NCBI GenBank assembly: GCA_963735785.1
Contig: CAVTMH010000001.1
Span: 161,444-225,443, forward strand
DNA length: 64,000 bases
Origin: an uncultured Chloroflexia bacterium
GTDB taxonomy: Bacteria; Chloroflexota; Limnocylindria; Limnocylindrales; CSP1-4
Reading direction: 5' to 3'
Shown: positions 1 through 64,000 of the stretch, one piece after another
How positions within the stretch are numbered: position 1 is the first letter of the stretch
Layout of the letters: the number at the start of each line of letters is the position of its first letter
Made by a program: the position numbers and the translations under genes
The notes under the pieces: generated by a model
Database searches by the model: none
What the model saw: only the letters and a program-made list of their open reading frames with translations
What the model was told of the DNA's origin: nothing

Positions 1-59
1 GGCCTTGGGCGCGTGATGGGGCGACGGGGCCGAAGTGCCGGCCGTGGTGTCGGTGGTCA
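1..59 (-). CDS. 5' end of an ORF continuing beyond the left window edge (unknown product)
   Basis: ATG at 59-57 with GGAG about 10 nt upstream. The visible codons (MTTDTTAGTSAPSPHHAPK) have G/C at almost every third position, as in the confirmed genes here. Confidence 0.25.
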
Positions 60-184
60 TTCGGCTGGGACTCCTGCGCTGACGGGCGCGACACGGTCGC
101 GGGGCGGCGAAGTCGGCCGAGTATAGCAGCGGGTCTGGGCGGCCCCCGGAGGGTCGTGGGCGATGCGCGGGGGTTCCATCGCTC

Positions 185-571
185 TCAGCCCGCAACCAGC
201 GCTGAGGCGATCCCGACGGCGATGACGACGAGGATCCCGATGGCGACGCCGACCATCCTGCTGTCTCCCTGGCGTGCGAAGCCGACAGCCGCCGCGATGA
301 CGCGACTCAGGGGAGTGGCGATGACCGTCAGGATCCCCAGCCACAGGAACGCGGCCGGAGCGAGGGCAACGAGGTCTGCGACGAGACGCTCGATGTCCAG
401 CGGCGGGCCGCCTGCCAGCGGTGAGATCCCGGCGGCCAGCAACAGGGCCACCCCGGCCGAGAGCAGCGCGACCGCGACGTATGTGACGGCGATGAGCAGG
501 CGGCCGATGAACCGGTCGAAGTCTCGGGAGCGCCCTGCGGCCGCGGCCGGACCGCGGTTCGGGGAGGTCAC
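185..571 (-). CDS. small integral membrane protein, DUF1634-like
   Basis: 128-aa hydrophobic ORF with the ...ATPLSRVIAAAVGF... segment typical of DUF1634. It has a 4-bp start/stop overlap with the upstream TauE/SafE gene, the usual partner of this family. Confidence 0.55.
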   Translation of the reverse strand: MTSPNRGPAAAAGRSRDFDRFIGRLLIAVTYVAVALLSAGVALLLAAGISPLAGGPPLDIERLVADLVALAPAAFLWLGILTVIATPLSRVIAAAVGFARQGDSRMVGVAIGILVVIAVGIASALVAG

Positions 572-1428
572 GAGATGGCCCGCAGCAGCATCTGGATCGC
601 GGTATAGACGATGACTACCACGAACAGCAGGCGCAGGGAGCGCAGCCCGATCCGGTGGGCGACCCGAGACCCGATGCTCGCGCCCAGAAAGACACCGATC
701 GCGGTCGGACCGGCGACATACGGGTCGATCTCTCCGCGCAACAGGTAGATGACTGCACTGGCAGCCGCGGTGATCCCGATCATGAGATTGCTGGTCGCCG
801 TGGCGACCCGCAGAGGCACGCCCATGGTCACGTGCATGAGCGGCACCTTCACGATGCCGCCGCCGATGCCGAGGAGCGCCGACGCGACCCCGGCCCCCGT
901 CGAACCGATGATGCCGCGGCCGAGGTTGCGGACCTGGTAGTCCGGACCCGCGACGCTCGCCAGGAATGCCGTCCTCATCTCGGCCGGTGGCACGACGTCG
1001 GGCGGCGGGATGGGCTGGCGCTCAGGGGCCGCCACGTCCAGCTGCCCTTCCCCGTCACCCGGGACCGGCGTGGGCGCGCGGAGCATCGACGCCGCCACGT
1101 ACCCGAGGAGGACCGCGAACAGCAGCGAGAGGATCCGCTCGTCGACCAGGAACGCGATGGAGCCTCCGACCAATGCCCCGATCGCGGTGAAAAGCTCCAG
1201 GCTCATTCCCAGCCGGAGGTTCGCGACATGCCGCTCGAGATACACCCCCGCGGCCGCGCTGCTCGTCATGATCACGCACACGAGCGACACGCCCACGGCG
1301 GCTCGCAGGTCCAGCCCGAACCCGAGCGTCAACAGCGGCACGATCAGGATGCCGCCGCCCAGCCCGAGCAACGACCCGAACAGGCCGGCGGCGAGGCCGC
1401 CGGCGAGCATCAGCAGCCCGACGTCCAC
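568..1428 (-). CDS. TauE/SafE-family anion (sulfite) exporter membrane protein
   Basis: 286-aa polytopic ORF with the duplicated G-rich helices (GSLLGLGGGILIVPLL ... ALLGIGGGIVKVPLM) characteristic of TauE/SafE permeases. Confidence 0.8.
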   Translation of the reverse strand: MDVGLLMLAGGLAAGLFGSLLGLGGGILIVPLLTLGFGLDLRAAVGVSLVCVIMTSSAAAGVYLERHVANLRLGMSLELFTAIGALVGGSIAFLVDERILSLLFAVLLGYVAASMLRAPTPVPGDGEGQLDVAAPERQPIPPPDVVPPAEMRTAFLASVAGPDYQVRNLGRGIIGSTGAGVASALLGIGGGIVKVPLMHVTMGVPLRVATATSNLMIGITAAASAVIYLLRGEIDPYVAGPTAIGVFLGASIGSRVAHRIGLRSLRLLFVVVIVYTAIQMLLRAIS

Positions 1429-1458
1429 CTCAGTTCCGCGACGCCATCCGCCCGAGGA

Positions 1459-1725
1459 TCAGGGGCGAAGGTGCTGGGGCGCGTACGGCAGCAGGGCCAC
1501 GTGACGGGCGCGCTTGAGGGCGACCGCCAGCTCGCGCTGGTGCCCGGCGCACGTGCCGGTCTTGCGACGCGGCTCGATCTTGGCTCGCTCGGACAGGTAG
1601 CGGCGGAGGCGGTTGACCTCCTTGTAGTCGATGAGCGAGGTCTTGTCGGCACAGAACGCGCAGACCTTGCGACGTCGTCGATCGCGGTAGAAGTCGTCGC
1701 GCTTGCGGGATCGGGCGGGAGGCAT
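1459..1725 (-). CDS. rpsR: 30S ribosomal protein S18
   Basis: 88 aa. [65 protein letters not shown] matches the conserved S18 core. It is the last gene of an rpsF-ssb-rpsR arrangement. Confidence 0.95.
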
Positions 1726-1753
1726 GGGTCAGGATCTCCTGGTCAGTCGGTGG

Positions 1754-2289
1754 TCAGAATGGAAGGTCGTCGAGATCGGTGTCGTCGGACGGTTGGCGGG
1801 TGGGACGGACGTTGCCGCCTCCCTGGGCGGCCGGACCGCCCGGCCCTGGCCGCCCTGGCCCTGGCCGCTCTGGCCGCCCTCGGGCCCGGCGCCGGAGAAC
1901 GAGCCGCCGCCTGGACCTCCGGCCGATGGGCCGCCGAAGGAGCCTTCGTCGTCGCGGACGCGCTTCTCGAGGTTCACGATGGAGTCGGCGGTGATCTCCA
2001 GGGAGGTGCGCTTCTGGCCGTCGCGGCCTTCGAACTCGCGCGTCTTGAAGCGACCCTCGACGAAGACCTTGTTGCCCTTGCGCAGGCTCTCGGCCATGCG
2101 CTCGGCGCGGTCGCCCCAGACGCTGACGCGGAACCAGTCGGTCTCCTCGACCCACTCGCCGGTCTGCTGGTTCTTGGTGCTCTGATTGACGGCGACGTTG
2201 AACTGGGTCACCGCGCGGTTGGTCGGCGTATAGCGCATCTCGGGATCCGACCCGAGGTTGCCGATGATCATCACCTTGCACAGGGCCAT
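1754..2289 (-). CDS. ssb: single-stranded DNA-binding protein, apparent frameshift in the Gly/Gln-rich linker
   Basis: ATG at 2289 gives the OB-fold MALCKVMIIGNLGSDPEMRYTPTNRAVTQFNVAV...WFRVSVWGDRAE. The canonical acidic tail ...SDDTDLDDLPF* is in another frame, ending at 1754. The span is 536 nt, not a multiple of 3, and the shift lies near 1830-1870 in GGCCAGGGC-type repeats. Confidence 0.85.
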
Positions 2290-2302
2290 CGTCGTGCGCT
2301 CC

Positions 2303-2748
2303 TCAGTCGATGGCGGCCGGGGCCGCCTCGCTCTCGTCCTCGCCGATCCGCTCGGGGACGTCGTCCTCGTCTTCGTCTTCGTAGACGTCGGAGGGCAGCT
2401 CGGCATCCTCACCGTCATCGGCGCCCTCGGCATCCCCGTCCTCACGACGGCTCGGCTTGGCCGGACGCTCGTCGCGGGTCACGAGGTGACGGATGACCTC
2501 CTCGGTGATGAGGAGGCTGTGCTCGAGCTCGGCGAGACGCCCGCCGGTGCCCCGAACAGGACGATGTGGTACGAGCCCTCGCGGAACCGATCGATCGGGT
2601 AGGCCAGCCGTCGGCGGCCCCACGGCGCGACCTTGACGATCTGACCGCCGCCGGCCGTGATCTGACGGGTGACGCGGTCGATGACCGCCTGGCTGCGATC
2701 GTCCGGGACGTCGGGACGGATCACGAGCATGAGTTCGTATCGGCGCAT
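2303..2748 (-). CDS. rpsF: 30S ribosomal protein S6, apparent frameshift
   Basis: ATG at 2748 (GGAAGGAG upstream) gives MRRYELMLVIRPDVPDDRSQAVIDRVTRQI...REGSYHIVLF. The expected continuation ...RLAELEHSLLITEEVIRHLVTRDE plus an acidic tail is in another frame, ending at 2303. The span is 446 nt and the shift lies near 2535-2560. Confidence 0.85.
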
Positions 2749-2925
2749 GCGCGCAGACACTCCTTCCAATGGGAATGCCCCGTTGACGTCGGACACGCCG
2801 ATCGGCACGGAGCGGAAAGGAAACGGGCCGTAGTCTAGCACGGCCGTTTCGAGGAGCCGACCGCCGTTCGATGTATGCTCACCATCACCCCCTGAACCTG
2901 TCAGCCACAGACCATCGGAGGCTCC

Positions 2926-4225
2926 TTGCCCGCCAGCACCATCCTCGTCCTCGAGTCCGTCGCGACCGGGGACGCGTCGCTCGCGCCGCTCCTGACGTCA
3001 GCCGGCTACACCGTCACCCAGACGACCGAGCCTGACGAAGCCTTCGCCAGGCTCGTCGAGCACCAGCTCGCGATCGTCGATGTCGGGACCGGAGACCACG
3101 CCGCCAAGTCGACCAAAGGCGGCAAGGGCGGCAAGGATGCCAAGGCGGCCGTCGAGGCGGTCGCGGTCAAGAGTGGGATCGAACTCTGTCGCGAGATCCG
3201 GGCCACGCCGGCCATGGCCGCGGTCCCGATCCTGTGCGTCGCCAACAGCGACCGACGTCGAGGAGCGCATCGGCTTCCTGGAGGCAGGCGCCGACGACGT
3301 CATCGCCCGGCCGTTCGACGCGCGCGAGGTGGAGGCACGGGTCGAGGCGCTGCTGTTGCGCTTCCAGCGATCCAAGGACCTGGCGCCGGTCATCTCGGCC
3401 GACGGCCTCACGATGGCACGCGCGCGGCGGGTCGTCGCCGTCTACAGCCCCAAGGGCGGCGTCGGGACGACGACCATCGCGACGAACATCGCCGTCGCAG
3501 CCGCACAGCGCCGACCGGACCGGGTCGTGCTCGTCGACCTCGACCTGCAGTTCGGCGGCGTCGCGACCCACCTGAACCTCGACGCCGAAGCAGACCCTGG
3601 CCGACGTCGTCCGCGACGAGAGCGCGCTGCGCGAGCCGGAGCTCTTGCGCACCTACGCGATGCGACACGACAGCGGCCTGCACGTGCTCGCGGCGCCCTC
3701 GTCGCCGGAATCGGCGGAGCTCGTCACGGCCGACCACATCGCGCAACCTCATCTCGGACGCTGCTCGAGGGCTACGAGTCGGTCGTCATCGATGCCGGCT
3801 CCGTGCTCGACGAGCGCACGCTGACGGTCTTCGAGGCGGCCGAGACGATCGTCCTGCCGGTCTACCCCGAGATCTCCGCGCTCAAGGCGATGCACGGGCT
3901 GCTCGACTACCTCAACGAGGCCGGTTCCATCGGGGCCAAGGCGACGTTCGTGCTCAACAACATGTTCGCCCGCGACATCCTCAAGCCGCGCGACATCGAG
4001 GCGGCGCTCGGGACGAAGATCGAGCTGGACCTGCCGTACGACGCGTTCCTCTACCTCAAGGCGGTCAACGAGGGGGTGCCGGTCGTCCTCGGCGCGCCCC
4101 GTTCCCCTGCGGCGGAGCGACTCATGAAGCTGAGCACGACCGCGTTCGGGACCGACGGGGTCGTGGTGCCGGTGGAGACGGCCCCGAAGAAGGCCGGCCG
4201 CTTCGGGCTGTTCCGCCGGGCCTGA
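2926..4225 (+). pseudogene. tadZ: TadZ/CpaE-type pilus-assembly protein (receiver-like domain + MinD/ParA-like ATPase), reading frame broken three times
   Basis: TTG at 2926, 4 nt after GGAGG. The receiver-like part ILVLESVATGD...VPILCVANSD is in the frame of 2926. DVEERIGFLEAGADDVIARPFD...VVAVYSPKGGVGTTTIATNIA...LVDLDLQFGG is in the frame of 3080. QTLADVVRDESALREPELLRTYAMRHDSGLHVLAAP (about 3591-3750) is in the third frame, after which the sequence returns to ...LLEGYESVVIDAGS...PEISALK... Confidence 0.75.
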
Positions 4226-4262
4226 CGAGCCCCGGCCGGGCGCTGCAACGCCGACCCGCCGC

Positions 4263-4343
4263 CTACCGGTCCACGAGGACGATCGCCAGGACGACCACGA
4301 CCGCGACCACGGCGACGATGACCAGGATGACCAGGATCGACAT
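4263..4343 (-). CDS. candidate 26-aa hydrophobic micro-peptide
   Basis: ATG 4343 to TAG 4263 reads MSILVILVIVAVVAVVVVLAIVLVDR, a single transmembrane helix. No convincing SD; below the ORF-track length cut-off. Confidence 0.2.
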   Translation of the reverse strand: MSILVILVIVAVVAVVVVLAIVLVDR

Positions 4344-4368
4344 GGTCGGAGGTTACTCGCGTACCAGG

Positions 4369-4454
<86 letters not shown>

Positions 4455-4512
4455 GAGCTCAAGCCTACTGGGAGCGGCGCCCTGTGGCAGGTCCGTCATC
4501 TGCGTGGAGCCC

Positions 4513-5211
4513 CTAACGGGCAAGCAAACCGATCCCCAGCGCGATGAGCCAGATCGACCAGGCGATGTAGGCGATCGGCACGATGGTCCCGGCAAGGGCC
4601 CAGCGGCGCTCCTCGTTGGGGCCGACGAACTCGAGCGTCCCGACCAGCAGCGCGATGCCGATCGGGATCCCGATGAGGCCGAGCCAGTCCGGGAGCACCG
4701 TGCCCGACATGATCGAGGCGGCGACGAGCAGCGTCCAAAGGCCGGTCAGCAGGTAGCCGAGGTGTTCACCGATCCCGACGCCGAGCAGCCTGTGGAGTGT
4801 GGCGAACACCACCTCGACGGCCTGCCTGGTCGCCGTGTCGTCCGCGCCCTCGGCCGTGACGTAGCGCCGTGCCAGCTCCGGCACCGCGAACGGCCAGCGC
4901 ACCAGGCCGAGCGTTTGGACGAGCGCCGCGGCCGAGCCGATGACGACCGACAGCACGGCGAGCGACACTGGCGCATCAAGGACGACGGCGAGCAGCGCCA
5001 CGAGCGGCAGCATCGCCAATGCGCTCAGCACCAGCGCCTGCCAGCGCAGGACCAGGCCCGACCCGCCCGCCGCGAAGCGCCGGAGGATCTCGTCAGGTTC
5101 CTTGCGCAGGATATTCGGGTAGTCGAATGCTCGCCCAAGCTCGAAGAATGCGAGGTTGAACGCGACGGGGACCGTGACGAGGAGGAGTGCCGCGGCCGAC
5201 TCGACGGTCAC
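4513..5211 (-). CDS. polytopic membrane protein (DUF4386-like)
   Basis: 232-aa ORF with about 6 hydrophobic helices. The family assignment is from memory of DUF4386 size and topology only. Confidence 0.45.
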   Translation of the reverse strand: MTVESAAALLLVTVPVAFNLAFFELGRAFDYPNILRKEPDEILRRFAAGGSGLVLRWQALVLSALAMLPLVALLAVVLDAPVSLAVLSVVIGSAAALVQTLGLVRWPFAVPELARRYVTAEGADDTATRQAVEVVFATLHRLLGVGIGEHLGYLLTGLWTLLVAASIMSGTVLPDWLGLIGIPIGIALLVGTLEFVGPNEERRWALAGTIVPIAYIAWSIWLIALGIGLLAR

Positions 5212-5286
5212 GCCGGCGCCATGGATGCGTACCGATACATGCGGCCAATCTGCCGATCGAGACAGGACGAGTCAAGACGGAGGGTG

Positions 5287-5363
5287 TGGAGGCGACGACC
5301 GGATTCGAACCGGTGAATAGAGGTTTTGCAGACCTCCGTGTTGAACCACTTCACCACGTCGCC
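5287..5363 (-). tRNA. tRNA-Cys (anticodon GCA)
   Basis: The reverse complement reads GGCGACGTGGTGAAGTGG... It has anticodon stem GAGGT/ACCTC with loop CTGCAAA, T-loop TTCGAAT and an encoded CCA. Confidence 0.9.
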
Positions 5364-5396
5364 AGACAGGATTCTACCGGGGATCGGCCCGGTGGA

Positions 5397-5470
5397 TGGC
5401 TGCCCCTCGAGGATTCGAACCTCGGTTCACGGATCCAAAGTCCGCTGTCCTACCACTAGACGAAGGGGCA
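5397..5470 (-). tRNA. tRNA-Gln (anticodon TTG)
   Basis: The reverse complement reads TGCCCCTTCGTCTAGTGGTAGGAC... (U1-A72 pair typical of tRNA-Gln). It has anticodon loop CTTTGGA, T-arm CGAGG-TTCGAAT-CCTCG and an encoded CCA. Confidence 0.9.
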
Positions 5471-5493
5471 GCGGCGCCTTCGGGGAGGATGAA

Positions 5494-5569
5494 TGGAGCG
5501 GAAGACGGGACTCGAACCCGCGACCCTCACCTTGGCAAGGTGATGCTCTACCAACTGAGCCACTTCCGC
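5494..5569 (-). tRNA. tRNA-Gly (anticodon GCC)
   Basis: The reverse complement reads GCGGAAGTGGCTCAGTTGGTAGAGC... It has anticodon loop TTGCCAA, T-loop TTCGAGT and an encoded CCA. Confidence 0.9.
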
Positions 5570-5594
5570 TCGGGTGTCCGACCGCCTCGAAAGG

Positions 5595-5670
5595 TGGTGC
5601 CGAGGGCCAGGATCGAACTGGCGACACCGCGATTTTCAGTCGCGTGCTCTACCGACTGAGCTACCTCGGC
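5595..5670 (-). tRNA. tRNA-Phe (anticodon GAA)
   Basis: The reverse complement reads GCCGAGGTAGCTCAGTCGGTAGAGC... It has anticodon stem CGCGA/TCGCG with loop CTGAAAA and an encoded CCA. Confidence 0.9.
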
Positions 5671-5773
5671 CCGATGGCCAACCGCGTTGGCTGCCCGTCG
5701 GCGGACCGCAGGATACCACGGCCCTTCGCGGGTCTGCCACCGCCCGGCCGGCCCGTGGCGCTCGGTCACGGAG

Positions 5774-6751
5774 CTACTCCAGGCCCGCCAGTTGCGCCTG
5801 CTCCGCCGCGCCAAGCGGCCCCTCGCCGGTGAGCTGGCGCAATCGATTGATCCGGTCGATGATCGGCGGGTGGGTCGACATCAGGCCCGACGATCGCTCC
5901 TCGAATTTCTTGATCGGGTTCGTGAAGTACATGTGCTGGGTGCCGCGGTTGGCGACCTCGAGGACCTCGGCATCGCCGGAGATCTTGGCCAGGGCTCGCT
6001 CGAGACCGTAGGGATTGCGGCTGAGCTCGACGGCCGAGGCGTCCGCCAGGTATTCGCGCTGTCGGTTCACGGCCAGCTGGATGAACCGACTGATGAGCGG
6101 GGCGAGGATGGCCAGGGCGATCGCGATGACGAATACGATCGCCTGGGCCCCTCCCCCGCCGCCGTCCCGGTCACGTCCGCGCGAGCCGCCGCCCCAGAAC
6201 GTGAAGCGCAGGAAGAAGTCGGCGAGGATCGCGATGGCGCCGACCATGACCCCGACGATGAGGGAGAACCGGATATCGAAGTTGCGAACGTGCGAGAGCT
6301 CGTGGGCGATGACGCCCTGCAGCTCCTCCCGGTCGAGCTTCTCCAGCAGCCCGGTCGTGATGGCGAGGGAGGCGTGCTTCGGATCTCGACCTGTCGCGAA
6401 CGCGTTGGGCGCCGTGTCCTCGATGACGTGGACGCGCGGCATCGGCACGTTGGCCGCGATCGACAGCTCGCGCACGACGTTCATCAGCTGTGGCGCCGCC
6501 GCCTCGTCGACCTCGCGGGCACCGCTGACCGAGAGCACGAGCGAATCACCCGCGAAGTACGTACCGATGCCCGCCAGGCCGCCGACGATCAGGGCGAGCG
6601 CGGTCGCCGCGATGCCGCCAGCGGGCTCGCCGGACACCGCAAAGCCGATGGTGAACCCGAGCGCCCCCAGCAGGACGACGACGAACGCCGCCAGGAGGAA
6701 CGAATTCCGCCGGTTGGCGGAGATCTGGTCGTAGAAGGATGAGCCGGCCAC
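5774..6751 (-). CDS. htpX: HtpX-type M48 zinc metalloprotease (membrane)
   Basis: 325 aa with N-terminal TM helices and the HELSHVRNFD zinc motif (HExxH). It is followed by LemA, a frequent partner. Confidence 0.85.
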   Translation of the reverse strand: MAGSSFYDQISANRRNSFLLAAFVVVLLGALGFTIGFAVSGEPAGGIAATALALIVGGLAGIGTYFAGDSLVLSVSGAREVDEAAAPQLMNVVRELSIAANVPMPRVHVIEDTAPNAFATGRDPKHASLAITTGLLEKLDREELQGVIAHELSHVRNFDIRFSLIVGVMVGAIAILADFFLRFTFWGGGSRGRDRDGGGGGAQAIVFVIAIALAILAPLISRFIQLAVNRQREYLADASAVELSRNPYGLERALAKISGDAEVLEVANRGTQHMYFTNPIKKFEERSSGLMSTHPPIIDRINRLRQLTGEGPLGAAEQAQLAGLE

Positions 6752-6773
6752 GGTGCCTCCCGCGGTCCGACGG

Positions 6774-7343
6774 TCAGGTCAGGCTGAGGTCGACGTTCGG
6801 GACGTTCGCGGCCTCAGGCTCGGCGTCGAAGAATTCGCGCCGGGTGAAGCCAAGCGGACCCGCGAGCAGGACGTTCGGGACCGTCGCGATGGCCGTGTTG
6901 TAGTCGAGCACCGTCGCGTTGTAGTGCTGGCGCGAGAACGAGATCTGGTTCTCGGTCGTGGTCAGTTGCTCCTGGAGCTCCAGGACGTTCTGGTTGGCCT
7001 TGAGCTCCGGATAGTTCTCGACGACCGCGAACAGCGAGCGCAGCGTGCTCGTCAGCGCGTTCTCTGCCGCGGCCTGCTGGGCAGGCCCCTGGGAGCCGGC
7101 GGCGACAGCGGCCGCGCGGGCGTTGGTGACGTCGGTCAGGACCTTCTGCTCGAAGCCCATGTAGCCCTTGACCGCGTTCACGAGGTTCGGGATCAGGTCA
7201 TGACGGCGCTTGAGCTGGACCTCGATCTGGGCGAATGCCTCGTCGATGCGCAGGCGCTTCTGCACCAGTGAGTTGTAGATCGCGATCGCCAGGACGACCA
7301 GGACGACGATGACACCGATGACGATCAGTACGAGTGGGTCCAC
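6774..7343 (-). CDS. lemA: LemA family protein
   Basis: 189 aa with one N-terminal TM helix, then YNSLVQKRLRIDEAFAQIEVQLKRRHDLIPNLVNAVKGY..., the conserved LemA core. Confidence 0.85.
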   Translation of the reverse strand: MDPLVLIVIGVIVVLVVLAIAIYNSLVQKRLRIDEAFAQIEVQLKRRHDLIPNLVNAVKGYMGFEQKVLTDVTNARAAAVAAGSQGPAQQAAAENALTSTLRSLFAVVENYPELKANQNVLELQEQLTTTENQISFSRQHYNATVLDYNTAIATVPNVLLAGPLGFTRREFFDAEPEAANVPNVDLSLT

Positions 7344-7429
7344 TACCCCTCCTCCGGTCGGGTGCGCACGGAGCGGCGACCCGTCTGCGCCAGTCTACCA
7401 GCGCGCCATCGCGGTCCGCGATGCGAGGG

Positions 7430-7537
7430 TCATTCCAGCGGCGACTTTCGGTCCAGGGCTCCGGACACGATCAGCCCGAACGTGATCCCGGCCGCGAAGC
7501 CGAGCCACAGCGCGATGGCGAGTAGCACTGGTTCCAT
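7430..7537 (-). CDS. candidate 35-aa membrane micro-protein
   Basis: ATG at 7537 with AGGAG about 10 nt upstream. It reads MEPVLLAIALWLGFAAGITFGLIVSGALDRKSPLE*, has G/C-rich third positions and lies directly upstream of lemA. Confidence 0.3.
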   Translation of the reverse strand: MEPVLLAIALWLGFAAGITFGLIVSGALDRKSPLE

Positions 7538-7791
7538 GGTGTCGAGGCTCCTGCCCCCGGATCGATCCAAGGCCGGCCGACCGGACGCGCAGGGTAGGGT
7601 CGGGTGCGGTCCGCTGGCATTAGGTGGAGTTACCTATCGAAGCGGTGACCCGGCCGGTCGATGGGGGGAGATCGGCTGACCGGGTCGTCCCGAATGGTGG
7701 GCCATGGAGCCCGGCCGGCCAATGGACATACGCCGGCACCCATCGGAGTCATCGCGGATCTCGGGTGCACGGCGCGCGAGCTGCGTGAGGG

Positions 7792-7869
7792 TGGTGGGCG
7801 GTGAGGGACTCGAACCCCCGACATCCTCGGTGTAAGCGAGGCGCTCTGACCGGACTGAGCTAACCGCCC
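7792..7869 (-). tRNA. tRNA-Val (anticodon TAC)
   Basis: The reverse complement reads GGGCGGTTAGCTCAGTCCGGTCAGAGC... It has anticodon stem CCTCG/CGAGG with loop CTTACAC, T-loop TTCGAGT and an encoded CCA. Confidence 0.9.
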
Positions 7870-7943
7870 ATCGCCGCGGAGCGTACACCGCGACCCGGAC
7901 AAGGCAACGACCGCCCTCGTCGGCGGCCGTGATCCGTGCGAAG

Positions 7944-8028
7944 TGGTGCCCAGGCCGGGACTTGAACCCGGATGAGTTGCCTCATACGCCCCTCAAACGT
8001 ACGCGTATACCAATTCCGCCACCTGGGC
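7944..8028 (-). tRNA. tRNA-Leu (anticodon GAG)
   Basis: The reverse complement reads GCCCAGGTGGCGGAATTGGTATACGC... It has anticodon loop TTGAGGG, a long variable arm, T-loop TTCAAGT and an encoded CCA. Confidence 0.85.
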
Positions 8029-8062
8029 AGGTGTCACCGTTTCGTGGGTCCGAAGGGAAGAT

Positions 8063-8149
8063 TGGTACCGAGGGAGGGACTTGAACCCACACGACCTTGC
8101 GGCCACTGGTACCTGAAACCAGCGCGTCTGCCTATTCCGCCACCTCGGC
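8063..8149 (-). tRNA. tRNA-Leu (anticodon CAG)
   Basis: The reverse complement reads GCCGAGGTGGCGGAATAGGCAGACGC... It has anticodon stem CTGGT/ACCAG with loop TTCAGGT, a long variable arm and an encoded CCA. Confidence 0.9.
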
Positions 8150-8170
8150 ACGGACCCGCGTTCGACCGGC

Positions 8171-9913
8171 TTACCGGTCGTCGGCGAGGCGCCATGTTAG
8201 CACATCCCAGAATCGATCCGAGGGGTCCGAGGCCTGCCGCAGGACCGGTCCTTCGAGCGTGTCGTGGACCACCACGACCTCGTCCGCGAAGGCCAGCGGG
8301 AGCAGGTAGCGACCCGCCGCGAGCCGTTTCTGCAGGGCGCTGTAGGCGGTCTTTCGGGCGGCGTCCGTGCCGGGCGCGCGGGCCTTCGCCAGCAGCGCAT
8401 CGAGCTCGGGGTCCTGGACGCCCATGACGTTCGATCCGCCCGTCAGCGTCTGGCTCGACGCGAGCAGCGGGTACAGATCCGGGTCGAGCCCGAGGGTCAC
8501 GTCGGCCACCGCGACCTGGTACGTGCCGGTGGCGAGCCGATCGGTCACGAACTCGGCCGGTGGCAGCGGGACATGGGTGACCTTCAGCCCGAGCGACGTC
8601 CAGTTTCGAACGACCCCCTCGGCCGCCGCGAACAATGCGGGGTTCGTCGTCTGGGTCGGACTGATGACCTCGACAGCCAGCGGCTTCTTCGCGCTCGGGA
8701 GGTACCAGCCATCGTCCTTGCGCGCCCACCCGGCCGTGGTCAGCGCCTTGCTCGCGGCCTTGCGGTCGTACGGGATGACGGGGTCGGCCGCGGGATCGAA
8801 CAGCGGCGACGACGGCGGGATCGGGCCGGTGGCGCTCGCCGCGGACATCGCGTAGGCGGTGTCGATGAGCCCGGCACGGTCGATCGACTGGAACAGGGCC
8901 GTCCGGACCGCGGCCGATGCGAACTCCGGATGGCTCGGTCGAAGGTTGAGCAGGACCGTCGTCAGCGTCGCGCCGGGATAGCGCAGCAGGCGCGCCCCGG
9001 GATCCGCTGCCAGCTCGGCCGCCTGCTGGCGCGTCACGCCCGAGACGCCATCGAGCGTGTTCGCGCGGAAGTCCGCGGCGAGCTTCGACGGATCGGTGTA
9101 GTAGCGGAACTCGATGCCGGACAGGTACGGCTGTGGCCGGGACGGGCGTAGGGTGGGTGGCGGGGTGGTGAGCGAGTCGGTCGGGGCCGGGGCGGTCGGG
9201 CTGCCGGACGCCTCTTCCTCGGCCGGCCCGAAATCCCCGGCCGGCACGAGCGAGGCGGACCGATCGGTGAGCTCGACGAGCGCGAACGGCCCCGAGCCGA
9301 CCGGCTGGCGCCCGAAGGTGTCGTCCGCGAGGTCATCGATCGGGATGTCGGCGAGCAGATGGGCGGGCGCCAGGGGCTGGGTCAACGCCTGCAGGAAGCC
9401 ACCCAGCGGCGTCTCGAGCGTGAAGGTGACCCGCTGCGGCCCGCTGGCGGCGACCTCCACCTCGCTCCAGGACGTCGATGACGGACCGCTGTAGGCGGGA
9501 TCCTGGAGCGCCCGGATCGTGAACAGGACGTCCTCGGCGGTCACGGGCTGACCGTCGTGCCAACGCGCGTCCTCGCGCAGGTCGACGGTCCAGGCGGTGC
9601 CGGCTTCGTTGACCGACCAGCCTTCCGCGAGGTCGGGGACGACCGTCCCCTGCGGTCCGTTGCGCAGGAGACCCGAGAAGAGCAGCGCGACAAGGTCCCG
9701 ATCGACCTGGGTCCGGGCGGTCAGCGGCGTGACGGACCCCGGGGCACCGAGCGCGCCCTCGATGTACGGGCGTGTCTGCGCCGCCTGGGCACTCGCGCTC
9801 GGCAAGGGCGTCGAGGAGGCGGAGAGCTGGAGGGCCGGGACACCGATCAGGCCCGCGATGAGTGCGAGCAACAGGACAAGGGCTCCGACCACGAACGTAT
9901 CGGTTCGGGTCAT
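8171..9913 (-). CDS. ABC-transporter substrate-binding protein, family 5 (peptide/nickel type), secreted
   Basis: ATG at 9913 gives MTRTDTFVVGALVLLLALIAGLIG..., a signal/anchor sequence. The body has SBP_bac_5-like blocks (WHDGQPVTAEDVLFT..., TFTLE..., GPF.L). The 60 extra ORF-track codons upstream are Arg/Cys/Ser-rich and overlap secG. No permease or ATPase genes are adjacent. Confidence 0.75.
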   Translation of the reverse strand: MTRTDTFVVGALVLLLALIAGLIGVPALQLSASSTPLPSASAQAAQTRPYIEGALGAPGSVTPLTARTQVDRDLVALLFSGLLRNGPQGTVVPDLAEGWSVNEAGTAWTVDLREDARWHDGQPVTAEDVLFTIRALQDPAYSGPSSTSWSEVEVAASGPQRVTFTLETPLGGFLQALTQPLAPAHLLADIPIDDLADDTFGRQPVGSGPFALVELTDRSASLVPAGDFGPAEEEASGSPTAPAPTDSLTTPPPTLRPSRPQPYLSGIEFRYYTDPSKLAADFRANTLDGVSGVTRQQAAELAADPGARLLRYPGATLTTVLLNLRPSHPEFASAAVRTALFQSIDRAGLIDTAYAMSAASATGPIPPSSPLFDPAADPVIPYDRKAASKALTTAGWARKDDGWYLPSAKKPLAVEVISPTQTTNPALFAAAEGVVRNWTSLGLKVTHVPLPPAEFVTDRLATGTYQVAVADVTLGLDPDLYPLLASSQTLTGGSNVMGVQDPELDALLAKARAPGTDAARKTAYSALQKRLAAGRYLLPLAFADEVVVVHDTLEGPVLRQASDPSDRFWDVLTWRLADDR

Positions 9914-9959
9914 GTGGCTCCGTGCTGGAGCGCCGCGGATCGCCGCCGCGGCGCGGCCG

Positions 9960-10196
9960 TCAGGCGGCGGTCGTGCTGGGTGCGAGGATGAAGGACACCA
10001 GCGAGAAGGCGACGAACAGGCCCAGCAGGACGATCGTGAACTGCCACAACCGTCGCTCCACGCCGCGACGGCTCCGGTACACCGCGGAATCACCGCCGAA
10101 GGTGCCGGACAGGCCGGTGCCGCGTGCCTGGAGCAGGATCGCGGCGATCAGCGCGATGCTGACGATGATCTGGCCGAGGGCCAGGATGGGGTTCAC
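9960..10196 (-). CDS. secG: preprotein translocase subunit SecG
   Basis: 78 aa with two TM helices and the LLQ..G.GLSGTFGG motif. It sits in the conserved tpiA-secG neighbourhood. Confidence 0.85.
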   Translation of the reverse strand: MNPILALGQIIVSIALIAAILLQARGTGLSGTFGGDSAVYRSRRGVERRLWQFTIVLLGLFVAFSLVSFILAPSTTAA

Positions 10197-10233
10197 GAGT
10201 TAGAGACCTCCGTTCGTTCGGCGGCCGATGCTA

Positions 10234-11856
10234 TCACAGGAGGGGCGGTCGTCCCCCGCCGCCCGCCAGGAGCGAGCGACCGGTCATGCCGGCCCAGGCC
10301 GGCAGGCCGGCAAGCTCCAGCACGGTCGGCGCGACGTCCGCGAGCACGCCGTCGACGAGGCGCCGTCCGGCGACGGAGCGCCCGATCAGGACGAACGGCA
10401 CGGGGTTGAGGGAATGCGCGGTGACGGGCCGTCCCTCCGTGTCGAGCAGGTCGTCGGCGTTGCCGTGGTCCGCCGTGACAGCCAGGATCGCTCCGGGGCC
10501 ACCCGGGTCCGCGGCCTCGATGCGTCCGATGGCCTCGACCACCCGCGCGAGGCACCCATCGATCACCTCGAGCGCCTCGAGCGTCGCGCTCCAGACGCCC
10601 GTGTGCCCGACCATGTCCGGGTTCGCATAGTTCGCCACGATGAAGTCGTACTCGCCGGACCCGATGGCCTCGACCAGTGCATCCGTGACCCCCTCGGCGG
10701 CCATCGCCGGCGCGAGGTCATACGTGGCGACCTTGAGGCTCGGGATCAGGCGGCGGTCCTCGCCGGGCCAGGGCGTCTCCACCCCGCCGTTGAAGAAGTA
10801 CGTGACATGCGCGTACTTCTCCGTCTCTGCCACGTGGAACTGTCGCCAACCGGCCTCGCTCAGGGATTGGGCCAGCGAGCGGGCAGTCTCGGGCGGGAAG
10901 GCGACGAGCACCGGCAGGCCGGCCTCGTACTCCGTCATGGTCACCACGAGCAGGTCGGCAGGCGCCGGACGGCCCCCCGGCGAGGTGCGGTCGAACCCCT
11001 CGAACGTCGGTCCGACCGCCAGGGCATGGGTCAGCTGGCGAGCCCGGTCGGCGCGGAAGTTGGCGACGATGATCGGCGCGCTTGGCGCCACGGGGAGCCC
11101 CCATCCCTCGATGACCGTGGGCGTGACGAACTCGTCGGTCTCGCCGCGTTCGTCGGCGGCGTCGATGGCGGCGGTCGCGGACGGGGCTTGAAACGCCGCT
11201 TCTGCATGGACGATGGCGTCGTAGCCGGCCTGCACCCGCTCCCATCGCCGGTCGCGATCCATCGCGAAGTAGCGCCCGCCGACGGTCGCGATCCGGGCCG
11301 CCGGATGGGCAGCGGCGAGCCGTCGCTCGAGGTCCATGAGGTAGCCGCGCGCCGAGGACGGCGGGGTATCCCGCCCGTCCAGGAGGGCGTGGACGCGCAC
11401 GGCGCCGACATCCTCTCGCACGGCGAGCTCGGCGAGCGCGACGAGGTGGCGGTCGTTGGCATGCACGCCACCAGGACCGATCAGGCTGACGACATGGAGG
11501 ATGCCGCCGGTCGCCCGGGCGCGCTCGCACGCGACCAGCAGCGCCGGCGTCTCGAAGAACGTGCCGTCGTCGATCGCCGCATCGATCCGCGGGAGATCCT
11601 GGAGGACGGGGCGGCCGGCCCCCAGGTTCAGGTGGCCCACCTCGGAATTTCCCATCTGGCCGGGCGGCAGGCCGACCGCCTCCTCGGACGCGCGGAGCAC
11701 GCTGTGCGGCCAGCCCGCGAGCAACCCGCGCCAGGTCGGCATGGGGGCCGCCGCGATGGCGTCCCCAGGTCCGCCGTCCCCGACCCCGAAGCCGTCGAGG
11801 ACGACCAGCACGATGGGCCGTGGCCGCAACGACGCAATCCGGGCGATCTCCGTCAC
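10234..11856 (-). CDS. gpmI: 2,3-bisphosphoglycerate-independent phosphoglycerate mutase
   Basis: GTG at 11856, 8 nt after the tpiA stop. It reads PIVLVVLDGFGVGD...GQMGNSEVGHLNLGAGR...ADHGNAD, which are iPGM signatures. The ORF-track N-terminal 142 codons overlap tpiA and are Arg/Gly-rich noise. Confidence 0.9.
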   Translation of the reverse strand: MTEIARIASLRPRPIVLVVLDGFGVGDGGPGDAIAAAPMPTWRGLLAGWPHSVLRASEEAVGLPPGQMGNSEVGHLNLGAGRPVLQDLPRIDAAIDDGTFFETPALLVACERARATGGILHVVSLIGPGGVHANDRHLVALAELAVREDVGAVRVHALLDGRDTPPSSARGYLMDLERRLAAAHPAARIATVGGRYFAMDRDRRWERVQAGYDAIVHAEAAFQAPSATAAIDAADERGETDEFVTPTVIEGWGLPVAPSAPIIVANFRADRARQLTHALAVGPTFEGFDRTSPGGRPAPADLLVVTMTEYEAGLPVLVAFPPETARSLAQSLSEAGWRQFHVAETEKYAHVTYFFNGGVETPWPGEDRRLIPSLKVATYDLAPAMAAEGVTDALVEAIGSGEYDFIVANYANPDMVGHTGVWSATLEALEVIDGCLARVVEAIGRIEAADPGGPGAILAVTADHGNADDLLDTEGRPVTAHSLNPVPFVLIGRSVAGRRLVDGVLADVAPTVLELAGLPAWAGMTGRSLLAGGGGRPPLL

Positions 11857-11864
11857 GCGCCGGA

Positions 11865-12656
11865 TCAGCCGGCCAGGCCGCGAGCACGGGCGGTGATCCC
11901 GGCCCGGGCCACGATCCCCGCCATCTCGTCGGGCTTGAGCGCTGCCCCTCCCACGAGGGCCCCGTCGATCGATGGCTCGGCGAGGAACGCATCGATGTTG
12001 CCCGAGGTGACGCTCCCGCCGTACAGGATCGGCACGGTGGCGGCAGCTCGATCCCAGCCCAACACGCCGAGGCTCGAGCGGATGGCGTCCGCCATCGCGG
12101 CGGCGTCGGCACCGGTCGCGTTGCGCCCCGTCCCGATGGCCCACACCGGTTCGTAGGCGATGACCATACCGCGCCCCGCGGGGCTGTCCACATCGTGACC
12201 GGTCAATGCCCCACGCAGCTGTCGCTCGACGACCTGCGTCGCCTCCCCGGCCTCCCGCTCCCCGAAGTGCTCGCCGACGCACAGGATGGGGCGGAGGCCG
12301 GCGTCCATGGCCCGACCCAGCTTGCGCCCGATCAGCTCGTCCGTCTCGCCGGCGTCCCGCCGGCGCTCCGAGTGGCCGACGATCACCCAGGTCGCGAGGC
12401 CGTCGAGCATGGGCGCCGAGACCTCCCCCGTGTACGCGCCGGCCAGCTCGTGGTGAACGTTCTGGGCACCGACCGCGACATCGGGGTCGGCCTCGGCGAG
12501 AGCCGCCCCCACCGCGGCCAGGCAGACGAACGGCGGACAGATCACCCGCGTGACCCCTGGCTCGCGCGTGCGTGCCGCGATCGTCCGTGCCAATTCGCCC
12601 GCGTCCGACGGCGTGGTGTGCATCTTCCAGTTGGCGGCGATCACGACCTCACGCAT
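11865..12656 (-). CDS. tpiA: triosephosphate isomerase
   Basis: 263 aa with VIAANWKMH..., VIVGHSERR and AYEPVWAIGTG catalytic motifs. Confidence 0.95.
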   Translation of the reverse strand: MREVVIAANWKMHTTPSDAGELARTIAARTREPGVTRVICPPFVCLAAVGAALAEADPDVAVGAQNVHHELAGAYTGEVSAPMLDGLATWVIVGHSERRRDAGETDELIGRKLGRAMDAGLRPILCVGEHFGEREAGEATQVVERQLRGALTGHDVDSPAGRGMVIAYEPVWAIGTGRNATGADAAAMADAIRSSLGVLGWDRAAATVPILYGGSVTSGNIDAFLAEPSIDGALVGGAALKPDEMAGIVARAGITARARGLAG

Positions 12657-13488
12657 GCGCGCGCAACATCCCGGAGGGCCGGGCCCCCGAAGGCTCCGGC
12701 GGGGTCGAGGGCGGCATCGCGGGCGGCGCAGGATCGGCCTCCGCGAGACGCTCGATACGTTCGAGGGCGCGCTGGACGGCCGAGCGGTGGAGGTCCAGCC
12801 GTTCGGCGAGCTCGGTCAGGGTCGCCTCCGGCGTCTCGCGGCGGGCGTCGGCGATCAGCCGCACCACGTATGGCTGCTCGGGCATCCGCCCGTCGGCGTC
12901 GAGCACGGCGATCGCGTCGAGCTGGCGACCGGCTGCGGCGACCGCCCGCTGGAGGTTGGCCGATTCGGCGTTGAGGACCCGGTTGAGCTCGCCGCGCAAG
13001 GCCCTCGAGACCTGGCGGGCCTCGAGCTCGAGGAGCGCACCGGCCGCGCCGATCCGGCGCAGGAACGTCCCGACGGCCTCGCTGCTCTTCCACGTCACGA
13101 CGCCTCGCCCGCGGCGAAGCCGCCACGACGCCGGCAACCCAACCTCGCGAAGGCGCTCGGCGAGCACGGGTGCGTCGTCCGGCGGCACGACGAACTCCAG
13201 GTGCGTCCGGCCGCCCGCCAGGCTCAGCGACCCGCGTGCCAGGAACCGCCCGCGCAGCCAGGCGGTGCGGCAGTGCTCGGCGGCCGTCGACCAGTCGAAC
13301 GGCGCGGCGCTCGCCTCTTCTCTCGCCCGGCGCAGCCGCACGGCCAGCCGCGCCACGGCGGGTTCCCGGGCTCCCACCTCGCTGCCCAGCCCGGCCGCTT
13401 CGGCGAGCCGGTCGCACGAGCGGGCCGGATCGACCGCCGCGAGCTCGTTGCGCAGGGCCGTGACGAGGTCCCGTTCGGAGCGCGTCAC
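12649..13488 (-). CDS. whiA: DNA-binding protein WhiA
   Basis: The body is LAGLIDADG-like with a C-terminal HTH (...LTELAERLDLHRSAVQRALERIERLAE), in the conserved yvcK-whiA position. GTG at 13488 lies 1 nt after the yvcK stop. An ATG at 13611 would overlap yvcK by 120 nt, so the start is uncertain. Confidence 0.8.
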   Translation of the reverse strand: MTRSERDLVTALRNELAAVDPARSCDRLAEAAGLGSEVGAREPAVARLAVRLRRAREEASAAPFDWSTAAEHCRTAWLRGRFLARGSLSLAGGRTHLEFVVPPDDAPVLAERLREVGLPASWRLRRGRGVVTWKSSEAVGTFLRRIGAAGALLELEARQVSRALRGELNRVLNAESANLQRAVAAAGRQLDAIAVLDADGRMPEQPYVVRLIADARRETPEATLTELAERLDLHRSAVQRALERIERLAEADPAPPAMPPSTPPEPSGARPSGMLRAHA

Positions 13489-13489
13489 C

Positions 13490-14827
13490 TCAAGCCGTCC
13501 GTCCGACGGTCCGGCGGCGGGTCGCGGTCTCGGCTTCGAGCGCCCGCATGATGGTGGCGGCCAGGCGGGCCGGATCATGGTGTCGGGCGTTGCCGGCATC
13601 GACCACGTCATCGAGGATCAGCCTGGGCACCGGCTGGACCGAGGCCGGCGGCCAGTGGAGGTCGACGGTCTCTGCCGCGGCCTCACCCGGGATGCGCGCC
13701 GCCGATCGATTGTTGGCCACGACCACATCGACGAGACCCGGCGCGGTATGCGCGATCAGCGCCTCGACGTGGGCGGCGAGGTCGAGGCCGGTCGTCTCGC
13801 CATCCTGGGTCGCGACGTTGCAGACGTACAGGCGGGGCGCCGTCGCGCTGATCAACGCGTCGCGGATCGCCGGCAGGAGCAGGCTCGGCAGCAGGCTCGT
13901 GTACAGGCTCCCGGGGCCCAGCACGATGAGCTCGGCGTCGGTGATGGCGGCAAGCGCGTCCCCCGACGCATCGACACCCTCGGGGGTGATCCACACCCGC
14001 TCGATGTCGGCCGTGCGCATGATGATCGACTGTCCGTCGACCACGGAGCCGTCACGGCACCGAGCGTGCAGGGTGAGGGGTGTCGCCGTGACCGGCACGA
14101 CCTTGCCACGGACGGCCAGGATCCGGTTGATACGGCGGACGCCCTCCTCGAAGTCGCCGCCCTCGATCGCCGTCATCGCGGCGAGCAGGAGGTTGCCGAG
14201 GGCGTGGCCGGCGAGGCCCGGTCCCTCCCTCGACGGGGTCGCCGTGTCCGCGACCGGGAACCGGTACTGGAGCAGCTCGTTCATCAATGGCTCGGCATCG
14301 GCAAGGGCGGCGATGCAGTTGCGGATGTCGCCGACCGGGGGGATGCCGAGCTCCGTCCGCAATACTCCGGACGATCCCCCGTCGTCCGCCACGGTCACTA
14401 CCGCGGTCAGGTTGCTGGTGTGCTCCTTGAGCCCGCGGAGGAGCGTGGAGAGCCCGGTCCCGCCGCCGATCGCCACGATGCGCGGGCCGCGCGCCAGGAA
14501 CCGCTTCTGGTAGATGACCTCGACGAGTGGTTGATCGGGATCGGAGGTCCGCAAAGGGTCCGTGACGACGCGCATCGCCCGATAGGCACCAAGCACCAGC
14601 AGCCCGACGCCGATCGATCCGACGATGAACCCGCGCAGCGGATACGGCAGGAACTGCAGGGTCGCGATGTCGATGAGCGCACCCGCCGGCCCACCGGGTT
14701 CGAGGTCGCGCGAGACCTGGCGGATCAGGTGCGCGAACGCCAACGCCAGCAGGAGCAACCCGAGGAACAGGACCAGCAGCCAGCGCTTGACGCCGATCCC
14801 GGGGGTCAGCCACCGGCGGAGGTTCAC
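13490..14827 (-). CDS. yvcK: YvcK/CofD-like gluconeogenesis-factor family protein with N-terminal membrane anchor
   Basis: RIVAIGGGTGLSTLLRGLK...VVTVADDGGSSG.LR...PPVGDIRNCI is the UPF0052/YvcK core. It has a 4-bp overlap with rapZ upstream. Confidence 0.9.
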   Translation of the reverse strand: MNLRRWLTPGIGVKRWLLVLFLGLLLLALAFAHLIRQVSRDLEPGGPAGALIDIATLQFLPYPLRGFIVGSIGVGLLVLGAYRAMRVVTDPLRTSDPDQPLVEVIYQKRFLARGPRIVAIGGGTGLSTLLRGLKEHTSNLTAVVTVADDGGSSGVLRTELGIPPVGDIRNCIAALADAEPLMNELLQYRFPVADTATPSREGPGLAGHALGNLLLAAMTAIEGGDFEEGVRRINRILAVRGKVVPVTATPLTLHARCRDGSVVDGQSIIMRTADIERVWITPEGVDASGDALAAITDAELIVLGPGSLYTSLLPSLLLPAIRDALISATAPRLYVCNVATQDGETTGLDLAAHVEALIAHTAPGLVDVVVANNRSAARIPGEAAAETVDLHWPPASVQPVPRLILDDVVDAGNARHHDPARLAATIMRALEAETATRRRTVGRTA

Positions 14828-15729
14828 GCCCGATCCAGCTCGCGGTGGAAGACCGCGACCGGCCCGGTGTCCCGAGCGCGCAGCCAGCCTGCCAGCTCCT
14901 CGGCGAGGACGATGCTGCGGTGGTAGCCCCCGGTACAGCCGATGCCGATCGTCAGGCGCGTCTTTCCCTCGGCGATGTAGGCCGGGATCGAGAACTCGAG
15001 GAAGTCGCGCAGCAGGTCGAGGAACTTGCTCGTCACGGGCTGGTCCAGGACGTAGGAACGGACCTCGTCGGTCAGCCCGGAGCGCGGACGCAGGTCCGGC
15101 ACGTAGTACGGGTTGGCGATGAAGCGCACGTCGAACACCAGGTCGGACTCCAGCGGGATCCCGAACTTGTAGCCGAAGCTGATCAGCTGAACGGCGAGCT
15201 GGTCCGGGCGCGCCGTCGTGGCGAGCTGGGCGAACAGCCGCTCGCGCAGCTGGCGCAACGATAGATCGGACGTGTCGACGATGACATCCGCCTCGGCCCG
15301 GACCGGATCGAGGATCCGTCGCTCCTCCGCGATCGAGCTCGCGATGCCGCGATGGTCGCTCAGGGGATGGCGGTGCCGGGTCTCGCTGAATCGGCGGATC
15401 AGGACGTCGTCGCGTGCCTCGAGGAACACGATGCGCGGCAGGATGCCCCGACCTTCCAGGGCTCCGCGCATGGCTGCGAGCGCGAGGGTCGCGTCGCCGG
15501 AACGCACGTCGACCACGATCGCGACCCGGGCGAACCGTCCGCGGTCCGACGACACGAGCTCTGCCAGCTCCGGCAGGAGCTCACCTGGGAGGTTGTCCAC
15601 CACGGTGTAGCCGAGGTCCTCGAACAGCTTCGCGGCCGCCGTCTTGCCCCCACCCGACAGCCCGGACAGGATCACGACCGCCTGCTCCGCGGCTCCGTCG
15701 CTGACGGGTGCCTCCGCGGGCTCGGTCAC
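14824..15729 (-). CDS. rapZ: RNase adapter / nucleotide-binding protein RapZ (YvcJ)
   Basis: GTG at 15729 forms a GTGA overlap with the tatC stop. It has the P-loop VVILSGLSGGGKTAAAKLFEDLGY.VVDNLP and the C-terminal GCTGGYHRS motif. Confidence 0.9.
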   Translation of the reverse strand: MTEPAEAPVSDGAAEQAVVILSGLSGGGKTAAAKLFEDLGYTVVDNLPGELLPELAELVSSDRGRFARVAIVVDVRSGDATLALAAMRGALEGRGILPRIVFLEARDDVLIRRFSETRHRHPLSDHRGIASSIAEERRILDPVRAEADVIVDTSDLSLRQLRERLFAQLATTARPDQLAVQLISFGYKFGIPLESDLVFDVRFIANPYYVPDLRPRSGLTDEVRSYVLDQPVTSKFLDLLRDFLEFSIPAYIAEGKTRLTIGIGCTGGYHRSIVLAEELAGWLRARDTGPVAVFHRELDRA

Positions 15730-16508
15730 CGGCCCGTGCGCTTGATGAACAGGACCGTGGCCTCGAACAGCAGGTACATGGTCCCGCCCAGCACGAACGG
15801 GCTCACGAGGTCGCCGCCCGGCGTCGCGATCGCCGAGAAGATGGCGATGCCCAGGATCACGTAGCGGCGCGCCTGGCGCAGCCGGTCGGAGCTCAGGATG
15901 CCGACCCGTGAGAGTCCGACCAACAGGATCGGGAACTCCATCACGAGGCCGAAGGCCAGGAACGTCGTCGTGACGAAGTCGAAGAAGGGGCCCGCGGCGA
16001 CGTTCTCGACCAGCCGCTCGTCGTTGAAGCTGAACAGGAAGGACAGCGCGTACGGCAGGACCACGTAGGCGATGCCGACGCCGAGGGCGAAGAAAACGAG
16101 AGCCAGCGGCACCCACGGCCGGACGGTCTTGCGCTCCGCGGGGGTCAGCCCGGGCGCGATGAAGGCCCAGACCTGGTACAGGATCACCGGCATCGCCAGG
16201 ATGATCCCGATCACGAGCGAGATCCGCAGCTGGATGGCGAAGCCGTCGCCCGGCCCGAGCGTCTGCGCGGTCCCGTCCGGCAACAGGTCGAGCAGGTAGT
16301 TGCGCACGGTCTCGGCCAAAACGAAGCCGACGGCGCCACCGGCGACGACCGCGAGGATGATCCGGAACAGGCGGTCACGCAGCTCACCAAGGTGGTCGAC
16401 GAGCGACATGACCGAGCCATCGGGCGCGGTCGCGGGTGGGGGATTCGGTTCGGGGGTCACCGGGACGCCCGGGATCGTGGCGTCGCGCAGGGCGTCGGCG
16501 TCGGCCAT
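15726..16508 (-). CDS. tatC: twin-arginine translocase subunit TatC
   Basis: 260 aa, six TM helices, the HL.ELR.RL N-terminal motif, and adjacent tatA. Confidence 0.9.
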   Translation of the reverse strand: MADADALRDATIPGVPVTPEPNPPPATAPDGSVMSLVDHLGELRDRLFRIILAVVAGGAVGFVLAETVRNYLLDLLPDGTAQTLGPGDGFAIQLRISLVIGIILAMPVILYQVWAFIAPGLTPAERKTVRPWVPLALVFFALGVGIAYVVLPYALSFLFSFNDERLVENVAAGPFFDFVTTTFLAFGLVMEFPILLVGLSRVGILSSDRLRQARRYVILGIAIFSAIATPGGDLVSPFVLGGTMYLLFEATVLFIKRTGR

Positions 16509-16529
16509 CGCGGGCGGGTGCGCCGGTCC

Positions 16530-16838
16530 CTAATTGGTGCCGGGCGTCGGCTCGCTGGGGCGCGGTCCGGTCGAGGGGGAGGTCGGGACCACCGGGGCAC
16601 CGGGCAGGTCGGCCGCGTGCGGGGCCACGGCCGGGGCGGGTGTCGGCGGTTCCTGCTGCGCCGGCGGCAGCGGCGAAGTATCCACCTTCATGGAGTCCCC
16701 GAGATCGGAGGACGCCTTGCGGAATTCACGGATGCTCTTGCCGAGCGCCGACCCGACGTCGGGCAGCTTCCCCGGACCGAGGATCAGCAGGGCGATGACG
16801 AGGATGATGACGAGTTCGAGAGGTCCTGGTGTCGGCAT
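16530..16838 (-). CDS. tatA: twin-arginine translocase subunit TatA/E
   Basis: LELVIILVIALLILGPGKLPDVGSALGKSIREFRK is the TatA TM-hinge-amphipathic helix signature, followed by a Pro-rich tail. Confidence 0.9.
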   Translation of the reverse strand: MPTPGPLELVIILVIALLILGPGKLPDVGSALGKSIREFRKASSDLGDSMKVDTSPLPPAQQEPPTPAPAVAPHAADLPGAPVVPTSPSTGPRPSEPTPGTN

Positions 16839-16872
16839 GGCGGAGGTTCCTCAGATAGGTTTGCCGCGGCGG

Positions 16873-17787
16873 CTAGGGTAGCACAGGGAGTCGGGCGGCC
16901 CAGTCGGCGGCGGCTGCTCGGACACGCTCGAAAGGGTCGCCGCTTCCGGTGGCGATCGCGGCCCCGGCGATGCCCCTCGAGACGTTGACCAGCAGTCCGC
17001 GGCCGGGCCGTCCGGTCGCGGGTCCGGCCTGCGTCGGGCCGTGCTCGAGGACCGGCCCGAGCGCGCCACCCTGGGCGCCGAGGCCGGGCACGAGGAACGG
17101 CAGTTCGGGTGCGATCGCGCGGATGCGCTCCAGCTCCCCGGGCGCGGTGGCACCGACCACGAGACCGACGGTCCCGCCCGGCCCCCAACCGGTCGCCAGC
17201 CGAGCGACACGGGCGTGGAGCGGCTCGGCCGGGCGGTCGGTCGCCGGGTCCGCGTCGACGACGAGGTCCTGGAGTTCGCCCGCACCCGGGTTCGAGGTGC
17301 GGCAGAGCAGGTACGCGAACCGGTCGGCGCGCTCGAGGAGCGGGGCGACCGCCTCGGATCCGAGGTACGGGTTGACGGTGACGGCGTCGGCCCCGAGCTG
17401 GTCAAAGAGCGCCGTCGCGAGGCGAGCCGCCGTGGAGCCGATGTCGCCGCGCTTGGCATCGGCGACGACCGGGACGTCGGCCGGCACGGCCGCGCGGACG
17501 CGTTCGAGTGCCGCGTAGCCCGCCGAGCCGTAGGCTTCGAAGAACGCCAGGTTCGGCTTGACCGCCGCCGCCCATGGCACGGCCGCTTCGAGCAGCAGCA
17601 CGGTGAACCGCTCCAGGCCAGCGAGATCGCGCCCGAAGCCCGCCGGCATCGCATCCGGGTCGGGGTCCAGGCCCAGGCAGAGCACCGTCCCGATCGCTTC
17701 CGACCGTGTGCCGAGCCGCTCGAGGTATGTCGATCCGGCGGCCCGGGCGTCCGTCGCGCGCTCCTGCTCGCGGCCCCCGGCGATCAC
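16873..17787 (-). CDS. pyrF: orotidine-5'-phosphate decarboxylase (type 2)
   Basis: GTG at 17787 forms a GTGA overlap with the stop of the upstream propeller gene. It contains LCLGLDPD, KPNLAFFE, VVADAKRGDIGSTA and LLCRTSNPG motifs. Confidence 0.85.
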   Translation of the reverse strand: MIAGGREQERATDARAAGSTYLERLGTRSEAIGTVLCLGLDPDPDAMPAGFGRDLAGLERFTVLLLEAAVPWAAAVKPNLAFFEAYGSAGYAALERVRAAVPADVPVVADAKRGDIGSTAARLATALFDQLGADAVTVNPYLGSEAVAPLLERADRFAYLLCRTSNPGAGELQDLVVDADPATDRPAEPLHARVARLATGWGPGGTVGLVVGATAPGELERIRAIAPELPFLVPGLGAQGGALGPVLEHGPTQAGPATGRPGRGLLVNVSRGIAGAAIATGSGDPFERVRAAAADWAARLPVLP

Positions 17788-19025
17788 GGCGCCGGGCTGC
17801 CCGAGGCGGGACTGGTCGCGCTCGGCGCGATGCTCGGCGTGACCGTCGGGACCGGCGTGGGAGGCAGGAGCTCCGCCGGGATGAACCAGTCCGGTCGAGA
17901 GGCCGCATCGAGCCCCGAGACCTCGGTCAGGTCGACCGTCTCCCCCGGCATCCACGCGGGGGCGGCACCCTCGAGGCGGACAAGCCGGAGGTCGACCGTC
18001 TGCCCCACGATGTGCAGGAACGCGATGCCATCGCCGGTCGGCGACCAGGCCGGCGCGAACGAGGCGCCGTCGTCGGTCACGCGCAACAGCTCCGACCCGC
18101 TCCGCGGGTCCAGGATCACGACATCCGTCCCGAGCGAGGTCGTGCGGGTGGCGGCCACGAAGCGCCCGTCGCGGGAGTAGGCCGGCTGCATGTAGCCCGG
18201 CGCGGAGAACGCCCGCGCGGTCCCTTCGCGCACGTCGTAGCGCATGATGACCGGCGCCCCACGCGCCCCGTCCCGGCCGTTCTGCGTGTACAGCAGGACG
18301 CGCCCGTCCGGCCGCCATTCGGGATCCTGGTGTCCGAGCACGCCGTTCTCGCGCACGTCGGCGCGGCGCAGCTTCTTCGTCTCGACGTCGAAGAACTTCA
18401 GGACGACGTTCGTGTCGCCGGGATTCGGCGCGTCGGTGACGAGGGCGATCGTCCCACCGTCCGGCGACAGGACCGGCTGGCGCATGTGGGCCGACCACTC
18501 CAGGCGCCCGTCCTTCACACGGCCGGTCGCCAGACGCTCCGGCTCGCCGCTCCCGTCGGCGCGAACCCGCATGAGGTCGGGGACGACGATGTCGTAGAAG
18601 CGACCACGGCCATTGAGCGGCCAGTACCCGACCATTCCCTTCGAGCGGATGAAGACGATCCACTCGCCGTCGGCGGACCACGACGGCATCGAGTCCCCGC
18701 CGTTGTCCGTGACCTGCTTGACTGCCTCATCGGTCTGCACCCAGACGTTCCCGCCCTTCGCGTACACGATCGAGCCCCCGAAGGTCGCTTCCTCGGGAAC
18801 CACGACGACATTGGAAGGGGCCGCGGTCCGCGCGGGTCCACCCACGTTGCCATCGCCGCTCGAGCCGATCCCGAACGGGACGTCGCCGTTGAGCAGGTTG
18901 AATGTAACGACCCCGACCAGCAGCAACCCGATCACGGAGAGGATCGGGGCGAGGATGGTCCCGATCGGTCCGACCCCGTACGGGTCACCGGTCCGCGGCG
19001 GCCGGGACCGGGCCGCCCGCGTCAC
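17784..19025 (-). CDS. membrane-anchored TolB-like beta-propeller (PD40 repeat) protein
   Basis: 413 aa with an N-terminal TM helix and repeated SWSADG / LSPDGG / EWRPDG / YSRDGR / AWSPTGDG blades. It has a Pro/Thr/Ser-rich C-terminal tail. Confidence 0.75.
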   Translation of the reverse strand: MTRAARSRPPRTGDPYGVGPIGTILAPILSVIGLLLVGVVTFNLLNGDVPFGIGSSGDGNVGGPARTAAPSNVVVVPEEATFGGSIVYAKGGNVWVQTDEAVKQVTDNGGDSMPSWSADGEWIVFIRSKGMVGYWPLNGRGRFYDIVVPDLMRVRADGSGEPERLATGRVKDGRLEWSAHMRQPVLSPDGGTIALVTDAPNPGDTNVVLKFFDVETKKLRRADVRENGVLGHQDPEWRPDGRVLLYTQNGRDGARGAPVIMRYDVREGTARAFSAPGYMQPAYSRDGRFVAATRTTSLGTDVVILDPRSGSELLRVTDDGASFAPAWSPTGDGIAFLHIVGQTVDLRLVRLEGAAPAWMPGETVDLTEVSGLDAASRPDWFIPAELLPPTPVPTVTPSIAPSATSPASGSPAP

Positions 19026-20812
19026 GAGGCCGCGCCCACGAGCCCGGATCGTGCCACGCCGGACAGCACGACCGCCGCCTCGGGGTGGGCGCCGCTCGGC
19101 GCCGCGTCACGGATCTCGAGCTGGAGCGACTCGAATCCGCCGAACGTGCGGCTCGCGAGCCGCGCGACGACATCGATGATGTCGCCCTCGTGCACGAGCG
19201 CGGCGATGTCGACACGGCCGAAGGCGATCCCATCGAGGACGTCGCGATCGCGCCGCAAGGTCATCGACGTGTGATCCGTCCCCGCCTGGCGCACGCGGAG
19301 CACGGTCAGGCCGAGGACCGCGACCAGTGGCTGCGGGTTGCCGGGCCCATACGGCGCGAGGGCCGCAAGCTCGCGGTACAGGGCGTAGTCCACGCCCAGC
19401 GCCGGCAGCGCCAGATCGATCGCCAACACGGCCCGCGGATCCCGGGGCACGCTTCCCGCCGCGACGGCCTCGAAGCGTTCGACGAAAGCCTCCCAGCGCT
19501 CGGTCGGCAGCTCGAACCCGGCGGCACCGGCATGGCCGCCGTAGCGGGTGAACAGGTCGGCGCACGATTCCAGGGCCGCTCCGAGATCAACGCTGCCGTC
19601 GCTTCGACACGAAGCACGGATGGTGTCCCCGAGGTCCGCGCCGACGATGGCCGGCCTCGAGCCGTCCTCGGCGAGGCGAGCCGCGATCAGCCCGACGATG
19701 CCGACCGGCCAGGGCCCACGCACGATCACGGCGAGACGATCCGGATCGCCTGCCACGACCGCACGCGCCTCCGCCACGGCCGTCGTCATCAGGTCACGTC
19801 GGGTCCGGTTGGCTACCTCGAGAGCATCGGCGTGCGCCGCCGCGTCGGCCGGGTCGGCGGCAAGCAGCAGGCGGGCTGCCTCGAGCGCTTCCCCGACCCG
19901 CCCAGCCGCGTTCAGGCGCGGTGCGAGCGCGAACGCGATCGTGTCGAGGTCCATGTCCGCCGGCGCGATACGGGCACGTTCCAGCAGGGCCGCGATGCCC
20001 GGCCGCGGTGCCCGGCGCATCCGTTCCAGTCCCAGCCGGGCGATCGCCCGGTTCTCTCCGACGATGGGCGCCACGTCGGCGACCGTCCCGATCGTGGCAA
20101 GGTCCGCGAGCTCGAGGGCGGCCGCGGGACCGCCGGGCTCATCGGCCAGGACCAGCTGGGCCACCTTGAACGCGACGCCGCTGCCGGCCAGGCGTCGGTC
20201 CGGATACTGCGAGTCCGCGCGGTGCGGGTTGACGACGGCGACCGCCGGCGGCAGCTCCGGCGGCAGCCGGTGATGGTCCGTCACGATGACATCCACGCCG
20301 CGCTCGGCTGCGACGGCGACCTCGGACCCGGAACTGGACCCGGTGTCGACCGTGACGATGAGGGTGACCCCGTTCCGCTTCGCTTCGTCGACGGCCGTCA
20401 ACGACAGGCCGTGACCCTCCTCCAGCCGGCTCGGGACGTACGGGTCCACGGTGAGGCCGTAGCGGCGCAGCGCCAGCACGAGGATGGCGAGCCCGTCCAG
20501 TCCGTCAGCGTCGAAGTCGCCGAAGACCATGACCCGTTCGGATCGCGCCCGCGCGAGGGCGATGCGCTCCAGCAGCCGATCGGCGTCCGGGAGGAGGCGC
20601 GGGTCGTGCAGGCCATCCAGGGGATCGGCGAACCAGGCATCCAGGCCTGCCACGTCACTGACCCCGCGCCGTGCGAGCAGCGCGGTCATCCGGTCGCCGA
20701 TGCCGCGCCCGAGTGCCGCATCGGCGAGGTCCTGGGCGATGAGATGGGTCTCGGGGAAGCTCCAGCGGAAGCGCGGTTCCAGCACGGCCTCAGGATGCCA
20801 CGCGGCGCACAC
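19022..20812 (-). CDS. recJ: single-stranded-DNA-specific exonuclease RecJ
   Basis: 596 aa with DHH-family motifs VFGDFDADGLDG, VTVDTGS and VIVTDHH, plus a DHHA1 region (GGHAGAAG). Confidence 0.9.
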   Translation of the reverse strand: MCAAWHPEAVLEPRFRWSFPETHLIAQDLADAALGRGIGDRMTALLARRGVSDVAGLDAWFADPLDGLHDPRLLPDADRLLERIALARARSERVMVFGDFDADGLDGLAILVLALRRYGLTVDPYVPSRLEEGHGLSLTAVDEAKRNGVTLIVTVDTGSSSGSEVAVAAERGVDVIVTDHHRLPPELPPAVAVVNPHRADSQYPDRRLAGSGVAFKVAQLVLADEPGGPAAALELADLATIGTVADVAPIVGENRAIARLGLERMRRAPRPGIAALLERARIAPADMDLDTIAFALAPRLNAAGRVGEALEAARLLLAADPADAAAHADALEVANRTRRDLMTTAVAEARAVVAGDPDRLAVIVRGPWPVGIVGLIAARLAEDGSRPAIVGADLGDTIRASCRSDGSVDLGAALESCADLFTRYGGHAGAAGFELPTERWEAFVERFEAVAAGSVPRDPRAVLAIDLALPALGVDYALYRELAALAPYGPGNPQPLVAVLGLTVLRVRQAGTDHTSMTLRRDRDVLDGIAFGRVDIAALVHEGDIIDVVARLASRTFGGFESLQLEIRDAAPSGAHPEAAVVLSGVARSGLVGAAS

Positions 20813-20851
20813 CTGCGCCTCTACCGGCCATCCGGCGACGCGGATCGGCGG

Positions 20852-22081
20852 TCAGGGCGAGGCGCGACGGGGCCGCGGCGCCCGCACCGTGGCGACGCGG
20901 CCGTGTCGGCGGTCCTCCCACGCCTGCCAATCGACGAGCAACGGGCTGGCCACGAAGATCGACGAGTAGGTGCCGATCATGATGCCGATGAGCAGGGCGA
21001 GGACGAAGTCGCTGATGGCCGATCCGCCGAACAGGAACAGCGCCAGCAACGTGATGAGCACGGTCAGGCTCGTGGTGATGGACCGCCCGAAGGTCTGCAG
21101 GATCGAGTGGTTGACGATCTCGTCGAACGGCTCGCCGATGTGGCGCGCCTTGTTCTCGCGGATGCGGTCGAAGACGACGATCGTGTCGTGCACGGAGAAC
21201 CCGATGACGGTCAGCATCGCCGTCACGAACAGGGCGTCGATCTCGACATGGAAGAACGTGCCGAGGATGGCGAATGCGCCGACCACCACGACGACGTCGT
21301 GCGCAAGCGAGACGAGCGCGGTGACACCGAACTTCACGTCGCGGAAGCGGTAGGTGATCCAGGCGACGATGGCGAGGGAGCCGACGACGATCAGGATGAG
21401 GGCCTGGCGCAGCAGGTCGGAGCTGACGACCGCCCCGATCGTGGTCAGGCTGGCCTGCGACTCGATGTCACCCAGCCTGGCCTCGAGGGCCACGACCATC
21501 TCCCCGAGCTTTCCGTCGGTCGGCAACCTCGTGTTGCCCGCCGGGGCGGCGGATGGTGAGGCCGAGGGAGCGGGCGACGCACCCGGCGAGGCGGAGACCG
21601 CCGGCGATGCAGAAGCTGCCGGCGAAGCAGATGCGGACGCGGCCGGCGAAGCGGCGGCAGATGCGGCCGGTGACGCGGAGGCCCCAGCTGATGGGGCCGG
21701 TGACGCCGACGCCGCCGCCGAACCGGACGCACCGGGCGAGGCTGACCCGCTGGCGCCTGGAGAGCCCGACGGCTCGACCGTCGGGCTCGGCGCGGACTGG
21801 AGGCCGATCGGTTCGGTCTTGATCTCGATATAGCCGGAGCCGGTCCGGATCGCCACCGCATCGAGGTCGTTCTCGGCGAATATCTCCTCGACCTGCGCGG
21901 GCGTCACCGCGGGATCTGCGAACTTGATCTCCCAGCGCGTGCCGCCGGTGAAGTCGATCGTCAACTGCAGCCCGGCGTCCGAGAACGGCGAGATGAGGAT
22001 GAAGATCAGTCCCGGGATGGTGAGGATGGCCGACAGGAGGTAGAACCAGCGGCGTTTGCCGATGACGTCAAACATCGGCAC
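20852..22081 (-). CDS. secF: protein translocase subunit SecF with a long Ala/Ser/Pro-rich insertion
   Basis: N-terminal FDVIGKRRWFYLLSAILTIPGL and a C-terminal six-TM SecF core. About 95 residues of ASP-rich low complexity lie in the first extracytoplasmic loop. It overlaps secD by 14 nt. Confidence 0.85.
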   Translation of the reverse strand: MPMFDVIGKRRWFYLLSAILTIPGLIFILISPFSDAGLQLTIDFTGGTRWEIKFADPAVTPAQVEEIFAENDLDAVAIRTGSGYIEIKTEPIGLQSAPSPTVEPSGSPGASGSASPGASGSAAASASPAPSAGASASPAASAAASPAASASASPAASASPAVSASPGASPAPSASPSAAPAGNTRLPTDGKLGEMVVALEARLGDIESQASLTTIGAVVSSDLLRQALILIVVGSLAIVAWITYRFRDVKFGVTALVSLAHDVVVVVGAFAILGTFFHVEIDALFVTAMLTVIGFSVHDTIVVFDRIRENKARHIGEPFDEIVNHSILQTFGRSITTSLTVLITLLALFLFGGSAISDFVLALLIGIMIGTYSSIFVASPLLVDWQAWEDRRHGRVATVRAPRPRRASP

Positions 22082-23456
22082 GAACTGGACGGCGCGATGG
22101 GCGAGCGGAGGTGACGGCCACGAACTCGTCCGGGCGCAGGCCGAACAGCGACGCGCGGCGGGCCCAGTCCTGGCGGACGATGACGCGCATGATCGAACGG
22201 GTCACGACGATCGCGCTGAACATCGAGATGAGCACGCCGATGATCAGGACGAGCGCGAATCCGCGGATGACCGACGAGCCGAAGGCGTACAGGATCGTCG
22301 CCGTGATGAGGCTCGACACGTTCGAGTCCAGGATCGAGTTCCACGCCCGATTGAATCCCGCCTCGACCGCTGCGGGCAGCGACTTGCCGATGCGCAGCTC
22401 CTCCTTCATCCGCTCGAAGATCAGGATGTTGGCGTCGACCGCCATGCCCACAGAGAGCACGAAGCCTGCGATCCCCGCCAGCGTGAGCGTGACCGGCACG
22501 AGCCGAAAGATCGCGTACACGACCAGCGTGTAGTAGATGAGTGCGAACGCCGCCACGAGGCCGGGCAGCCGGTAGTAGACGAGCATGAAGATGATGACCA
22601 TCGTGATTCCGAGGAATCCAGCGAGCAGGCTCTGATTGAGGAACTGCTCGCCGAGGCTGGCCGAGATCTCCTCGCTCGAGAGCTCCTGGACCGGGAACGG
22701 GAGCGAGCCGAACTTCAGGACCGTGACGAGCTCGTTGGCCTCGTTCGCCGGGAAGCCGCCGATGCCGCCGCCGGTGATCTGGCCCTGCCCGTTGGGGATG
22801 GGTCCCTCGATCCTGGGGGCGGAGATGACCGACTCGTCCAGCGTGATCGCGAAGATCTCCCCGACGTGCTCAGTGGTGTACTTGGCGAACAGCTGGCCAC
22901 CCGATTCCGGGCCGTCAGTCTTCAGGACGAAGTTCACCGCCAGGCCACCCTGTTGATCCTGGCCGATGGATGCGGACTGGATCTGGTCGCCGCTGAACAG
23001 GGGCGGGTACTCGTCCCGCGGGAGGGCCTGGCCGGCCGTTGCCGTCGCCGACCCGAGCGGAACGAAATCGAGTTGGCCGGTCTGCCCGACCAGTCGACGG
23101 ACCGAATCGACGTCCGAGACGCCCGGCAGCTCGATGACCACCCGGTCCGAGCCCTGGACGACCACGACCGGCTCGGACACACCGGTCGTGTTCACACGCC
23201 GCTCGATGATGTCCTTGATGACACCCATCCCCTCGGACGTGGGGCTGACGCCGTCCTTGGGGAGGGCCTGGTACTCGACCCGCAGGCCGCCCTCCAGATC
23301 GAGACCGAGCTTCGTCTCGACGAGGCGCCACTGGCCGCCCGTGGCGGACGCATCGGGCAGGCGGAGGTTCGGGAAGAAGTCGATCAGCAGGGCGAGCACG
23401 CCGATGACGAGGATGATGATGGGGCCGGCTCTTCGCATACCGGCGGGATGGTACAC
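22068..23456 (-). CDS. secD: protein translocase subunit SecD
   Basis: 462 aa. LGLDLEGG...V.LPG..D P1 head motifs and the C-terminal RND-like TM bundle (AIVLSVGMAVDANILIFER). Confidence 0.9.
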   Translation of the reverse strand: MYHPAGMRRAGPIIILVIGVLALLIDFFPNLRLPDASATGGQWRLVETKLGLDLEGGLRVEYQALPKDGVSPTSEGMGVIKDIIERRVNTTGVSEPVVVVQGSDRVVIELPGVSDVDSVRRLVGQTGQLDFVPLGSATATAGQALPRDEYPPLFSGDQIQSASIGQDQQGGLAVNFVLKTDGPESGGQLFAKYTTEHVGEIFAITLDESVISAPRIEGPIPNGQGQITGGGIGGFPANEANELVTVLKFGSLPFPVQELSSEEISASLGEQFLNQSLLAGFLGITMVIIFMLVYYRLPGLVAAFALIYYTLVVYAIFRLVPVTLTLAGIAGFVLSVGMAVDANILIFERMKEELRIGKSLPAAVEAGFNRAWNSILDSNVSSLITATILYAFGSSVIRGFALVLIIGVLISMFSAIVVTRSIMRVIVRQDWARRASLFGLRPDEFVAVTSARPSRRPVRADV

Positions 23457-23486
23457 GGAACGTCCCGGGGCCGCCGCCGCCCCCGG

Positions 23487-25337
23487 TCAGGCCTCGAGGG
23501 TCGTCTTGATCCGTTCGGCGAGTGCCCGGCTGATGCCCGGGACCGCGGCGATCTGCTCGACGGGCGCCTCGCGCACCCGCTTGATGGACCCGAACACCTT
23601 CAGCAGCTCGCGCTTGCGCTTGGGGCCCACGCCGGGCAGGTCGTCGAACGCGGAGCGCACCGTGCGCCGGTCGCGCAGCGTGCGGTGGTAGGTGATGGCG
23701 AACCGATGCGCCTCGTCGCGGAGCCGCTGGACGAGGTACAGCGCCGATGACGTGGCGGGGAGCACGATCGGATCCGGGCGATCCGGGAGGAACAGCTCCT
23801 CGCGCTCCTTGGCCAGGCCGGCCAGCGGCAGGTCGTGGAGCCCGAGCTCGTCGAGCACCGCCTTCGCGGCGCTCACTTGGCCCTTGCCGCCGTCGACGAT
23901 CACGAGGTCGGGCATGGCCCAGCGGCGTTGCTCCTCGCTTCCCTCGTCGCCGGATCTCGTCACCCGGAACCGCCGTCGGAGCACCTCCTGGTGGCTGGCG
24001 AAGTCGTTGGGCCCCTGGACGGTCTTGATCCGGAAGCGTCGGTATTCGCCGCTGCGTGGCTTGCCATCCTCGAACACGACCATGCTGCCGACCGATGCGC
24101 TCCCCTGGAAGTTCGAGATGTCATAGCACTCGATGCGCAGCGGCGGACCGGGCAGTCCGAGCGCTTCGGCGAGCCCCTCCAGGGCGGCCAGCGTCTTGCC
24201 CTGGTCGGCCAGCCAGCGGGCGTGCTCGCGGGCGAGCGTATCGGACGCGTTGCGGGTCGCCAGCTCCATGAGCGAGCGCTTCTCGCCCCGCCGCGGGACG
24301 CGGACATGGACCGGACCCCGGCGGCGCTCCGTCAGGAACGTCTCGATGGCGGACCCCTCGCCGAGGGGGCACGGCACGTAGACCTCGCGCGGGATGGAGG
24401 TCGCGCGGGCGTAGTACTGCTCGAGGAAGCTGGCGAGGACCTCGTCGTCCGACGCTTCGCGGACCGCGTCGAGGAGGTAGACGTCGCGACCGATCATCTT
24501 CCCGTCGCGGATGATGAACAGCGTCATCGCCGCCTGGTTGTCCTGGCGCGCCATCCCGACCATGTCGAGCTCGGTACGCGCGAAGGCGGCCATCTTCTGG
24601 CTCTCCATCGTCCGCTCGATGGCACGGATCTTGTCGCGGTGCTGCGCCGCCCGCTCGTAGTCCTGCGTCTGGGACGCCGCGGACATCTCCTGCTGGAGAG
24701 CACGGACGAGCGTCTCCTGGCGGCCCTCGAGGAACAACTCGACCTGCTCGATGTCGGCGCGATACTCGTCCTTCGAGATCGCCTCGATGCACGGGCCCTG
24801 GCAGCGCTTGATGTGGTAGAGCAGGCACGGCCGCTGGAGCGCTCGCTCGCCGTCCTTGATCTCGATCGTGCAGGTCCGGAACGGGAACAGCCTGCGAACC
24901 AGGTTCATCGACTCGTCGACGCTCGTCGCCGACGCGTACGGCCCGAAGTAGCGGCTGCCGTCGTTCACGAGCTTGCGGGTCCGCTCCACACGCGGGAAGT
25001 CGTCCCCGAGCGTGATCTTGATGTACGGGTAGCTCTTGTCGTCTTTGAGCCGGACGTTGAAGCGCGGCTTGAACCGCTTGATGAGGTTGGCTTCGAGCAG
25101 CAGCGCCTCGGACACGCTGTCGGTCTCGGTCACCTCGACGTCGGCGACGCGGTCGATGACGCTGCGGATCCGGTGGACCTCGCCGGCGGGTGCCTGTTTT
25201 TGCCAGTAGCTCCGAACGCGGTTGCGCAGGCTCTGGGCCTTGCCGACGTACAGGACGACGCCCCGGGTGTCCCGCATCAGGTACACGCCGGGGCGGTCCG
25301 GGAGTCGCTTGAGCGTCGCTTCGAGTTCGGGGGTCAC
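23487..25337 (-). CDS. uvrC: excinuclease ABC subunit C
   Basis: 616 aa with an N-terminal GIY-YIG domain (GVYLMRD..G.VLYVGKAQSLRNRVRSY), a UVR domain and a C-terminal (HhH)2 (LDDLPGVGPKRKRELLKVFGS). Confidence 0.95.
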   Translation of the reverse strand: MTPELEATLKRLPDRPGVYLMRDTRGVVLYVGKAQSLRNRVRSYWQKQAPAGEVHRIRSVIDRVADVEVTETDSVSEALLLEANLIKRFKPRFNVRLKDDKSYPYIKITLGDDFPRVERTRKLVNDGSRYFGPYASATSVDESMNLVRRLFPFRTCTIEIKDGERALQRPCLLYHIKRCQGPCIEAISKDEYRADIEQVELFLEGRQETLVRALQQEMSAASQTQDYERAAQHRDKIRAIERTMESQKMAAFARTELDMVGMARQDNQAAMTLFIIRDGKMIGRDVYLLDAVREASDDEVLASFLEQYYARATSIPREVYVPCPLGEGSAIETFLTERRRGPVHVRVPRRGEKRSLMELATRNASDTLAREHARWLADQGKTLAALEGLAEALGLPGPPLRIECYDISNFQGSASVGSMVVFEDGKPRSGEYRRFRIKTVQGPNDFASHQEVLRRRFRVTRSGDEGSEEQRRWAMPDLVIVDGGKGQVSAAKAVLDELGLHDLPLAGLAKEREELFLPDRPDPIVLPATSSALYLVQRLRDEAHRFAITYHRTLRDRRTVRSAFDDLPGVGPKRKRELLKVFGSIKRVREAPVEQIAAVPGISRALAERIKTTLEA

Positions 25338-25373
25338 GCCCCCGATGCTAGGACATGTCGGGGCGAGGCACGG

Positions 25374-26900
25374 CTACTTCTTCCCGGTGGCCTTGGCTGG
25401 CTTCGTCGGGGCGGGCTTAACGTCCTTGGCCACGGGCTTGGCCTTGGCCGGCTTCGAGGCGACCGGCTTCAGGGGCTTGGCCGCTGGCGTGGTCTTGGCC
25501 ACCGGCGTCGGCGTGCTGACCGCGGTGGGCCCCGCCTTGCTGGCCTTGACCGGCTCGGCGCCGCGGAGCTGGAGCTCGAACGACCCTGCGTCGAGCCCAT
25601 CGATCCTCGCCGTGACCGTGTGGCAGGCGCCGACGAGCGGCGCAGTGTCGAGGCCGACATTCCAGCGACCGCCGCCGAACGTCAGCGGCAGGGTCACCGC
25701 AGACCCGCCGTCGCACGGCGTCACGACGAGCACCGCGTTGCCGCTGTTCCGGACGACGCCATCGACCGAGAGGGTCACCTTGACCGGCACGTTCCGTCCG
25801 CGATTGGCCGAGAAGACGGTGCCCGAGCCGGCGACCGGCTCTCCCCACGTCGCACTTGCGGCGTGGGGTGCGACGTACTCGACCGTGACATCGAACGAGG
25901 CTTCCGCATCGTTGCCGCTCGCATCGGTGGCGGTGCAGGTCACGGTCGTCGTGCCCGGGTTCGCGTGAAAGCCGCTGGCCGGGAGGCAGCCGACGGTCGG
26001 GGCAGCGTCGACCGTGTCGGTCGCGCCCGGCGTCGGATAGGTGATGGTCGTGCCAGTCGGATCGCTTGTCGTCACGTGCCGATCGCCCGGAACGCCCGTG
26101 AGGGTCGGGTCGGTCGTGTCCAACACCGTGACGGCGAAGTTGCCGCTGGCGGGCAGGCCGCCGTGGTCGGTCACGCTGCACGTGACGGGCGTCACGCCGA
26201 CGCCCAGGACCGTGCCGGCCACAGGGCTACAGGCGGCGGTCGGGTCCGGATCGTCCTCGAGATCGGTGGCGCCCAGCCCGGACCAGTCCGCTGTCCAGCC
26301 CCCTGTGGTGTTCCCTTCGACCGTGCCGATCGTGGCGACCGTTGGCAGGATCAGCGATGGTGGCGTGTTGCCGACCACGTCGACGAGGATGTCGATGGCG
26401 GTCGCTTGCCGGAGGGCGTTGGCGTCGTCATTCCCGAATGGGCTGATCGACCGGTGATACATGAGGGAAAACCTGTGGCCGGTGCCGGGCGTCGTCGGCG
26501 CCGTGAAGGTCACCACGCTGGGGGTGCCGTCCCTGGATATCGGAGCGGGGACGGGACAGGGCGTCCCATCGGTCGGCCAGCCCACGGCCGGCGGAGCGAC
26601 TGTCGCATCGGTCACGGACAGGATCTTGCCGTCGAGCGGCTCGAGGGCGCTGTCGATGGACGCGGTGACGACCTGTCCTGGATCGACATGCGTGGACCCC
26701 GTGCAGGTCAGGACCAATCCGACGTCGACGGACACGAGCTCGCCGGGGGCGACGGGGCCGTCGAGCTCCGCGACGACCTCGATGGTCGCCGTGTCGGGGT
26801 CGCCGTCGGCACGAGCGGTGTCGGCGGCCGCCGTCCCGGCGAACGCGAACAGCGCGCCCAGGGACAACGCGATCGCGGGACGGAGCGGTCGGTGAAGCAT
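25374..26900 (-). CDS. secreted surface protein with two HYR-like Ig domains and a Lys/Pro/Ala-rich tail
   Basis: Signal peptide MLHRPLRPAIALSLGALFAFAGTAAA. Two C-x-P/A-x-G...VTC-x-x-TD-x-x-GN...F-x-VTV modules (CSPVAGTVL..VTCSVTDHGG..FAVTVLD and CLPASGFH..VTCTATDASGN..FDVTVE). The tail reads KPLKPVASKPAKAKPVAKDVKPAPTKPAKATGKK. Confidence 0.6.
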   Translation of the reverse strand: MLHRPLRPAIALSLGALFAFAGTAAADTARADGDPDTATIEVVAELDGPVAPGELVSVDVGLVLTCTGSTHVDPGQVVTASIDSALEPLDGKILSVTDATVAPPAVGWPTDGTPCPVPAPISRDGTPSVVTFTAPTTPGTGHRFSLMYHRSISPFGNDDANALRQATAIDILVDVVGNTPPSLILPTVATIGTVEGNTTGGWTADWSGLGATDLEDDPDPTAACSPVAGTVLGVGVTPVTCSVTDHGGLPASGNFAVTVLDTTDPTLTGVPGDRHVTTSDPTGTTITYPTPGATDTVDAAPTVGCLPASGFHANPGTTTVTCTATDASGNDAEASFDVTVEYVAPHAASATWGEPVAGSGTVFSANRGRNVPVKVTLSVDGVVRNSGNAVLVVTPCDGGSAVTLPLTFGGGRWNVGLDTAPLVGACHTVTARIDGLDAGSFELQLRGAEPVKASKAGPTAVSTPTPVAKTTPAAKPLKPVASKPAKAKPVAKDVKPAPTKPAKATGKK

Positions 26901-27051
26901 GACGGTTCTCCCGTAGCGCCCTGCCCGATCGACGCGCCGTCGGGCTGGGCGTGGGACGAATTGTCAGGCAGCCGCCCCAGGACCCCAATAGGCGGATAGG
27001 GCGGTTCGTTGCGTCGTCGCGCCCCCCATCAGTACTGTTCGGTGCGCGGAA

Positions 27052-27086
27052 TCACCGAACCCGGGCTGGGGGCCCGGGTTCGGTGA
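27052..27086 (-). terminator. strong GC hairpin downstream of the 5'-nucleotidase gene
   Basis: TCACCGAACCCGGG / CCCGGGTTCGGTGA forms a perfect 14-bp stem with a 7-nt loop, 34 nt after the stop at 27120. There is no clear U-tract. Confidence 0.45.
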
Positions 27087-27119
27087 CTTGGGGGTAGCGA
27101 GGCGGTGGGTCGCTCGACC

Positions 27120-28862
27120 CTATGGAGCCCTCGTGATCCGGTTCCTCGGGCCGGGTGCGACACCAGCCGGATTCGCCCGGAGGTAGTTCTCGAAGGCATC
27201 CGTGTCGACGTTTCCCGCGACCCGGTTCGTACCGTCCCGGAGGATCGTGTAGTTGTCGCCGCCGTCGGCCAGGAAGCTGTTGACGGTCACTCGGTACGTA
27301 TCTGTCAACACGATGGGACTGCCATTCAGGACCATCGCGCTGATCTTGCTGTTGACGGCCGCCGAGGCCGAGAACGTGTACGTGAAGCCATTCGAGATCT
27401 GCAGGATCCCGTTGCCCCCGTCGAACTGCTTCTCGAGAAGCGCCTTGATCTGGGCGCCGGTCAGGGTCATCGTCACGAGGCTGTTGCCGAACGGCTGGAC
27501 CGCGAACGCCTCGCCGTATGTGACATTGCCGTCGCCCTCGCCGACCGAGCTGCTCGCGTAGATGAGGTCGTTGCGGATCCCGCCGGCGTTCATGAACGCG
27601 ATCTGCGACCCCGTGCCGGCTTGCTGCGCGTCGAAGTTCTGGGCGTCGGCGATGACGTCGCCAAGGGCGGATTCACCATTTCCCGCAGGCGGGGCAGCCG
27701 CCGTGCGGTTGATGTCGGCCGTGATCTTGCCGATGACGCGGTTGGCGATCGGCGCCGACAGGGTTCGGTACTCGTCGACCAGGGCCGTCAGATCCGCGGC
27801 CTTGGGCACGGTCTGCGTGACGATCTTGTTATTGACGGTCGCGCTGAGCACCTCCTTGGTGGCACGGCTGACGACCAGGTCGATGTCCGTCACGAGCCGG
27901 CCCGTGGCCGCTGCGCCCGTGACGATCTTGCCGTCGATGATGCAGTTGATCGCCCAGTTCGTGTGTCCCGTCACGACCACATCGACCTCGTCGTCCATGC
28001 GCTCGACGATCGGAGGCAGCGCGCCCGTCGGGCTGAGGCACAGATTCATATTGGTCTCGCCGCCCGCGCCAGCTCCGTTTCCGGGGGCGTTGACGGTGCC
28101 GCCTTCATGGAGCAGCACGATGATCGTCTCGATCCCCTGCTCCTTGAGCACGGGAACCAGCGCATTGACACTGTCCGCTTCGTCGAAGAAGTCGACACTC
28201 GCGATGCCCGACGCGCTCACGATGGATGGCGTGCCCTCCAGGGTCATGCCGATCACGGCGACGTCGACGCCGGGGAACTCGTGGATGGCATACGGCGGGA
28301 AGATCGTCTCGCCGGTGGCCTTGTACTTGACGTTCGCGGCGAGCATGTCGAACTCGGCTCCGTCGAATCCGTCGCCGCCGAAGCAGCCGTCCACCGGATG
28401 GCAGCCGCCGTGCTGCATGCGCAGCAATTCGTCGACGCCTTCGTCGAACTCATGGTTGCCGACCCCGTTGTAGTCGAGGTCCATCAGGTTGAACGCCTCG
28501 ATCGTCGGCTCGTCGTGGAACACCGCGGAGATGATCGGCGTCGCGCCGATGAGGTCGCCCGCGGAGACGAACAACGTGTTCGGGTTGGTGGCGCGGAGCT
28601 GCCGAACGTGCGTCGCGAGGTACTCGACCCCGCCCGCCGCCGTCGCCCCGATCCGGCCACCGGAGCTGGTCGCCGGGACCGGCTCGAGCTGGCCGTGGAA
28701 GTCGTTCAGGCCCAGGATCTGGATGCTTGTCGTCTTCGCCTTCTTGGCGGCCGGGCCGTCGTCCGGCGGCGTCGCCCAGGCGGCGGGGACCGCGACGGAC
28801 AACACGATGACAAGCGCGCTCGACAGCGCGACAAGGCGACGGAATGAGCGAGAGCGGTTCAC
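27120..28862 (-). CDS. secreted bifunctional metallophosphatase / 5'-nucleotidase (UshA-like)
   Basis: GTG at 28862 lies 6 nt after GGAGGAG, followed by the signal peptide VNRSRSFRRLVALSSALVIVLSVAVPAAWA. It has calcineurin-like motifs ILGLNDFHG, GDLIGA, GNHEFD and a C-terminal 5'-nucleotidase domain. Confidence 0.85.
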   Translation of the reverse strand: MNRSRSFRRLVALSSALVIVLSVAVPAAWATPPDDGPAAKKAKTTSIQILGLNDFHGQLEPVPATSSGGRIGATAAGGVEYLATHVRQLRATNPNTLFVSAGDLIGATPIISAVFHDEPTIEAFNLMDLDYNGVGNHEFDEGVDELLRMQHGGCHPVDGCFGGDGFDGAEFDMLAANVKYKATGETIFPPYAIHEFPGVDVAVIGMTLEGTPSIVSASGIASVDFFDEADSVNALVPVLKEQGIETIIVLLHEGGTVNAPGNGAGAGGETNMNLCLSPTGALPPIVERMDDEVDVVVTGHTNWAINCIIDGKIVTGAAATGRLVTDIDLVVSRATKEVLSATVNNKIVTQTVPKAADLTALVDEYRTLSAPIANRVIGKITADINRTAAAPPAGNGESALGDVIADAQNFDAQQAGTGSQIAFMNAGGIRNDLIYASSSVGEGDGNVTYGEAFAVQPFGNSLVTMTLTGAQIKALLEKQFDGGNGILQISNGFTYTFSASAAVNSKISAMVLNGSPIVLTDTYRVTVNSFLADGGDNYTILRDGTNRVAGNVDTDAFENYLRANPAGVAPGPRNRITRAP

Positions 28863-29069
28863 CGAAGCTCCTCCAAGGTGACGGGGCACGACCGGGACAG
28901 GGGCGGCGGTGCGGACCAGTGCGCCGGCCTCCTCCAGGCGGCGCACCGCGAAGACTTTGGTCGTCCACCATAACCGCACCCGAGCGATCTGGTCACCCCA
29001 AAACCGCACCTCCCGCCACCTCAACGGTGCATGCAGGCACCGTTGATCGCGGGGTGATCCGCCGGCGCC

Positions 29070-29191
29070 ATGCTCGAGCCGGTGACCCTCCCCACGACCG
29101 TCAGCGATCGTCTCGCGCGCCTGACCGCCGACCAGCGTGCGGCGGCCACCGCACCCCCTGGACCCGTGCTGTGTGTCGCACCCGCGGGCTC
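29070..29191 (+). pseudogene. 5' fragment of a UvrD/Rep/PcrA-family helicase gene (first 40 2/3 codons, ends inside Walker A)
   Basis: ATG at 29070 gives MLEPVTLPTTVSDRLARLTADQRAAATAPPGPVLCVAPAGS. Reading continues through 5 unrelated codons to TAA at 29205-29207. The missing GKTTT... continues at 39672. Confidence 0.85.
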
Positions 29192-29272
29192 ACCGACTAC
29201 CGACTAAGCACACCGTAGGCACGGGCTCCGAGACTTCTGCCTTTGACCCGGTGTCTCTATCCTCACCACAGC

Positions 29273-29809
29273 ATGGTGATCGACCAAGGAACCGCAGTGC
29301 TCGCAGCGGCCCTACTTACCCTGCTTGGATTCATCGCCGGCAATGCGCTGCAGTTTGTCCTGGAGGAGCGACGCCGCGCTCAATCCGAGGCCAGGATCGA
29401 TGCGAAGGAAAGCGAGGCAAGGATCCGTGCTTTCGAGCTACGGCGCATCGATCACACCCGCCGCTCACTGGAACGAACGAGGCTCAAAGCGCTGCACTTG
29501 TTTGACGACCAAGTCGTCCCGGACGAGGGCGAGATGCTCGAGCTGTCGGACTTCCGCCTCATCGGGGACGCGGAGGCGGCACGCTTGTGGCACGTGATCG
29601 TGACCCGGCTTACCAAGGAGGGGGCAGAGGTTTTCGAGCAGGGAGGGCCGGTTCCGATCAAGCTGCTAAATGCGGCCGACCGCACCGACATGGCCCTTGC
29701 GCGTAATGCGGTGCTGACCGCTCTGGACGCCCAGGAGCGACGTGCCCTCCGTGGTGAACCGCTCGTGATCCTCGACCCGGCTACGGTGCCCGGGCTCGTT
29801 ACCAAATAG
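29273..29809 (+). CDS. hypothetical membrane-anchored coiled-coil protein (element cargo)
   Basis: ATG at 29273 (alternative TTG at 29243). It has one TM helix (GTAVLAAALLTLLGFIAGNALQFVL), then a charged helix EERRRAQSEARIDAKESEARIRAFELRR. A TATCCT -10-like hexamer lies about 10 nt upstream of the ATG. No family recognised. Confidence 0.5.
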   Translation: MVIDQGTAVLAAALLTLLGFIAGNALQFVLEERRRAQSEARIDAKESEARIRAFELRRIDHTRRSLERTRLKALHLFDDQVVPDEGEMLELSDFRLIGDAEAARLWHVIVTRLTKEGAEVFEQGGPVPIKLLNAADRTDMALARNAVLTALDAQERRALRGEPLVILDPATVPGLVTK

Positions 29810-29846
29810 ACTCGCCCGTCGCTCCGGCTCGAGCTGGCCGACAGTT

Positions 29847-29864
29847 TTTCCCGACGTCGGGAAA
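29847..29864 (+). terminator. perfect 18-bp palindrome after the cargo ORF
   Basis: TTTCCCGACGTCGGGAAA lies 38 nt after the stop at 29809. It could be a hairpin terminator or a protein-binding palindrome. Confidence 0.35.
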
Positions 29865-30000
29865 GGCCGGGATCGTCGTCCGGACGCGGAGCGGGCGAGC
29901 CTCGCCACGGTACCCGCGGGCGCTTGGCTGGGACTAAACGGTAGACGGCCCGATCAGGCCGTGACAGGCTAGGTGGACAACATCACGTGGGGGTTCGTCG

Positions 30001-30714
30001 ATGAGACGACTGATGATCCTGGCGCTGCTCGTGGCCGGCTGTGGGGGGACGGTCGCGAGCACGGCACCGAGCCCGAGTGCCGCGGCGGTCGCCCCGAGCA
30101 GGCCCACGTACTATCACGCGTCCGAGTGGGTGCCCAAGATCCAAACACTGGCCGAGGCCGGCGACTGCGCCGGCCTGCTCACGCTCCAGGACACCATCGT
30201 CCAGGCGGACGTGGACGTCTGGAAGGCGATCCAGGATGGTCTCGAGGCGTGTGCCGGCCCCACGCCGGAGCCGACTGCCGAGCCGACACCCGAAGGACCG
30301 ACCCTCTTCCAGCCGGGCGACGTCATCGAAATCACGCAAGACGCCGAACAGTGGGCCACGGTCACGATCAGCAAGGTCCGCGAGGTCAAGAAATACGACG
30401 GCGAGTTCGGCGATGACACGCCAGCCAAGGGCAACGTCTACCTCGAGGCGGTGATCACGTACACGGCCGTCGCCGACGGCGTCGACTACGGCCCGTTCGA
30501 CTGGCAGGTCTTCGTCGATGGCCAGGCCGTCGAGAACTTCACGTTCGTCTCAGAGGGTCCGACGCCAGAGCTGGGTTCTGGCACGCTGCCGAAGGGCCGC
30601 AAGGCGTCGGGCTACGTGGTCTACGAGGTCCCGACCAACGGCCAGGTGCTGCTGTCGTACGGCGGCTCGTTCGGCGATGCACCGGTTTTCGAGGTCGAAG
30701 TTCGGGGCGCTTGA
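30001..30714 (+). CDS. lipoprotein with C-terminal DUF4352-like beta-sandwich (element cargo)
   Basis: The MRRLMILALLVAGCGG lipobox and a Pro/Thr/Glu linker are followed by ...VTISKVREVKKYDG...GNVYLEAVITYTA...GTLPKGRKASGYVVYEVP..., resembling DUF4352. The domain call is from memory. Confidence 0.6.
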   Translation: MRRLMILALLVAGCGGTVASTAPSPSAAAVAPSRPTYYHASEWVPKIQTLAEAGDCAGLLTLQDTIVQADVDVWKAIQDGLEACAGPTPEPTAEPTPEGPTLFQPGDVIEITQDAEQWATVTISKVREVKKYDGEFGDDTPAKGNVYLEAVITYTAVADGVDYGPFDWQVFVDGQAVENFTFVSEGPTPELGSGTLPKGRKASGYVVYEVPTNGQVLLSYGGSFGDAPVFEVEVRGA

Positions 30715-30746
30715 GCCGACCCCCCGCGCGCTCAAGCGAACATGAC

Positions 30747-30783
30747 GACGCCCGGAGGGCCGGGGGAGACCACTCCGGGCGTC
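30747..30783. terminator. hairpin between convergent element genes
   Basis: GACGCCCGGA ... TCCGGGCGTC forms a perfect 10-bp stem with a 17-nt loop, between the stop at 30714 (+) and the stop at 30802 (-). Confidence 0.4.
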
Positions 30784-30801
30784 TGGGCTTGTCCAGTGAT
30801 G

Positions 30802-30989
30802 CTACCGGATGCCGCGCGCCGCGAGTGCCTCGTTGACGAGCTGGGTGACGAATCGCCGCAGGACGTCGACGAGCTCGGCCGGGTCGGCTTCGCGGCCGCG
30901 GTCGGGCCGTGCCACGGCGGCAACGGCTTCTCGATAGGCAGCATCTCGCGCTCGCGGTTCCAGGGCTCGCGGTCCTCGGCCACCTTCAC
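30802..30989 (-). pseudogene. small hypothetical gene, apparent frameshift
   Basis: GTG at 30989 forms a GTGA overlap with the upstream stop. High-GC3 reading gives MKVAEDREPWNREREMLPIEKPLPPWHGPTAAAKPT up to about 30885. High GC3 then continues in another frame (...AELVDVLRRFVTQLVNEALAARGIR*), ending at 30802. Confidence 0.4.
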
Positions 30990-31306
30990 GCGCCCTTCTC
31001 CGCAGCAGCCCAGCGGGCCGGCCGGACCTCGTTCTCGATGTGCTCGGCGAACTCGACGATCTGGCGGTCGATGTCGTTGAGGATGGCGTTGTGGAACTCG
31101 GAGAAGGCGTCCCGCTCGTCCTCGTCCATGAGGCCGTCCTCGATGACGTGGTTCGCGAGCTTCTCGATCCCGCGGGCGATCTGGCGGCTCGCCCGATTGG
31201 TGGTGATCCCGTACCCGTCGTCATAGCGCATCGTGGTCGTGCGCGCCATGCGCAGCCGGTCCTGGATCGTCTCGCGTGAGACGTGGCGGTTGATTCCTGT
31301 GGTCAT
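30986..31306 (-). CDS. hypothetical protein (element)
   Basis: ATG at 31306 lies 6 nt after GGAGGG. The 106 aa read MTTGINRHVSRETIQDRLRMARTTTMRYDDGYGITTNRASRQIARGIEKLANHV... No family recognised. Confidence 0.55.
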   Translation of the reverse strand: MTTGINRHVSRETIQDRLRMARTTTMRYDDGYGITTNRASRQIARGIEKLANHVIEDGLMDEDERDAFSEFHNAILNDIDRQIVEFAEHIENEVRPARWAAAEKGA

Positions 31307-31463
31307 CTCTGACCCTCCATACACGTACCCCCCGGCCGACGTATAGGCGTCGTCCAGGGGGCGGGTGAATGGTCGCATGCAGGCGGTCCGGCCGTCAGCC
31401 GAATCGCCGTTGTCGCCCGTCCTATACCGAGCTCGGTCACTGTGCGCCGGCGCAGCTACCGCG

Positions 31464-31799
31464 TCAAGGCTGACCCTCGCCGACCCTCTCGACCCAGACC
31501 TCGAGGATGTCCTGACGGTCCTCGGACCAGCTAGTCCGGACCCTGAGCCCGGCCAGAGCCGGATCGTCTCTGTTGTTCGCGATGGCGGCCAGCCACAAGT
31601 TGTGGTCGGTGCATCGGGGGAACGGCGCTTGGCGGACGTCGCCCGGGCGATCGACCCGTCCCATCGGCGTCGCGACACTGGTCCAGACCTCGATGGTCGG
31701 CCCTTCGTCGGGCAGGAGCGTCACGGGGTCCGCTCGCTCGGAGCATCCCCGGAACCGACACCGGATCGCGTGGGGAACGCCTCGGTCGTCGTCGGTCAT
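31464..31799 (-). CDS. hypothetical Cys/His-containing protein (element)
   Basis: 111-aa ORF with C-x4-C (IRCRFRGC) and C-x2-H (RCTDH), a possible zinc-binding set. No family recognised. Confidence 0.45.
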   Translation of the reverse strand: MTDDDRGVPHAIRCRFRGCSERADPVTLLPDEGPTIEVWTSVATPMGRVDRPGDVRQAPFPRCTDHNLWLAAIANNRDDPALAGLRVRTSWSEDRQDILEVWVERVGEGQP

Positions 31800-31820
31800 G
31801 GCCGCAAGCGTAATCCTGGA

Positions 31821-33065
31821 TTACGACGACTGGATCGCCCCGAGGGCAATGCCGTGGATGTCGACGGTCAGCCGACCGCCCTGCGGCTGGCCGGACGCGC
31901 TGAGGAACGTCAGGCGCCACAGACCGGGGTCGAAGTCGACGAGCTCGATCAGGTCGAGCAGGACTTCCTCTTCGTCGATCCCGCTGATCGAGCCACGTAG
32001 CTGCCAGGCGTCGCCGACCTCGGCCTTCCAGTAGCAACCCAGGATCACGTCGATCGAGGCCGGCATCGGCTCCTTGAAGATCCCGTAGGTCAGGCCGTGG
32101 GTGTGGCCGGCCACGGAGTGCTGATGGTCGGGGGTCGAGTGCGAATGGCTCCCGATCGTGACGCCATGCGTGTGCGAGGGGTCCTCGGTGAACGTCTCGA
32201 TCGATGACGAGCTGGCAACGGCCAGGTCGAAGAAGTGATCGGTGCCGCCGCCATCGGTGCCTCGGAACTTGTCGAGGGCGTAGCCGCCCGGCGTGGCGCC
32301 CACGAACGACGCCCAGATGTGCCGGTGGGCGCTGCCCGCGCTGGTCGGCGAGCTGCTTCCGCCGGAGCCCGACGTCGCCCCGCCGCCGCTGTCGCTGGTC
32401 AACGTGCCGGACGTGGCGGCGGACTTGGCCGGCGCCTCGAACTCGCGGAATCGCAGCCAGACCAGACACTCGATCATCGTGTGGACTCGGTCGGGCACGA
32501 TGAAGAAGTGCTCGTGCGCCTCGTCGGAGTCGAAGACGCCCGAGGCGGCAGCCGGGAACCCGCCCGCGCCGTGGTGGACGACGACGACCGCTCTCGGACG
32601 GAGCTGCCAGGCGATCCCGCCGCGCCCGTCCCGCTCGGGCCGGTAGGCCCAGCCCATCGGGGCAGCGTCGAGCCCGAGCCCGGCCATGTGCGCCTGCAGG
32701 TCGGCGCGGAAGCGGTCGTCGCGACCGAACATCGTCGGGAACCCCTCGTCCGGAGGGAAGCCATTGCGATCCTGCCACCAATGGACGAGCTCGTGGCGGA
32801 TGAGCGAGCGGAGCATGAACGCGGGCAGCCCTCGTTGAGCGATGATCACGGGGCGTGGATTGTTGGCGTACAGGCCCCACACGCCAGGAGGCACGAGCTC
32901 GGCCGGTAGGTCGTCCATCTCGGCGAGCCGGATCGGTGGCGCGAATGCGATCCGGGCGATCGCGTTCAGCTCGGCGAGCGCCCCGTCGATCGCGTCGCGG
33001 AGATCGTCGGTCAGCGGCAGCGGCTCGGTCGCGACCGGCGGCAGCGGCGGGGTGACCCAGCTCAT
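31821..33065 (-). CDS. hypothetical protein with N-terminal HExxH motif and C-terminal HxH-repeat, tail-fibre-like region
   Basis: ATG at 33065 forms an ATGA overlap with the upstream stop. It contains SLIRHELVHWWQD (HExxH), a Gly/Ser linker (SDSGGGATSGSGGSSSPTSAGS), then HTHGVTIGSHSHSTPDHQHSVAGHTHGLTYG. The 105 ORF-track codons upstream are Arg/Pro-rich noise. Confidence 0.55.
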   Translation of the reverse strand: MSWVTPPLPPVATEPLPLTDDLRDAIDGALAELNAIARIAFAPPIRLAEMDDLPAELVPPGVWGLYANNPRPVIIAQRGLPAFMLRSLIRHELVHWWQDRNGFPPDEGFPTMFGRDDRFRADLQAHMAGLGLDAAPMGWAYRPERDGRGGIAWQLRPRAVVVVHHGAGGFPAAASGVFDSDEAHEHFFIVPDRVHTMIECLVWLRFREFEAPAKSAATSGTLTSDSGGGATSGSGGSSSPTSAGSAHRHIWASFVGATPGGYALDKFRGTDGGGTDHFFDLAVASSSSIETFTEDPSHTHGVTIGSHSHSTPDHQHSVAGHTHGLTYGIFKEPMPASIDVILGCYWKAEVGDAWQLRGSISGIDEEEVLLDLIELVDFDPGLWRLTFLSASGQPQGGRLTVDIHGIALGAIQSS

Positions 33066-33280
33066 CCGGTCAGCGCGTCCTGTTCCTTGTCGTCGGCGTC
33101 GATCGCGTCCTCCAGGGCGACGTGCAGGACTTCGATCGCTCGTTCGGGGTCGGCGTAGCCGTGCGACCGCAGCATCTCCTCCCCGGTCCGGATGGCCGCC
33201 GCCAGGACGTGCGCCCGGAGCGGTTCGTCCGGGAGGCCGGGAGCGTGGTCGTGGCCGTCGCAGACGCTGTTGAGGGTCAT
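33062..33280 (-). CDS. hypothetical protein (element)
   Basis: 72-aa acidic ORF. Its start overlaps the HNH stop (ATGA-type) and its stop overlaps the next start. Confidence 0.45.
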   Translation of the reverse strand: MTLNSVCDGHDHAPGLPDEPLRAHVLAAAIRTGEEMLRSHGYADPERAIEVLHVALEDAIDADDKEQDALTG

Positions 33281-33747
33281 TCGGGGTCCTCCTCGGGGTA
33301 CGTGGTGATGACGCTGGATCGCGCCGGGTCGGTGTAGTCGGCGGTGATGACGGCCGATGGCGTAGGGGAGAGATTTGCAACAGGACGCAGGCTGTCAGCG
33401 AGCCCCTCGGTCGTGTTCCGCCCCCACCCCTGCTCGCTCCGCGTCTTGGCGTCGTGACAACGCTTGCTGAGCGACTGCCAGTTGCGGCGGTCCCAGGTCA
33501 GTGCCTGCAGCTCCGCAGCCGTGCGGGCCGTGGACCGCGGACGGATGTGATCGACCACCTCGGCCAGGCCCGAGCAGTCGGGACGATGCACCGCAGCGAC
33601 GCACCGGGGGTTCATGCGACGGAACGCCTTTGCGTGCCGGCGCCACTTCGAGGTCCAGTACAGGGACGCCAGGACATCGGGGCCGGGCACGACCCACCGA
33701 GCGGCCGAGACGGGCCGTGGGGCCGGGCGAGCGACCATGACCTTCAC
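33277..33747 (-). CDS. HNH endonuclease
   Basis: ...NPRCVAAVHRPDCSGLAEVVDHIRPRS...RRNWQSLSKRCHDAKT matches the C-x-C / DH / N / CH-x-x-KT layout of phage-type HNH nucleases. Confidence 0.8.
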   Translation of the reverse strand: MKVMVARPAPRPVSAARWVVPGPDVLASLYWTSKWRRHAKAFRRMNPRCVAAVHRPDCSGLAEVVDHIRPRSTARTAAELQALTWDRRNWQSLSKRCHDAKTRSEQGWGRNTTEGLADSLRPVANLSPTPSAVITADYTDPARSSVITTYPEEDPE

Positions 33748-33829
33748 GGCCGGTTCCTTGTGTATGTATATGTGACAGGGCGCAGGCTGTCAGTGACTGG
33801 ACCCGTCATGCCCCTACCCCACCCGGTGC

Positions 33830-34648
33830 TCACGACCGATGCCCCGGTGTGTGATCCGGACCGTACAGGCGGATACGGGTCGCGTCGTCCGGAGCGAACG
33901 CGGGCGGTTCGGTCTCGCGCCGTCCCTCCACCACGATCTTGGGCAGCGGCTCGGCATACCCGACCAGCTCCCGCTGCCGGGCATAGGCGTTCACGGATGC
34001 ACGCTCGGCGTCCGGGAGCTGCGCGAACCGCTCCGGATGCTGCTCGCGGATGGCCAGCAGGTTCTCGAGCTCCTGCGTCAGCACGAACTCGCGCCGTAGT
34101 GCCTCGGCCCTCAGGCCCTCGCTGGCCGTGCCCTCGAATGCCTCGGGCGCCTCGGACGACTGGACGCGGCTGGCCGCGGCCCGCTGCTTGTCGAGCGCCT
34201 CGCTGACGAACTCGATGAACGTCGGGAAGCGGACCATGCCGTGATCAATCGCATAGGGCGCGTTGTCGCCCACGGGGTCACGACCAACGCGGTGGACGCC
34301 GGGCAGCTCGCCGGCGGCCTGCAGGATCGCTCGGGCCTTGACGAGATCCTCGCCCAGCCGGTTCGCCTTCGCCATCTCGCGCACGGCATCGAGGTACAGC
34401 CGCGCGGCCTCCGCGAGATCGACCGTGATGGCCGCCGTGAGCGAGGCCAGGAGCGCACTCACCCGCTCGCCCGCCGCGCCTTGGGCCGTGCTGTACTCGA
34501 CGATGAAGCTCCAGGCCCACGCGATCGAGCGGAGGCGTCGTTTCTCCGTGGCCTTCGCGTCGGCGGCAGCCTGCCGTTGCCGTTCGGCCTCGACGGCGGC
34601 CTGAGCCTTCTCGGCGGCGGTGGCGAGGGTCGCGAGGTCTGTGGTCAC
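33830..34648 (-). CDS. hypothetical helical protein (element)
   Basis: 272-aa ORF, Ala/Glu/Arg-rich with a coiled-coil-like N-terminus. It has a 4-bp overlap with the upstream 88-aa ORF. No family recognised. Confidence 0.5.
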   Translation of the reverse strand: MTTDLATLATAAEKAQAAVEAERQRQAAADAKATEKRRLRSIAWAWSFIVEYSTAQGAAGERVSALLASLTAAITVDLAEAARLYLDAVREMAKANRLGEDLVKARAILQAAGELPGVHRVGRDPVGDNAPYAIDHGMVRFPTFIEFVSEALDKQRAAASRVQSSEAPEAFEGTASEGLRAEALRREFVLTQELENLLAIREQHPERFAQLPDAERASVNAYARQRELVGYAEPLPKIVVEGRRETEPPAFAPDDATRIRLYGPDHTPGHRS

Positions 34649-34911
34649 GCTGGGTCTCCTTCCGGGGAGAAGGCGCCGACCGCGATCGAGGCCTCGCGCT
34701 GGGCGATGTAGAGCGAGAGGGCCAGCGGGTCGCCGCCCATGGCGCGGTAGTCGCGATCGAACCGCTCGGCATCCAGGGCGCGGGTCGCCACGGCGGCCTC
34801 GGACTGCGGATCGGGCACGAACCCGCGGGCGGCTCGCAGGAGGGCCGCGCTGGCGGGGTCATCGGGCTGGCCGTAGTGGTCGGTCAGGCCGTCAGCGAGG
34901 GGGTCATCCAT
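34645..34911 (-). CDS. hypothetical acidic protein (element)
   Basis: ATG at 34911 (AAGGA upstream) gives the 88 aa MDDPLADGLTDHYGQPDDPASAALLRAARGF... The ORF-track version extends through a non-coding-looking region. Confidence 0.45.
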   Translation of the reverse strand: MDDPLADGLTDHYGQPDDPASAALLRAARGFVPDPQSEAAVATRALDAERFDRDYRAMGGDPLALSLYIAQREASIAVGAFSPEGDPA

Positions 34912-34977
34912 GTCGGTTCCTTTCAGCAGAGGGTCACGAGCTCCGGTCGTAAACGAAACGCGAGGCGGTGAGTTTCG

Positions 34978-35048
34978 ACCGACCCGCCGCGGGCTGCCGG
35001 GCCGGTCCTGGGAGGCGAGAACCTCACGACGAGCGGCGGCGGGTCGGT
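34978..35048. repeat. 13-bp perfect inverted repeat pair in the largest intergenic gap of the element
   Basis: ACCGACCCGCCGC (34978-34990) and GCGGCGGGTCGGT (35036-35048). Nearby are TTTCGCGA/TCGCGAAA (35057-35064 / 35074-35081) and the GGTCCGAAGTTTCGGACC palindrome (35114-35131) just after the primase stop. Confidence 0.6.
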
Positions 35049-35144
35049 GGTCTCCATTTCGCGAGTCCGTACATCGCGAAAAGAAGGGGCAAGGGTCAGC
35101 GGCGACCGCGAACGGTCCGAAGTTTCGGACCCGCCCTCGTCCGG

Positions 35145-36926
35145 TCACGTCGTCACCTCGTGCCAGGCGGTCGGCGGGTCGATGTCCTCGGGCTCCGGCG
35201 GGGGCCAAGCAGGGTCCTCGTCACCTACAGCCCACATTGGATCGGACCGCGGACCACCGCGGACCGGGGCGTCAGTCTCGGGTCCGCTGGTCCGCAGTGG
35301 TCCGCGGTCCGCGGCACTCTGACCTGTAGTCGAGTCGCGTAGGGCGATGCCTCGGTAGACGCGAACACGATCCTCACCTTCGCGCGGTCGACCGGCGCGC
35401 ATCCCGGGCACGACGGCGCGGAGGTTCCGCCCGAAGGTTTGGACGTTGCCGGCACGGTTGCCGTTGACTTCGGCCCACGCCTTCCATGCGCCGTAGATGA
35501 CGTCGATCGGCACCTCATGTGTGGGGCCAGTGACGCACTGCTCGCGAACGAACGCGGCGACCGGCGAGGCGAGATCCTGCAAGGCCAGGATCGCCTCATC
35601 AGTGCTTGCTGGCCGGGTGAACCGATCCTGCGCGACGAGCCGGTCCAGGCCGTCGAGCGCCCAGTTCAATATGCCGCTCAACTCCGCGGTCAGCCGATCC
35701 TCGAGGTTGTGATCCTCCCGGTTGAGCCACGACTCGCGGAGGAGCAACACGACGAACCGATTGGCGATCGTGGCCGATGCATCACCGAGCCGCGGCAGCT
35801 CGTTGCTGATGATGAGGAACCGCGTCGGCAGCTTGCCGGTCCACTGCTCCCGGTACTTGCGATTGACGGTGATGGTGTCCTCGCCGCTGATGGCCAGCAG
35901 TCGCTCGACGACGACCGAGGAATCCCTGCTCGCGTCCAGGCGCGCGTCAGAGATGACCGCCAGGCCCTTACCGAGCAGCGGTGCCATCCCGAAGTCGTGG
36001 GACAGGGAGGAGAGCGTTGGGCCGGCCACATTGGCAGGGCCGATGAGCTTGCCGAGGATGCGAGCGATCGTCCCCTTGCCGCCTCGGGTCGGCCCCACGA
36101 TCAACAGGATCTTGTGGTAGTCGAGCCGGCCGGACACGACGTAGCCCATGTACTCCTGCAGCGCCGCGATCGACTCGGGATCATCCGGCCAGAGCTCGGC
36201 TAGGAATCCGAGCCACCCGGCCGGCGACGGCGCATCCGGGTCGAAGGCGAACGGGACCGCAGTCTGGTTGAAGTAGGTCGGTGTGTGCGACAGCAGCTCG
36301 CGTCCGTCGAGCCGAAGCAGGCCGTTCGCGACCGCCACCACGGGATGTCCATCGACGCCGATCCAGGACGGCTGATCTGTCGTCTCGTCGAGGTGAACGA
36401 CCGCGGCCATCGCCTCGAGCAGGTTCCCGATCTTGAACCTGGTCGGCTGCCATGGCTGGAGTGCCTTGTCGGGATCGAGGTAGCTCGCCTTCTCGGTGAA
36501 GGCGTACGCCTCGGCCCGGACGGCGCGCTCCTCACGCTCGGCCCAATGCGACGTTCGCCAGGCCCACCAGCCGCCGCGCCAGTGACGCAGCGTCAACGTG
36601 CCGTGACGATCGTGCCGCTCGGCGAACGTGCGGGCGACGCCCATCGGGCTCGAGGGCGATGGCAGGACCGGCTTCTCCAGGACCTCGGCGACGACCTCGG
36701 GGCCGTGGAGCTTGCTCAGAGCCCGGATCTCCTCGGCGCTGATCCTGGAGCGCCGCAGCCTGGTCACGATCTGTTGGCGCGTCTCCGGCTCTGGTTTGGC
36801 ACCCATTGGTGCCAGTTCTGCCTGCCGGATCGGGGTCGGCTCGGTTGCGTGACCGTTGGCGCGGGTCGACGGCAGGAACCACTCACCGGTCGTGGGGTCC
36901 AAGACCATCGGCTCGTAATCGCTCAC
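35145..36926 (-). CDS. P4/D5-family DNA primase-helicase (SF3 NTPase)
   Basis: 593 aa with a D5_N-like middle region and the Walker A LLIVGPTRGGKGTIARIL. ...LAVISDARL... and ...RFLIISNELP... follow as Walker B and motif C equivalents. The layout resembles phage/plasmid primase, P4-family C-terminal domain. Confidence 0.8.
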   Translation of the reverse strand: MSDYEPMVLDPTTGEWFLPSTRANGHATEPTPIRQAELAPMGAKPEPETRQQIVTRLRRSRISAEEIRALSKLHGPEVVAEVLEKPVLPSPSSPMGVARTFAERHDRHGTLTLRHWRGGWWAWRTSHWAEREERAVRAEAYAFTEKASYLDPDKALQPWQPTRFKIGNLLEAMAAVVHLDETTDQPSWIGVDGHPVVAVANGLLRLDGRELLSHTPTYFNQTAVPFAFDPDAPSPAGWLGFLAELWPDDPESIAALQEYMGYVVSGRLDYHKILLIVGPTRGGKGTIARILGKLIGPANVAGPTLSSLSHDFGMAPLLGKGLAVISDARLDASRDSSVVVERLLAISGEDTITVNRKYREQWTGKLPTRFLIISNELPRLGDASATIANRFVVLLLRESWLNREDHNLEDRLTAELSGILNWALDGLDRLVAQDRFTRPASTDEAILALQDLASPVAAFVREQCVTGPTHEVPIDVIYGAWKAWAEVNGNRAGNVQTFGRNLRAVVPGMRAGRPREGEDRVRVYRGIALRDSTTGQSAADRGPLRTSGPETDAPVRGGPRSDPMWAVGDEDPAWPPPEPEDIDPPTAWHEVTT

Positions 36927-37084
36927 GCCGCCACCTCATCGCGATGACGACGAAGGATTCGAAGGGCTCGAGACAGCCCCTCGAATGGGCCGAAGGGAAT
37001 CCGGCCAACGTCCGAGAGGTGCCAAGCGCCCTCATATGCGACTTCGACGGCAGCTAGGATCGTGCGCAGCTCGTCTCGGGACAT
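36923..37084 (-). CDS. small hypothetical protein (element)
   Basis: ATG at 37084 gives the 53 aa MSRDELRTILAAVEVAYEGAWHLSDVGRIPFGPFEGLSRALRILRRHRDEVAA. Its stop overlaps the primase start by 4 nt. Confidence 0.4.
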   Translation of the reverse strand: MSRDELRTILAAVEVAYEGAWHLSDVGRIPFGPFEGLSRALRILRRHRDEVAA

Positions 37085-37115
37085 GGCGACATCCGCGCTG
37101 GCCGCGGGGGTAGAC

Positions 37116-37346
37116 TCAGCTCGTCGATCGGCGGGCATTGGTGGTGCCCTCCTCGACAACGGCCCCACCGGGCGTACCGATCGCCGGCGGGGCCTTTCTC
37201 TTGTACCGGGGGTTCGGGATCGGGGTGAGCATCGCGGCTGCCCGAGAGAGCAAGTGGGTATCGGAGACGAGGCGCGGTAGCGCCTGGTCCCTAGTGGTCC
37301 GCTCGACGAGCGCCTCTGCGGCCTCGCGGAGCTCGCCGGGGATCAC
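37116..37346 (-). CDS. small hypothetical protein (element)
   Basis: GTG at 37346 forms a GTGA overlap with the XRE-gene stop. The ORF is 76 aa with G/C-rich third positions. Confidence 0.4.
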   Translation of the reverse strand: MIPGELREAAEALVERTTRDQALPRLVSDTHLLSRAAAMLTPIPNPRYKRKAPPAIGTPGGAVVEEGTTNARRSTS

Positions 37347-37555
37347 GGGCGAAACCGTTCTGGTTCGGGCGCTTCGAGCGCATCCAGATAGCGCTCGACG
37401 GCCCGCCTTGGCGGCAGATACATCCCCTCGAGGCTGGCGATCCTGGTCCGGCCGACGCCCATCCGCGCGGCGACGTCGTGCTGGCGCAGCCCTGCGGCCT
37501 TCCGGCGTACCAAGAGGTCCAAGCCAGTGATGCGACGTGCCGTAGCAATTGCCAT
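37343..37555 (-). CDS. XRE/Cro-type helix-turn-helix regulator
   Basis: 70 aa. LVRRKAAGLRQHDVAARMGVGRTRIASLE is a classic HTH_XRE pattern. It is the first gene of the leftward replication operon. Confidence 0.75.
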   Translation of the reverse strand: MAIATARRITGLDLLVRRKAAGLRQHDVAARMGVGRTRIASLEGMYLPPRRAVERYLDALEAPEPERFRP

Positions 37556-37570
37556 ACCGTCATGCTAGGA

Positions 37571-37620
37571 TGGCAAAGTGGCAAAGAGACCTCTGGCAAC
37601 GGCAGGAATGCGGCAGGAAT
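37571..37620. promoter_or_regulatory. candidate operator array between divergent regulators
   Basis: TGGCAAAG occurs twice in tandem (37571-78, 37579-86) and GGCAGGAAT twice with 11-bp spacing (37601-09, 37612-20). GGCA recurs seven times within 37571-37627. A TAGGAT -10-like hexamer lies at 37565-70. Confidence 0.4.
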
Positions 37621-38225
37621 CGGCACGCTTGGTTTCGGACGGGCTCCGGGAAGCTGTCGAGGCACGGTTACGCTTCGGTCTGACCTACGCCGAGATCGCC
37701 CGCGAGCTCGAGGACGAGGAGAAGGCGGGCCGCCTCGCGCATGCGCCAGCCGAACGCACAATCCGGTCGTGGGTGGCGACCGGCAAGGTCCGGCGACCGG
37801 CCGGGCCGCGCGAGCCTTGGTCCGTCGCCAGCGGACGTGCTGACGAAGTGGCTTTCGTCGTGCCAGTCCTTCGCGACTTGGTCCGCATACGTCCGGACGC
37901 ACCGTGGCCCTCCATTCGTGAGGCAGAGATCATCACGAGGATCCGTCGAGTAGCGGATGTCCCGGGCGTGATCGCCCTAACGCTTGCGGGCCTGTACGTC
38001 GAACGCGAAAGACGTCACGAGTCGACCGAGGAGCTCGACCTATATCTGGCCTTCGCACCCTGGCGCGACGAGGAGGCGAATAAGGAGTACATCGTGATCG
38101 CGAACTCCAGCGCCGGCCGCTTTCGTGCCCTATGGGTATCGCAGTTCGAGCCCGGCCGCGTCACGGTGGGCGTGAACGCGACCGTCGGCGTCAGTGTCAG
38201 CGCAGTGCGGCGCTCGGTCCTCTAG
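37578..38225 (+). CDS. putative HTH regulator (repressor-like), divergent from the XRE gene
   Basis: 215-aa ORF (GTG at 37578; in-frame ATG at 37608 is a likelier start). LRFGLTYAEIARELEDE...RTIRSWV looks like an HTH. The rest has no recognised family. Confidence 0.5.
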   Translation: MAKRPLATAGMRQESARLVSDGLREAVEARLRFGLTYAEIARELEDEEKAGRLAHAPAERTIRSWVATGKVRRPAGPREPWSVASGRADEVAFVVPVLRDLVRIRPDAPWPSIREAEIITRIRRVADVPGVIALTLAGLYVERERRHESTEELDLYLAFAPWRDEEANKEYIVIANSSAGRFRALWVSQFEPGRVTVGVNATVGVSVSAVRRSVL

Positions 38226-39625
38226 GCCACGTCTCGCCATTCCACGTCGACCCGCGACGGATCGAACCGACGGCCGCGTTGTGCCACGGGGTTGACGACG
38301 ATCCGGGCCACGAACAGGCGCACGAGCTCGTGGCGCCATGTCACCGGCCGTCGTTCCCATTCCGCCCGAACGTCGATTCCCGCGACCCGGCCGAGTCCGG
38401 CCGTCGATGACGCGGTCTCGAGCTTCCGCCGGGCGGCATCGATGCGCCCCTCCAAGGCTTCGCGGACCCGCTGGTACTGCGCCTTCGGCAGCGTCCGGCG
38501 GACGTAGTAGTCGGCCGACGCCTCGGCCAGGGCATCCTCGTCACCGCGGAGCTGCTCCAGGTCAACGGTCGTCTCGCTGCGACCGGCGCGCGCGGACAAG
38601 GCCGTCCGGAAAGCGGGCGAGTCGAGCCGGAGCATCAGAGCCTCGATGACGAGCGGCTCGAGGTACTTGGCCGCGATCACGAGCCCACCGCAACCGCGGG
38701 TGGCCATGCAGCAATAGCGGGTCACACCGCGCGCATCGGGGCGAGCCACGAGCTTGGCGCCGCACCGTCCGCACACTGCCAAGCCGGTCAGGACATGGCG
38801 GCGCACGGCCCGAGTACCCACGGGGCCGTTACGGGCCGCCAGGACGGCCCTGAGCCGTTCCCACGTCTCGCGATCGAGCAGGGCCGGGATGACGCCGGTC
38901 CCGACGACGACGCCATGGTGGGAGCGATCGCCGACGATGCGGGGGGCGGTCAGCATCCGTTTGAGGCTCGACGCCTCCCAACGACGCCCGGCCGGCGTCA
39001 CGACCCCGCGTCCGTTCCAGTCCGTGACAATCGCAGACACGGACTCGCCGGCGAGGATGCGCTCGGCGGCCTCACGGATGTGCGCGGCCTCCTCTGGCAC
39101 CGCCGCAAGCCGGTCGGGCTGCAGACCGAATGAGCGGATTCCGCCACCGTTCGGGCGGCCCGTCTCGGCGATCTCGCGCGCCTTACGACGGATGCGCAGA
39201 GCAGACGTCTCCGTCTCGAGCTTGGCCCAAGTGATAGACATGCGGAACATCGCCCGTCCGCCCGGACTGGTCAGGTCGATGCCCGGGTCGTTCAGCGAGA
39301 CGATGCCGAACTGCCGCGCGTCGGCCAGATCGATGACCCTCTCGGCTTCCTTCGGATGACGGAGAAGGCGATCGAGCTTGTAGGTCAGCACCGCATCGAC
39401 GTGTACCCCGTCGCCGAGGTCGGCCAGCATCCGCTCGAAGTCCGGGCGCGGTCGCTGCAGGTTCGAGGCAGAGTGGTCGGGATCTTCGTAGATGGCTGCC
39501 ACGCGCCAGCCTTCGCGAGCGGCACGGGCCTGACAGTCACTGATCTGTCGTTGAGTAGCCGTAGCCTCGCCCGCCCGGGCCGTGGCGTCCTCTTGGCTGA
39601 GTCTGGCGTAGATCGCAACGTCCAT
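38222..39625 (-). CDS. large serine recombinase (integrase)
   Basis: MDVAIYARLSQED (catalytic Ser), the resolvase core ...LTYKLDRLLRH..., a recombinase domain, the zinc ribbon CGRCGAKL...YCC...GCGG and a coiled-coil C-terminus. ATG at 39625 (alternative TTG at 39661), 10-46 bp from the element end. Confidence 0.9.
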   Translation of the reverse strand: MDVAIYARLSQEDATARAGEATATQRQISDCQARAAREGWRVAAIYEDPDHSASNLQRPRPDFERMLADLGDGVHVDAVLTYKLDRLLRHPKEAERVIDLADARQFGIVSLNDPGIDLTSPGGRAMFRMSITWAKLETETSALRIRRKAREIAETGRPNGGGIRSFGLQPDRLAAVPEEAAHIREAAERILAGESVSAIVTDWNGRGVVTPAGRRWEASSLKRMLTAPRIVGDRSHHGVVVGTGVIPALLDRETWERLRAVLAARNGPVGTRAVRRHVLTGLAVCGRCGAKLVARPDARGVTRYCCMATRGCGGLVIAAKYLEPLVIEALMLRLDSPAFRTALSARAGRSETTVDLEQLRGDEDALAEASADYYVRRTLPKAQYQRVREALEGRIDAARRKLETASSTAGLGRVAGIDVRAEWERRPVTWRHELVRLFVARIVVNPVAQRGRRFDPSRVDVEWRDVA

Positions 39626-39671
39626 TCCCCGGAGTGTGCGTCCACGAGTGTGCTTTGTCAATCATGGCATC

Positions 39672-41220
39672 CGGCAAGACGACGACGCTCGTGGCCCGGA
39701 TCGCGTGGCTGATCGGCACGGGCGGAGCGCCGGCCGACGGCATCGCGGCGATCACGTTCAACAAGCGCGCCGCGGAGGAGCTCGCGGAGCGGCTCGACTC
39801 GGCCCTGGCGTATCTTGATGTCGCGGCGGGCACGGTCCGCGTCCGGACGTTCCATGCGCTGGGCCGCGAGATCCTTCGCGACGCGTGCCACTCGGTGGAG
39901 CCGCTGGTCGATCGGGCGACGATCATCCGGGAACTCTGGCCGGACGTGACCTCGGTCGAGATCGGACAGCTCGACACGGCGTTCTCGCGTTTGAAGCTGG
40001 ACCTTGGCGCGGTGGCGGCGGATGTCGCCGCGGATCCTGGTGCCGGGCCGGTCGCCCGGGCCTTCGTCGCGTACGAGGGCGCGATCATGTCGCGAGGCGG
40101 GCTCGACTTCGACGACCTCATCGGACGCGCGCTACGTGCGCTCGACGGCGACGCGGTCCTGCTGGCCAGATGGCGTGAACGCTGCAGCCACCTGCTCGTC
40201 GACGAGGTCCAGGACGTGGACCGTTCGCAGATCCGCCTCGCGCTGCTCCTGGCCGCGCCGACCAACAGGATCTTCCTCGTCGGAGACGACGACCAGTCGA
40301 TCTATGGCTGGCGGTTGGCCGATGTTCGCCGAGTGCTCGCGCTGGATGCGGCACTCCCCGGTCTGCGCCGTGTCGACCTGCATGTGAACCACCGCTGTCC
40401 AGTGCCGGTCGTGGAACGCGCGGTCCGGCTCATCGAACACAACCGCGAGCGGTTCGCCAAGATCGTCCGACCGCGACCCGATGCGCCCGGTCGCCTGATC
40501 CTGGCGCCGGACGCGACCGACGAGCCGGCACGGACCGAGCGGCTGCTCCGGTCATGGCCCGACGACGACGGTACGCGCGCGATCCTGGCCAGGTCGAATC
40601 GCGAGTTGCGGCCCGCGGTGCTGGCTGCCCTCGCCGCCGGCGAGCCGTTCCGGGCGCCGTCCGTCGGCCTCCTCGTCGACGATCCGGCGCTCGACGAGTT
40701 GCTTGCGCGCGCCGCCACCGCGACAGATCCCCATCAACCGCTCCTCGTCCGGCTCGCGGCTGTTCGGCGCGGACTCGCGACCGACGGGACGGACGCGCAA
40801 CGGGAGCTCGCCACCGCCCTGCTGGCCTGGGCTCCGCCGTACGCCGACCTGGAGGCGCTCGTCGCCGCGATGGCATCGACGCGCGCGAGGCTCGGTGCGC
40901 TTCGCCGCGACGACGCCCGGCTCAGCCTCGCCACGGCGCACTCGACGAAGGGCGCCGAATTCGACCATGTCGCCGTGGTCGGGATGGAACAGGGCCGCTT
41001 CCCCAGCGGCCGCGCCGTCGCCGAGTCCACCGAACCGGGGCGTGCGCTCGAGGAGGAGCGGCGCCTCGGCTACGTCGCCTGGACCCGGGCGCGCCGGACC
41101 CTCACCCTGAGCTACGACCCGGCGGTCCCCTCCCAGTTCCTCCTGGAGGCGTTCAGCCGCGAGGAGCTCGGGCTGGACGAGGAGCGGGCGCCCGCGCCAC
41201 TCACCCTCTCGAGCGATTGA
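39672..41220 (+). pseudogene. 3' fragment (516 codons) of the UvrD/Rep/PcrA-family helicase gene
   Basis: It resumes with GKTTTLVARIAWL..., then ITFNKRAAEEL, RTFHALG, LLVDEVQDV, FLVGDDDQSIYGWR, NHRC, TAHSTKGAEFDHV and YVAWTRAR. The ORF-track start (MCVHECALSIMAS) is element DNA read in frame. Confidence 0.85.
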
Positions 41221-41527
41221 TCTCGCGGAGCAAGCGGTCGATGGACTCCAGGAAGGGCTCGGTCAGGTCCGATGGCAAAGCGTCCCGGATCGAGTCCTTG
41301 GGGCCGTAGGCCGCACGGGCTCGCAGCGCCGCCGACCGCAGTCCACGCAGGTCGTCGTCGCGAAGCCGATCCGGCAGCGACGCGAGATACGCGGTCCAGC
41401 GTTCGTGACCGCGTTCCCGCGCGCCGATCAGCAATCGATCGGCATGGCGTGCCGCCTGCAGGCCGAGGTCGTCGATGACCGGGTACTGATGGCGCGCCGG
41501 GACGATGGTCCGGGCGGAGTCAGACAT
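41201..41527 (-). CDS. hypothetical protein
   Basis: ATG at 41527 gives the 108 aa MSDSARTIVPARHQYPVIDDLGLQAARHADRLL... It has an 8-nt overlap with the upstream ORF and a 20-nt convergent overlap with the helicase 3' end. Confidence 0.5.
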   Translation of the reverse strand: MSDSARTIVPARHQYPVIDDLGLQAARHADRLLIGARERGHERWTAYLASLPDRLRDDDLRGLRSAALRARAAYGPKDSIRDALPSDLTEPFLESIDRLLREINRSRG

Positions 41528-41966
41528 CGTGGGCTGTCGCGGTGGCCCCTTCGGGACCGGACTCGTCGGACGGCTTGATGAGGAGCAGCGGGAGGCGCTT
41601 CCGTTCCGATCCGTTGACGAGCAGGCGGAACGAGTAGTCACCCGGCGAGGGGAACGTGAGGTTCCACAGGTCGATCGAAAAGGTCAGCGTCGCGTCGCGT
41701 CCGTCGCGCTGGCTGCGCGCGACGAGGCTCCCCGTCGCGCCGGCCACCTCTCCGCCGTCGGGGTCGAGCAGCACGAAGCGGATCTCATGCTCCCGCTCCG
41801 TCTCGGGCGCGGTGACGGCCAACCCGATGACGAGCGCGAGATGCGGGTGGCGCAGCGGGAAGCGCCGTCCGCCGATCCGCGCGATGCCTCCGCCGAGGAC
41901 GTGGAATTTCTGGCCCGGGACGGTCTCGGCCGCATCGGCCAGGAATGCGAAGTCGATGTCGGGCAC
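41520..41966 (-). CDS. hypothetical beta-rich protein downstream of uvrA
   Basis: 148 aa, MPDIDFAFLADAAETVPGQKFHVLGGGI...FSIDLWNLTFPSPGDYSFRLLVNG. No family assigned with confidence. Confidence 0.55.
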   Translation of the reverse strand: MPDIDFAFLADAAETVPGQKFHVLGGGIARIGGRRFPLRHPHLALVIGLAVTAPETEREHEIRFVLLDPDGGEVAGATGSLVARSQRDGRDATLTFSIDLWNLTFPSPGDYSFRLLVNGSERKRLPLLLIKPSDESGPEGATATAHDV

Positions 41967-42004
41967 GTCGTAATGCTAGCCCGCGGGGGTGGTCGGTGGA
42001 AGCC

Positions 42005-45000
42005 TCAGCGGGAGGCCTTCGCCGCCGCGGTGGCCCGCTTCCGTGACGGCGTCGCGGGGACGGCCAGTGGAGCCCTGCCGTGGCCGTTGGTGCGGTCGCG
42101 ATCCGGGTCCAGGCGGCCGGCCTCCTCGGCGAATGAGACGTCCGAGAGCGGCACGAGGGGCTCGCCGCGCAGCACCCGGTCCAGGTACTCGGCGGTCGCC
42201 GACCCCGTCACCTTCGCGACCTGCTCCGGCGTGCCTTCCGCGATGATCTGCCCACCTCTGTCGCCGCCCTCCGGTCCGAGGTCGACGATCCAGTCGGCCG
42301 TCTTGATGACATCCAGGTTGTGCTCGATGACGAGGACGGTGTTCCCTCCGTCGACGAGGCGGTGAAGGACCTCGAGCAGCTTCTCCACGTCGGCGAAGTG
42401 GAGGCCGGTGGTCGGCTCGTCGAGGACATACAGGGTCCGACCAGTCGCCCGCCGCGAGAGCTCCGTCGAGAGCTTGACCCGCTGGGCCTCACCGCCGGAC
42501 AGCGTCGTGGCGGGCTGCCCAAGGTGAACGTAGCCGAGGCCCACATCGTTGAGCGTCTGGAGCTTGGCCCTGACATTCGGAACGGCCGAGAAGAACTCGA
42601 GCGCCTCGGCGATCGTCATCTCGAGGACGTCGGCGATCGACTTTCCCTTGAAGTGGATCTCGAGCGCCTCGCGGTTGTAGCGTTTGCCCTTGCAGACCTC
42701 GCAGGGGACGTACACATCGGGCAGGAACTGCATCTCGATCTTCAGGATCCCGTCGCCCTTGCAGTTCTCGCACCGACCACCCTTCACGTTGAACGAGAAG
42801 CGACCGGGCGAATAGCCGCGCACACGCGCCTCGGGTACGCCGGCGAACAGCTCGCGGATCGGCCCGAACAGCCCGGTATAGGTCGCCGGGTTCGATCGCG
42901 GGGTCCGCCCGATGGGGCTCTGGTCGATCTCGATGATCTTGTCGACGTGCTCGGCGCCGGCCAGCTTGTCGTGGGCGCCGACCGGTTCGCGCGAGCCATT
43001 GAGCTCGCGCGCGAGGGCCCGATACAGGACCTCCGTCACGAGCGTGCTCTTGCCGCTGCCCGAGACGCCGGTGACCGCGACGAACGTCCCGAGCGGCACG
43101 CGCAGGTTCACGTCGCGCAGGTTGTGTTCACGCGCCCCTTTCACGGCCAGTGCCTTGCCACTGCCCTTGCGGCGCTTCTTCGGGATCGGGACCTGGCGCT
43201 CGCCGCGCAGGTACGCCCCGGTGATCGAGCGAGGTTCGGCGAGAAGGGTCTCGAGCGGGCCGTTCGCGATGATCTCGCCACCATGCTCGCCCGCTCCGGG
43301 CCCGATGTCGACCACCCAATCCGCCGTCCGGATGGTCTCCTCGTCGTGCTCGACCACGAGGACCGTGTTGCCCAGGTCGCGAAGTCGGGTCAGGGTGGCG
43401 ATGAGCTTCGCGTTGTCACGCTGGTGGAGTCCGATCGACGGCTCGTCGAGGATGTACAGGACGCCCATCAGGGTCGTGCCGATCTGGGTCGCGAGCCGGA
43501 TCCGCTGGGCCTCGCCGCCCGAGAGCGTCACGCTCGTCCGGTCCATCGTGAGGTAGTCCAGGCCGACGTCGACCAGGAATCCGAGTCGCGCCACGATCTC
43601 CTTGACCACCTGGTAGGCGATCGCCCGTTCGCGCTCGTTGAGCGTGGCGCCCAGACCACTCGCCCAACGCAGCGCATCCTTGATGGACAGCGTCGCGATA
43701 TCCCAGATGTTGCGGTCACCGATGGTGACCGCGAGGATCTCGGGCCGCAGCCGCTTGCCGCCACAGGTCGGACAGGGCTTGCTGACCATGACCTTCTCGA
43801 TCTCGGTCTTGACGTAGTCGGAGTCCGTCTCGCGGTAGCGCCGCTCGAGGTTCGTGACGATGCCCTCGAAGTTGGCCTTGTAGGTGCTCTCGCCGCGCTC
43901 GTGGCGATAGCGCACCAGCACGCGCTCCTGGTCCTTCTTGGCGTACAGGAGGTAGTCGAGGGCTTCCTTGGGCAGCTTGCGCACCGGTGACGAGTAGTCC
44001 CAGCCGTGGGCCTTGCAGACCGCCTCGATGATCTTCATCCGCCAGGAGGCGTCGGTGGAGAGCAGCCCGCCGAGGCCCAGCGCACCCGCGCCCAGCGCCT
44101 TGCCCGGGTTCGGGATGAGCAGTGCCGGATCGATCTCGAGCTTCGTGCCGAGGCCGGCGCAGCTCGGGCAGGCCCCATGCGGCGAGTTGAACGAGAAGTT
44201 GCGCGGCTCCAGCTCGTCGATCGTGAACCCGTCGTACGGGCAGCTGTACTTCTCGCTGTACCGCAGCTCCTCGAAGGCCGGCGGCTCGTCGTCGCGGGGC
44301 GCCGGCGCGATCAAAACCACGCCCTCTCCGAGCCGCAGCGCCGTCTCGATCGAGTCGGACAGCCGGGAGGCGTCGGGATCGGGGATCACGACGCCCGTCA
44401 ACGGGTCGATCGGCCGTCCGTCGTCCGCCCGTGCCGCACCGTCGGGCGCTTCCGCGTGCCGGACGACGTAGCGATCGACGACCACCTCGATCGAGTGGCG
44501 CTTGTACTTATCGAGCTTCGGCGCGTCGGCGATGTCGTACAGCTCCCCGTCGACGCGGACGCGGACGAAGCCCTGCCGCCGAGCGGTGTCGACGATCCGG
44601 TCGCCCTCGGTCTTGCGGTCCTTGATCAACGGCCCGAGGACGAGCAGGCGCGTACCCTCCGGCAAGGCCAGGACCTGGTCCACGATCTGCTGCACGCTCT
44701 GGCGCTCGATGGCGTGGCCGTTCGGGCAGTGCGGGATGCCGATCCGCGCGAACAGCAGCCGCAGGTGGTCGTAGATCTCGGTGACGGTCCCGACCGTCGA
44801 CCGCGGATTGCGGCTCGCCCCCTTCTGGTCGATCGAGATCGCCGGGGAGAGGCCGTCGATCTGGTCGACGTCCGGCTTCTCCATCTGCCCGAGGAACTGC
44901 CGGGCATACGCCGACAGGCTCTCGACGTAGCGCCGCTGCCCCTCGGCGTAGATCGTGTCGAAGGCCAGGCTGGACTTGCCGGAGCCCGACAGACCGGTGA

Positions 45001-45091
45001 TGACGACGAGCCGATCGCGCGGGAAGGCGACCGTCACATCCTTGAGGTTGTGTTCGCGCGCTCCGCGCACGACGAGCTGGTCCTGGGGCAC
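42005..45091 (-). CDS. uvrA: excinuclease ABC subunit A
   Basis: 1028 aa with two ABC modules ([25 protein letters not shown], two LSGGE signatures) and Cys4 zinc modules. It has a GTG start. Confidence 0.97.
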
Positions 45092-45119
45092 GAACGAAGT
45101 CTACCGGATACCGATGATT

Positions 45120-45134
45120 TCGAACAGGTGTTCG
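45120..45134. promoter_or_regulatory. LexA-type SOS box upstream of uvrA
   Basis: TCGAACAGGTGTTCG (GAAC-N4-GTTC palindrome). On the minus strand, a TAGACT -10-like hexamer (45098-45103) lies 6 nt before the GTG start at 45091. Confidence 0.7.
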
Positions 45135-45143
45135 CGTCGGCCG

Positions 45144-47528
45144 TCAGCGCCGGCGACGGCCCGGGCGCTGGCCGGTGCGCTTGCGGATGTTCGGGGTGAC
45201 GGTGCGGTCCCAGGTGGGTCGCTCGGTCCAGCGGCCGGACCCGCCGGGAGCGTCGTCGTGCTCATCGCGGATGCCCGGCAGCCAGTCCGCCGCGGTCCCA
45301 TCGCCCACGCCGACCGGCTCGCCGTCCAGGGTCTCGGAGGGCTCCTCCTCGGCGGGGAGCACGGTCACGCTCATGACCTCCATGACGGGACCGGCCGCGA
45401 TCGCCGCTTCCGTTGCCCGCCGGCCGCGGGCCCGGTCTGCCGCGCCGGTCAGGCCTCCCCTTCCCTCCCCGGCCCCCGCCGTCGCCGCCGCCCGTTCGGC
45501 CGCTCGCGCGACGGTCACCGAGGCGTCCTGCTCCAGCACTCGCAACCGGATGTTCTGGATCTCGTCGCGCAGCGCGGCGGCCCGTTCGAACTCGAGCTCC
45601 TTCGCGGCCTGGCGCATCTCCGCCTCCATCCGCCCGACGAGGGCCTCGACCTTCTTGCGATCCGCCTCGTCGAATGAGCCCCCGGCCGCCCCACGCTCCG
45701 AGGTGTAGACGATGGCCGAGTCGGCGACCGCGCGGAGCCGCTCGTTGATGTCGTGGATGCCCTTGACGATGGTCGTCGGCTCGATGCCGTGTTCCGTGTT
45801 GTACGCGACCTGGATCGCCCGACGACGGTTCGTCTCATCGATGGCGACCTGCATCGACTCGGTCACCCGGTCCGCGTACATCACGACCTCACCGCCGATG
45901 TTCCGTGCCGCTCGGCCGATCATCTGGATCAGCGACCAGGCGGAACGCAGGAACCCCTCCTTGTCCGCGTCGAGGATGGCGACCAGCGTCACCTCCGGCA
46001 GGTCGATGCCCTCGCGGAGCAGGTTGATCCCGACGAGGACGTCGAACACCCCCAGGCGGAGGTCGCGCAGGATGGCCACGCGCTCGAGCGTGTCGACCTC
46101 GCTGTGGAGGTACTGGACCTTGACCCCGAGCTCCTTGAGGTAGTCGGTGAGATCCTCGGCCATCTTCTTCGTGAGCGTCGTGACGAGCGCGCGCTCGCCG
46201 CGCTCCACCCGCCCCCGGATCTCCTCGAGCAAGTCGTCGATCTGGCCCTCCGTGGGCCGGACCGTGATCTCCGGGTCCACGACGCCGGTCGGGCGGATGA
46301 GCTGCTGGGCGATGTTCCCCTGGCTTCGTTCCAGCTCGTACGGCCCCGGTGTCGCGCTCATGTAGATAGCCTGGCTGACGGTCGCCTCGAACTCCTCGAA
46401 CGTCAGCGGCCGGTTGTCGAGCGCGGACGGCAGGCGGAACCCGAAGTCGACGAGGATCTCCTTGCGCGTGCGGTCGTTCTTGTACATCCCGACGACCTGC
46501 GGGATGGTCATATGCGACTCGTCCACGACCAGGAGCCAATCGGGCGGGAAGTAGTCCAGGAGCGTCCACGGGCGGGACCCCGCCTCCCGACGGGCCAGGT
46601 GGCGGGAGTAGTTCTCGACGCCCGTGCAATAGCCGAGCTCGCGCAGCATCTCGAGGTCGAATGTCGTCCGCTGGCGGAGACGTGCCGCCTCGAGCACGCG
46701 GCCCTCCGTCTCGAGCTCGCCGACCCGCACCTCCATCTCGGCTTCGATGTCGACGATGGCTTCCTTGAGCTTGTCGGCCGGCGTCACGAAGTGGGTCGCC
46801 GGGTAGATGTTCGTCTCCTTGCGCTCGGCGAGCAGCTCGCCGGTGAGGGGGTCGAGCTCCGTGATGCGCTCCACATCGTCGCCGAAGAACTCGACCCGCA
46901 CGAGCGTCTCCTCCGACGCGGGCTGCAGCTCGAGCGTGTCGCCCCGGACCCGGAAACGTGCGCGAGTGAGGGCCTGGTCGTTGCGCTGGTACTGCAGGTC
47001 GACGAGGTGGCGCAGGACGGCGTCGCGACGGTACTTGCCGCCGACACGCAACTTGAGGACCGTCGCGCCGTAGTCGACCGGCGCGCCGAGACCGTAGATG
47101 CACGACACGCTGGCCACGATGATCACGTCCCGCCGCTCGAACAGGGCGTGGGTGGCGGCATGCCGCAGCCGGTCGATCTCGTCGTTGCGCGAGGAATCCT
47201 TCTCGATGTACGTGTCGCTTCGGGGCAGGTACGCCTCCGGCTGGTAGTAGTCGAAGTAGCTGACGAAGTACTCGACCGCGTTGTTCGGGAAGAACTCGCG
47301 GAATTCCGCGTACAGCTGGGCCGCCAGGGTCTTGTTGTGGGCGAGCACGAGGGTGGGCTTGTTGTGCTCCTTGATGACGTTGGCGAGCGTCCAGGTCTTG
47401 CCGGATCCGGTCACCCCGAGCAGGGTCTGGTGACGCTCGCCGGCGGCGAGCCCCGTCGACAGGCGCTCGATCGCCGTGGGCTGGTCGCCGGTCGGCTGGA
47501 ATGGGGCAACGAGCTCGAAATCGGGCAC
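45144..47528 (-). CDS. uvrB: excinuclease ABC subunit B with extended C-terminal tail
   Basis: 794 aa with [19 protein letters not shown], helicase motifs and the UVR domain ([15 protein letters not shown]), followed by about 110 additional residues. It has a GTG start. Confidence 0.97.
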
Positions 47529-47556
47529 GTCGGAATTCTACCGGACGGCGGCACTT

Positions 47557-47571
47557 TCGAACAGGTGTTCG
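47557..47571. promoter_or_regulatory. LexA-type SOS box upstream of uvrB
   Basis: This 15-mer, TCGAACAGGTGTTCG, is identical to the uvrA box. A TAGAAT -10-like hexamer (47535-47540, minus strand) lies 6 nt before the GTG start at 47528. Confidence 0.7.
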
Positions 47572-47716
47572 GTCGTGCTCGGGTCGTGCGCGGCCCGGCC
47601 CCGTCGCCGGGCCCGTACCCCGGTTGCCGGGCGCGGTGGGACGAACGAGTGATACCGGCCAACGGGCGTCGGCCCGGACACTCCCTGCGTCACCACAGGA
47701 GGTCGACCGACTCCGC

Positions 47717-48328
47717 ATGCGCATCGTCCGCCGCTCCCGCCGCACCGCCGCGCTCCGGCTCGCCCCGCCCAGCGCTCCCGCGCGGCCGTCTGTCGCGCCC
47801 GATCGCGCCCGCGCCGCCCACGACGCCCACTGCGCGCACGGTCAGAGCCTGGTCGAGTTCGCGCTCGTGATGCTGCCGCTGTTCATCATCCTGCTCGGGA
47901 TCATCCAGTTCGGCTTCATCTTCAATGCCTACGTGACGATCACGAATGCCTCGCGGGAAGGCGCGCGGATCGGCACGGTCTACGTGTACGACGCCAACCT
48001 GTCGAAGGCCCAGAACGACCTGGCCCGCAATAACGCGATCAAGACCACGCTCATCAACTCGATGAACCTGCTCACCAAGACCGCGCCGAATTTCACGACG
48101 TCCACGACCTGGTCCCAGAGCGGGACCACCTACACGAACGGCGATCTGGTCGTCACCTACTCGAACCCGGCCGGCGTCACCGAGACCGACGCCCGGGTCG
48201 GGCAGCAGATCACCGTCCGAGCACACTATCACCAGGACCTGATCATCCCGATGATCGCGCAGCTCCTGCCGCGCGATGCCAACGGTCGCCTCGGGCTGAT
48301 CTCCGAAGTCACGATGGTCGCCAACTGA
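47717..48328 (+). CDS. TadE-like pilus-assembly (pseudopilin-like) protein
   Basis: GQSLVEFALVMLPLFIILLGIIQFGFIFNAYVTITNASREGAR is the TadE N-terminal signature. The ATG at 47717 is tentative. Confidence 0.7.
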   Translation: MRIVRRSRRTAALRLAPPSAPARPSVAPDRARAAHDAHCAHGQSLVEFALVMLPLFIILLGIIQFGFIFNAYVTITNASREGARIGTVYVYDANLSKAQNDLARNNAIKTTLINSMNLLTKTAPNFTTSTTWSQSGTTYTNGDLVVTYSNPAGVTETDARVGQQITVRAHYHQDLIIPMIAQLLPRDANGRLGLISEVTMVAN

Positions 48329-50247
48329 TGGCGAGGCGACGAGCCGGACATCCCGATGGGGCACGCGGGCAGGTCATCGTGATCTTCGCGCTGTCGCTCG
48401 TGTTGCTGATGGCGGTCGCCGGGCTGGCGTTCGATATCGGACGGTTCTACAGCGAAAAACGATTCCTGCAGAATGCCGCCGATGCCGGGGCGCTGGCGGT
48501 CGCGAACGCCCTCATCCGTGGCGAGACCGCGACGGACGCCGAGGCCGAGGGGCGCGACGTCCTGACCCGCAACCTTCTCGGAAGCCCGACCGGCACCACG
48601 GCCGTCGTGGCCGCGACGCCGCAGTACGAATCGGGCCACGCCGGTGATCCGGCGTACCTGATCAGCGGGATCCTCATCACGTCCGGTGGCGACGTCCGTG
48701 TCGCGATCCGGAGCAATGTGTCCTACACCTTCGGCCGTGTCGTGGGCCTCGGATCCGCGGTGGTCAGCGGCCAGGCACGCGTCGCCAGCAAGGGCGACCT
48801 GCTCCCGATCGCCGTCCGGCACTACATCAACGCCCCGGGGCCGTTCGCTGGCGCCGTCGCACCCTGCGACGGGAACACGAATCACTTCCAGGACCTGATC
48901 TCGACCGCGAACACCTCGTGTCTCGGCAGCATGACCGACGGGACGCTCCGGTCGATGCCCAACCCTGGTTCCCCGTTCAACCCCTCGACGCCCGACGACG
49001 ACCCGGTCAACCACGGCCCGATCATCGCCCTGGTCGGGCAGGGTGCGTCGCCGTCGAACGCCGCCAGCTTCCGCGGGTTCGTGGCGCTCGACATCCGCAA
49101 TTTCCAGTACCAGTCGCCGCCATCGAACGTGTTCTACAACGGCGTGACTGCCGGCATGAACGCGAACACGATCAAGGACATCGAGGCCGGCTGGGTCGCG
49201 GGGGGCTACCCGGGTCCGGACTTCCCACCGGTGACGGTCCCGCCCGACCCCAACGACCAGGTCGGGATCATGGACGGCAACTCGTCGGGAATCATCGTCG
49301 ACGAGATCGACGAGCGCTACAGCCCGGGCGACGAAATCCTCGCCGCGGTCTACTCCGGGACGGTCCAGAGCATCCCGGACTTCGCGTACACGGTCGCCAC
49401 GACCGCCACCATCAACACGAACCAGAACCGCAACAACGCGATCTCGATGAACGTGACGAAGAACGCCTCGTTCACCGGCGTCGTCGCCACGAGTGCGTTC
49501 CCCGACTGGGGCGACGCCGGTCATCCCTGGGGGACGACGCTGACGCCGCTCACGTTCACGCCGAGCCCCCTCACACCGAACGGCACGGTCACGTGGTCGA
49601 CCTTCCAGACCACCGGGGCGCCACAGGGCGTGTACACCGTCTGGATCCAGGGACATTCATCGGACCCGGTCCTGCTCGACCACTACTACCCGGTGGGCAT
49701 CGCGATCGGCAGCGTGAACCGGGACTTCTCAACGAGCTCGGGGGCGTACATCGCGCTGGCCAATACCGGCGCGACCGGCACCGCTCCGGTCACCGTGAGC
49801 ACCACCAACAACAACGGCACCTTCTTCGGAGGCACCGTCAGCCTGAGCATCGAGGGCGGTGCGGACGCGAACGGCGTCCTGCCGTCCGGGATCGGCACGG
49901 TCAGCGTGTCGCCGTCCACCATCACGCTCAACAGGGGCACCAGCCAGACCGCGACGGTCTCCGTCAACGGCGGGACCCTCGGCCCGGGCGTCTATTCCCT
50001 GACCCTTCGTGTCACCGGCATGAACTCGGCGGGGCAGCCGGCCACACGCCTGGTCCCGATCACGCTGACGATCGCGACCGCCAGCACCTCCAACGAATAT
50101 GTCGACATCCTCGGCTTTACGACGTTCCGGATCACCGGAATGGACAGCAACGCCGTCTACGGCTACGCCATCTCAGGCGTGTACGCCGACATGAACGATC
50201 CCGCGTTGCGCCGCGGTCAGGTGGCGCGACTCGTGCCCTGGAACTAG
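48328..50247 (+). CDS. TadG-like large pilus-associated surface protein
   Basis: The N-terminus GQVIVIFALSLVLLMAVAGLAFDIGRFYSEKRFLQNAADAGALAVA matches the TadE/G-like (Tad) domain. About 550 further residues are Thr/Asn/Ser/Gly-rich and beta-rich. Its start overlaps the tadE-like stop. Confidence 0.7.
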   Translation: MARRRAGHPDGARGQVIVIFALSLVLLMAVAGLAFDIGRFYSEKRFLQNAADAGALAVANALIRGETATDAEAEGRDVLTRNLLGSPTGTTAVVAATPQYESGHAGDPAYLISGILITSGGDVRVAIRSNVSYTFGRVVGLGSAVVSGQARVASKGDLLPIAVRHYINAPGPFAGAVAPCDGNTNHFQDLISTANTSCLGSMTDGTLRSMPNPGSPFNPSTPDDDPVNHGPIIALVGQGASPSNAASFRGFVALDIRNFQYQSPPSNVFYNGVTAGMNANTIKDIEAGWVAGGYPGPDFPPVTVPPDPNDQVGIMDGNSSGIIVDEIDERYSPGDEILAAVYSGTVQSIPDFAYTVATTATINTNQNRNNAISMNVTKNASFTGVVATSAFPDWGDAGHPWGTTLTPLTFTPSPLTPNGTVTWSTFQTTGAPQGVYTVWIQGHSSDPVLLDHYYPVGIAIGSVNRDFSTSSGAYIALANTGATGTAPVTVSTTNNNGTFFGGTVSLSIEGGADANGVLPSGIGTVSVSPSTITLNRGTSQTATVSVNGGTLGPGVYSLTLRVTGMNSAGQPATRLVPITLTIATASTSNEYVDILGFTTFRITGMDSNAVYGYAISGVYADMNDPALRRGQVARLVPWN

Positions 50248-50286
50248 CCGGGCGGGCACGGCATCACCCAAGTCGGAGGCACATTC

Positions 50287-51186
50287 GTGGAGATGGAATA
50301 CAAGGACCCGAGCCGTCGGGGCCGCTACATCGTGATCGTCGGCGTCATCCTGGCGCTCGTCGCCGGGGCGGCGGCGTTCTACCTGATCAGCACCGCCCAG
50401 CAGCAAGCCGGCCAGGCCGGGCTCCAGCGCGTGTCGGTCGTGGTCGCGCTGCAGACCATCCCGGCACGCAAGTTGATCGAGGCCACGGACCTGGAGGTCC
50501 GGGAGGTGCCACTCGACCCGACCAACGCCCAGGGCATCGTCTCGACCCCGGACAAGGTCATCGGACGCGTACCGTCGGTCACGATCCTCGCTGGTCAGAT
50601 GGTCACGACGAATCTGATGGCCTCGAGCGCCGAGGGCGGGCAGTTCTCGGTCCTTGGCCCCGACGAGTCGATCGGTCCCGACAGCCCGGTGTGGCGTGCC
50701 ATCTCGGTGACGGTCCCGGACGACCGGGCGGTCGGTGGTCTGCTCACCGCCAACCAGACCGTCGACGTCTTCGTCACGGCCAGCGTCAATGTCCTCACGA
50801 CCTCGGACGTCGGGGTGGGTGATGAGGGGTTCTACTCCGACAAGTCCACGAAGATCAGCTACCAGAACATGCTGATCCTGGCCAAGGCGGGGACGTTCTA
50901 CATCCTCAAGGCGCCGATCGACGTGGCAGAGGAGATCTCGCATCTCCAGGCCAGCGGGGCATCTTCGTTCAGCCTCGCCCTGCGACCCGACGTGGACACC
51001 CGCCAGGTCGATGCATCGGTCCTGGGCACCACGACGAACGACGTGATCATCCGGTACGGCCTCCCGGTCCCGGTCGTGTACCCACCGTTCGAAGGCCCCC
51101 TGCCGACACCCGCGCCGACGCCGATCGCGACGCCGGGACCGACGCCGACCGCCACGGCGGCCACTTCGCCAAGCCCCTCACCCTAG
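50287..51186 (+). CDS. cpaB: Flp-pilus assembly protein CpaB/RcpC (SAF domain)
   Basis: It has an N-terminal TM helix, then VSVVVALQTIPARKLIEATDLEVREVPLD...GRVPSVTILAGQMVTTNLM, a SAF/RcpC pattern, and a Pro/Thr/Ala tail. Confidence 0.75.
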   Translation: MEMEYKDPSRRGRYIVIVGVILALVAGAAAFYLISTAQQQAGQAGLQRVSVVVALQTIPARKLIEATDLEVREVPLDPTNAQGIVSTPDKVIGRVPSVTILAGQMVTTNLMASSAEGGQFSVLGPDESIGPDSPVWRAISVTVPDDRAVGGLLTANQTVDVFVTASVNVLTTSDVGVGDEGFYSDKSTKISYQNMLILAKAGTFYILKAPIDVAEEISHLQASGASSFSLALRPDVDTRQVDASVLGTTTNDVIIRYGLPVPVVYPPFEGPLPTPAPTPIATPGPTPTATAATSPSPSP

Positions 51187-51278
51187 CGTCCGCCAGCCAG
51201 CTTCCATCTCCGCGCCGCTGACCCGGCGCGCCTCCCGGCCGTCCGGGCTGCCTCGGTGGCCCGGACGGCCGCTCGAAT

Positions 51279-51905
51279 TCATGCCGGGGCGAGGGCGCGC
51301 TCCAGAAGTTCGAGGGCATGCGAACGGGTCACGGCGGGCGCCTCGCCCGTGTCGAGGACGTGGCTCGCGGCAGGTCGCAGCCGAGTCGCAAGGTCGCCCT
51401 GGGCGGCGATCCGCTCGCGGGCATCGCCGATCGCGGTCCCCCGCTCGACCAGCCGCTGCAGCTGCGCCTCCACGGGACAGGTGATCAGCCATACCTCGTC
51501 GCACAGCTCGGCGAGCCCGCCCTCGACGAGCTTGATGGCCTCGATCACGACCGCTGTGGCACCGGCGGCCCCGGCAGCCGCGAGCTCGGCGAGGATGCGC
51601 GGCCGAACCGCGGGGTGGACGATCGACTCGAGGTCCCGCAGGGCGTCGGGGTCGGAGAACACGATGCGCCCCAGGGCGGCGCGATCGAGCGTGCCGTCCG
51701 GCTGCCGCAGGTCTCCGCCGAAGCGCAGATAGACGGCCTCGACCTCGGCCGTACCCGGAGCCAGCACGTCGCGGGCCACACGGTCGGCGTCGACGACGAC
51801 CACGCCCGGTGTCGCGCCGAGCCAACCCGCTACGGTGGACTTGCCGCAGCCGATCGGCCCGGTGACCCCGATCCGAACGGGGCGGGCTCCCCGGCGTACG
51901 GTCAC
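51279..51905 (-). CDS. coaE: dephospho-CoA kinase
   Basis: GTG at 51905. It contains RIGVTGPIGCGKSTVAGWL...VVDADRVARDV...IVHPAVR. The ORF-track start further upstream would overlap the ABC-F gene. Confidence 0.85.
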   Translation of the reverse strand: MTVRRGARPVRIGVTGPIGCGKSTVAGWLGATPGVVVVDADRVARDVLAPGTAEVEAVYLRFGGDLRQPDGTLDRAALGRIVFSDPDALRDLESIVHPAVRPRILAELAAAGAAGATAVVIEAIKLVEGGLAELCDEVWLITCPVEAQLQRLVERGTAIGDARERIAAQGDLATRLRPAASHVLDTGEAPAVTRSHALELLERALAPA

Positions 51906-51957
51906 GGTGCCCTCCGAGGCCCGAGGCGGAGGTCTCCGACGCGAGCGACCCGACAAT

Positions 51958-54030
51958 TCACGGCGCGCGTTCCTCGAGCTGGAGCCATGCATCCTCTGCG
52001 GCTGCGAGCGCCAGGTCGACATCGGCGAGCTCGCTCGCGACGCGCCGCATCTCGACGAAATTCGCCGCGACGGCCGGGTCGCCCATCGCGAGCTCCAGGT
52101 GGTTCTTGCGCAAGCCCAACCGAGTCAGCTCGGCATCGAGCGCCACCTTCTGCCGGCGGTAGGCATCCTTGGACAACCTCTCCAACCGTTTCCTGGGCCG
52201 TGGTGCCGTGCCGACGGGGGCGCGAGCTGAGCGACTGCCAGCGCCCGCAGGCGGTGAAGGAGCGGTGCTCGCGACCCCGGCGGCACGAGCGGCGCCGATC
52301 GGTCGCGCAGAAGCGATGGTCGCGACCGTGCCGGGGCGCATCCTGACCTGTTGCGCCGGGATCCCGTTCGCTACGGTCCAGCCGTTGGCCACGGCCTGAC
52401 GCCACTCGCGATAGCCGCCATCGAAGGCGGTTGCCTGACCGTCGCCCACGACCCACATGCGATCGCAGACGGTCTCGAGGAGGCGCCGGTCGTGGGACAC
52501 GACGACCAGCGTAGCCGCGGACTCACGCATGAAGGCCTCGATGGCCTCGCGCGCCGGGATGTCGAGATGGTTCGTGGGCTCGTCGAGGAGCAACAGGTTC
52601 GACGGCTGGATCCCGAGCAACGCCAGCTCGAGACGCGACCGTTCCCCGCCGGACAGGGCACGGACCTCCTTGAACGCGTCGTCGCCTCGGAACAGGAACC
52701 GCGCGAGGTAGGCGCGCGCCTCGCCCGGCGTCACCGGGATGGTGTCGAGCAGCGCGTCGAGCACCGTCGTGCCGGGGATGGCGGCTCCCCGCAACTGGGC
52801 GAGATACCCGATCTGGACATTGTTCCCGAACGACAGAACACCATCGAGCGGCGGGAGGTCGCCGGCGATCGTCCGCAGGAGCGTCGTCTTGCCGGCGCCG
52901 TTAGGCCCGACGATGCCGATCCGCTCGCCGCGTTGGGCGGCCAGGAACGGCACCCGGGCCACGACCTGCGGCTCGGCTGCCGGCTCGCCGTCCGGTCGCA
53001 CGGCGCCCCGTCCCGGCAGGTAGCCGATGACCATGTCCTCGACGCGGACGGCGATCTCGCCGGACCGGGCCGGGCCGGCGCCCGCCAGCGCCGACTGCGG
53101 TAGCGCCAGCCTCCGCGACGCGCGCGGCGCCTCGCGACGGTCCGCCTGCAGTCGTTCCAGGCGTGCCTCGTGCTCGTGCATCTTCGAGAACTTGCGGTGG
53201 CTGCGATACCGCTGCACGAGCTCCTGCTCGCGAGCGATCTGCTCGGCCTGGGTCCCGGCGTCCTTGGCGGCCCGCGCGTCGCGCTCCGCGCGCTGCCGAT
53301 GGTAGGCGGTGTAATCGCCACGGAAGACGGTCAGCCGGCGGTCGCGCAGCTCCCAGACCCGGGTCACGGTCCCATCGAGGAACGCGCGGTCGTGCGAGGC
53401 GACCACGAGCGTCCCGGCACGGCGACGGAGGTGCTCCTCCAGCCATTCGAGCGCGTCGAGGTCCAGGTGATTCGTCGGTTCGTCGAGGAGCAGCAGGTCG
53501 GGGTCGGCGATGACCAGGCGAGCCAGCGCGGCGCGGGTCTGTTCGCCACCCGACAGGCCCGTCGGTGGCCGGACCCACTCGTCCCTGCTGAAGCCGAGGC
53601 CGCTGAGTGTCGAGTCGACGCGCTGGTCCAGCGTGTAGCCGCCGAGGACTTCGAACTGGTGCTGCAGATCGGCATAGGCACCCTCGGCGACCCGCCCGCC
53701 ACGCTCGAACGCCGCAAGCTCGTCGGCCATGGCGTCGAGATGTGCGGCGCCGGTCCGGACGGCGGTGCGCAGGTCCGGCGCGGCCATGAACGCGGCGTCG
53801 AAGTGGGCCTCCTGTGCCAGGAGCCCGATCGACAGGGCGCGTTTTCGCACCACGGAGCCGCGGTCCGGCTCGTCACGACTCGCGGCGAGGCGGAGCAGCG
53901 TCGTCTTGCCGGCGCCGTTGGGCCCGACCAGCCCGATGCGGTCCCCGAGCGCGATGGCCGCGTGGATCTCGTCGAGGATCACGAATGCACCGATCTCGCG
54001 GGTGACGCCCGCGAACCGCAGGATCGACAT
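51958..54030 (-). CDS. ABC-F family ATPase (Uup/YheS-like, no membrane domain)
   Basis: ATG at 54030 gives MSILRFAGVTREIG... It has two Walker A motifs (GPNGAGKTTLL twice), two LSGGE signatures, an inter-domain linker and a C-terminal coiled coil. Confidence 0.85.
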   Translation of the reverse strand: MSILRFAGVTREIGAFVILDEIHAAIALGDRIGLVGPNGAGKTTLLRLAASRDEPDRGSVVRKRALSIGLLAQEAHFDAAFMAAPDLRTAVRTGAAHLDAMADELAAFERGGRVAEGAYADLQHQFEVLGGYTLDQRVDSTLSGLGFSRDEWVRPPTGLSGGEQTRAALARLVIADPDLLLLDEPTNHLDLDALEWLEEHLRRRAGTLVVASHDRAFLDGTVTRVWELRDRRLTVFRGDYTAYHRQRAERDARAAKDAGTQAEQIAREQELVQRYRSHRKFSKMHEHEARLERLQADRREAPRASRRLALPQSALAGAGPARSGEIAVRVEDMVIGYLPGRGAVRPDGEPAAEPQVVARVPFLAAQRGERIGIVGPNGAGKTTLLRTIAGDLPPLDGVLSFGNNVQIGYLAQLRGAAIPGTTVLDALLDTIPVTPGEARAYLARFLFRGDDAFKEVRALSGGERSRLELALLGIQPSNLLLLDEPTNHLDIPAREAIEAFMRESAATLVVVSHDRRLLETVCDRMWVVGDGQATAFDGGYREWRQAVANGWTVANGIPAQQVRMRPGTVATIASARPIGAARAAGVASTAPSPPAGAGSRSARAPVGTAPRPRKRLERLSKDAYRRQKVALDAELTRLGLRKNHLELAMGDPAVAANFVEMRRVASELADVDLALAAAEDAWLQLEERAP

Positions 54031-55097
54031 CAGCCGCGGCCCGCGACCGAGGCGCGCGCCGCCGCGCGCCGGGTGGCCGCCGCCCGCCTCGTGCGGTCGG
54101 TGCGTGCGAGGGTGGCGGCGCGCGAGGCTTCGTCCGTGGTGAGCCCGATGCTCCCCTCCCCCGCGAGCTCGGTCCACCGCCGGCCCCGACGGACCTCGCC
54201 CCCGGTCAATGTCCGAAGGATCGCCCGCGCGCCCTTTCGGTCGGCGGCGGGCAGGCGCTGGCACCACGAACAGAAATGCGTCGAGCGTGCGCCGACGACG
54301 ATCCGCTTGATCGGTCGACCGCAGCGCCGGCAGGCCTCGCCCGTCCGCTGGTAGACATCGAGCCGCTCCTGCATCGATCCGTCGCCGTCAGGGGCCGTGT
54401 AGTCGTCGATCGACGAGCCCCGTCGCGCGATCGCATCGGACAGCACGGCGCGAATCGCCTCGTACAGCCGACGCTCGTCCGGCGGGCGGAGGGACGACGC
54501 GCTCCTGAGCGGGTGGAGACGTGCGCGCCAGAGCGACTCGTCGGCGTAGATGTTGCCGACGCCGGCCAGGAACGACTGGTCGAGCAACAGCGGCTTCAGG
54601 CGGCCCTTCCGCCGGCGCACGCGACGTCGGAACTCACGCAGGGTGAACTCGTCGGCGAGCGGCTCGGGGCCGATGGCCGCGAACACCGCGTTCCCGCCCA
54701 CCTCCGCGACGAGGTCGCCCGTGACGGGATCGCGCCCGTACAACCCGATCTTCCCGAATTTGCGGATGTCGCGGAATCGCAGCTCGCGCCCGTCGGCGAG
54801 CTCCAGGACGAGACGCACGTACGGATCGTCGGGCACGCCCGAGGGCACCACGAACAGCTGCCCGGTCATCTTGAGGTGGATCGTCAGAGCGGCGTCGCCG
54901 GACAATCCCACGACGACCTGTTTGGCCCGCCGCCCGACGGTCTCGACGGTGCGTCCGGCGACCGCTTCGGCGAAGGCCAGCGGCTCGTGCGTGCGCAGCG
55001 TCTTCGCCCAGGAGCTGCGCGAACCAACGATCGTCGCGCCGACCAGACGTGGTCGAAGGTCGCGCGCGACCGTCTCGACCTCGGGAAGCTCGGGCAT
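54030..55097 (-). CDS. mutM: formamidopyrimidine-DNA glycosylase with Arg/Ala-rich C-terminal extension
   Basis: MPELPEVETV N-terminus, an H2TH region and the zinc finger CRRCGRPI...HFCSWCQ at about residue 280, followed by about 70 extra residues. Confidence 0.9.
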   Translation of the reverse strand: MPELPEVETVARDLRPRLVGATIVGSRSSWAKTLRTHEPLAFAEAVAGRTVETVGRRAKQVVVGLSGDAALTIHLKMTGQLFVVPSGVPDDPYVRLVLELADGRELRFRDIRKFGKIGLYGRDPVTGDLVAEVGGNAVFAAIGPEPLADEFTLREFRRRVRRRKGRLKPLLLDQSFLAGVGNIYADESLWRARLHPLRSASSLRPPDERRLYEAIRAVLSDAIARRGSSIDDYTAPDGDGSMQERLDVYQRTGEACRRCGRPIKRIVVGARSTHFCSWCQRLPAADRKGARAILRTLTGGEVRRGRRWTELAGEGSIGLTTDEASRAATLARTDRTRRAAATRRAAARASVAGRG

Positions 55098-55106
55098 CCG
55101 CGTGAC

Positions 55107-58064
55107 CTAGCCGGCGAGCGGCGCGATCGGCGCCTCGAGCGGCATCTCGTCGGCCTCGGCGGCGATCGCGTCCTCACGTGTCAGCGGTGTCATGGATTCC
55201 CAGTCGTCGCCCACCTTCACGTCGACGATGAGCGGTACCGACAGCGGCAGCGCGCCCTCCATCGTCTCCCGCACGAGCGCAGCCAGCGGTTCGACGTCCT
55301 CCCGTGGGACCTCGAACAACAGCTCGTCGTGGACCGACAGCAGGAGCCTTGCACGGGACCCTTCGGCGGCGAGTCGCTCCGCGACGCGGATCATCGCGAT
55401 CTTCTGGATGTCCGCGGCCGTGCCCTGGATGGGCATGTTGATCGCCATCCGTTCACCGGCACCGCGCAGCGCAGGGTTCGAGGCACGCAGCTCCGGGATC
55501 TGGCGCTTCCGCCCGAGCAGCGTCTCGACGAATCCCTGTGCCTTGGCCTGATCCTTGATCGCCATCATGTAGTAGCTGATGCCCGAATACGCCGCGAAGT
55601 AGCTGTTGATGAACTCCTGCGCCTCTTTGCGCGGGATGTTGGCCCGCGAGGCAAGCCCGAAGTCGCTCATCCCGTAAGCCAGCCCGAAGTTGACCATCTT
55701 GGCCATCGACCGCTCGCCGTGGGTGATGTCCTCGGGCGCCTTGTGGAGGACGCGCGCGGCCGTCTCGCGGTGGATGTCGGCTTGTCGAGCGAACGCGTCC
55801 TTGAGGTGCTCGTCGCCCGAGACGTGTGCGAGGATCCGGAGCTCGATCTGCGAATAATCGGCGGCGAGCAGCACCAGCTCCGGCTCGCCGGCCACGAACG
55901 CGCGACGGATCTTGCGGCCGAGCTCCGTGCGAATGGGGATGTTCTGGAGGTTCGGGTCGGACGACGACAGTCGGCCGGTGGACGCGACGGCCTGATGAAA
56001 AGTGGTGTGCAGCCGCCCGTCGTCGGCCATCAGCGTGGGGAGCGCCTCGACGTACGTCGAGCGGAGCTTCGTATAGATCCGCCACTCGAGCAGCTTGTCG
56101 ATCATCGGGTGGGCCGGCCGCAGCTCCTCCAGCACGGACGCGTCGGTCGAATAGCCCGTCTTCGTCCGCTTGCCCTTCGGCAGATCGAGTTCGTAGAACA
56201 GGATCTGCTCGAGCTGCTTGGGACTTCCGAGATTGAACTCGTGGCCGACGTCGACGTAGATCTCCTGCTCGAGTCTGGAGGTCTCGGCGGCGAACTCCCG
56301 ATCCAGGACCGCCAATGCCTCGAGATCGAGGGCGACACCGACGGCCTCCATGCGGGCGAGGACCGGGATCAACGGCAGCTCGACCTCTCGGAACAGGCGC
56401 TCGAGCCCCACGTCGGCGAGTCGTTTCTCCAGCGGCTCGCGGACCGCGATGGCCGAGAGCGCCTCGAGCCCCGCACGGGCCGTCGCCGGAAGCTCGGTGG
56501 CGGGCGGCAGGATCTGGTCGAGGTTCTCCGCCACGACGTCGGGGATGGTCTGGCTGCGCAACGCAGCGTTGAGCACGTAGGCGGCGATCTGCGTATCGAA
56601 GGCGATCTCGGGCGAGGGCGACGATGGGTCATCCGCGAAGCGGGCCACGATCAGCGGCTTGACCTCATGGCCAACGAGCGGGGTCCCCACACGCTCCAGC
56701 AGGTGTCGCAGCGCCCCTGCCGCCTCGGCGCCCTCGGCGGCGACCACCCGGCCATCCGTGCCGGCCACGGCCAGGGCGAGCGGCGTGCCGCGGCGGGGGC
56801 GCGGGTCGTCCAGGAGGAGCGAGGCGCCCACCGCGGGCTGGGCTGCCAGCCATGGCTCCAGATCGGCGATCCGATCGGCGCCGCGGACCTCGATGCGGCC
56901 CGGATCGACGATGGCCGCGGCCAGTGCGGTCGGCAGGTCGTCGGCCGGTTCGAACGCCCGGTCCGCGGCCGTTTCCGTGCCGTTGGCGCTCTCGGTCCCG
57001 AGGCCCACCCCCTCGGCCCCTGGGGCGCCGGTCACCGCGTCGAAATCGAGCCGGAGCTGCAGCTCGCCGCTGGGGGGCCGGGCCACATTCCGACCGGGTC
57101 CCCAGCCCTCCGGGCGCCCGGCGACGCGCGCCGCCGGCACGTAGCCGCTGTCCGCGACCGATCTCAGGCTCTCGGACCGTTGCTCGGCGAATTCGCCGGC
57201 CATCGGCGGCAGGCGTTCGATGAGCGTGCGGAACTCGTACTCCCGGAACAGCCGGACCACCGTGTCACGGTCGTAGTCGCCGAGCCGGGCGGACTCCAGG
57301 TCGATCTCGACCGGCAGGTCGCGGACGATGCGCGAGAGCTCCCGACCCATATGGACCTGGTCGTCGTGGTCGCGCAGCTTTTCGCGCAGCTTCTCGGGCG
57401 TCACCTCGTCGAGCCGGGCATAGAGCGTGTCGAGGTCGCCGAATTCGCGGATCAGCTTGGCCGCGGTCTTTTCCCCGACCCCCGGGACACCCGGGATGTT
57501 GTCGGTCGGGTCGCCCTTGAGGGCCTTGTAGTCGACCATCTGGTCGGGTCGCAGGCCGAACCGCTCGTCGATCCTCGCGACGTCGTAGATGACGGTGTTC
57601 TCGACACCGGAGCGGGTCGTCATCAGTCGCACGCGCGGGGTGACCAGCTGCAGCATGTCCAGGTCGACCGTGACGATCGTGGTCTCGAGGCCCTCGTTGC
57701 CGTCAAGCTTCTCGGTGATCGTGCCAATGACGTCGTCGGCCTCGAAGCCGGGCATCTCGTAGACGGGGATCCGGAGCGCCTTGACGACCTCGCGGACCTT
57801 CGGGAACTGGTCGCGCAAGTCGTCGGGCATCCGCTGGCGGGTCGCCTTGTACTCGGCGTACTGCTCGTGCCGGAACGTGGGACCGGGCAGGTCGAAGGAA
57901 ACCGCGAGGTAGTCGGGCTGGAGGTCCTGGAGGCCGCGCAGGACGATGCTCGCAAAGCCGAACACGCCGTTGACGAGCTCGCCACGGGACGTCGTCAGCG
58001 GCGGCAGGGCGTAGTAGCCGCGGTAGACGAGCCCGTAGCCGTCGAGCAGCATCAGGCGTTCCAT
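55107..58064 (-). CDS. polA: DNA polymerase I
   Basis: 985 aa with a 5'-nuclease N-terminus (LLDGYGLVYRGYYA), a middle exonuclease-like domain and polymerase motifs (DYSQIELR, ...KMVNFGLAYGMS, SVHDELLFE). Confidence 0.97.
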   Translation of the reverse strand: MERLMLLDGYGLVYRGYYALPPLTTSRGELVNGVFGFASIVLRGLQDLQPDYLAVSFDLPGPTFRHEQYAEYKATRQRMPDDLRDQFPKVREVVKALRIPVYEMPGFEADDVIGTITEKLDGNEGLETTIVTVDLDMLQLVTPRVRLMTTRSGVENTVIYDVARIDERFGLRPDQMVDYKALKGDPTDNIPGVPGVGEKTAAKLIREFGDLDTLYARLDEVTPEKLREKLRDHDDQVHMGRELSRIVRDLPVEIDLESARLGDYDRDTVVRLFREYEFRTLIERLPPMAGEFAEQRSESLRSVADSGYVPAARVAGRPEGWGPGRNVARPPSGELQLRLDFDAVTGAPGAEGVGLGTESANGTETAADRAFEPADDLPTALAAAIVDPGRIEVRGADRIADLEPWLAAQPAVGASLLLDDPRPRRGTPLALAVAGTDGRVVAAEGAEAAGALRHLLERVGTPLVGHEVKPLIVARFADDPSSPSPEIAFDTQIAAYVLNAALRSQTIPDVVAENLDQILPPATELPATARAGLEALSAIAVREPLEKRLADVGLERLFREVELPLIPVLARMEAVGVALDLEALAVLDREFAAETSRLEQEIYVDVGHEFNLGSPKQLEQILFYELDLPKGKRTKTGYSTDASVLEELRPAHPMIDKLLEWRIYTKLRSTYVEALPTLMADDGRLHTTFHQAVASTGRLSSSDPNLQNIPIRTELGRKIRRAFVAGEPELVLLAADYSQIELRILAHVSGDEHLKDAFARQADIHRETAARVLHKAPEDITHGERSMAKMVNFGLAYGMSDFGLASRANIPRKEAQEFINSYFAAYSGISYYMMAIKDQAKAQGFVETLLGRKRQIPELRASNPALRGAGERMAINMPIQGTAADIQKIAMIRVAERLAAEGSRARLLLSVHDELLFEVPREDVEPLAALVRETMEGALPLSVPLIVDVKVGDDWESMTPLTREDAIAAEADEMPLEAPIAPLAG

Positions 58065-58165
58065 GACGTGGCCTCAGGGTGACGTCGCGGCGGCCGACGG
58101 CGTGTGGGATCCAGACCGGGACCGCGCCTTCAGAGTGTACCCGCGCGGGCTCTCAGCGGCCGCGA

Positions 58166-58975
58166 TCAGAGGCGGCGTGCGCTCCAGCGAAGGGCGAACA
58201 AGCCCAGGCCAGCGAGCAGCAGCGTGGCGGCCACGAGCATGAGCGCCGACACGCCGGTCCCATCGTCCCCGAACGCGGCATCGGACGTCATCTCGTTCGA
58301 ATCCTGGCGCAGACGCTGGGTCGCATCATCGCCATCGTCGCCGCTGAAGACCTCGCCCCCGCCGGTGGTCTCGGACGTCGGGGCGGCGCTCGTGTCGTAG
58401 TAGCCCGTTCCCTCGGCAGCTGGTTCAGCGGAGGGCGCGGCAGGTGCGGCCGAGGCGGCAGGTGCGGCGGAGAGCGCCGCGGGTGCAGCCACCGCGGATG
58501 CGGCAGCGGCCGCCGACGGTGCCGGTGCAGGGATCGCGTTCCCGACAGTCGACAGGGCCTGTGGGGCGGCTCCAGACATTGCGCCCGAGAGGGCTCCCGG
58601 GATCGTCGCGATGAGGAGCCCGGCGATGCCCATGGTCGTGAGTCCCATCGCGAGCGGGTACGTGACCCCGTCCCGCACTGATCCGATGCCCGCCAACCAG
58701 CGGCGGAAACCGCCCGGTCGGAGACGGGCTGCGTCAGCGGCGGTCAGGGTGTAGTCGCGCGGCCGGGTCGGGATCGCAGCGGCCGGGATCGCTGCGGACA
58801 CGTTCACCAGGTCCGCGAAGAGGTCGGCACACGCCCCGCAGGTCTTGAGGGCATCCTGCGCGCGGGCCATCTCGGCTGCGCTCAGGTCAGGGTCGCGCGC
58901 TGCCAGCGCAGCCATCCACATCGCGTCGTGGGCAGCGTGATCCGGATGGGCGGCGGGCGCGTTCGGTTCGGTCAT
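58166..58975 (-). CDS. membrane anti-sigma-factor-like protein (paralogue 2)
   Basis: ATG at 58975 directly after GGAGGA. It has a ...CGACADLFADL... N-domain, the RPRDYTLTAADAARLRPGGFRRW segment shared with the upstream paralogue, a TM helix and an Ala/Pro/Ser-rich exterior. Confidence 0.6.
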   Translation of the reverse strand: MTEPNAPAAHPDHAAHDAMWMAALAARDPDLSAAEMARAQDALKTCGACADLFADLVNVSAAIPAAAIPTRPRDYTLTAADAARLRPGGFRRWLAGIGSVRDGVTYPLAMGLTTMGIAGLLIATIPGALSGAMSGAAPQALSTVGNAIPAPAPSAAAAASAVAAPAALSAAPAASAAPAAPSAEPAAEGTGYYDTSAAPTSETTGGGEVFSGDDGDDATQRLRQDSNEMTSDAAFGDDGTGVSALMLVAATLLLAGLGLFALRWSARRL

Positions 58976-59039
58976 GTCCTCCACCAGACGACCTCGGCCG
59001 TGGTGTGGTTCCCGCGTGGCGGCCATCGCGTGCTTGCCA

Positions 59040-59639
59040 TCATCGCACCGGCCGGCGCCGTGCCGCGACATGCCGGGCCATGAAGAGGCCGCTTCCGACC
59101 ACGAGGAACCCAGCCGAGACCACCAGCATGGCCAGTGTCAGCGGTTCATCCGGCTCGCCCGTGAACGCCATCGTGTCCTCTCCTGCGCCGCTCGCAGGCG
59201 TGTCCGGAGCCTGGCCCGCTGGCTCGACGGACGGGGCGGCCCGGTCGACGCCGAGCGCAACAGCCTCCGGATCGGATGCCGCGCCGATTCCCATCGGTAG
59301 GGCAGGACCTGCGGTCAGCAGCAGCCCGACCAGGCCGAGCGTCGTGAAGCTCACGGCGAGTGGCTTCGTGATGCGGTCCTGAGCGGACCCCAGCGCCGCC
59401 CACCATGAGCGCCAGTTACCCGGCCGCAGTCTGCGGGCATCGTCCGCGCCAAGCGTGAACGCGCGCGGGCGGATGGGGAGCGCTCCGTGCGGCAAGGCCG
59501 CTGTCAGCACGACGAGGTCGCGGTACAGCGCGACGCAGCGACCACACAGTTCGTGCACGGGTGCCAGCCTCGCGCCACGGTCCAGTGCCGCAGCGACCTG
59601 GAGCTCGTCGTGGCGCATGTGCTCCAGGGCCTCAGCCAC
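59040..59639 (-). CDS. anti-sigma factor (zf-HC2-like, paralogue 1)
   Basis: 8-nt overlap with the sigma-factor gene. It has a VHELCGRCVALYRDL H/C/C motif, the RPRAFTLGADDARRLRPGNWRSW segment and TM helices. Confidence 0.7.
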   Translation of the reverse strand: MAEALEHMRHDELQVAAALDRGARLAPVHELCGRCVALYRDLVVLTAALPHGALPIRPRAFTLGADDARRLRPGNWRSWWAALGSAQDRITKPLAVSFTTLGLVGLLLTAGPALPMGIGAASDPEAVALGVDRAAPSVEPAGQAPDTPASGAGEDTMAFTGEPDEPLTLAMLVVSAGFLVVGSGLFMARHVAARRRPVR

Positions 59640-60321
59640 GAAACAGCTCCATCCGCTCAGCCAGGATGTCGCGCAGTGCCAGCCGGCCCCGATGGATCCG
59701 CGACTTCACGGTGCCCAGCGAGACGCCGGTCATCTCGGCGATCTCACCGTAGTCGTACCCCTCGATGTCGTACAGCACGATGGCCGCGCGTTGATCGTCC
59801 GTGATGCGGGCGAGCGCGACGGCGATCGCGCGGCTGCGCTCGGCATGGACGGCGGTCCGCTCCGGATCCGCCTCCTCTCCGGCGGGTGGCTGCCAGCTCT
59901 CATCCTCGAACTCGGGATAGGGTTGGACAGGACGGCGCTTGCGGGCGCGTTGGGTGTCCATCGCGGCGTTGACGCAGATCCGGTTGAGCCACGACTTGAC
60001 ACTGCCGCCACGGAACGACGACAGGTTGCGGTAAGCCGAGAAGAACGCCTCCTGCACGCAATCAGACGCCTGGTCACGGTCCGGCACCATCCGCACGACC
60101 AGTGCGAACAACGAATCCTGGTACAGCGTCACGAGGTCGTTGAATGCATCGAGGTCGCCGGACCGGGCGCGCTCGATGAGGATGAGGTCGCGGCGCTGGA
60201 CGGGGTCGTCGGTGACCGTCGTCGAGCGAAGGTCCTCCACGATCTGGGGGTCCCTCCGGACGGCGATGCTGGCGGACGTAAGGCCGGGCGAGTCTAGCAT
60301 CGGGTCGGGAGACGCGGGCAT
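59632..60321 (-). CDS. ECF-type sigma-70 family RNA polymerase sigma factor
   Basis: Region 2 (FNDLVTLYQDSLFALVVRMV...DCVQEAFFSAYRNL) and region 4 (AIVLYDIEGYDYGEIAEMTGVSLGTVKSRIHRGR). Confidence 0.9.
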   Translation of the reverse strand: MPASPDPMLDSPGLTSASIAVRRDPQIVEDLRSTTVTDDPVQRRDLILIERARSGDLDAFNDLVTLYQDSLFALVVRMVPDRDQASDCVQEAFFSAYRNLSSFRGGSVKSWLNRICVNAAMDTQRARKRRPVQPYPEFEDESWQPPAGEEADPERTAVHAERSRAIAVALARITDDQRAAIVLYDIEGYDYGEIAEMTGVSLGTVKSRIHRGRLALRDILAERMELFRG

Positions 60322-60345
60322 CGGGCGATGGGTTCCGGGGGGTGT

Positions 60346-60373
60346 TTCGAAAAGCCCCAGCGCTGCGGGGCTT
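60346..60373 (-). terminator. intrinsic-terminator-like hairpin with U-tract (minus strand)
   Basis: On the minus strand, AAGCCCCGCAGCGCTGGGGCTT is followed by TTTCGA. It lies between the LAGLIDADG-type gene and the sigma-factor gene. Confidence 0.5.
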
Positions 60374-60551
60374 GGCGCGTCACGCCTCGTCGAGGACGGG
60401 CGAGTGGACTGGGCTACTTGCGGAGTCGCAGCGCGCGGTTAAACCGGGCGACGCCGGCCATCCGAACACGTCGTTCGGGGAACGAGCGCAGTTCCTCCGC
60501 GAACGGGTGACCCACCTGGAGCATTGGTTAGGGTCCCGTCGCGTACCAACC

Positions 60552-61126
60552 CTATGCCTTTGGACCGACCAGTCGGTCAAGGATCGCGACACTCGCCCGA
60601 CGCGACACGGCGACATTACGTGGACCAGCGGCTCGGGACTCGACGCCCACCATCGTGCACGCCCAGCTGAACAGTCCCCGGATGTCGGCTGACAAATTCG
60701 AGAAGAAATAGCGCGGGTAGACGTGCCCTTTCACCCGGTTTAGGACTCGACAGCCGTCGGAGTGGATCAGCCCGGCCACGAACGCATCTGGGTGCACTAC
60801 GACCAGGCTTCGCTGCCACGTTTCCAGGTTGATCGAGCGCTCGTGCTTCCGGCCGCGGCCATGCTGAGGGAACAGGCAGACCCAGTGTTTCCAATAGCTC
60901 GAGATCACGATGCAGCCCGGTCTGGCGGCCGCGCCGACAGCCCGTCCGCCCACCTCGCGATGGCTTGCTGTCCCCTGGCGATGATCCGCGGGTAGCGGGC
61001 GTCGAGGCTGATTCGCAAGTGCCACACGTGCCGTCGGCCGGTCGAGAGGGTGCCGTCCCCTAGATAGAGTCCGAGCAAGTACGCATACGCTGCCCCAAGC
61101 TCACGCTCGTTGACACAGCCGGTCAC
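60552..61126 (-). pseudogene. free-standing LAGLIDADG-type protein gene, apparent frameshift
   Basis: ...ELGAAYAYLLGLYLGDGTLS...LRISLDARYPRIIARGQQAI is in one frame (stop at 60905). ...GCIVISSYWKHWVCLFPQHGRGRKHERSI...AGLIHSDGCRV...YPRYFFSNLSADI...ILDRLVGPKA is in another (stop at 60552), with the shift near 60950-60962. Third positions are A/T-richer. The GTG start at 61126 is tentative. Confidence 0.65.
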
Positions 61127-61186
61127 ATCTCGGGGGACAGCGTCGCACCGAATGCCATCGGCAGAAAAGCCAGGGTCAGCGACGTC

Positions 61187-61273
61187 TGGTACGGCGGGTG
61201 GGACTCGAACCCACAAGCCCTCACGGGCAGCAGAGTTTGAGTCTGCCCTGTATGCCAATTCCAGCACCGCCGC
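61187..61273 (-). tRNA. tRNA-Leu (anticodon CAA)
   Basis: The reverse complement reads GCGGCGGTGCTGGAATTGGCATAC... It has anticodon stem GCAGA/TCTGC with loop CTCAAAC, a long variable arm, T-arm GTGGG-TTCGAGT-CCCAC and an encoded CCA. Confidence 0.9.
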
Positions 61274-61429
61274 AAGTCGAACAATACAGCGGGTCCTTGA
61301 TCCCCACATGATAGCACAGGTGTTCTATATCCAAGGGACATCCAACGTGCCGTGCGGGAGGCCCGAATCGACGCCGCGTAAGCCTTCGGTGCCGAGAACG
61401 CCTCAGGACCTCGTTACCATTGGCGTGTC

Positions 61430-61882
61430 ATGCCGAGCACGCCCCGCGGCCGGTTCATCGGTTACCCGAAAGACTCGCTGCTCGCCGTGCTGCCGGACGC
61501 GCAATCGGCTGCGGCCGCTGCGGCCGCACTCCGCGCCGCCGGGATCCCGGACAGCGACATCACGATCCTGCGTGGCGACGAAGGCGCCGACCGCCTGGAC
61601 GGCACGGGGGCCGCGAACGGGATCGTCGCCCGCCTGCGGCGACTGGTCTCGTTCACGCTCATGGACCAGCTCGTCGATATGGCCCTCTACGAGCAGGCCG
61701 TTCGGGACGGCCAGGTCGTGCTGATGGTGCAGCCGCGCGACGGGGCACGAAAAGCCGCTGCGATCGACATCCAGCGCGCCTTCGGCGCCCATTTCGTCAA
61801 CTACTACGGCCGCTTCGCGACCGAGGAGATCGAGCGCTGGCGCGGACCCGAGCCCAGAGTGCCGGGTCTCCTCCGGCGCTGA
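61430..61882 (+). CDS. hypothetical protein
   Basis: 150-aa ORF with good GC3 bias (MPSTPRGRFIGYPKDSLLAVLPDAQSAAAAAAALRAAGIPDSDITILRG...). No family recognised. Confidence 0.5.
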   Translation: MPSTPRGRFIGYPKDSLLAVLPDAQSAAAAAAALRAAGIPDSDITILRGDEGADRLDGTGAANGIVARLRRLVSFTLMDQLVDMALYEQAVRDGQVVLMVQPRDGARKAAAIDIQRAFGAHFVNYYGRFATEEIERWRGPEPRVPGLLRR

Positions 61883-61884
61883 TC

Positions 61885-62292
61885 TCAGCCGGCACCGACC
61901 GTCTCGAGCACGAAGAGCGGAATCACTCGTTTCGTCTTGCGCTGGTAGGTCGCGTAGAGCGGGAAGGCCTCGGTGACGAGCTTCCACAGCCGGTCTCGGT
62001 CCGTCCCGTCCACTTCCTCCGCTCGAACCTCACGCACGTCGCGACCCTGCTTCACGGTCGCGCGCGGCTCGGCCCGCAGGTTGCGGACCCAGTCGGGGTC
62101 CGTCGCGGCTCCGCCCCAGGACCCGACGATGACCAGGCGGTCGCCAACGTCCCATGCATACAGCGTCACCTGCCGAGGCTCGCCGGTTCGCCGTCCGGTC
62201 GTGGTCAACCTGATCTGCACGTGTCGGAGCGTACCGGACGGGTGCGTGAGGGGCGGACGCCGGCAGACCGAGTATCGTGACCGGACGTCCAT
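61885..62292 (-). CDS. deazaflavin(F420)-dependent nitroreductase family protein (DUF385/Ddn-like)
   Basis: ...LTTTGRRTGEPRQVTLYAW..GDRLVIVGSWGGAATDPDWVRNLRAEPRATV...DRDRLW...FPLYATYQRKTKRVIPLFVLE matches the split-barrel Ddn-family pattern. The ATG at 62292 is tentative. Confidence 0.7.
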   Translation of the reverse strand: MDVRSRYSVCRRPPLTHPSGTLRHVQIRLTTTGRRTGEPRQVTLYAWDVGDRLVIVGSWGGAATDPDWVRNLRAEPRATVKQGRDVREVRAEEVDGTDRDRLWKLVTEAFPLYATYQRKTKRVIPLFVLETVGAG

Positions 62293-62310
62293 CCCCTGCT
62301 GAGGAGTCCC

Positions 62311-62889
62311 ATGTTCCGTCGCATCTTCGGCCCCGGCCCCGAGCATGAACAGGCTGCTGACCGGGCGGAAGCCTCGCTGACCGCGGCATCGACGGCGGCC
62401 GGCGACACCGCGACCGTCCGCCGGATCGTCGCCCGGCTCGAAGCGATGCCGCCAGAGCGAGCCCGGTTGGTGGCGTCGGCCGCCTATACGCTCGCACGCG
62501 CCGCTCACGCGGACCTCGAGATCAGCGCGGATGAGACGGCCGTCATGGAACGTGAGCTCCAGACTCACGGCGCGATCGACGAAGCGACGGCCGTGCTGGT
62601 CACAGAGATGGCGAAGCTCCAGGCAAGGACCGTGGGCGGGACCGAGGATTACGTCGTCACCAGGGAGTTCACGACGCTCGCCTCCGAGCAGCTGCGCATG
62701 GACGTCCTGCGCGCCTGCTTCGCCGTCGGCGCGGCGAGCGGCACGATCTCCGCCGAGGAATCCGCCACGCTCAACCAGATCGCGAGCGAGCTCAAGCTCG
62801 ACACGGCCGTGATCTCATCGATCCGGTCCGAGTTCCACGATCGCCTCACGTCGGTCCGGGAGGTCCGCCGGCTGGCTGGCGGGGGATAA
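62311..62889 (+). CDS. TerB-like (tellurite-resistance TerB family) protein
   Basis: ATG at 62311 lies 4 nt after GAGGAG. Paired helices with ...ADLEISADETAVMERELQ... and ...SGTISAEESATLNQIASELKLD... resemble the TerB repeat. The call is from memory. Confidence 0.5.
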   Translation: MFRRIFGPGPEHEQAADRAEASLTAASTAAGDTATVRRIVARLEAMPPERARLVASAAYTLARAAHADLEISADETAVMERELQTHGAIDEATAVLVTEMAKLQARTVGGTEDYVVTREFTTLASEQLRMDVLRACFAVGAASGTISAEESATLNQIASELKLDTAVISSIRSEFHDRLTSVREVRRLAGGG

Positions 62890-62894
62890 ACCAC

Positions 62895-63305
62895 GTGCGG
62901 GGGAGTCGTCTGGCGACCGTCCTCATGGTCGCTGCCGCGATCGCGGCGGGCGGCTGTTCCCCCGCCGATCAAAGTTCACCGCCGCCCGGGCCGATCGTCG
63001 TTACGTTCGAAGTCAACGAGGGGGAGCGGTTCCGGGTGTTGTTGATCGATCCGGCCGATCAGCTGGCCGCGAGCAAGTTGCTCGCCGGGGATGAAGGCCC
63101 GGACATCCCGAACGGCCGGATCGTCCGCCGGACCGGCGTCAACGACGGGTGGTCCTGGTCCATCGATCCGTCGGACTTCGAGTTCGCGGAGCTGACGACC
63201 GAGGTGTGCGACGGCGACCCGAGCGACGTCGAGAGCGGTGCGCTGACGAGCGAGCGCTACTGCCCATGGTCGGCGCGGGTCGTGGAGATCGAACCGTTCC
63301 AGTGA
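62895..63305 (+). CDS. probable lipoprotein / secreted protein
   Basis: 136 aa with a signal-like N-terminus MRGSRLATVLMVAAAIAAGGCSP (Cys after an Ala/Gly stretch). No family recognised. Confidence 0.5.
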   Translation: MRGSRLATVLMVAAAIAAGGCSPADQSSPPPGPIVVTFEVNEGERFRVLLIDPADQLAASKLLAGDEGPDIPNGRIVRRTGVNDGWSWSIDPSDFEFAELTTEVCDGDPSDVESGALTSERYCPWSARVVEIEPFQ

Positions 63306-63331
63306 CGCCGGGCGTCCGGTGACGCCGGGCG
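63302..63331. repeat. 13-bp direct repeat with 17-bp period at the end of the lipoprotein gene
   Basis: GTGACGCCGGGCG occurs at 63302-63314 and again at 63319-63331. Each copy contains the small palindrome GACGCC-G-GGCGTC or a near copy. It lies between convergent genes. Confidence 0.6.
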
Positions 63332-63364
63332 CCCGCCGACACCGGCCCGCGGCCGGCTTCGTGG

Positions 63365-64000
63365 TCAGGCGCTGGCGAGCCGCAAGTCGACCAACCCGTC
63401 CCCGAGCCGGCGCCGAACCTCCGCCAGGAGCTCCGCGTCGTAGGCGACGCCGCGGCGAAGCTCCATCGGCAGGGTCGGTCCGCCGCCGGGAGCTGGAACG
63501 TGGATGACCACGCGTGTCGCCCCGGGTCGGTCGCGGAGCAGGGCCTTGACCGCTTCCATGGCACCCACGAGCCGGTCGGGAGCGGCGGCACCTTCGAACC
63601 GCACGTGGAGGATGGCATCGGGTCCCGCCGCGACCGGATCGTCGGCGGTGGCGTCGGCCATGATGCGGGCGCGGGCCTCGTCCGGCACCGACGGTTCCTC
63701 GTGCAGGTCGTGGGCATCGTCCGCGACGGCGACCGCGCCGGCGGGCTCAATGTACGCCGGGATGGGCTCGGCTGGCTGGATGCGCGGCATCGAATCCGGC
63801 GGCGGGCCGCCGTCGCCTTCCTCGCGTCGCGGTGACACGGTGGCGGGACGCCCGGCGAGATCACCCGCTGCCCCATGGCCCGGTCCAGGTCCCACCGGCA
63901 CCGGCGCACGTCGAGGGCCGCCCCGCCCACCGGAGCGATCGGAGGCGGCGACCTCGCGCGCGAATGCCTCGGGCCCGCGCGCGGCTGCATCGTCCCAGTC
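63365..64000 (-). CDS. 3' part of a larger ORF entering from the right window edge (C-terminus resembles the extreme C-terminus of DnaE-type Pol III alpha; tentative)
   Basis: The frame is open from 64000 (DWDDAAARGPEAFAREV...) to the stop at 63365. The last 80 aa (ILHVRFEG...AMEAVKALLRDRPGATRVVIHVP...MELRRGVAYDAELLAEVRRRLGDGLVDLRL) have the layout I recall for DnaE C-termini. Confidence 0.35.
   Translation of the reverse strand, partial: DWDDAAARGPEAFAREVAASDRSGGRGGPRRAPVPVGPGPGHGAAGDLAGRPATVSPRREEGDGGPPPDSMPRIQPAEPIPAYIEPAGAVAVADDAHDLHEEPSVPDEARARIMADATADDPVAAGPDAILHVRFEGAAAPDRLVGAMEAVKALLRDRPGATRVVIHVPAPGGGPTLPMELRRGVAYDAELLAEVRRRLGDGLVDLRLASA

Follow-up and report, generated by a model that had tools for sequence, protein, structure and literature searches.

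A helicase gene split within its Walker-A codons by a serine-integrase element in a Limnocylindria-type Chloroflexota bacterium

A UvrD/PcrA-family helicase gene in the window, by which we mean the whole 64,000-nucleotide stretch of DNA that was analysed, is cut within its Walker-A codons by an inserted element with the crossover at TC. The gene, in a Limnocylindria-type member of the Chloroflexota, lies between uvrC and uvrA-uvrB, and the initial annotation asked whether excision of the element conditionally reconstitutes the helicase.

The split gene and its surroundings

The initial annotation described a helicase split in its Walker-A codons by an element of about 10.5 kb, with TC at both junctions, and this description is exact to the base. 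The 5' fragment (29070-29191, plus strand) comprises codons 1-40 and positions 1-2 of the Ser41 codon, and translates as MLEPVTLPTTVSDRLARLTADQRAAATAPPGPVLCVAPAGS. The 3' part (39672-41220, plus strand; P0001, 518 aa) runs from the third base of that codon to the stop, 516 codons, and has neither promoter nor N-terminus. Between them lies an insert of 10,480 bp (29192-39671). The TC at 29190-29191 (attL centre, Ser41 codon positions 1-2) and at 39670-39671 (attR centre), both on the plus strand, is the only sequence common to the two junctions. Joining 29191 to 39672 gives the predicted 1671-nt open reading frame, 556 codons and a stop, with APAGSGKTTT. Reading through the left junction passes from a hybrid TCA serine codon into PTTD and then TAA (29205-29207), that is, four foreign codons rather than the five unrelated ones first counted, a trivial difference. 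By chance, attR supplies an in-frame ATG at 39664, which gives MASGKTTT.

The joined 556-aa protein matches Pfam UvrD-helicase (2.5e-51), AAA_19 and UvrD_C, and E. coli UvrD in the PDB (1.6e-52). More than 100 uninterrupted orthologues (540-560 aa, 80-84% identity) align without gaps straight through the junction, where their N-terminal stretch reads RLARLTxDQRAAATAPPGPVLCVAPAGSGKTTT. The orthologues therefore do not start near GKT, and the 29070-29191 fragment aligns to their N-termini with all near-invariant residues kept. At otherwise invariant columns, the two halves together carry three private changes, where 63 sequences average 1.1 and reach at most four; there is no decay in either half.

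The split gene sits between uvrC and uvrA-uvrB. L081, the closest relative for which a long contig exists, has an intact helicase in identical synteny (secDF-uvrC-HYR-5'-nucleotidase-helicase-DUF6941-uvrA) and represents the empty site; a search for the element's genes in L001-L007 found none. The helicase stop (41220) is 785 bp from the 3' end of uvrA (42005), close to the 0.8 kb first estimated, and the SOS boxes reported for uvrB-uvrA are indeed present, a perfect LexA-type box (GAACAGGTGTTC) lying 31 nt upstream of the start codon of each gene.

Integrase, attachment sites and cargo

As the initial annotation proposed, a large serine recombinase occupies the right end of the insert (38222-39625, minus strand; 467 aa, start codon placed by homologues), with Resolvase (9e-26), Recombinase (4.7e-14) and Zn_ribbon_recom (2.6e-7) domains. 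It matches PHROG 95 'integrase' (1.7e-90) and PDB 9iu2 'Integrase' (500 aa, 7.6e-16), which we take to be the Bxb1 integrase, and is about 33% identical to actinophage serine integrases. Its catalytic serine is S10, in IYARLSQ. The attP P arm at the left end of the element (29192-29213, minus strand) reads GTGTGCTTAGTCGGTAGTCGGT towards the centre on the minus strand, and the reverse complement of the integrase-proximal P' arm (39648-39669, plus strand) reads TGCCATGATTGACAAAGCACAC; the two match at 14 of 22 bases, so that attP is quasi-palindromic, 22+2+22 bp, with the TC crossover in its centre. A TTGACA within the P' arm is conserved throughout the integrase family, and the P arm is homologous to those of two contigs carrying unintegrated attP (L085 and L089). 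The predicted partners are this 46-bp attP and an attB of GTCGCACCCGCGGGC-TC-CGGCAAGACGACG, and the rebuilt empty-site junction reads …GCGGGCTCCGGCAAG…. The attP junction of the window element was sought in IMG/VR and not found, and the integrase family is essentially absent from IMG/VR as scanned.

The cargo begins on the plus strand with a predicted membrane protein of 188 aa (29243-29809; supported by codon-position GC periodicity, start codon uncertain), which matches no family, and a predicted lipoprotein of 237 aa (30001-30714) with a signal peptide, an LLVAGC lipobox and a weakly DUF4352-like C-terminal half. The genes that follow are on the minus strand. Those without assigned function encode 230 aa (30986-31678, coding periodicity in the C-terminal part only), 111 aa (31464-31799), 72 aa (33062-33280), 272 aa (33830-34648) and 187 aa (34645-35208, weak coding signal in the 5' part). 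Among them lies a phage tail-module-type protein of 414 aa (31821-33065; PHROG 4311, 7.8e-6; ATG at 33065 picked by coding periodicity), which combines a metalloprotease-like HELVH motif with a C-terminal region rich in His-x-His; its homologue P0242, 56% identical, is encoded next to an HK97-gp10-like gene within a cluster of phage tail genes. An HNH endonuclease is encoded at 33277-33747 (PHROG 2323, 2.4e-16; the Pfam HNH match is weak). The predicted replication protein of the element is a P4-family primase/D5-type SF3 helicase (35145-36926; TIGR01613, 152 bits, above the cut-off of 108.7), which also matches DUF5906, D5_N, Pox_D5 and PHROG 6088 (7.9e-74). The leftward operon starts with a Cro/CI-type HTH regulator of 70 aa (37343-37555, minus strand; HTH_31, 5.5e-9), and divergent from it, on the plus strand, is a putative repressor-like regulator of 215 aa (37578-38225) that shows coding periodicity and in which no domain was found.

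A family of elements at one codon

Insertions at the first two positions of the Walker-A serine codon occur at 13 or more independent loci, whose integrases are related (60-86% identity); the codon is the dedicated attachment site of this integrase family in Limnocylindria-type Chloroflexota. In our small census, the 13 distinct occupied loci divide into 11 co-directional and two divergent ones, or three divergent if the window is counted. The integrase directly follows the N-terminal fragment in L082, L083/84, L086, L087, L090, L091, L092, L095, L096, L097/98 and L100/101, and is divergent from the C-terminal part in the window, in L093/94 and in the P0152 contig, which is known from its gene table only, without DNA. 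Three separate sub-lineages of the integrase include divergent insertions. The crossover always equals positions 1-2 of the serine codon and matches the host codon (AGY or TCN): hosts with AGY have AG, and in the window (codon TCC), L093 (codon TCG) and L092 the helicase strand has TC. The codons at empty sites are AGC, TCG and TCC.

Both junctions fall within one contig in L097 (9.9 kb) and L101 (7.3 kb), each of which rebuilds APAGSGKTT together with a 22+2+22 attP with an AG centre; removal in silico restores the helicase gene for all three complete elements. L085 and L089 are the unintegrated attP form (TTCGGG AG CCCGAA). Most orthologous helicase sites are empty, and the family's cargo, 7-12 kb, is almost wholly non-homologous between occupied sites; the relatives carry Terminase_4, HNH and sometimes a TerL or capsid gene. 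One further protein recurs. The 76-aa protein encoded at 37116-37346 (minus strand) has a homologue a short way downstream of the integrase in every one of the 12 family loci that reach that far (jackhmmer over the family-locus ORFs, E 1e-14 to 1e-22; a first-pass blastp had linked it to L085 and L083). It has a conserved motif, ELRxAAxxLVERTTxxQGLPxxIxDPxxLARLAxLL, and matches no family in Pfam or PHROG. From this co-occurrence, we suggest that it is a candidate recombination directionality factor.

By-product or switch

We are confident that a phage-derived, non-autonomous element was integrated by its own serine integrase at the helicase P-loop, with the disruption most likely a tolerated by-product. 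The element would be satellite-like, or possibly a cut-down prophage; the satellite label is insecure because no packaging gene except HNH was recognised in the window element. Its large serine recombinase recombined the quasi-palindromic attP with attB in the Walker-A codons by a staggered cut on TC, with which the Ser41 codon begins (APAG-S-GKT). DNA coding for the P-loop is extremely conserved and therefore reliably present, which is the likely reason for the choice of site. Integration leaves a stub of 45 aa and a remainder with no promoter, from which the Q motif and strand beta-1 are missing, and the helicase is presumably inactive while the element is in place. Serine integrases recombine conservatively, so that excision, carried out by the integrase with a directionality factor (perhaps the 76-aa protein or one from a helper phage), would restore the gene exactly.

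A rival reading is a regulated, reversible switch ('active lysogeny'), in which non-lethal excision turns the helicase on and reintegration turns it off in response to DNA damage, growth phase or phage attack, as with SpyCIM1 in mutL and phi10403S in comK. The precise split and undecayed halves, the position between uvrC and the LexA-boxed uvrA-uvrB, the repeated targeting of one gene and the unintegrated attP forms of close relatives in metagenomes are consistent with such a switch, and there are precedents in a phage-like island governing a DNA-repair gene (PMC4689407, PMC3430984) and in comK and spsM (PMC7397523, PMC5499854). However, we consider it unlikely. The suggested link to DNA damage is unsupported: a scan for GAAC-N4-GTTC boxes with at most one mismatch found none ahead of the helicase gene or between the two divergent regulator genes of the element, and the putative repressor has no recognisable LexA/CI-type autocleavage domain; judged from these predicted control regions, an SOS-linked regulated switch is not supported. 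The mostly empty sites and non-homologous cargo point to ordinary mobile elements sharing an attB, not to a domesticated switch, and P-loop Gly40 is changed to Asp in the L092 stub, a hint that repairability of the gene is not always maintained. Conditional reconstitution is thus the less likely reading; most probably the disruption is tolerated as a side effect of where the integrase inserts and did not evolve as a repair switch.

A decayed prophage unable to excise, with the helicase a permanent pseudogene in the lineage, seems to us slightly less probable again. Capsid, portal, large terminase and lysis genes were looked for in the window element and not found, and the lone tail-module gene amid unrelated cargo suggests deletion and mosaicism. 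Yet the full-length integrase retains the catalytic serine and the residues invariant in its family, both att arms are intact and symmetric, the candidate directionality factor and regulators are intact, and the helicase halves are free of stops, frameshifts and excess private substitutions; moreover, satellites are normally small and equipped with a primase and an integrase, and the 7.3- and 9.9-kb relatives share the layout. The source contig appears to be metagenome-derived and its closest relatives are all MAGs, but we can give almost no credence to assembler misjoins at both junctions: these would not hit one dinucleotide at both ends, restore a 556-codon frame or have flanking quasi-palindromic arms beside an integrase, and the same codon is hit in independent assemblies from ENA, JGI, NCBI and Logan.

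Large serine recombinases are known to split genes in SPbeta/spsM (SprA/SprB), skin/sigK (SpoIVCA), A118/phi10403S/comK and Bxb1/groEL1 (PMC5499854, PMC7397523, PMC3783163). The window element shares with these a recombinase at the element end, short att sites, a 2-bp crossover and insertion within a coding sequence that precise excision rebuilds, here in silico. It differs in its target, the P-loop codons of an SF1 helicase, in the use of both orientations at one site, in having no known developmental or infection cue, and in being non-autonomous and about 10 kb long, against 134 kb for the SPbeta prophage and 48 kb for skin. Because its host belongs to the Chloroflexota, the precedents from Actinobacteria and Firmicutes serve as analogies only. 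SpyCIM1 (of the PICI class) and related islands in Streptococcus pyogenes mutL are likewise small, phage-like and within a DNA-repair gene, and their integration state sets repair capacity (PMC4689407, PMC3430984); SpyCI, however, blocks operon transcription from the mutL 5' end whereas the window element splits a catalytic motif, and its excision and reintegration are shown experimentally whereas excision here is predicted in silico. The Vibrio cholerae PLE, a phage satellite of about 18 kb, also has a large serine recombinase and needs a directionality factor for excision, encoded by its helper phage ICP1 (PMC6002521). It provides a model for helper-triggered excision, but integrates into a repeat element rather than a protein-coding motif, and its cargo has no sequence relationship to that of the window element. 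Resemblance to PICI/P4-like satellites extends to size (7-12 kb), end integrase, divergent regulators and a primase-helicase module (TIGR01613), and in the relatives to a small terminase subunit and HNH; unlike them, the window element lacks any recognisable gene for a small terminase or for capsid remodelling, carries a tail-module gene, and has a serine integrase where classical PICIs and P4 have tyrosine integrases.

The window element is a real new example of a known event, and its mechanism is not new. What is new is a family of at least 13 loci at the same site, inserted in either orientation and with differing cargo.

A divided helicase gene beside uvrA and uvrB

The UvrD-type helicase gene is interrupted at its P-loop serine codon by an element that a large serine recombinase inserted there, and the same site is a dedicated attB (empty host site) for a family of small phage-derived elements. 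The first part of the gene, 29070-29191, encodes MLEPVTLPTTVSDRLARLTADQRAAATAPPGPVLCVAPAGS, after which, in the integrated state, reading continues through PTTD to a TAA stop at 29205-29207; the remainder resumes from 39672 as (S)GKTTTLVARIAWL… and ends with the stop at 41220. Joining 29191 to 39672 gives 1671 nt, equivalent to 556 aa and a stop codon, and the reconstructed protein matches Pfam UvrD-helicase (2.5e-51, residues 18-266), AAA_19 and UvrD_C (8.4e-20), while its PDB matches are UvrD, Rep and PcrA structures (best 1.6e-52). The Q motif, Walker A, DExx box, motif III (GDxxQxIYxWR) and C-terminal motifs of the UvrD/Rep/PcrA SF1A helicases lie in one polypeptide and are invariant in the alignment of the reconstructed protein with its orthologues. 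The two halves, the stop, the junction and the rejoined reading frame are thus borne out as the initial annotation had given them.

A search of a large protein collection gave more than 100 uninterrupted orthologues of 540-560 aa (74-84% identity), together with the truncated product of the window itself as a 518-aa entry (P0001). In an alignment of 14 sequences, the reconstructed protein crosses the junction without a gap and every near-invariant N-terminal residue is present in the 41-codon fragment. Two objections that the initial annotation had raised against itself, that orthologues might naturally begin near the GKT motif with no homologue of this fragment and that 29070-29191 might be unlike helicase N-termini, therefore do not hold; the finding is real, and was precisely described and correctly interpreted. 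The window helicase has three private substitutions; across 63 sequences the mean is 1.1 and the maximum is 4, so this is no excess.

In its interrupted form the gene is presumably non-functional, since the stub lacks everything past Gly40 and the remainder is without a promoter, the Q motif and strand beta-1. The right junction (attR) gives an in-frame ATG at 39664-39672 (ATG GCA TCC GGC AAG, MASGKTTT), and it is from this codon that gene callers derive their 518-aa ‘helicase’. We treated this start as one that probably arose by chance, because it is not conserved in L093, a locus of another assembly that is interrupted in the same orientation.

The genomes closest to the window are MAGs of Chloroflexota that bear the labels Chloroflexia or Candidatus Limnocylindrales; an actinobacterial origin, at first assumed from the G+C content, was rejected on this ground. 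Of the long contigs, L081 is the closest: it is 82% identical to the window in the helicase, 93% in UvrA and 92.5% in UvrC, and has the gene order secD/F, uvrC, HYR protein, 5'-nucleotidase, intact helicase, small ORF, DUF6941 and uvrA. The window has the same order, but with the insert within the helicase gene, and uvrB lies beyond uvrA. Genes of the element are absent from L081 and from the related loci L001-L007. The uvrA gene of L081 (10442-13499) is called as two ORFs of 674 and 285 aa, which is probably a frameshift in the long-read assembly and not a real split. Flanking of the helicase gene by uvrC and uvrA-uvrB is common to the window, L081, L001, L003, L006 and L007, and it is this neighbourhood that points to a putative role in nucleotide excision repair.

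The 12-mer GAACAGGTGTTC, a perfect palindromic GAAC-N4-GTTC box, occurs in identical copies at 45122-45133 and 47559-47570, exactly 31 nt upstream of the start codons of both uvrA and uvrB; a copy with one mismatch, GCACAGGTGTTC, lies at 61314-61325. We take GAAC-N4-GTTC to be the LexA motif of Gram-positive bacteria and Dehalococcoides, and judged from sequence the three copies suggest a Cheo-box-type LexA regulon in this Chloroflexota lineage. No such box, allowing up to one mismatch, was found upstream of the helicase or between the divergent regulators of the element, and uvrC likewise has no box of this type. The 46-bp gap separating the divergent 5'-nucleotidase and helicase genes contains a perfect 9-bp inverted repeat, CAACGGTGC-N6-GCACCGTTG (29021-29044), kept in L081 (CGGTGC-N6-GCACCG) but lost from relatives further away; the repeat may serve as an operator.

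The inserted element and its attachment sites

The insert (29192-39671) measures 10,480 bp and has a host-like G+C content; its genes were assigned from coding periodicity and family searches. The gene nearest the right junction (38222-39625, minus strand) encodes a large serine recombinase, the integrase, of 467 aa, with a Resolvase domain (Pfam 9e-26, residues 15-169 of the long ORF) and C-terminal Recombinase and Zn-ribbon domains (PF07508, 4.7e-14; PF13408, 2.6e-7). Enzymes of this class combine a resolvase-type catalytic domain, a recombinase domain and a zinc ribbon in roughly 450-500 aa. The catalytic S10, in IYARLSQ, is invariant across 12 members of the integrase family. The protein is about 33% identical to actinophage serine integrases and matches PDB 9iu2 (‘Integrase’, 500 aa; 7.6e-16 over residues 21-402), which we take to be Bxb1 integrase, the search result itself giving no organism.

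Read from the integrase end, the next gene is divergently transcribed and encodes a putative repressor of 215 aa with no recognisable domain. There follow a Cro/CI-type HTH protein, a 76-aa protein (37116-37346) with a possible 81-aa protein beside it, a P4-family primase/D5-type helicase (TIGR01613, 152 bits), two proteins of unknown function, an HNH nuclease, a 72-aa protein and a 414-aa protein (31821-33065, minus strand); two further proteins of unknown function lie beyond it towards the left end, which a lipoprotein and a membrane protein adjoin on the other strand. The 414-aa protein has a HELVH zinc-protease-like motif, a Gly/Ser linker and a His-x-His-rich C-terminus (HTHGVTIGSHSHSTPDHQHSVAGHTHG). 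Only about 18 relatives were found in 5.8 billion proteins, the best of which (56% identical) is located in a phage tail gene cluster (contig L099), and GenBank phages gave no match. Its ORF could be read as 519 aa (31821-33380); we shortened it, as the first ~105 codons show no coding periodicity and overlap the 72-aa gene in another frame.

Two repeats were seen in the same region. An inverted repeat at 35225-35329, with 41-nt arms that are 80% complementary and made up of repeated GGACCGCGGACC units, is located at the primase gene's 3' end, in a stretch of weakening coding periodicity, and is a candidate replication origin of the element. A 57-nt direct repeat (33373-33429 and 33768-33824; 70% identical) holds the small palindrome TGACAGG..CTGTCA; one copy is within the HNH gene and the other just upstream, and the repeat may be a regulatory or packaging (cos/pac-like) site.

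Searches of Pfam, PHROGs and NCBIfam detected no capsid, portal, large terminase (TerL) or lysis gene in the insert, so we regard the element as phage-derived yet not an autonomous phage. Phage satellites are small integrated elements of about 7-18 kb with an integrase, regulators and their own replication module. They redirect the packaging of a helper phage, by small terminases, capsid-size factors or cos/pac mimicry, and rely on that phage for induction and transfer. The window element resembles the PICI, P4-like and PLE satellites in its 10,480 bp, an integrase, an HTH protein with a divergent regulator, a P4-family primase and the lack of a full virion or lysis gene set. The only packaging-related gene recognised in it is that of the HNH nuclease; relatives have Terminase_4, with or without a TerL or capsid gene. 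IMG/VR, searched for the integrase, the exact attP junction and the primase, yielded nothing useful. The closest architectural analogy is PLE, a phage satellite with a serine integrase, whose excision factor is supplied by the helper phage (PMC6002521).

The left junction (attL) reads GCGGGC-TC-ACCGACTACCGACTAAGCACAC and attR reads GTGTGCTTTGTCAATCATGGCA-TC-CGGCAAG, TC being the sole sequence that they share. The att sites of serine integrases span about 40-50 bp and are imperfectly symmetric about a non-palindromic 2-bp crossover, which is identical in attP and attB; no other shared core is needed. From the two junctions, the empty attB is predicted to be GTCGCACCCGCGGGCTCCGGCAAGACGACG and the attP of the element TTGTCAATCATGGCATCACCGACTACCGAC, in which the arms are imperfect inverted repeats (14/22), including GTGTGCTT.GTC at their distal ends. 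Such a 22+2+22 layout around a non-palindromic central dinucleotide is what a serine-integrase attP should show (PMC3783163, PMC5062993), and it is found likewise in the relatives L097 and L101 and at the free attP of L085 and L089. The insertion arose by conservative recombination between attP and attB, carried out by the large serine recombinase at the P-loop serine codon; excision would restore the helicase gene exactly.

The crossover is only 46 bp from the start codon of the integrase. In the integrase-proximal arm (39626-39671, with equivalents in L082-L097), TTGACA is conserved and is followed after about 17 nt by an xAxxxT hexamer (TAGAGT, TAGTCT, CAGACT, CACACT) ending 6-7 nt before the integrase ATG. 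We note, and do not claim, that these could be a promoter of the leaderless type, lying across the site that the integrase itself binds and so implying autoregulation. Since sigma-70 consensus scans of the window gave no match near the starts of the integrase or the helicase, it is conservation across loci that suggests the promoter.

A family of integrases at one target

Integrases 60-86% identical to that of the window form about 40 clusters in the protein collection, and DNA context was recovered for 15 of these. In the co-directional loci (L082, L083/84, L086, L087, L090, L091, L092, L095, L096, L097/98 and L100/101), the integrase directly follows, in the same direction, a helicase N-terminal fragment ending …APAG, adjoining uvrC or the 5'-nucleotidase gene. 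The divergent orientation, with the integrase pointing away from the helicase C-terminal part, is seen in the window and L093/94 and, judged from a gene table alone, apparently in the contig of protein P0152; three separate sub-lineages of the integrase show it, and the nearest relatives of each are co-directional. Both junctions are held in one contig by L097 (element ~9.9 kb) and L101 (~7.3 kb), where removal of the element in silico rebuilds APAGSGKTT; precise excision in silico restores the ORF in these two and in the window. The attP sites deduced for L097 and L101, CTTTAGG-AG-CCTAAAG and …TATTGCCG-AG-CGACAATG…, have 22-bp arms. L085 and L089 encode integrases 85-86% identical to that of the window, and upstream have not helicase sequence but a symmetric TTCGGG-AG-CCCGAA, with an outer arm homologous to the left end of the window element; this is attP in its unintegrated form.

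A gap-free alignment of the integrase-proximal arms places the crossover always at positions 1-2 of the Walker-A serine codon. It is AG in nine loci, with hosts using AGY; the window (TCC), L093 (TCG) and L092 have TC, as read on the helicase strand; empty sites in relatives have AGC (4), TCG (1) and TCC (1). The window and L093 are divergent and L092 is co-directional. We had considered that orientation is set simply by the serine codon family (AGY co-directional, TCN divergent), and dropped this because L092 is TC yet co-directional; a one-base shift of the crossover between orientations was rejected on aligning the 22-nt P' arms.

Cargo was compared between loci by ORF-level blastp in place of tblastx, which gave only noise in 69% G+C DNA and was discarded. 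It is non-homologous between elements except for the integrase, the 76-aa protein and, in L092 only, the HTH regulator. Cargo of the related elements is consistently phage- or satellite-like (Prim-Pol/DUF3987, DUF3631, AAA_25 or D5 primases; HNH; Terminase_4), with TerL in L095 and a capsid gene in L096 as single cases. An identical 471-aa integrase (P0125) with the same attL was found in two samples, L100 and L101; directly downstream, the two differ, with a 186-aa gene on the opposite strand in L100 and 63-aa and HTH_31 genes in L101, which shows very recent exchange of cargo beside the integrase. In L092 (1148-2728), the helicase fragment runs in frame into the integrase ORF, and the fusion is called as a 523-aa protein (P0137); its P-loop Gly40 codon is GAT (Asp), which may reflect decay of the stub or a sequencing error.

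Homologues of the 76-aa protein (E-values 1e-14 to 1e-22) occur in every one of the 12 loci that extend far enough, on the integrase strand and within 0.4-2.5 kb downstream of that gene. They share a motif of about 40 residues, LVERTTxxQGLPxxIxDPxxLARLAxLL, and belong to no Pfam or PHROG family. Excision by serine integrases needs a recombination directionality factor. We propose the 76-aa protein as a candidate for this role, since it stays with the integrase when the rest of the cargo is replaced.

Mobile element or repair switch

The interruption is of an established kind, that of gene-splitting serine-integrase elements such as skin/sigK and Bxb1/groEL1. SPbeta/spsM (PMC5499854) and the comK prophages (PMC7397523) are further examples, and the mechanism itself is textbook. 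What is new is the target, the phylum and a whole integrase family devoted to the site, as well as the natural co-variation of crossover dinucleotide, and orientation, with the host serine codon; full-text searching of the literature turned up no case of a UvrD-type helicase gene serving a serine integrase as attB. In function, the nearest parallel is SpyCIM1, a phage-like island that controls the mismatch-repair gene mutL through its own state of integration (PMC4689407, PMC3430984).

As to mechanism, a mobile element using a conserved attB is very probably the correct reading, and we infer that the near-invariance of P-loop-coding DNA explains the choice of site. The initial annotation asked whether excision conditionally restores the helicase. 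The intact integrase, att arms and candidate directionality factor, the free attP forms and the lack of excess private substitutions in the window helicase would suit such a use of excision, or at least recent or ongoing mobility. A genuinely regulated repair switch, in which a defined host condition would trigger excision and turn the helicase on without lysis, nevertheless seems improbable to us: neither the helicase nor the element has a LexA-type box, the putative repressor is without a recognisable autocleavage domain, most orthologous sites are empty, cargo turns over freely, and the L092 stub carries the Gly40-to-Asp change. Nor is there the stable association of one element with the host gene that marks domestication, the sites being mostly empty and the cargo non-homologous.

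It is unlikely that these elements switch a repair-cluster helicase reversibly on and off throughout a clade of Chloroflexota from soil and freshwater. Were they to do so, sub-populations would pass back and forth between having and lacking the helicase, possibly with hyper-recombinogenic or mutator states as a result, and excision would be triggered by helper-phage infection or stress. As a corollary, the six-fold-degenerate serine codon (AGY vs TCN) at the crossover would be a host-side ‘lock’, to which the elements would adapt through their crossover dinucleotide and even their orientation. Conditional excision, of which we found no evidence, would add a second case to that of SpyCI in mutL, where a phage-like island gates DNA repair.

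The finding provides a natural, well-defined collection of attP/attB pairs for serine integrases, from a phylum that has barely been studied. The set spans more than 10 relatives, three effective crossover settings and both orientations at one site. It is useful for understanding how compatibility with new sites evolves in these integrases, and genome engineering may draw orthogonal enzymes from it. To our knowledge, the mobile elements of Limnocylindria-type Chloroflexota are almost undescribed; small satellite-like elements are now identified in these bacteria, and P-loop-encoding DNA is able to act as their dedicated attachment site.
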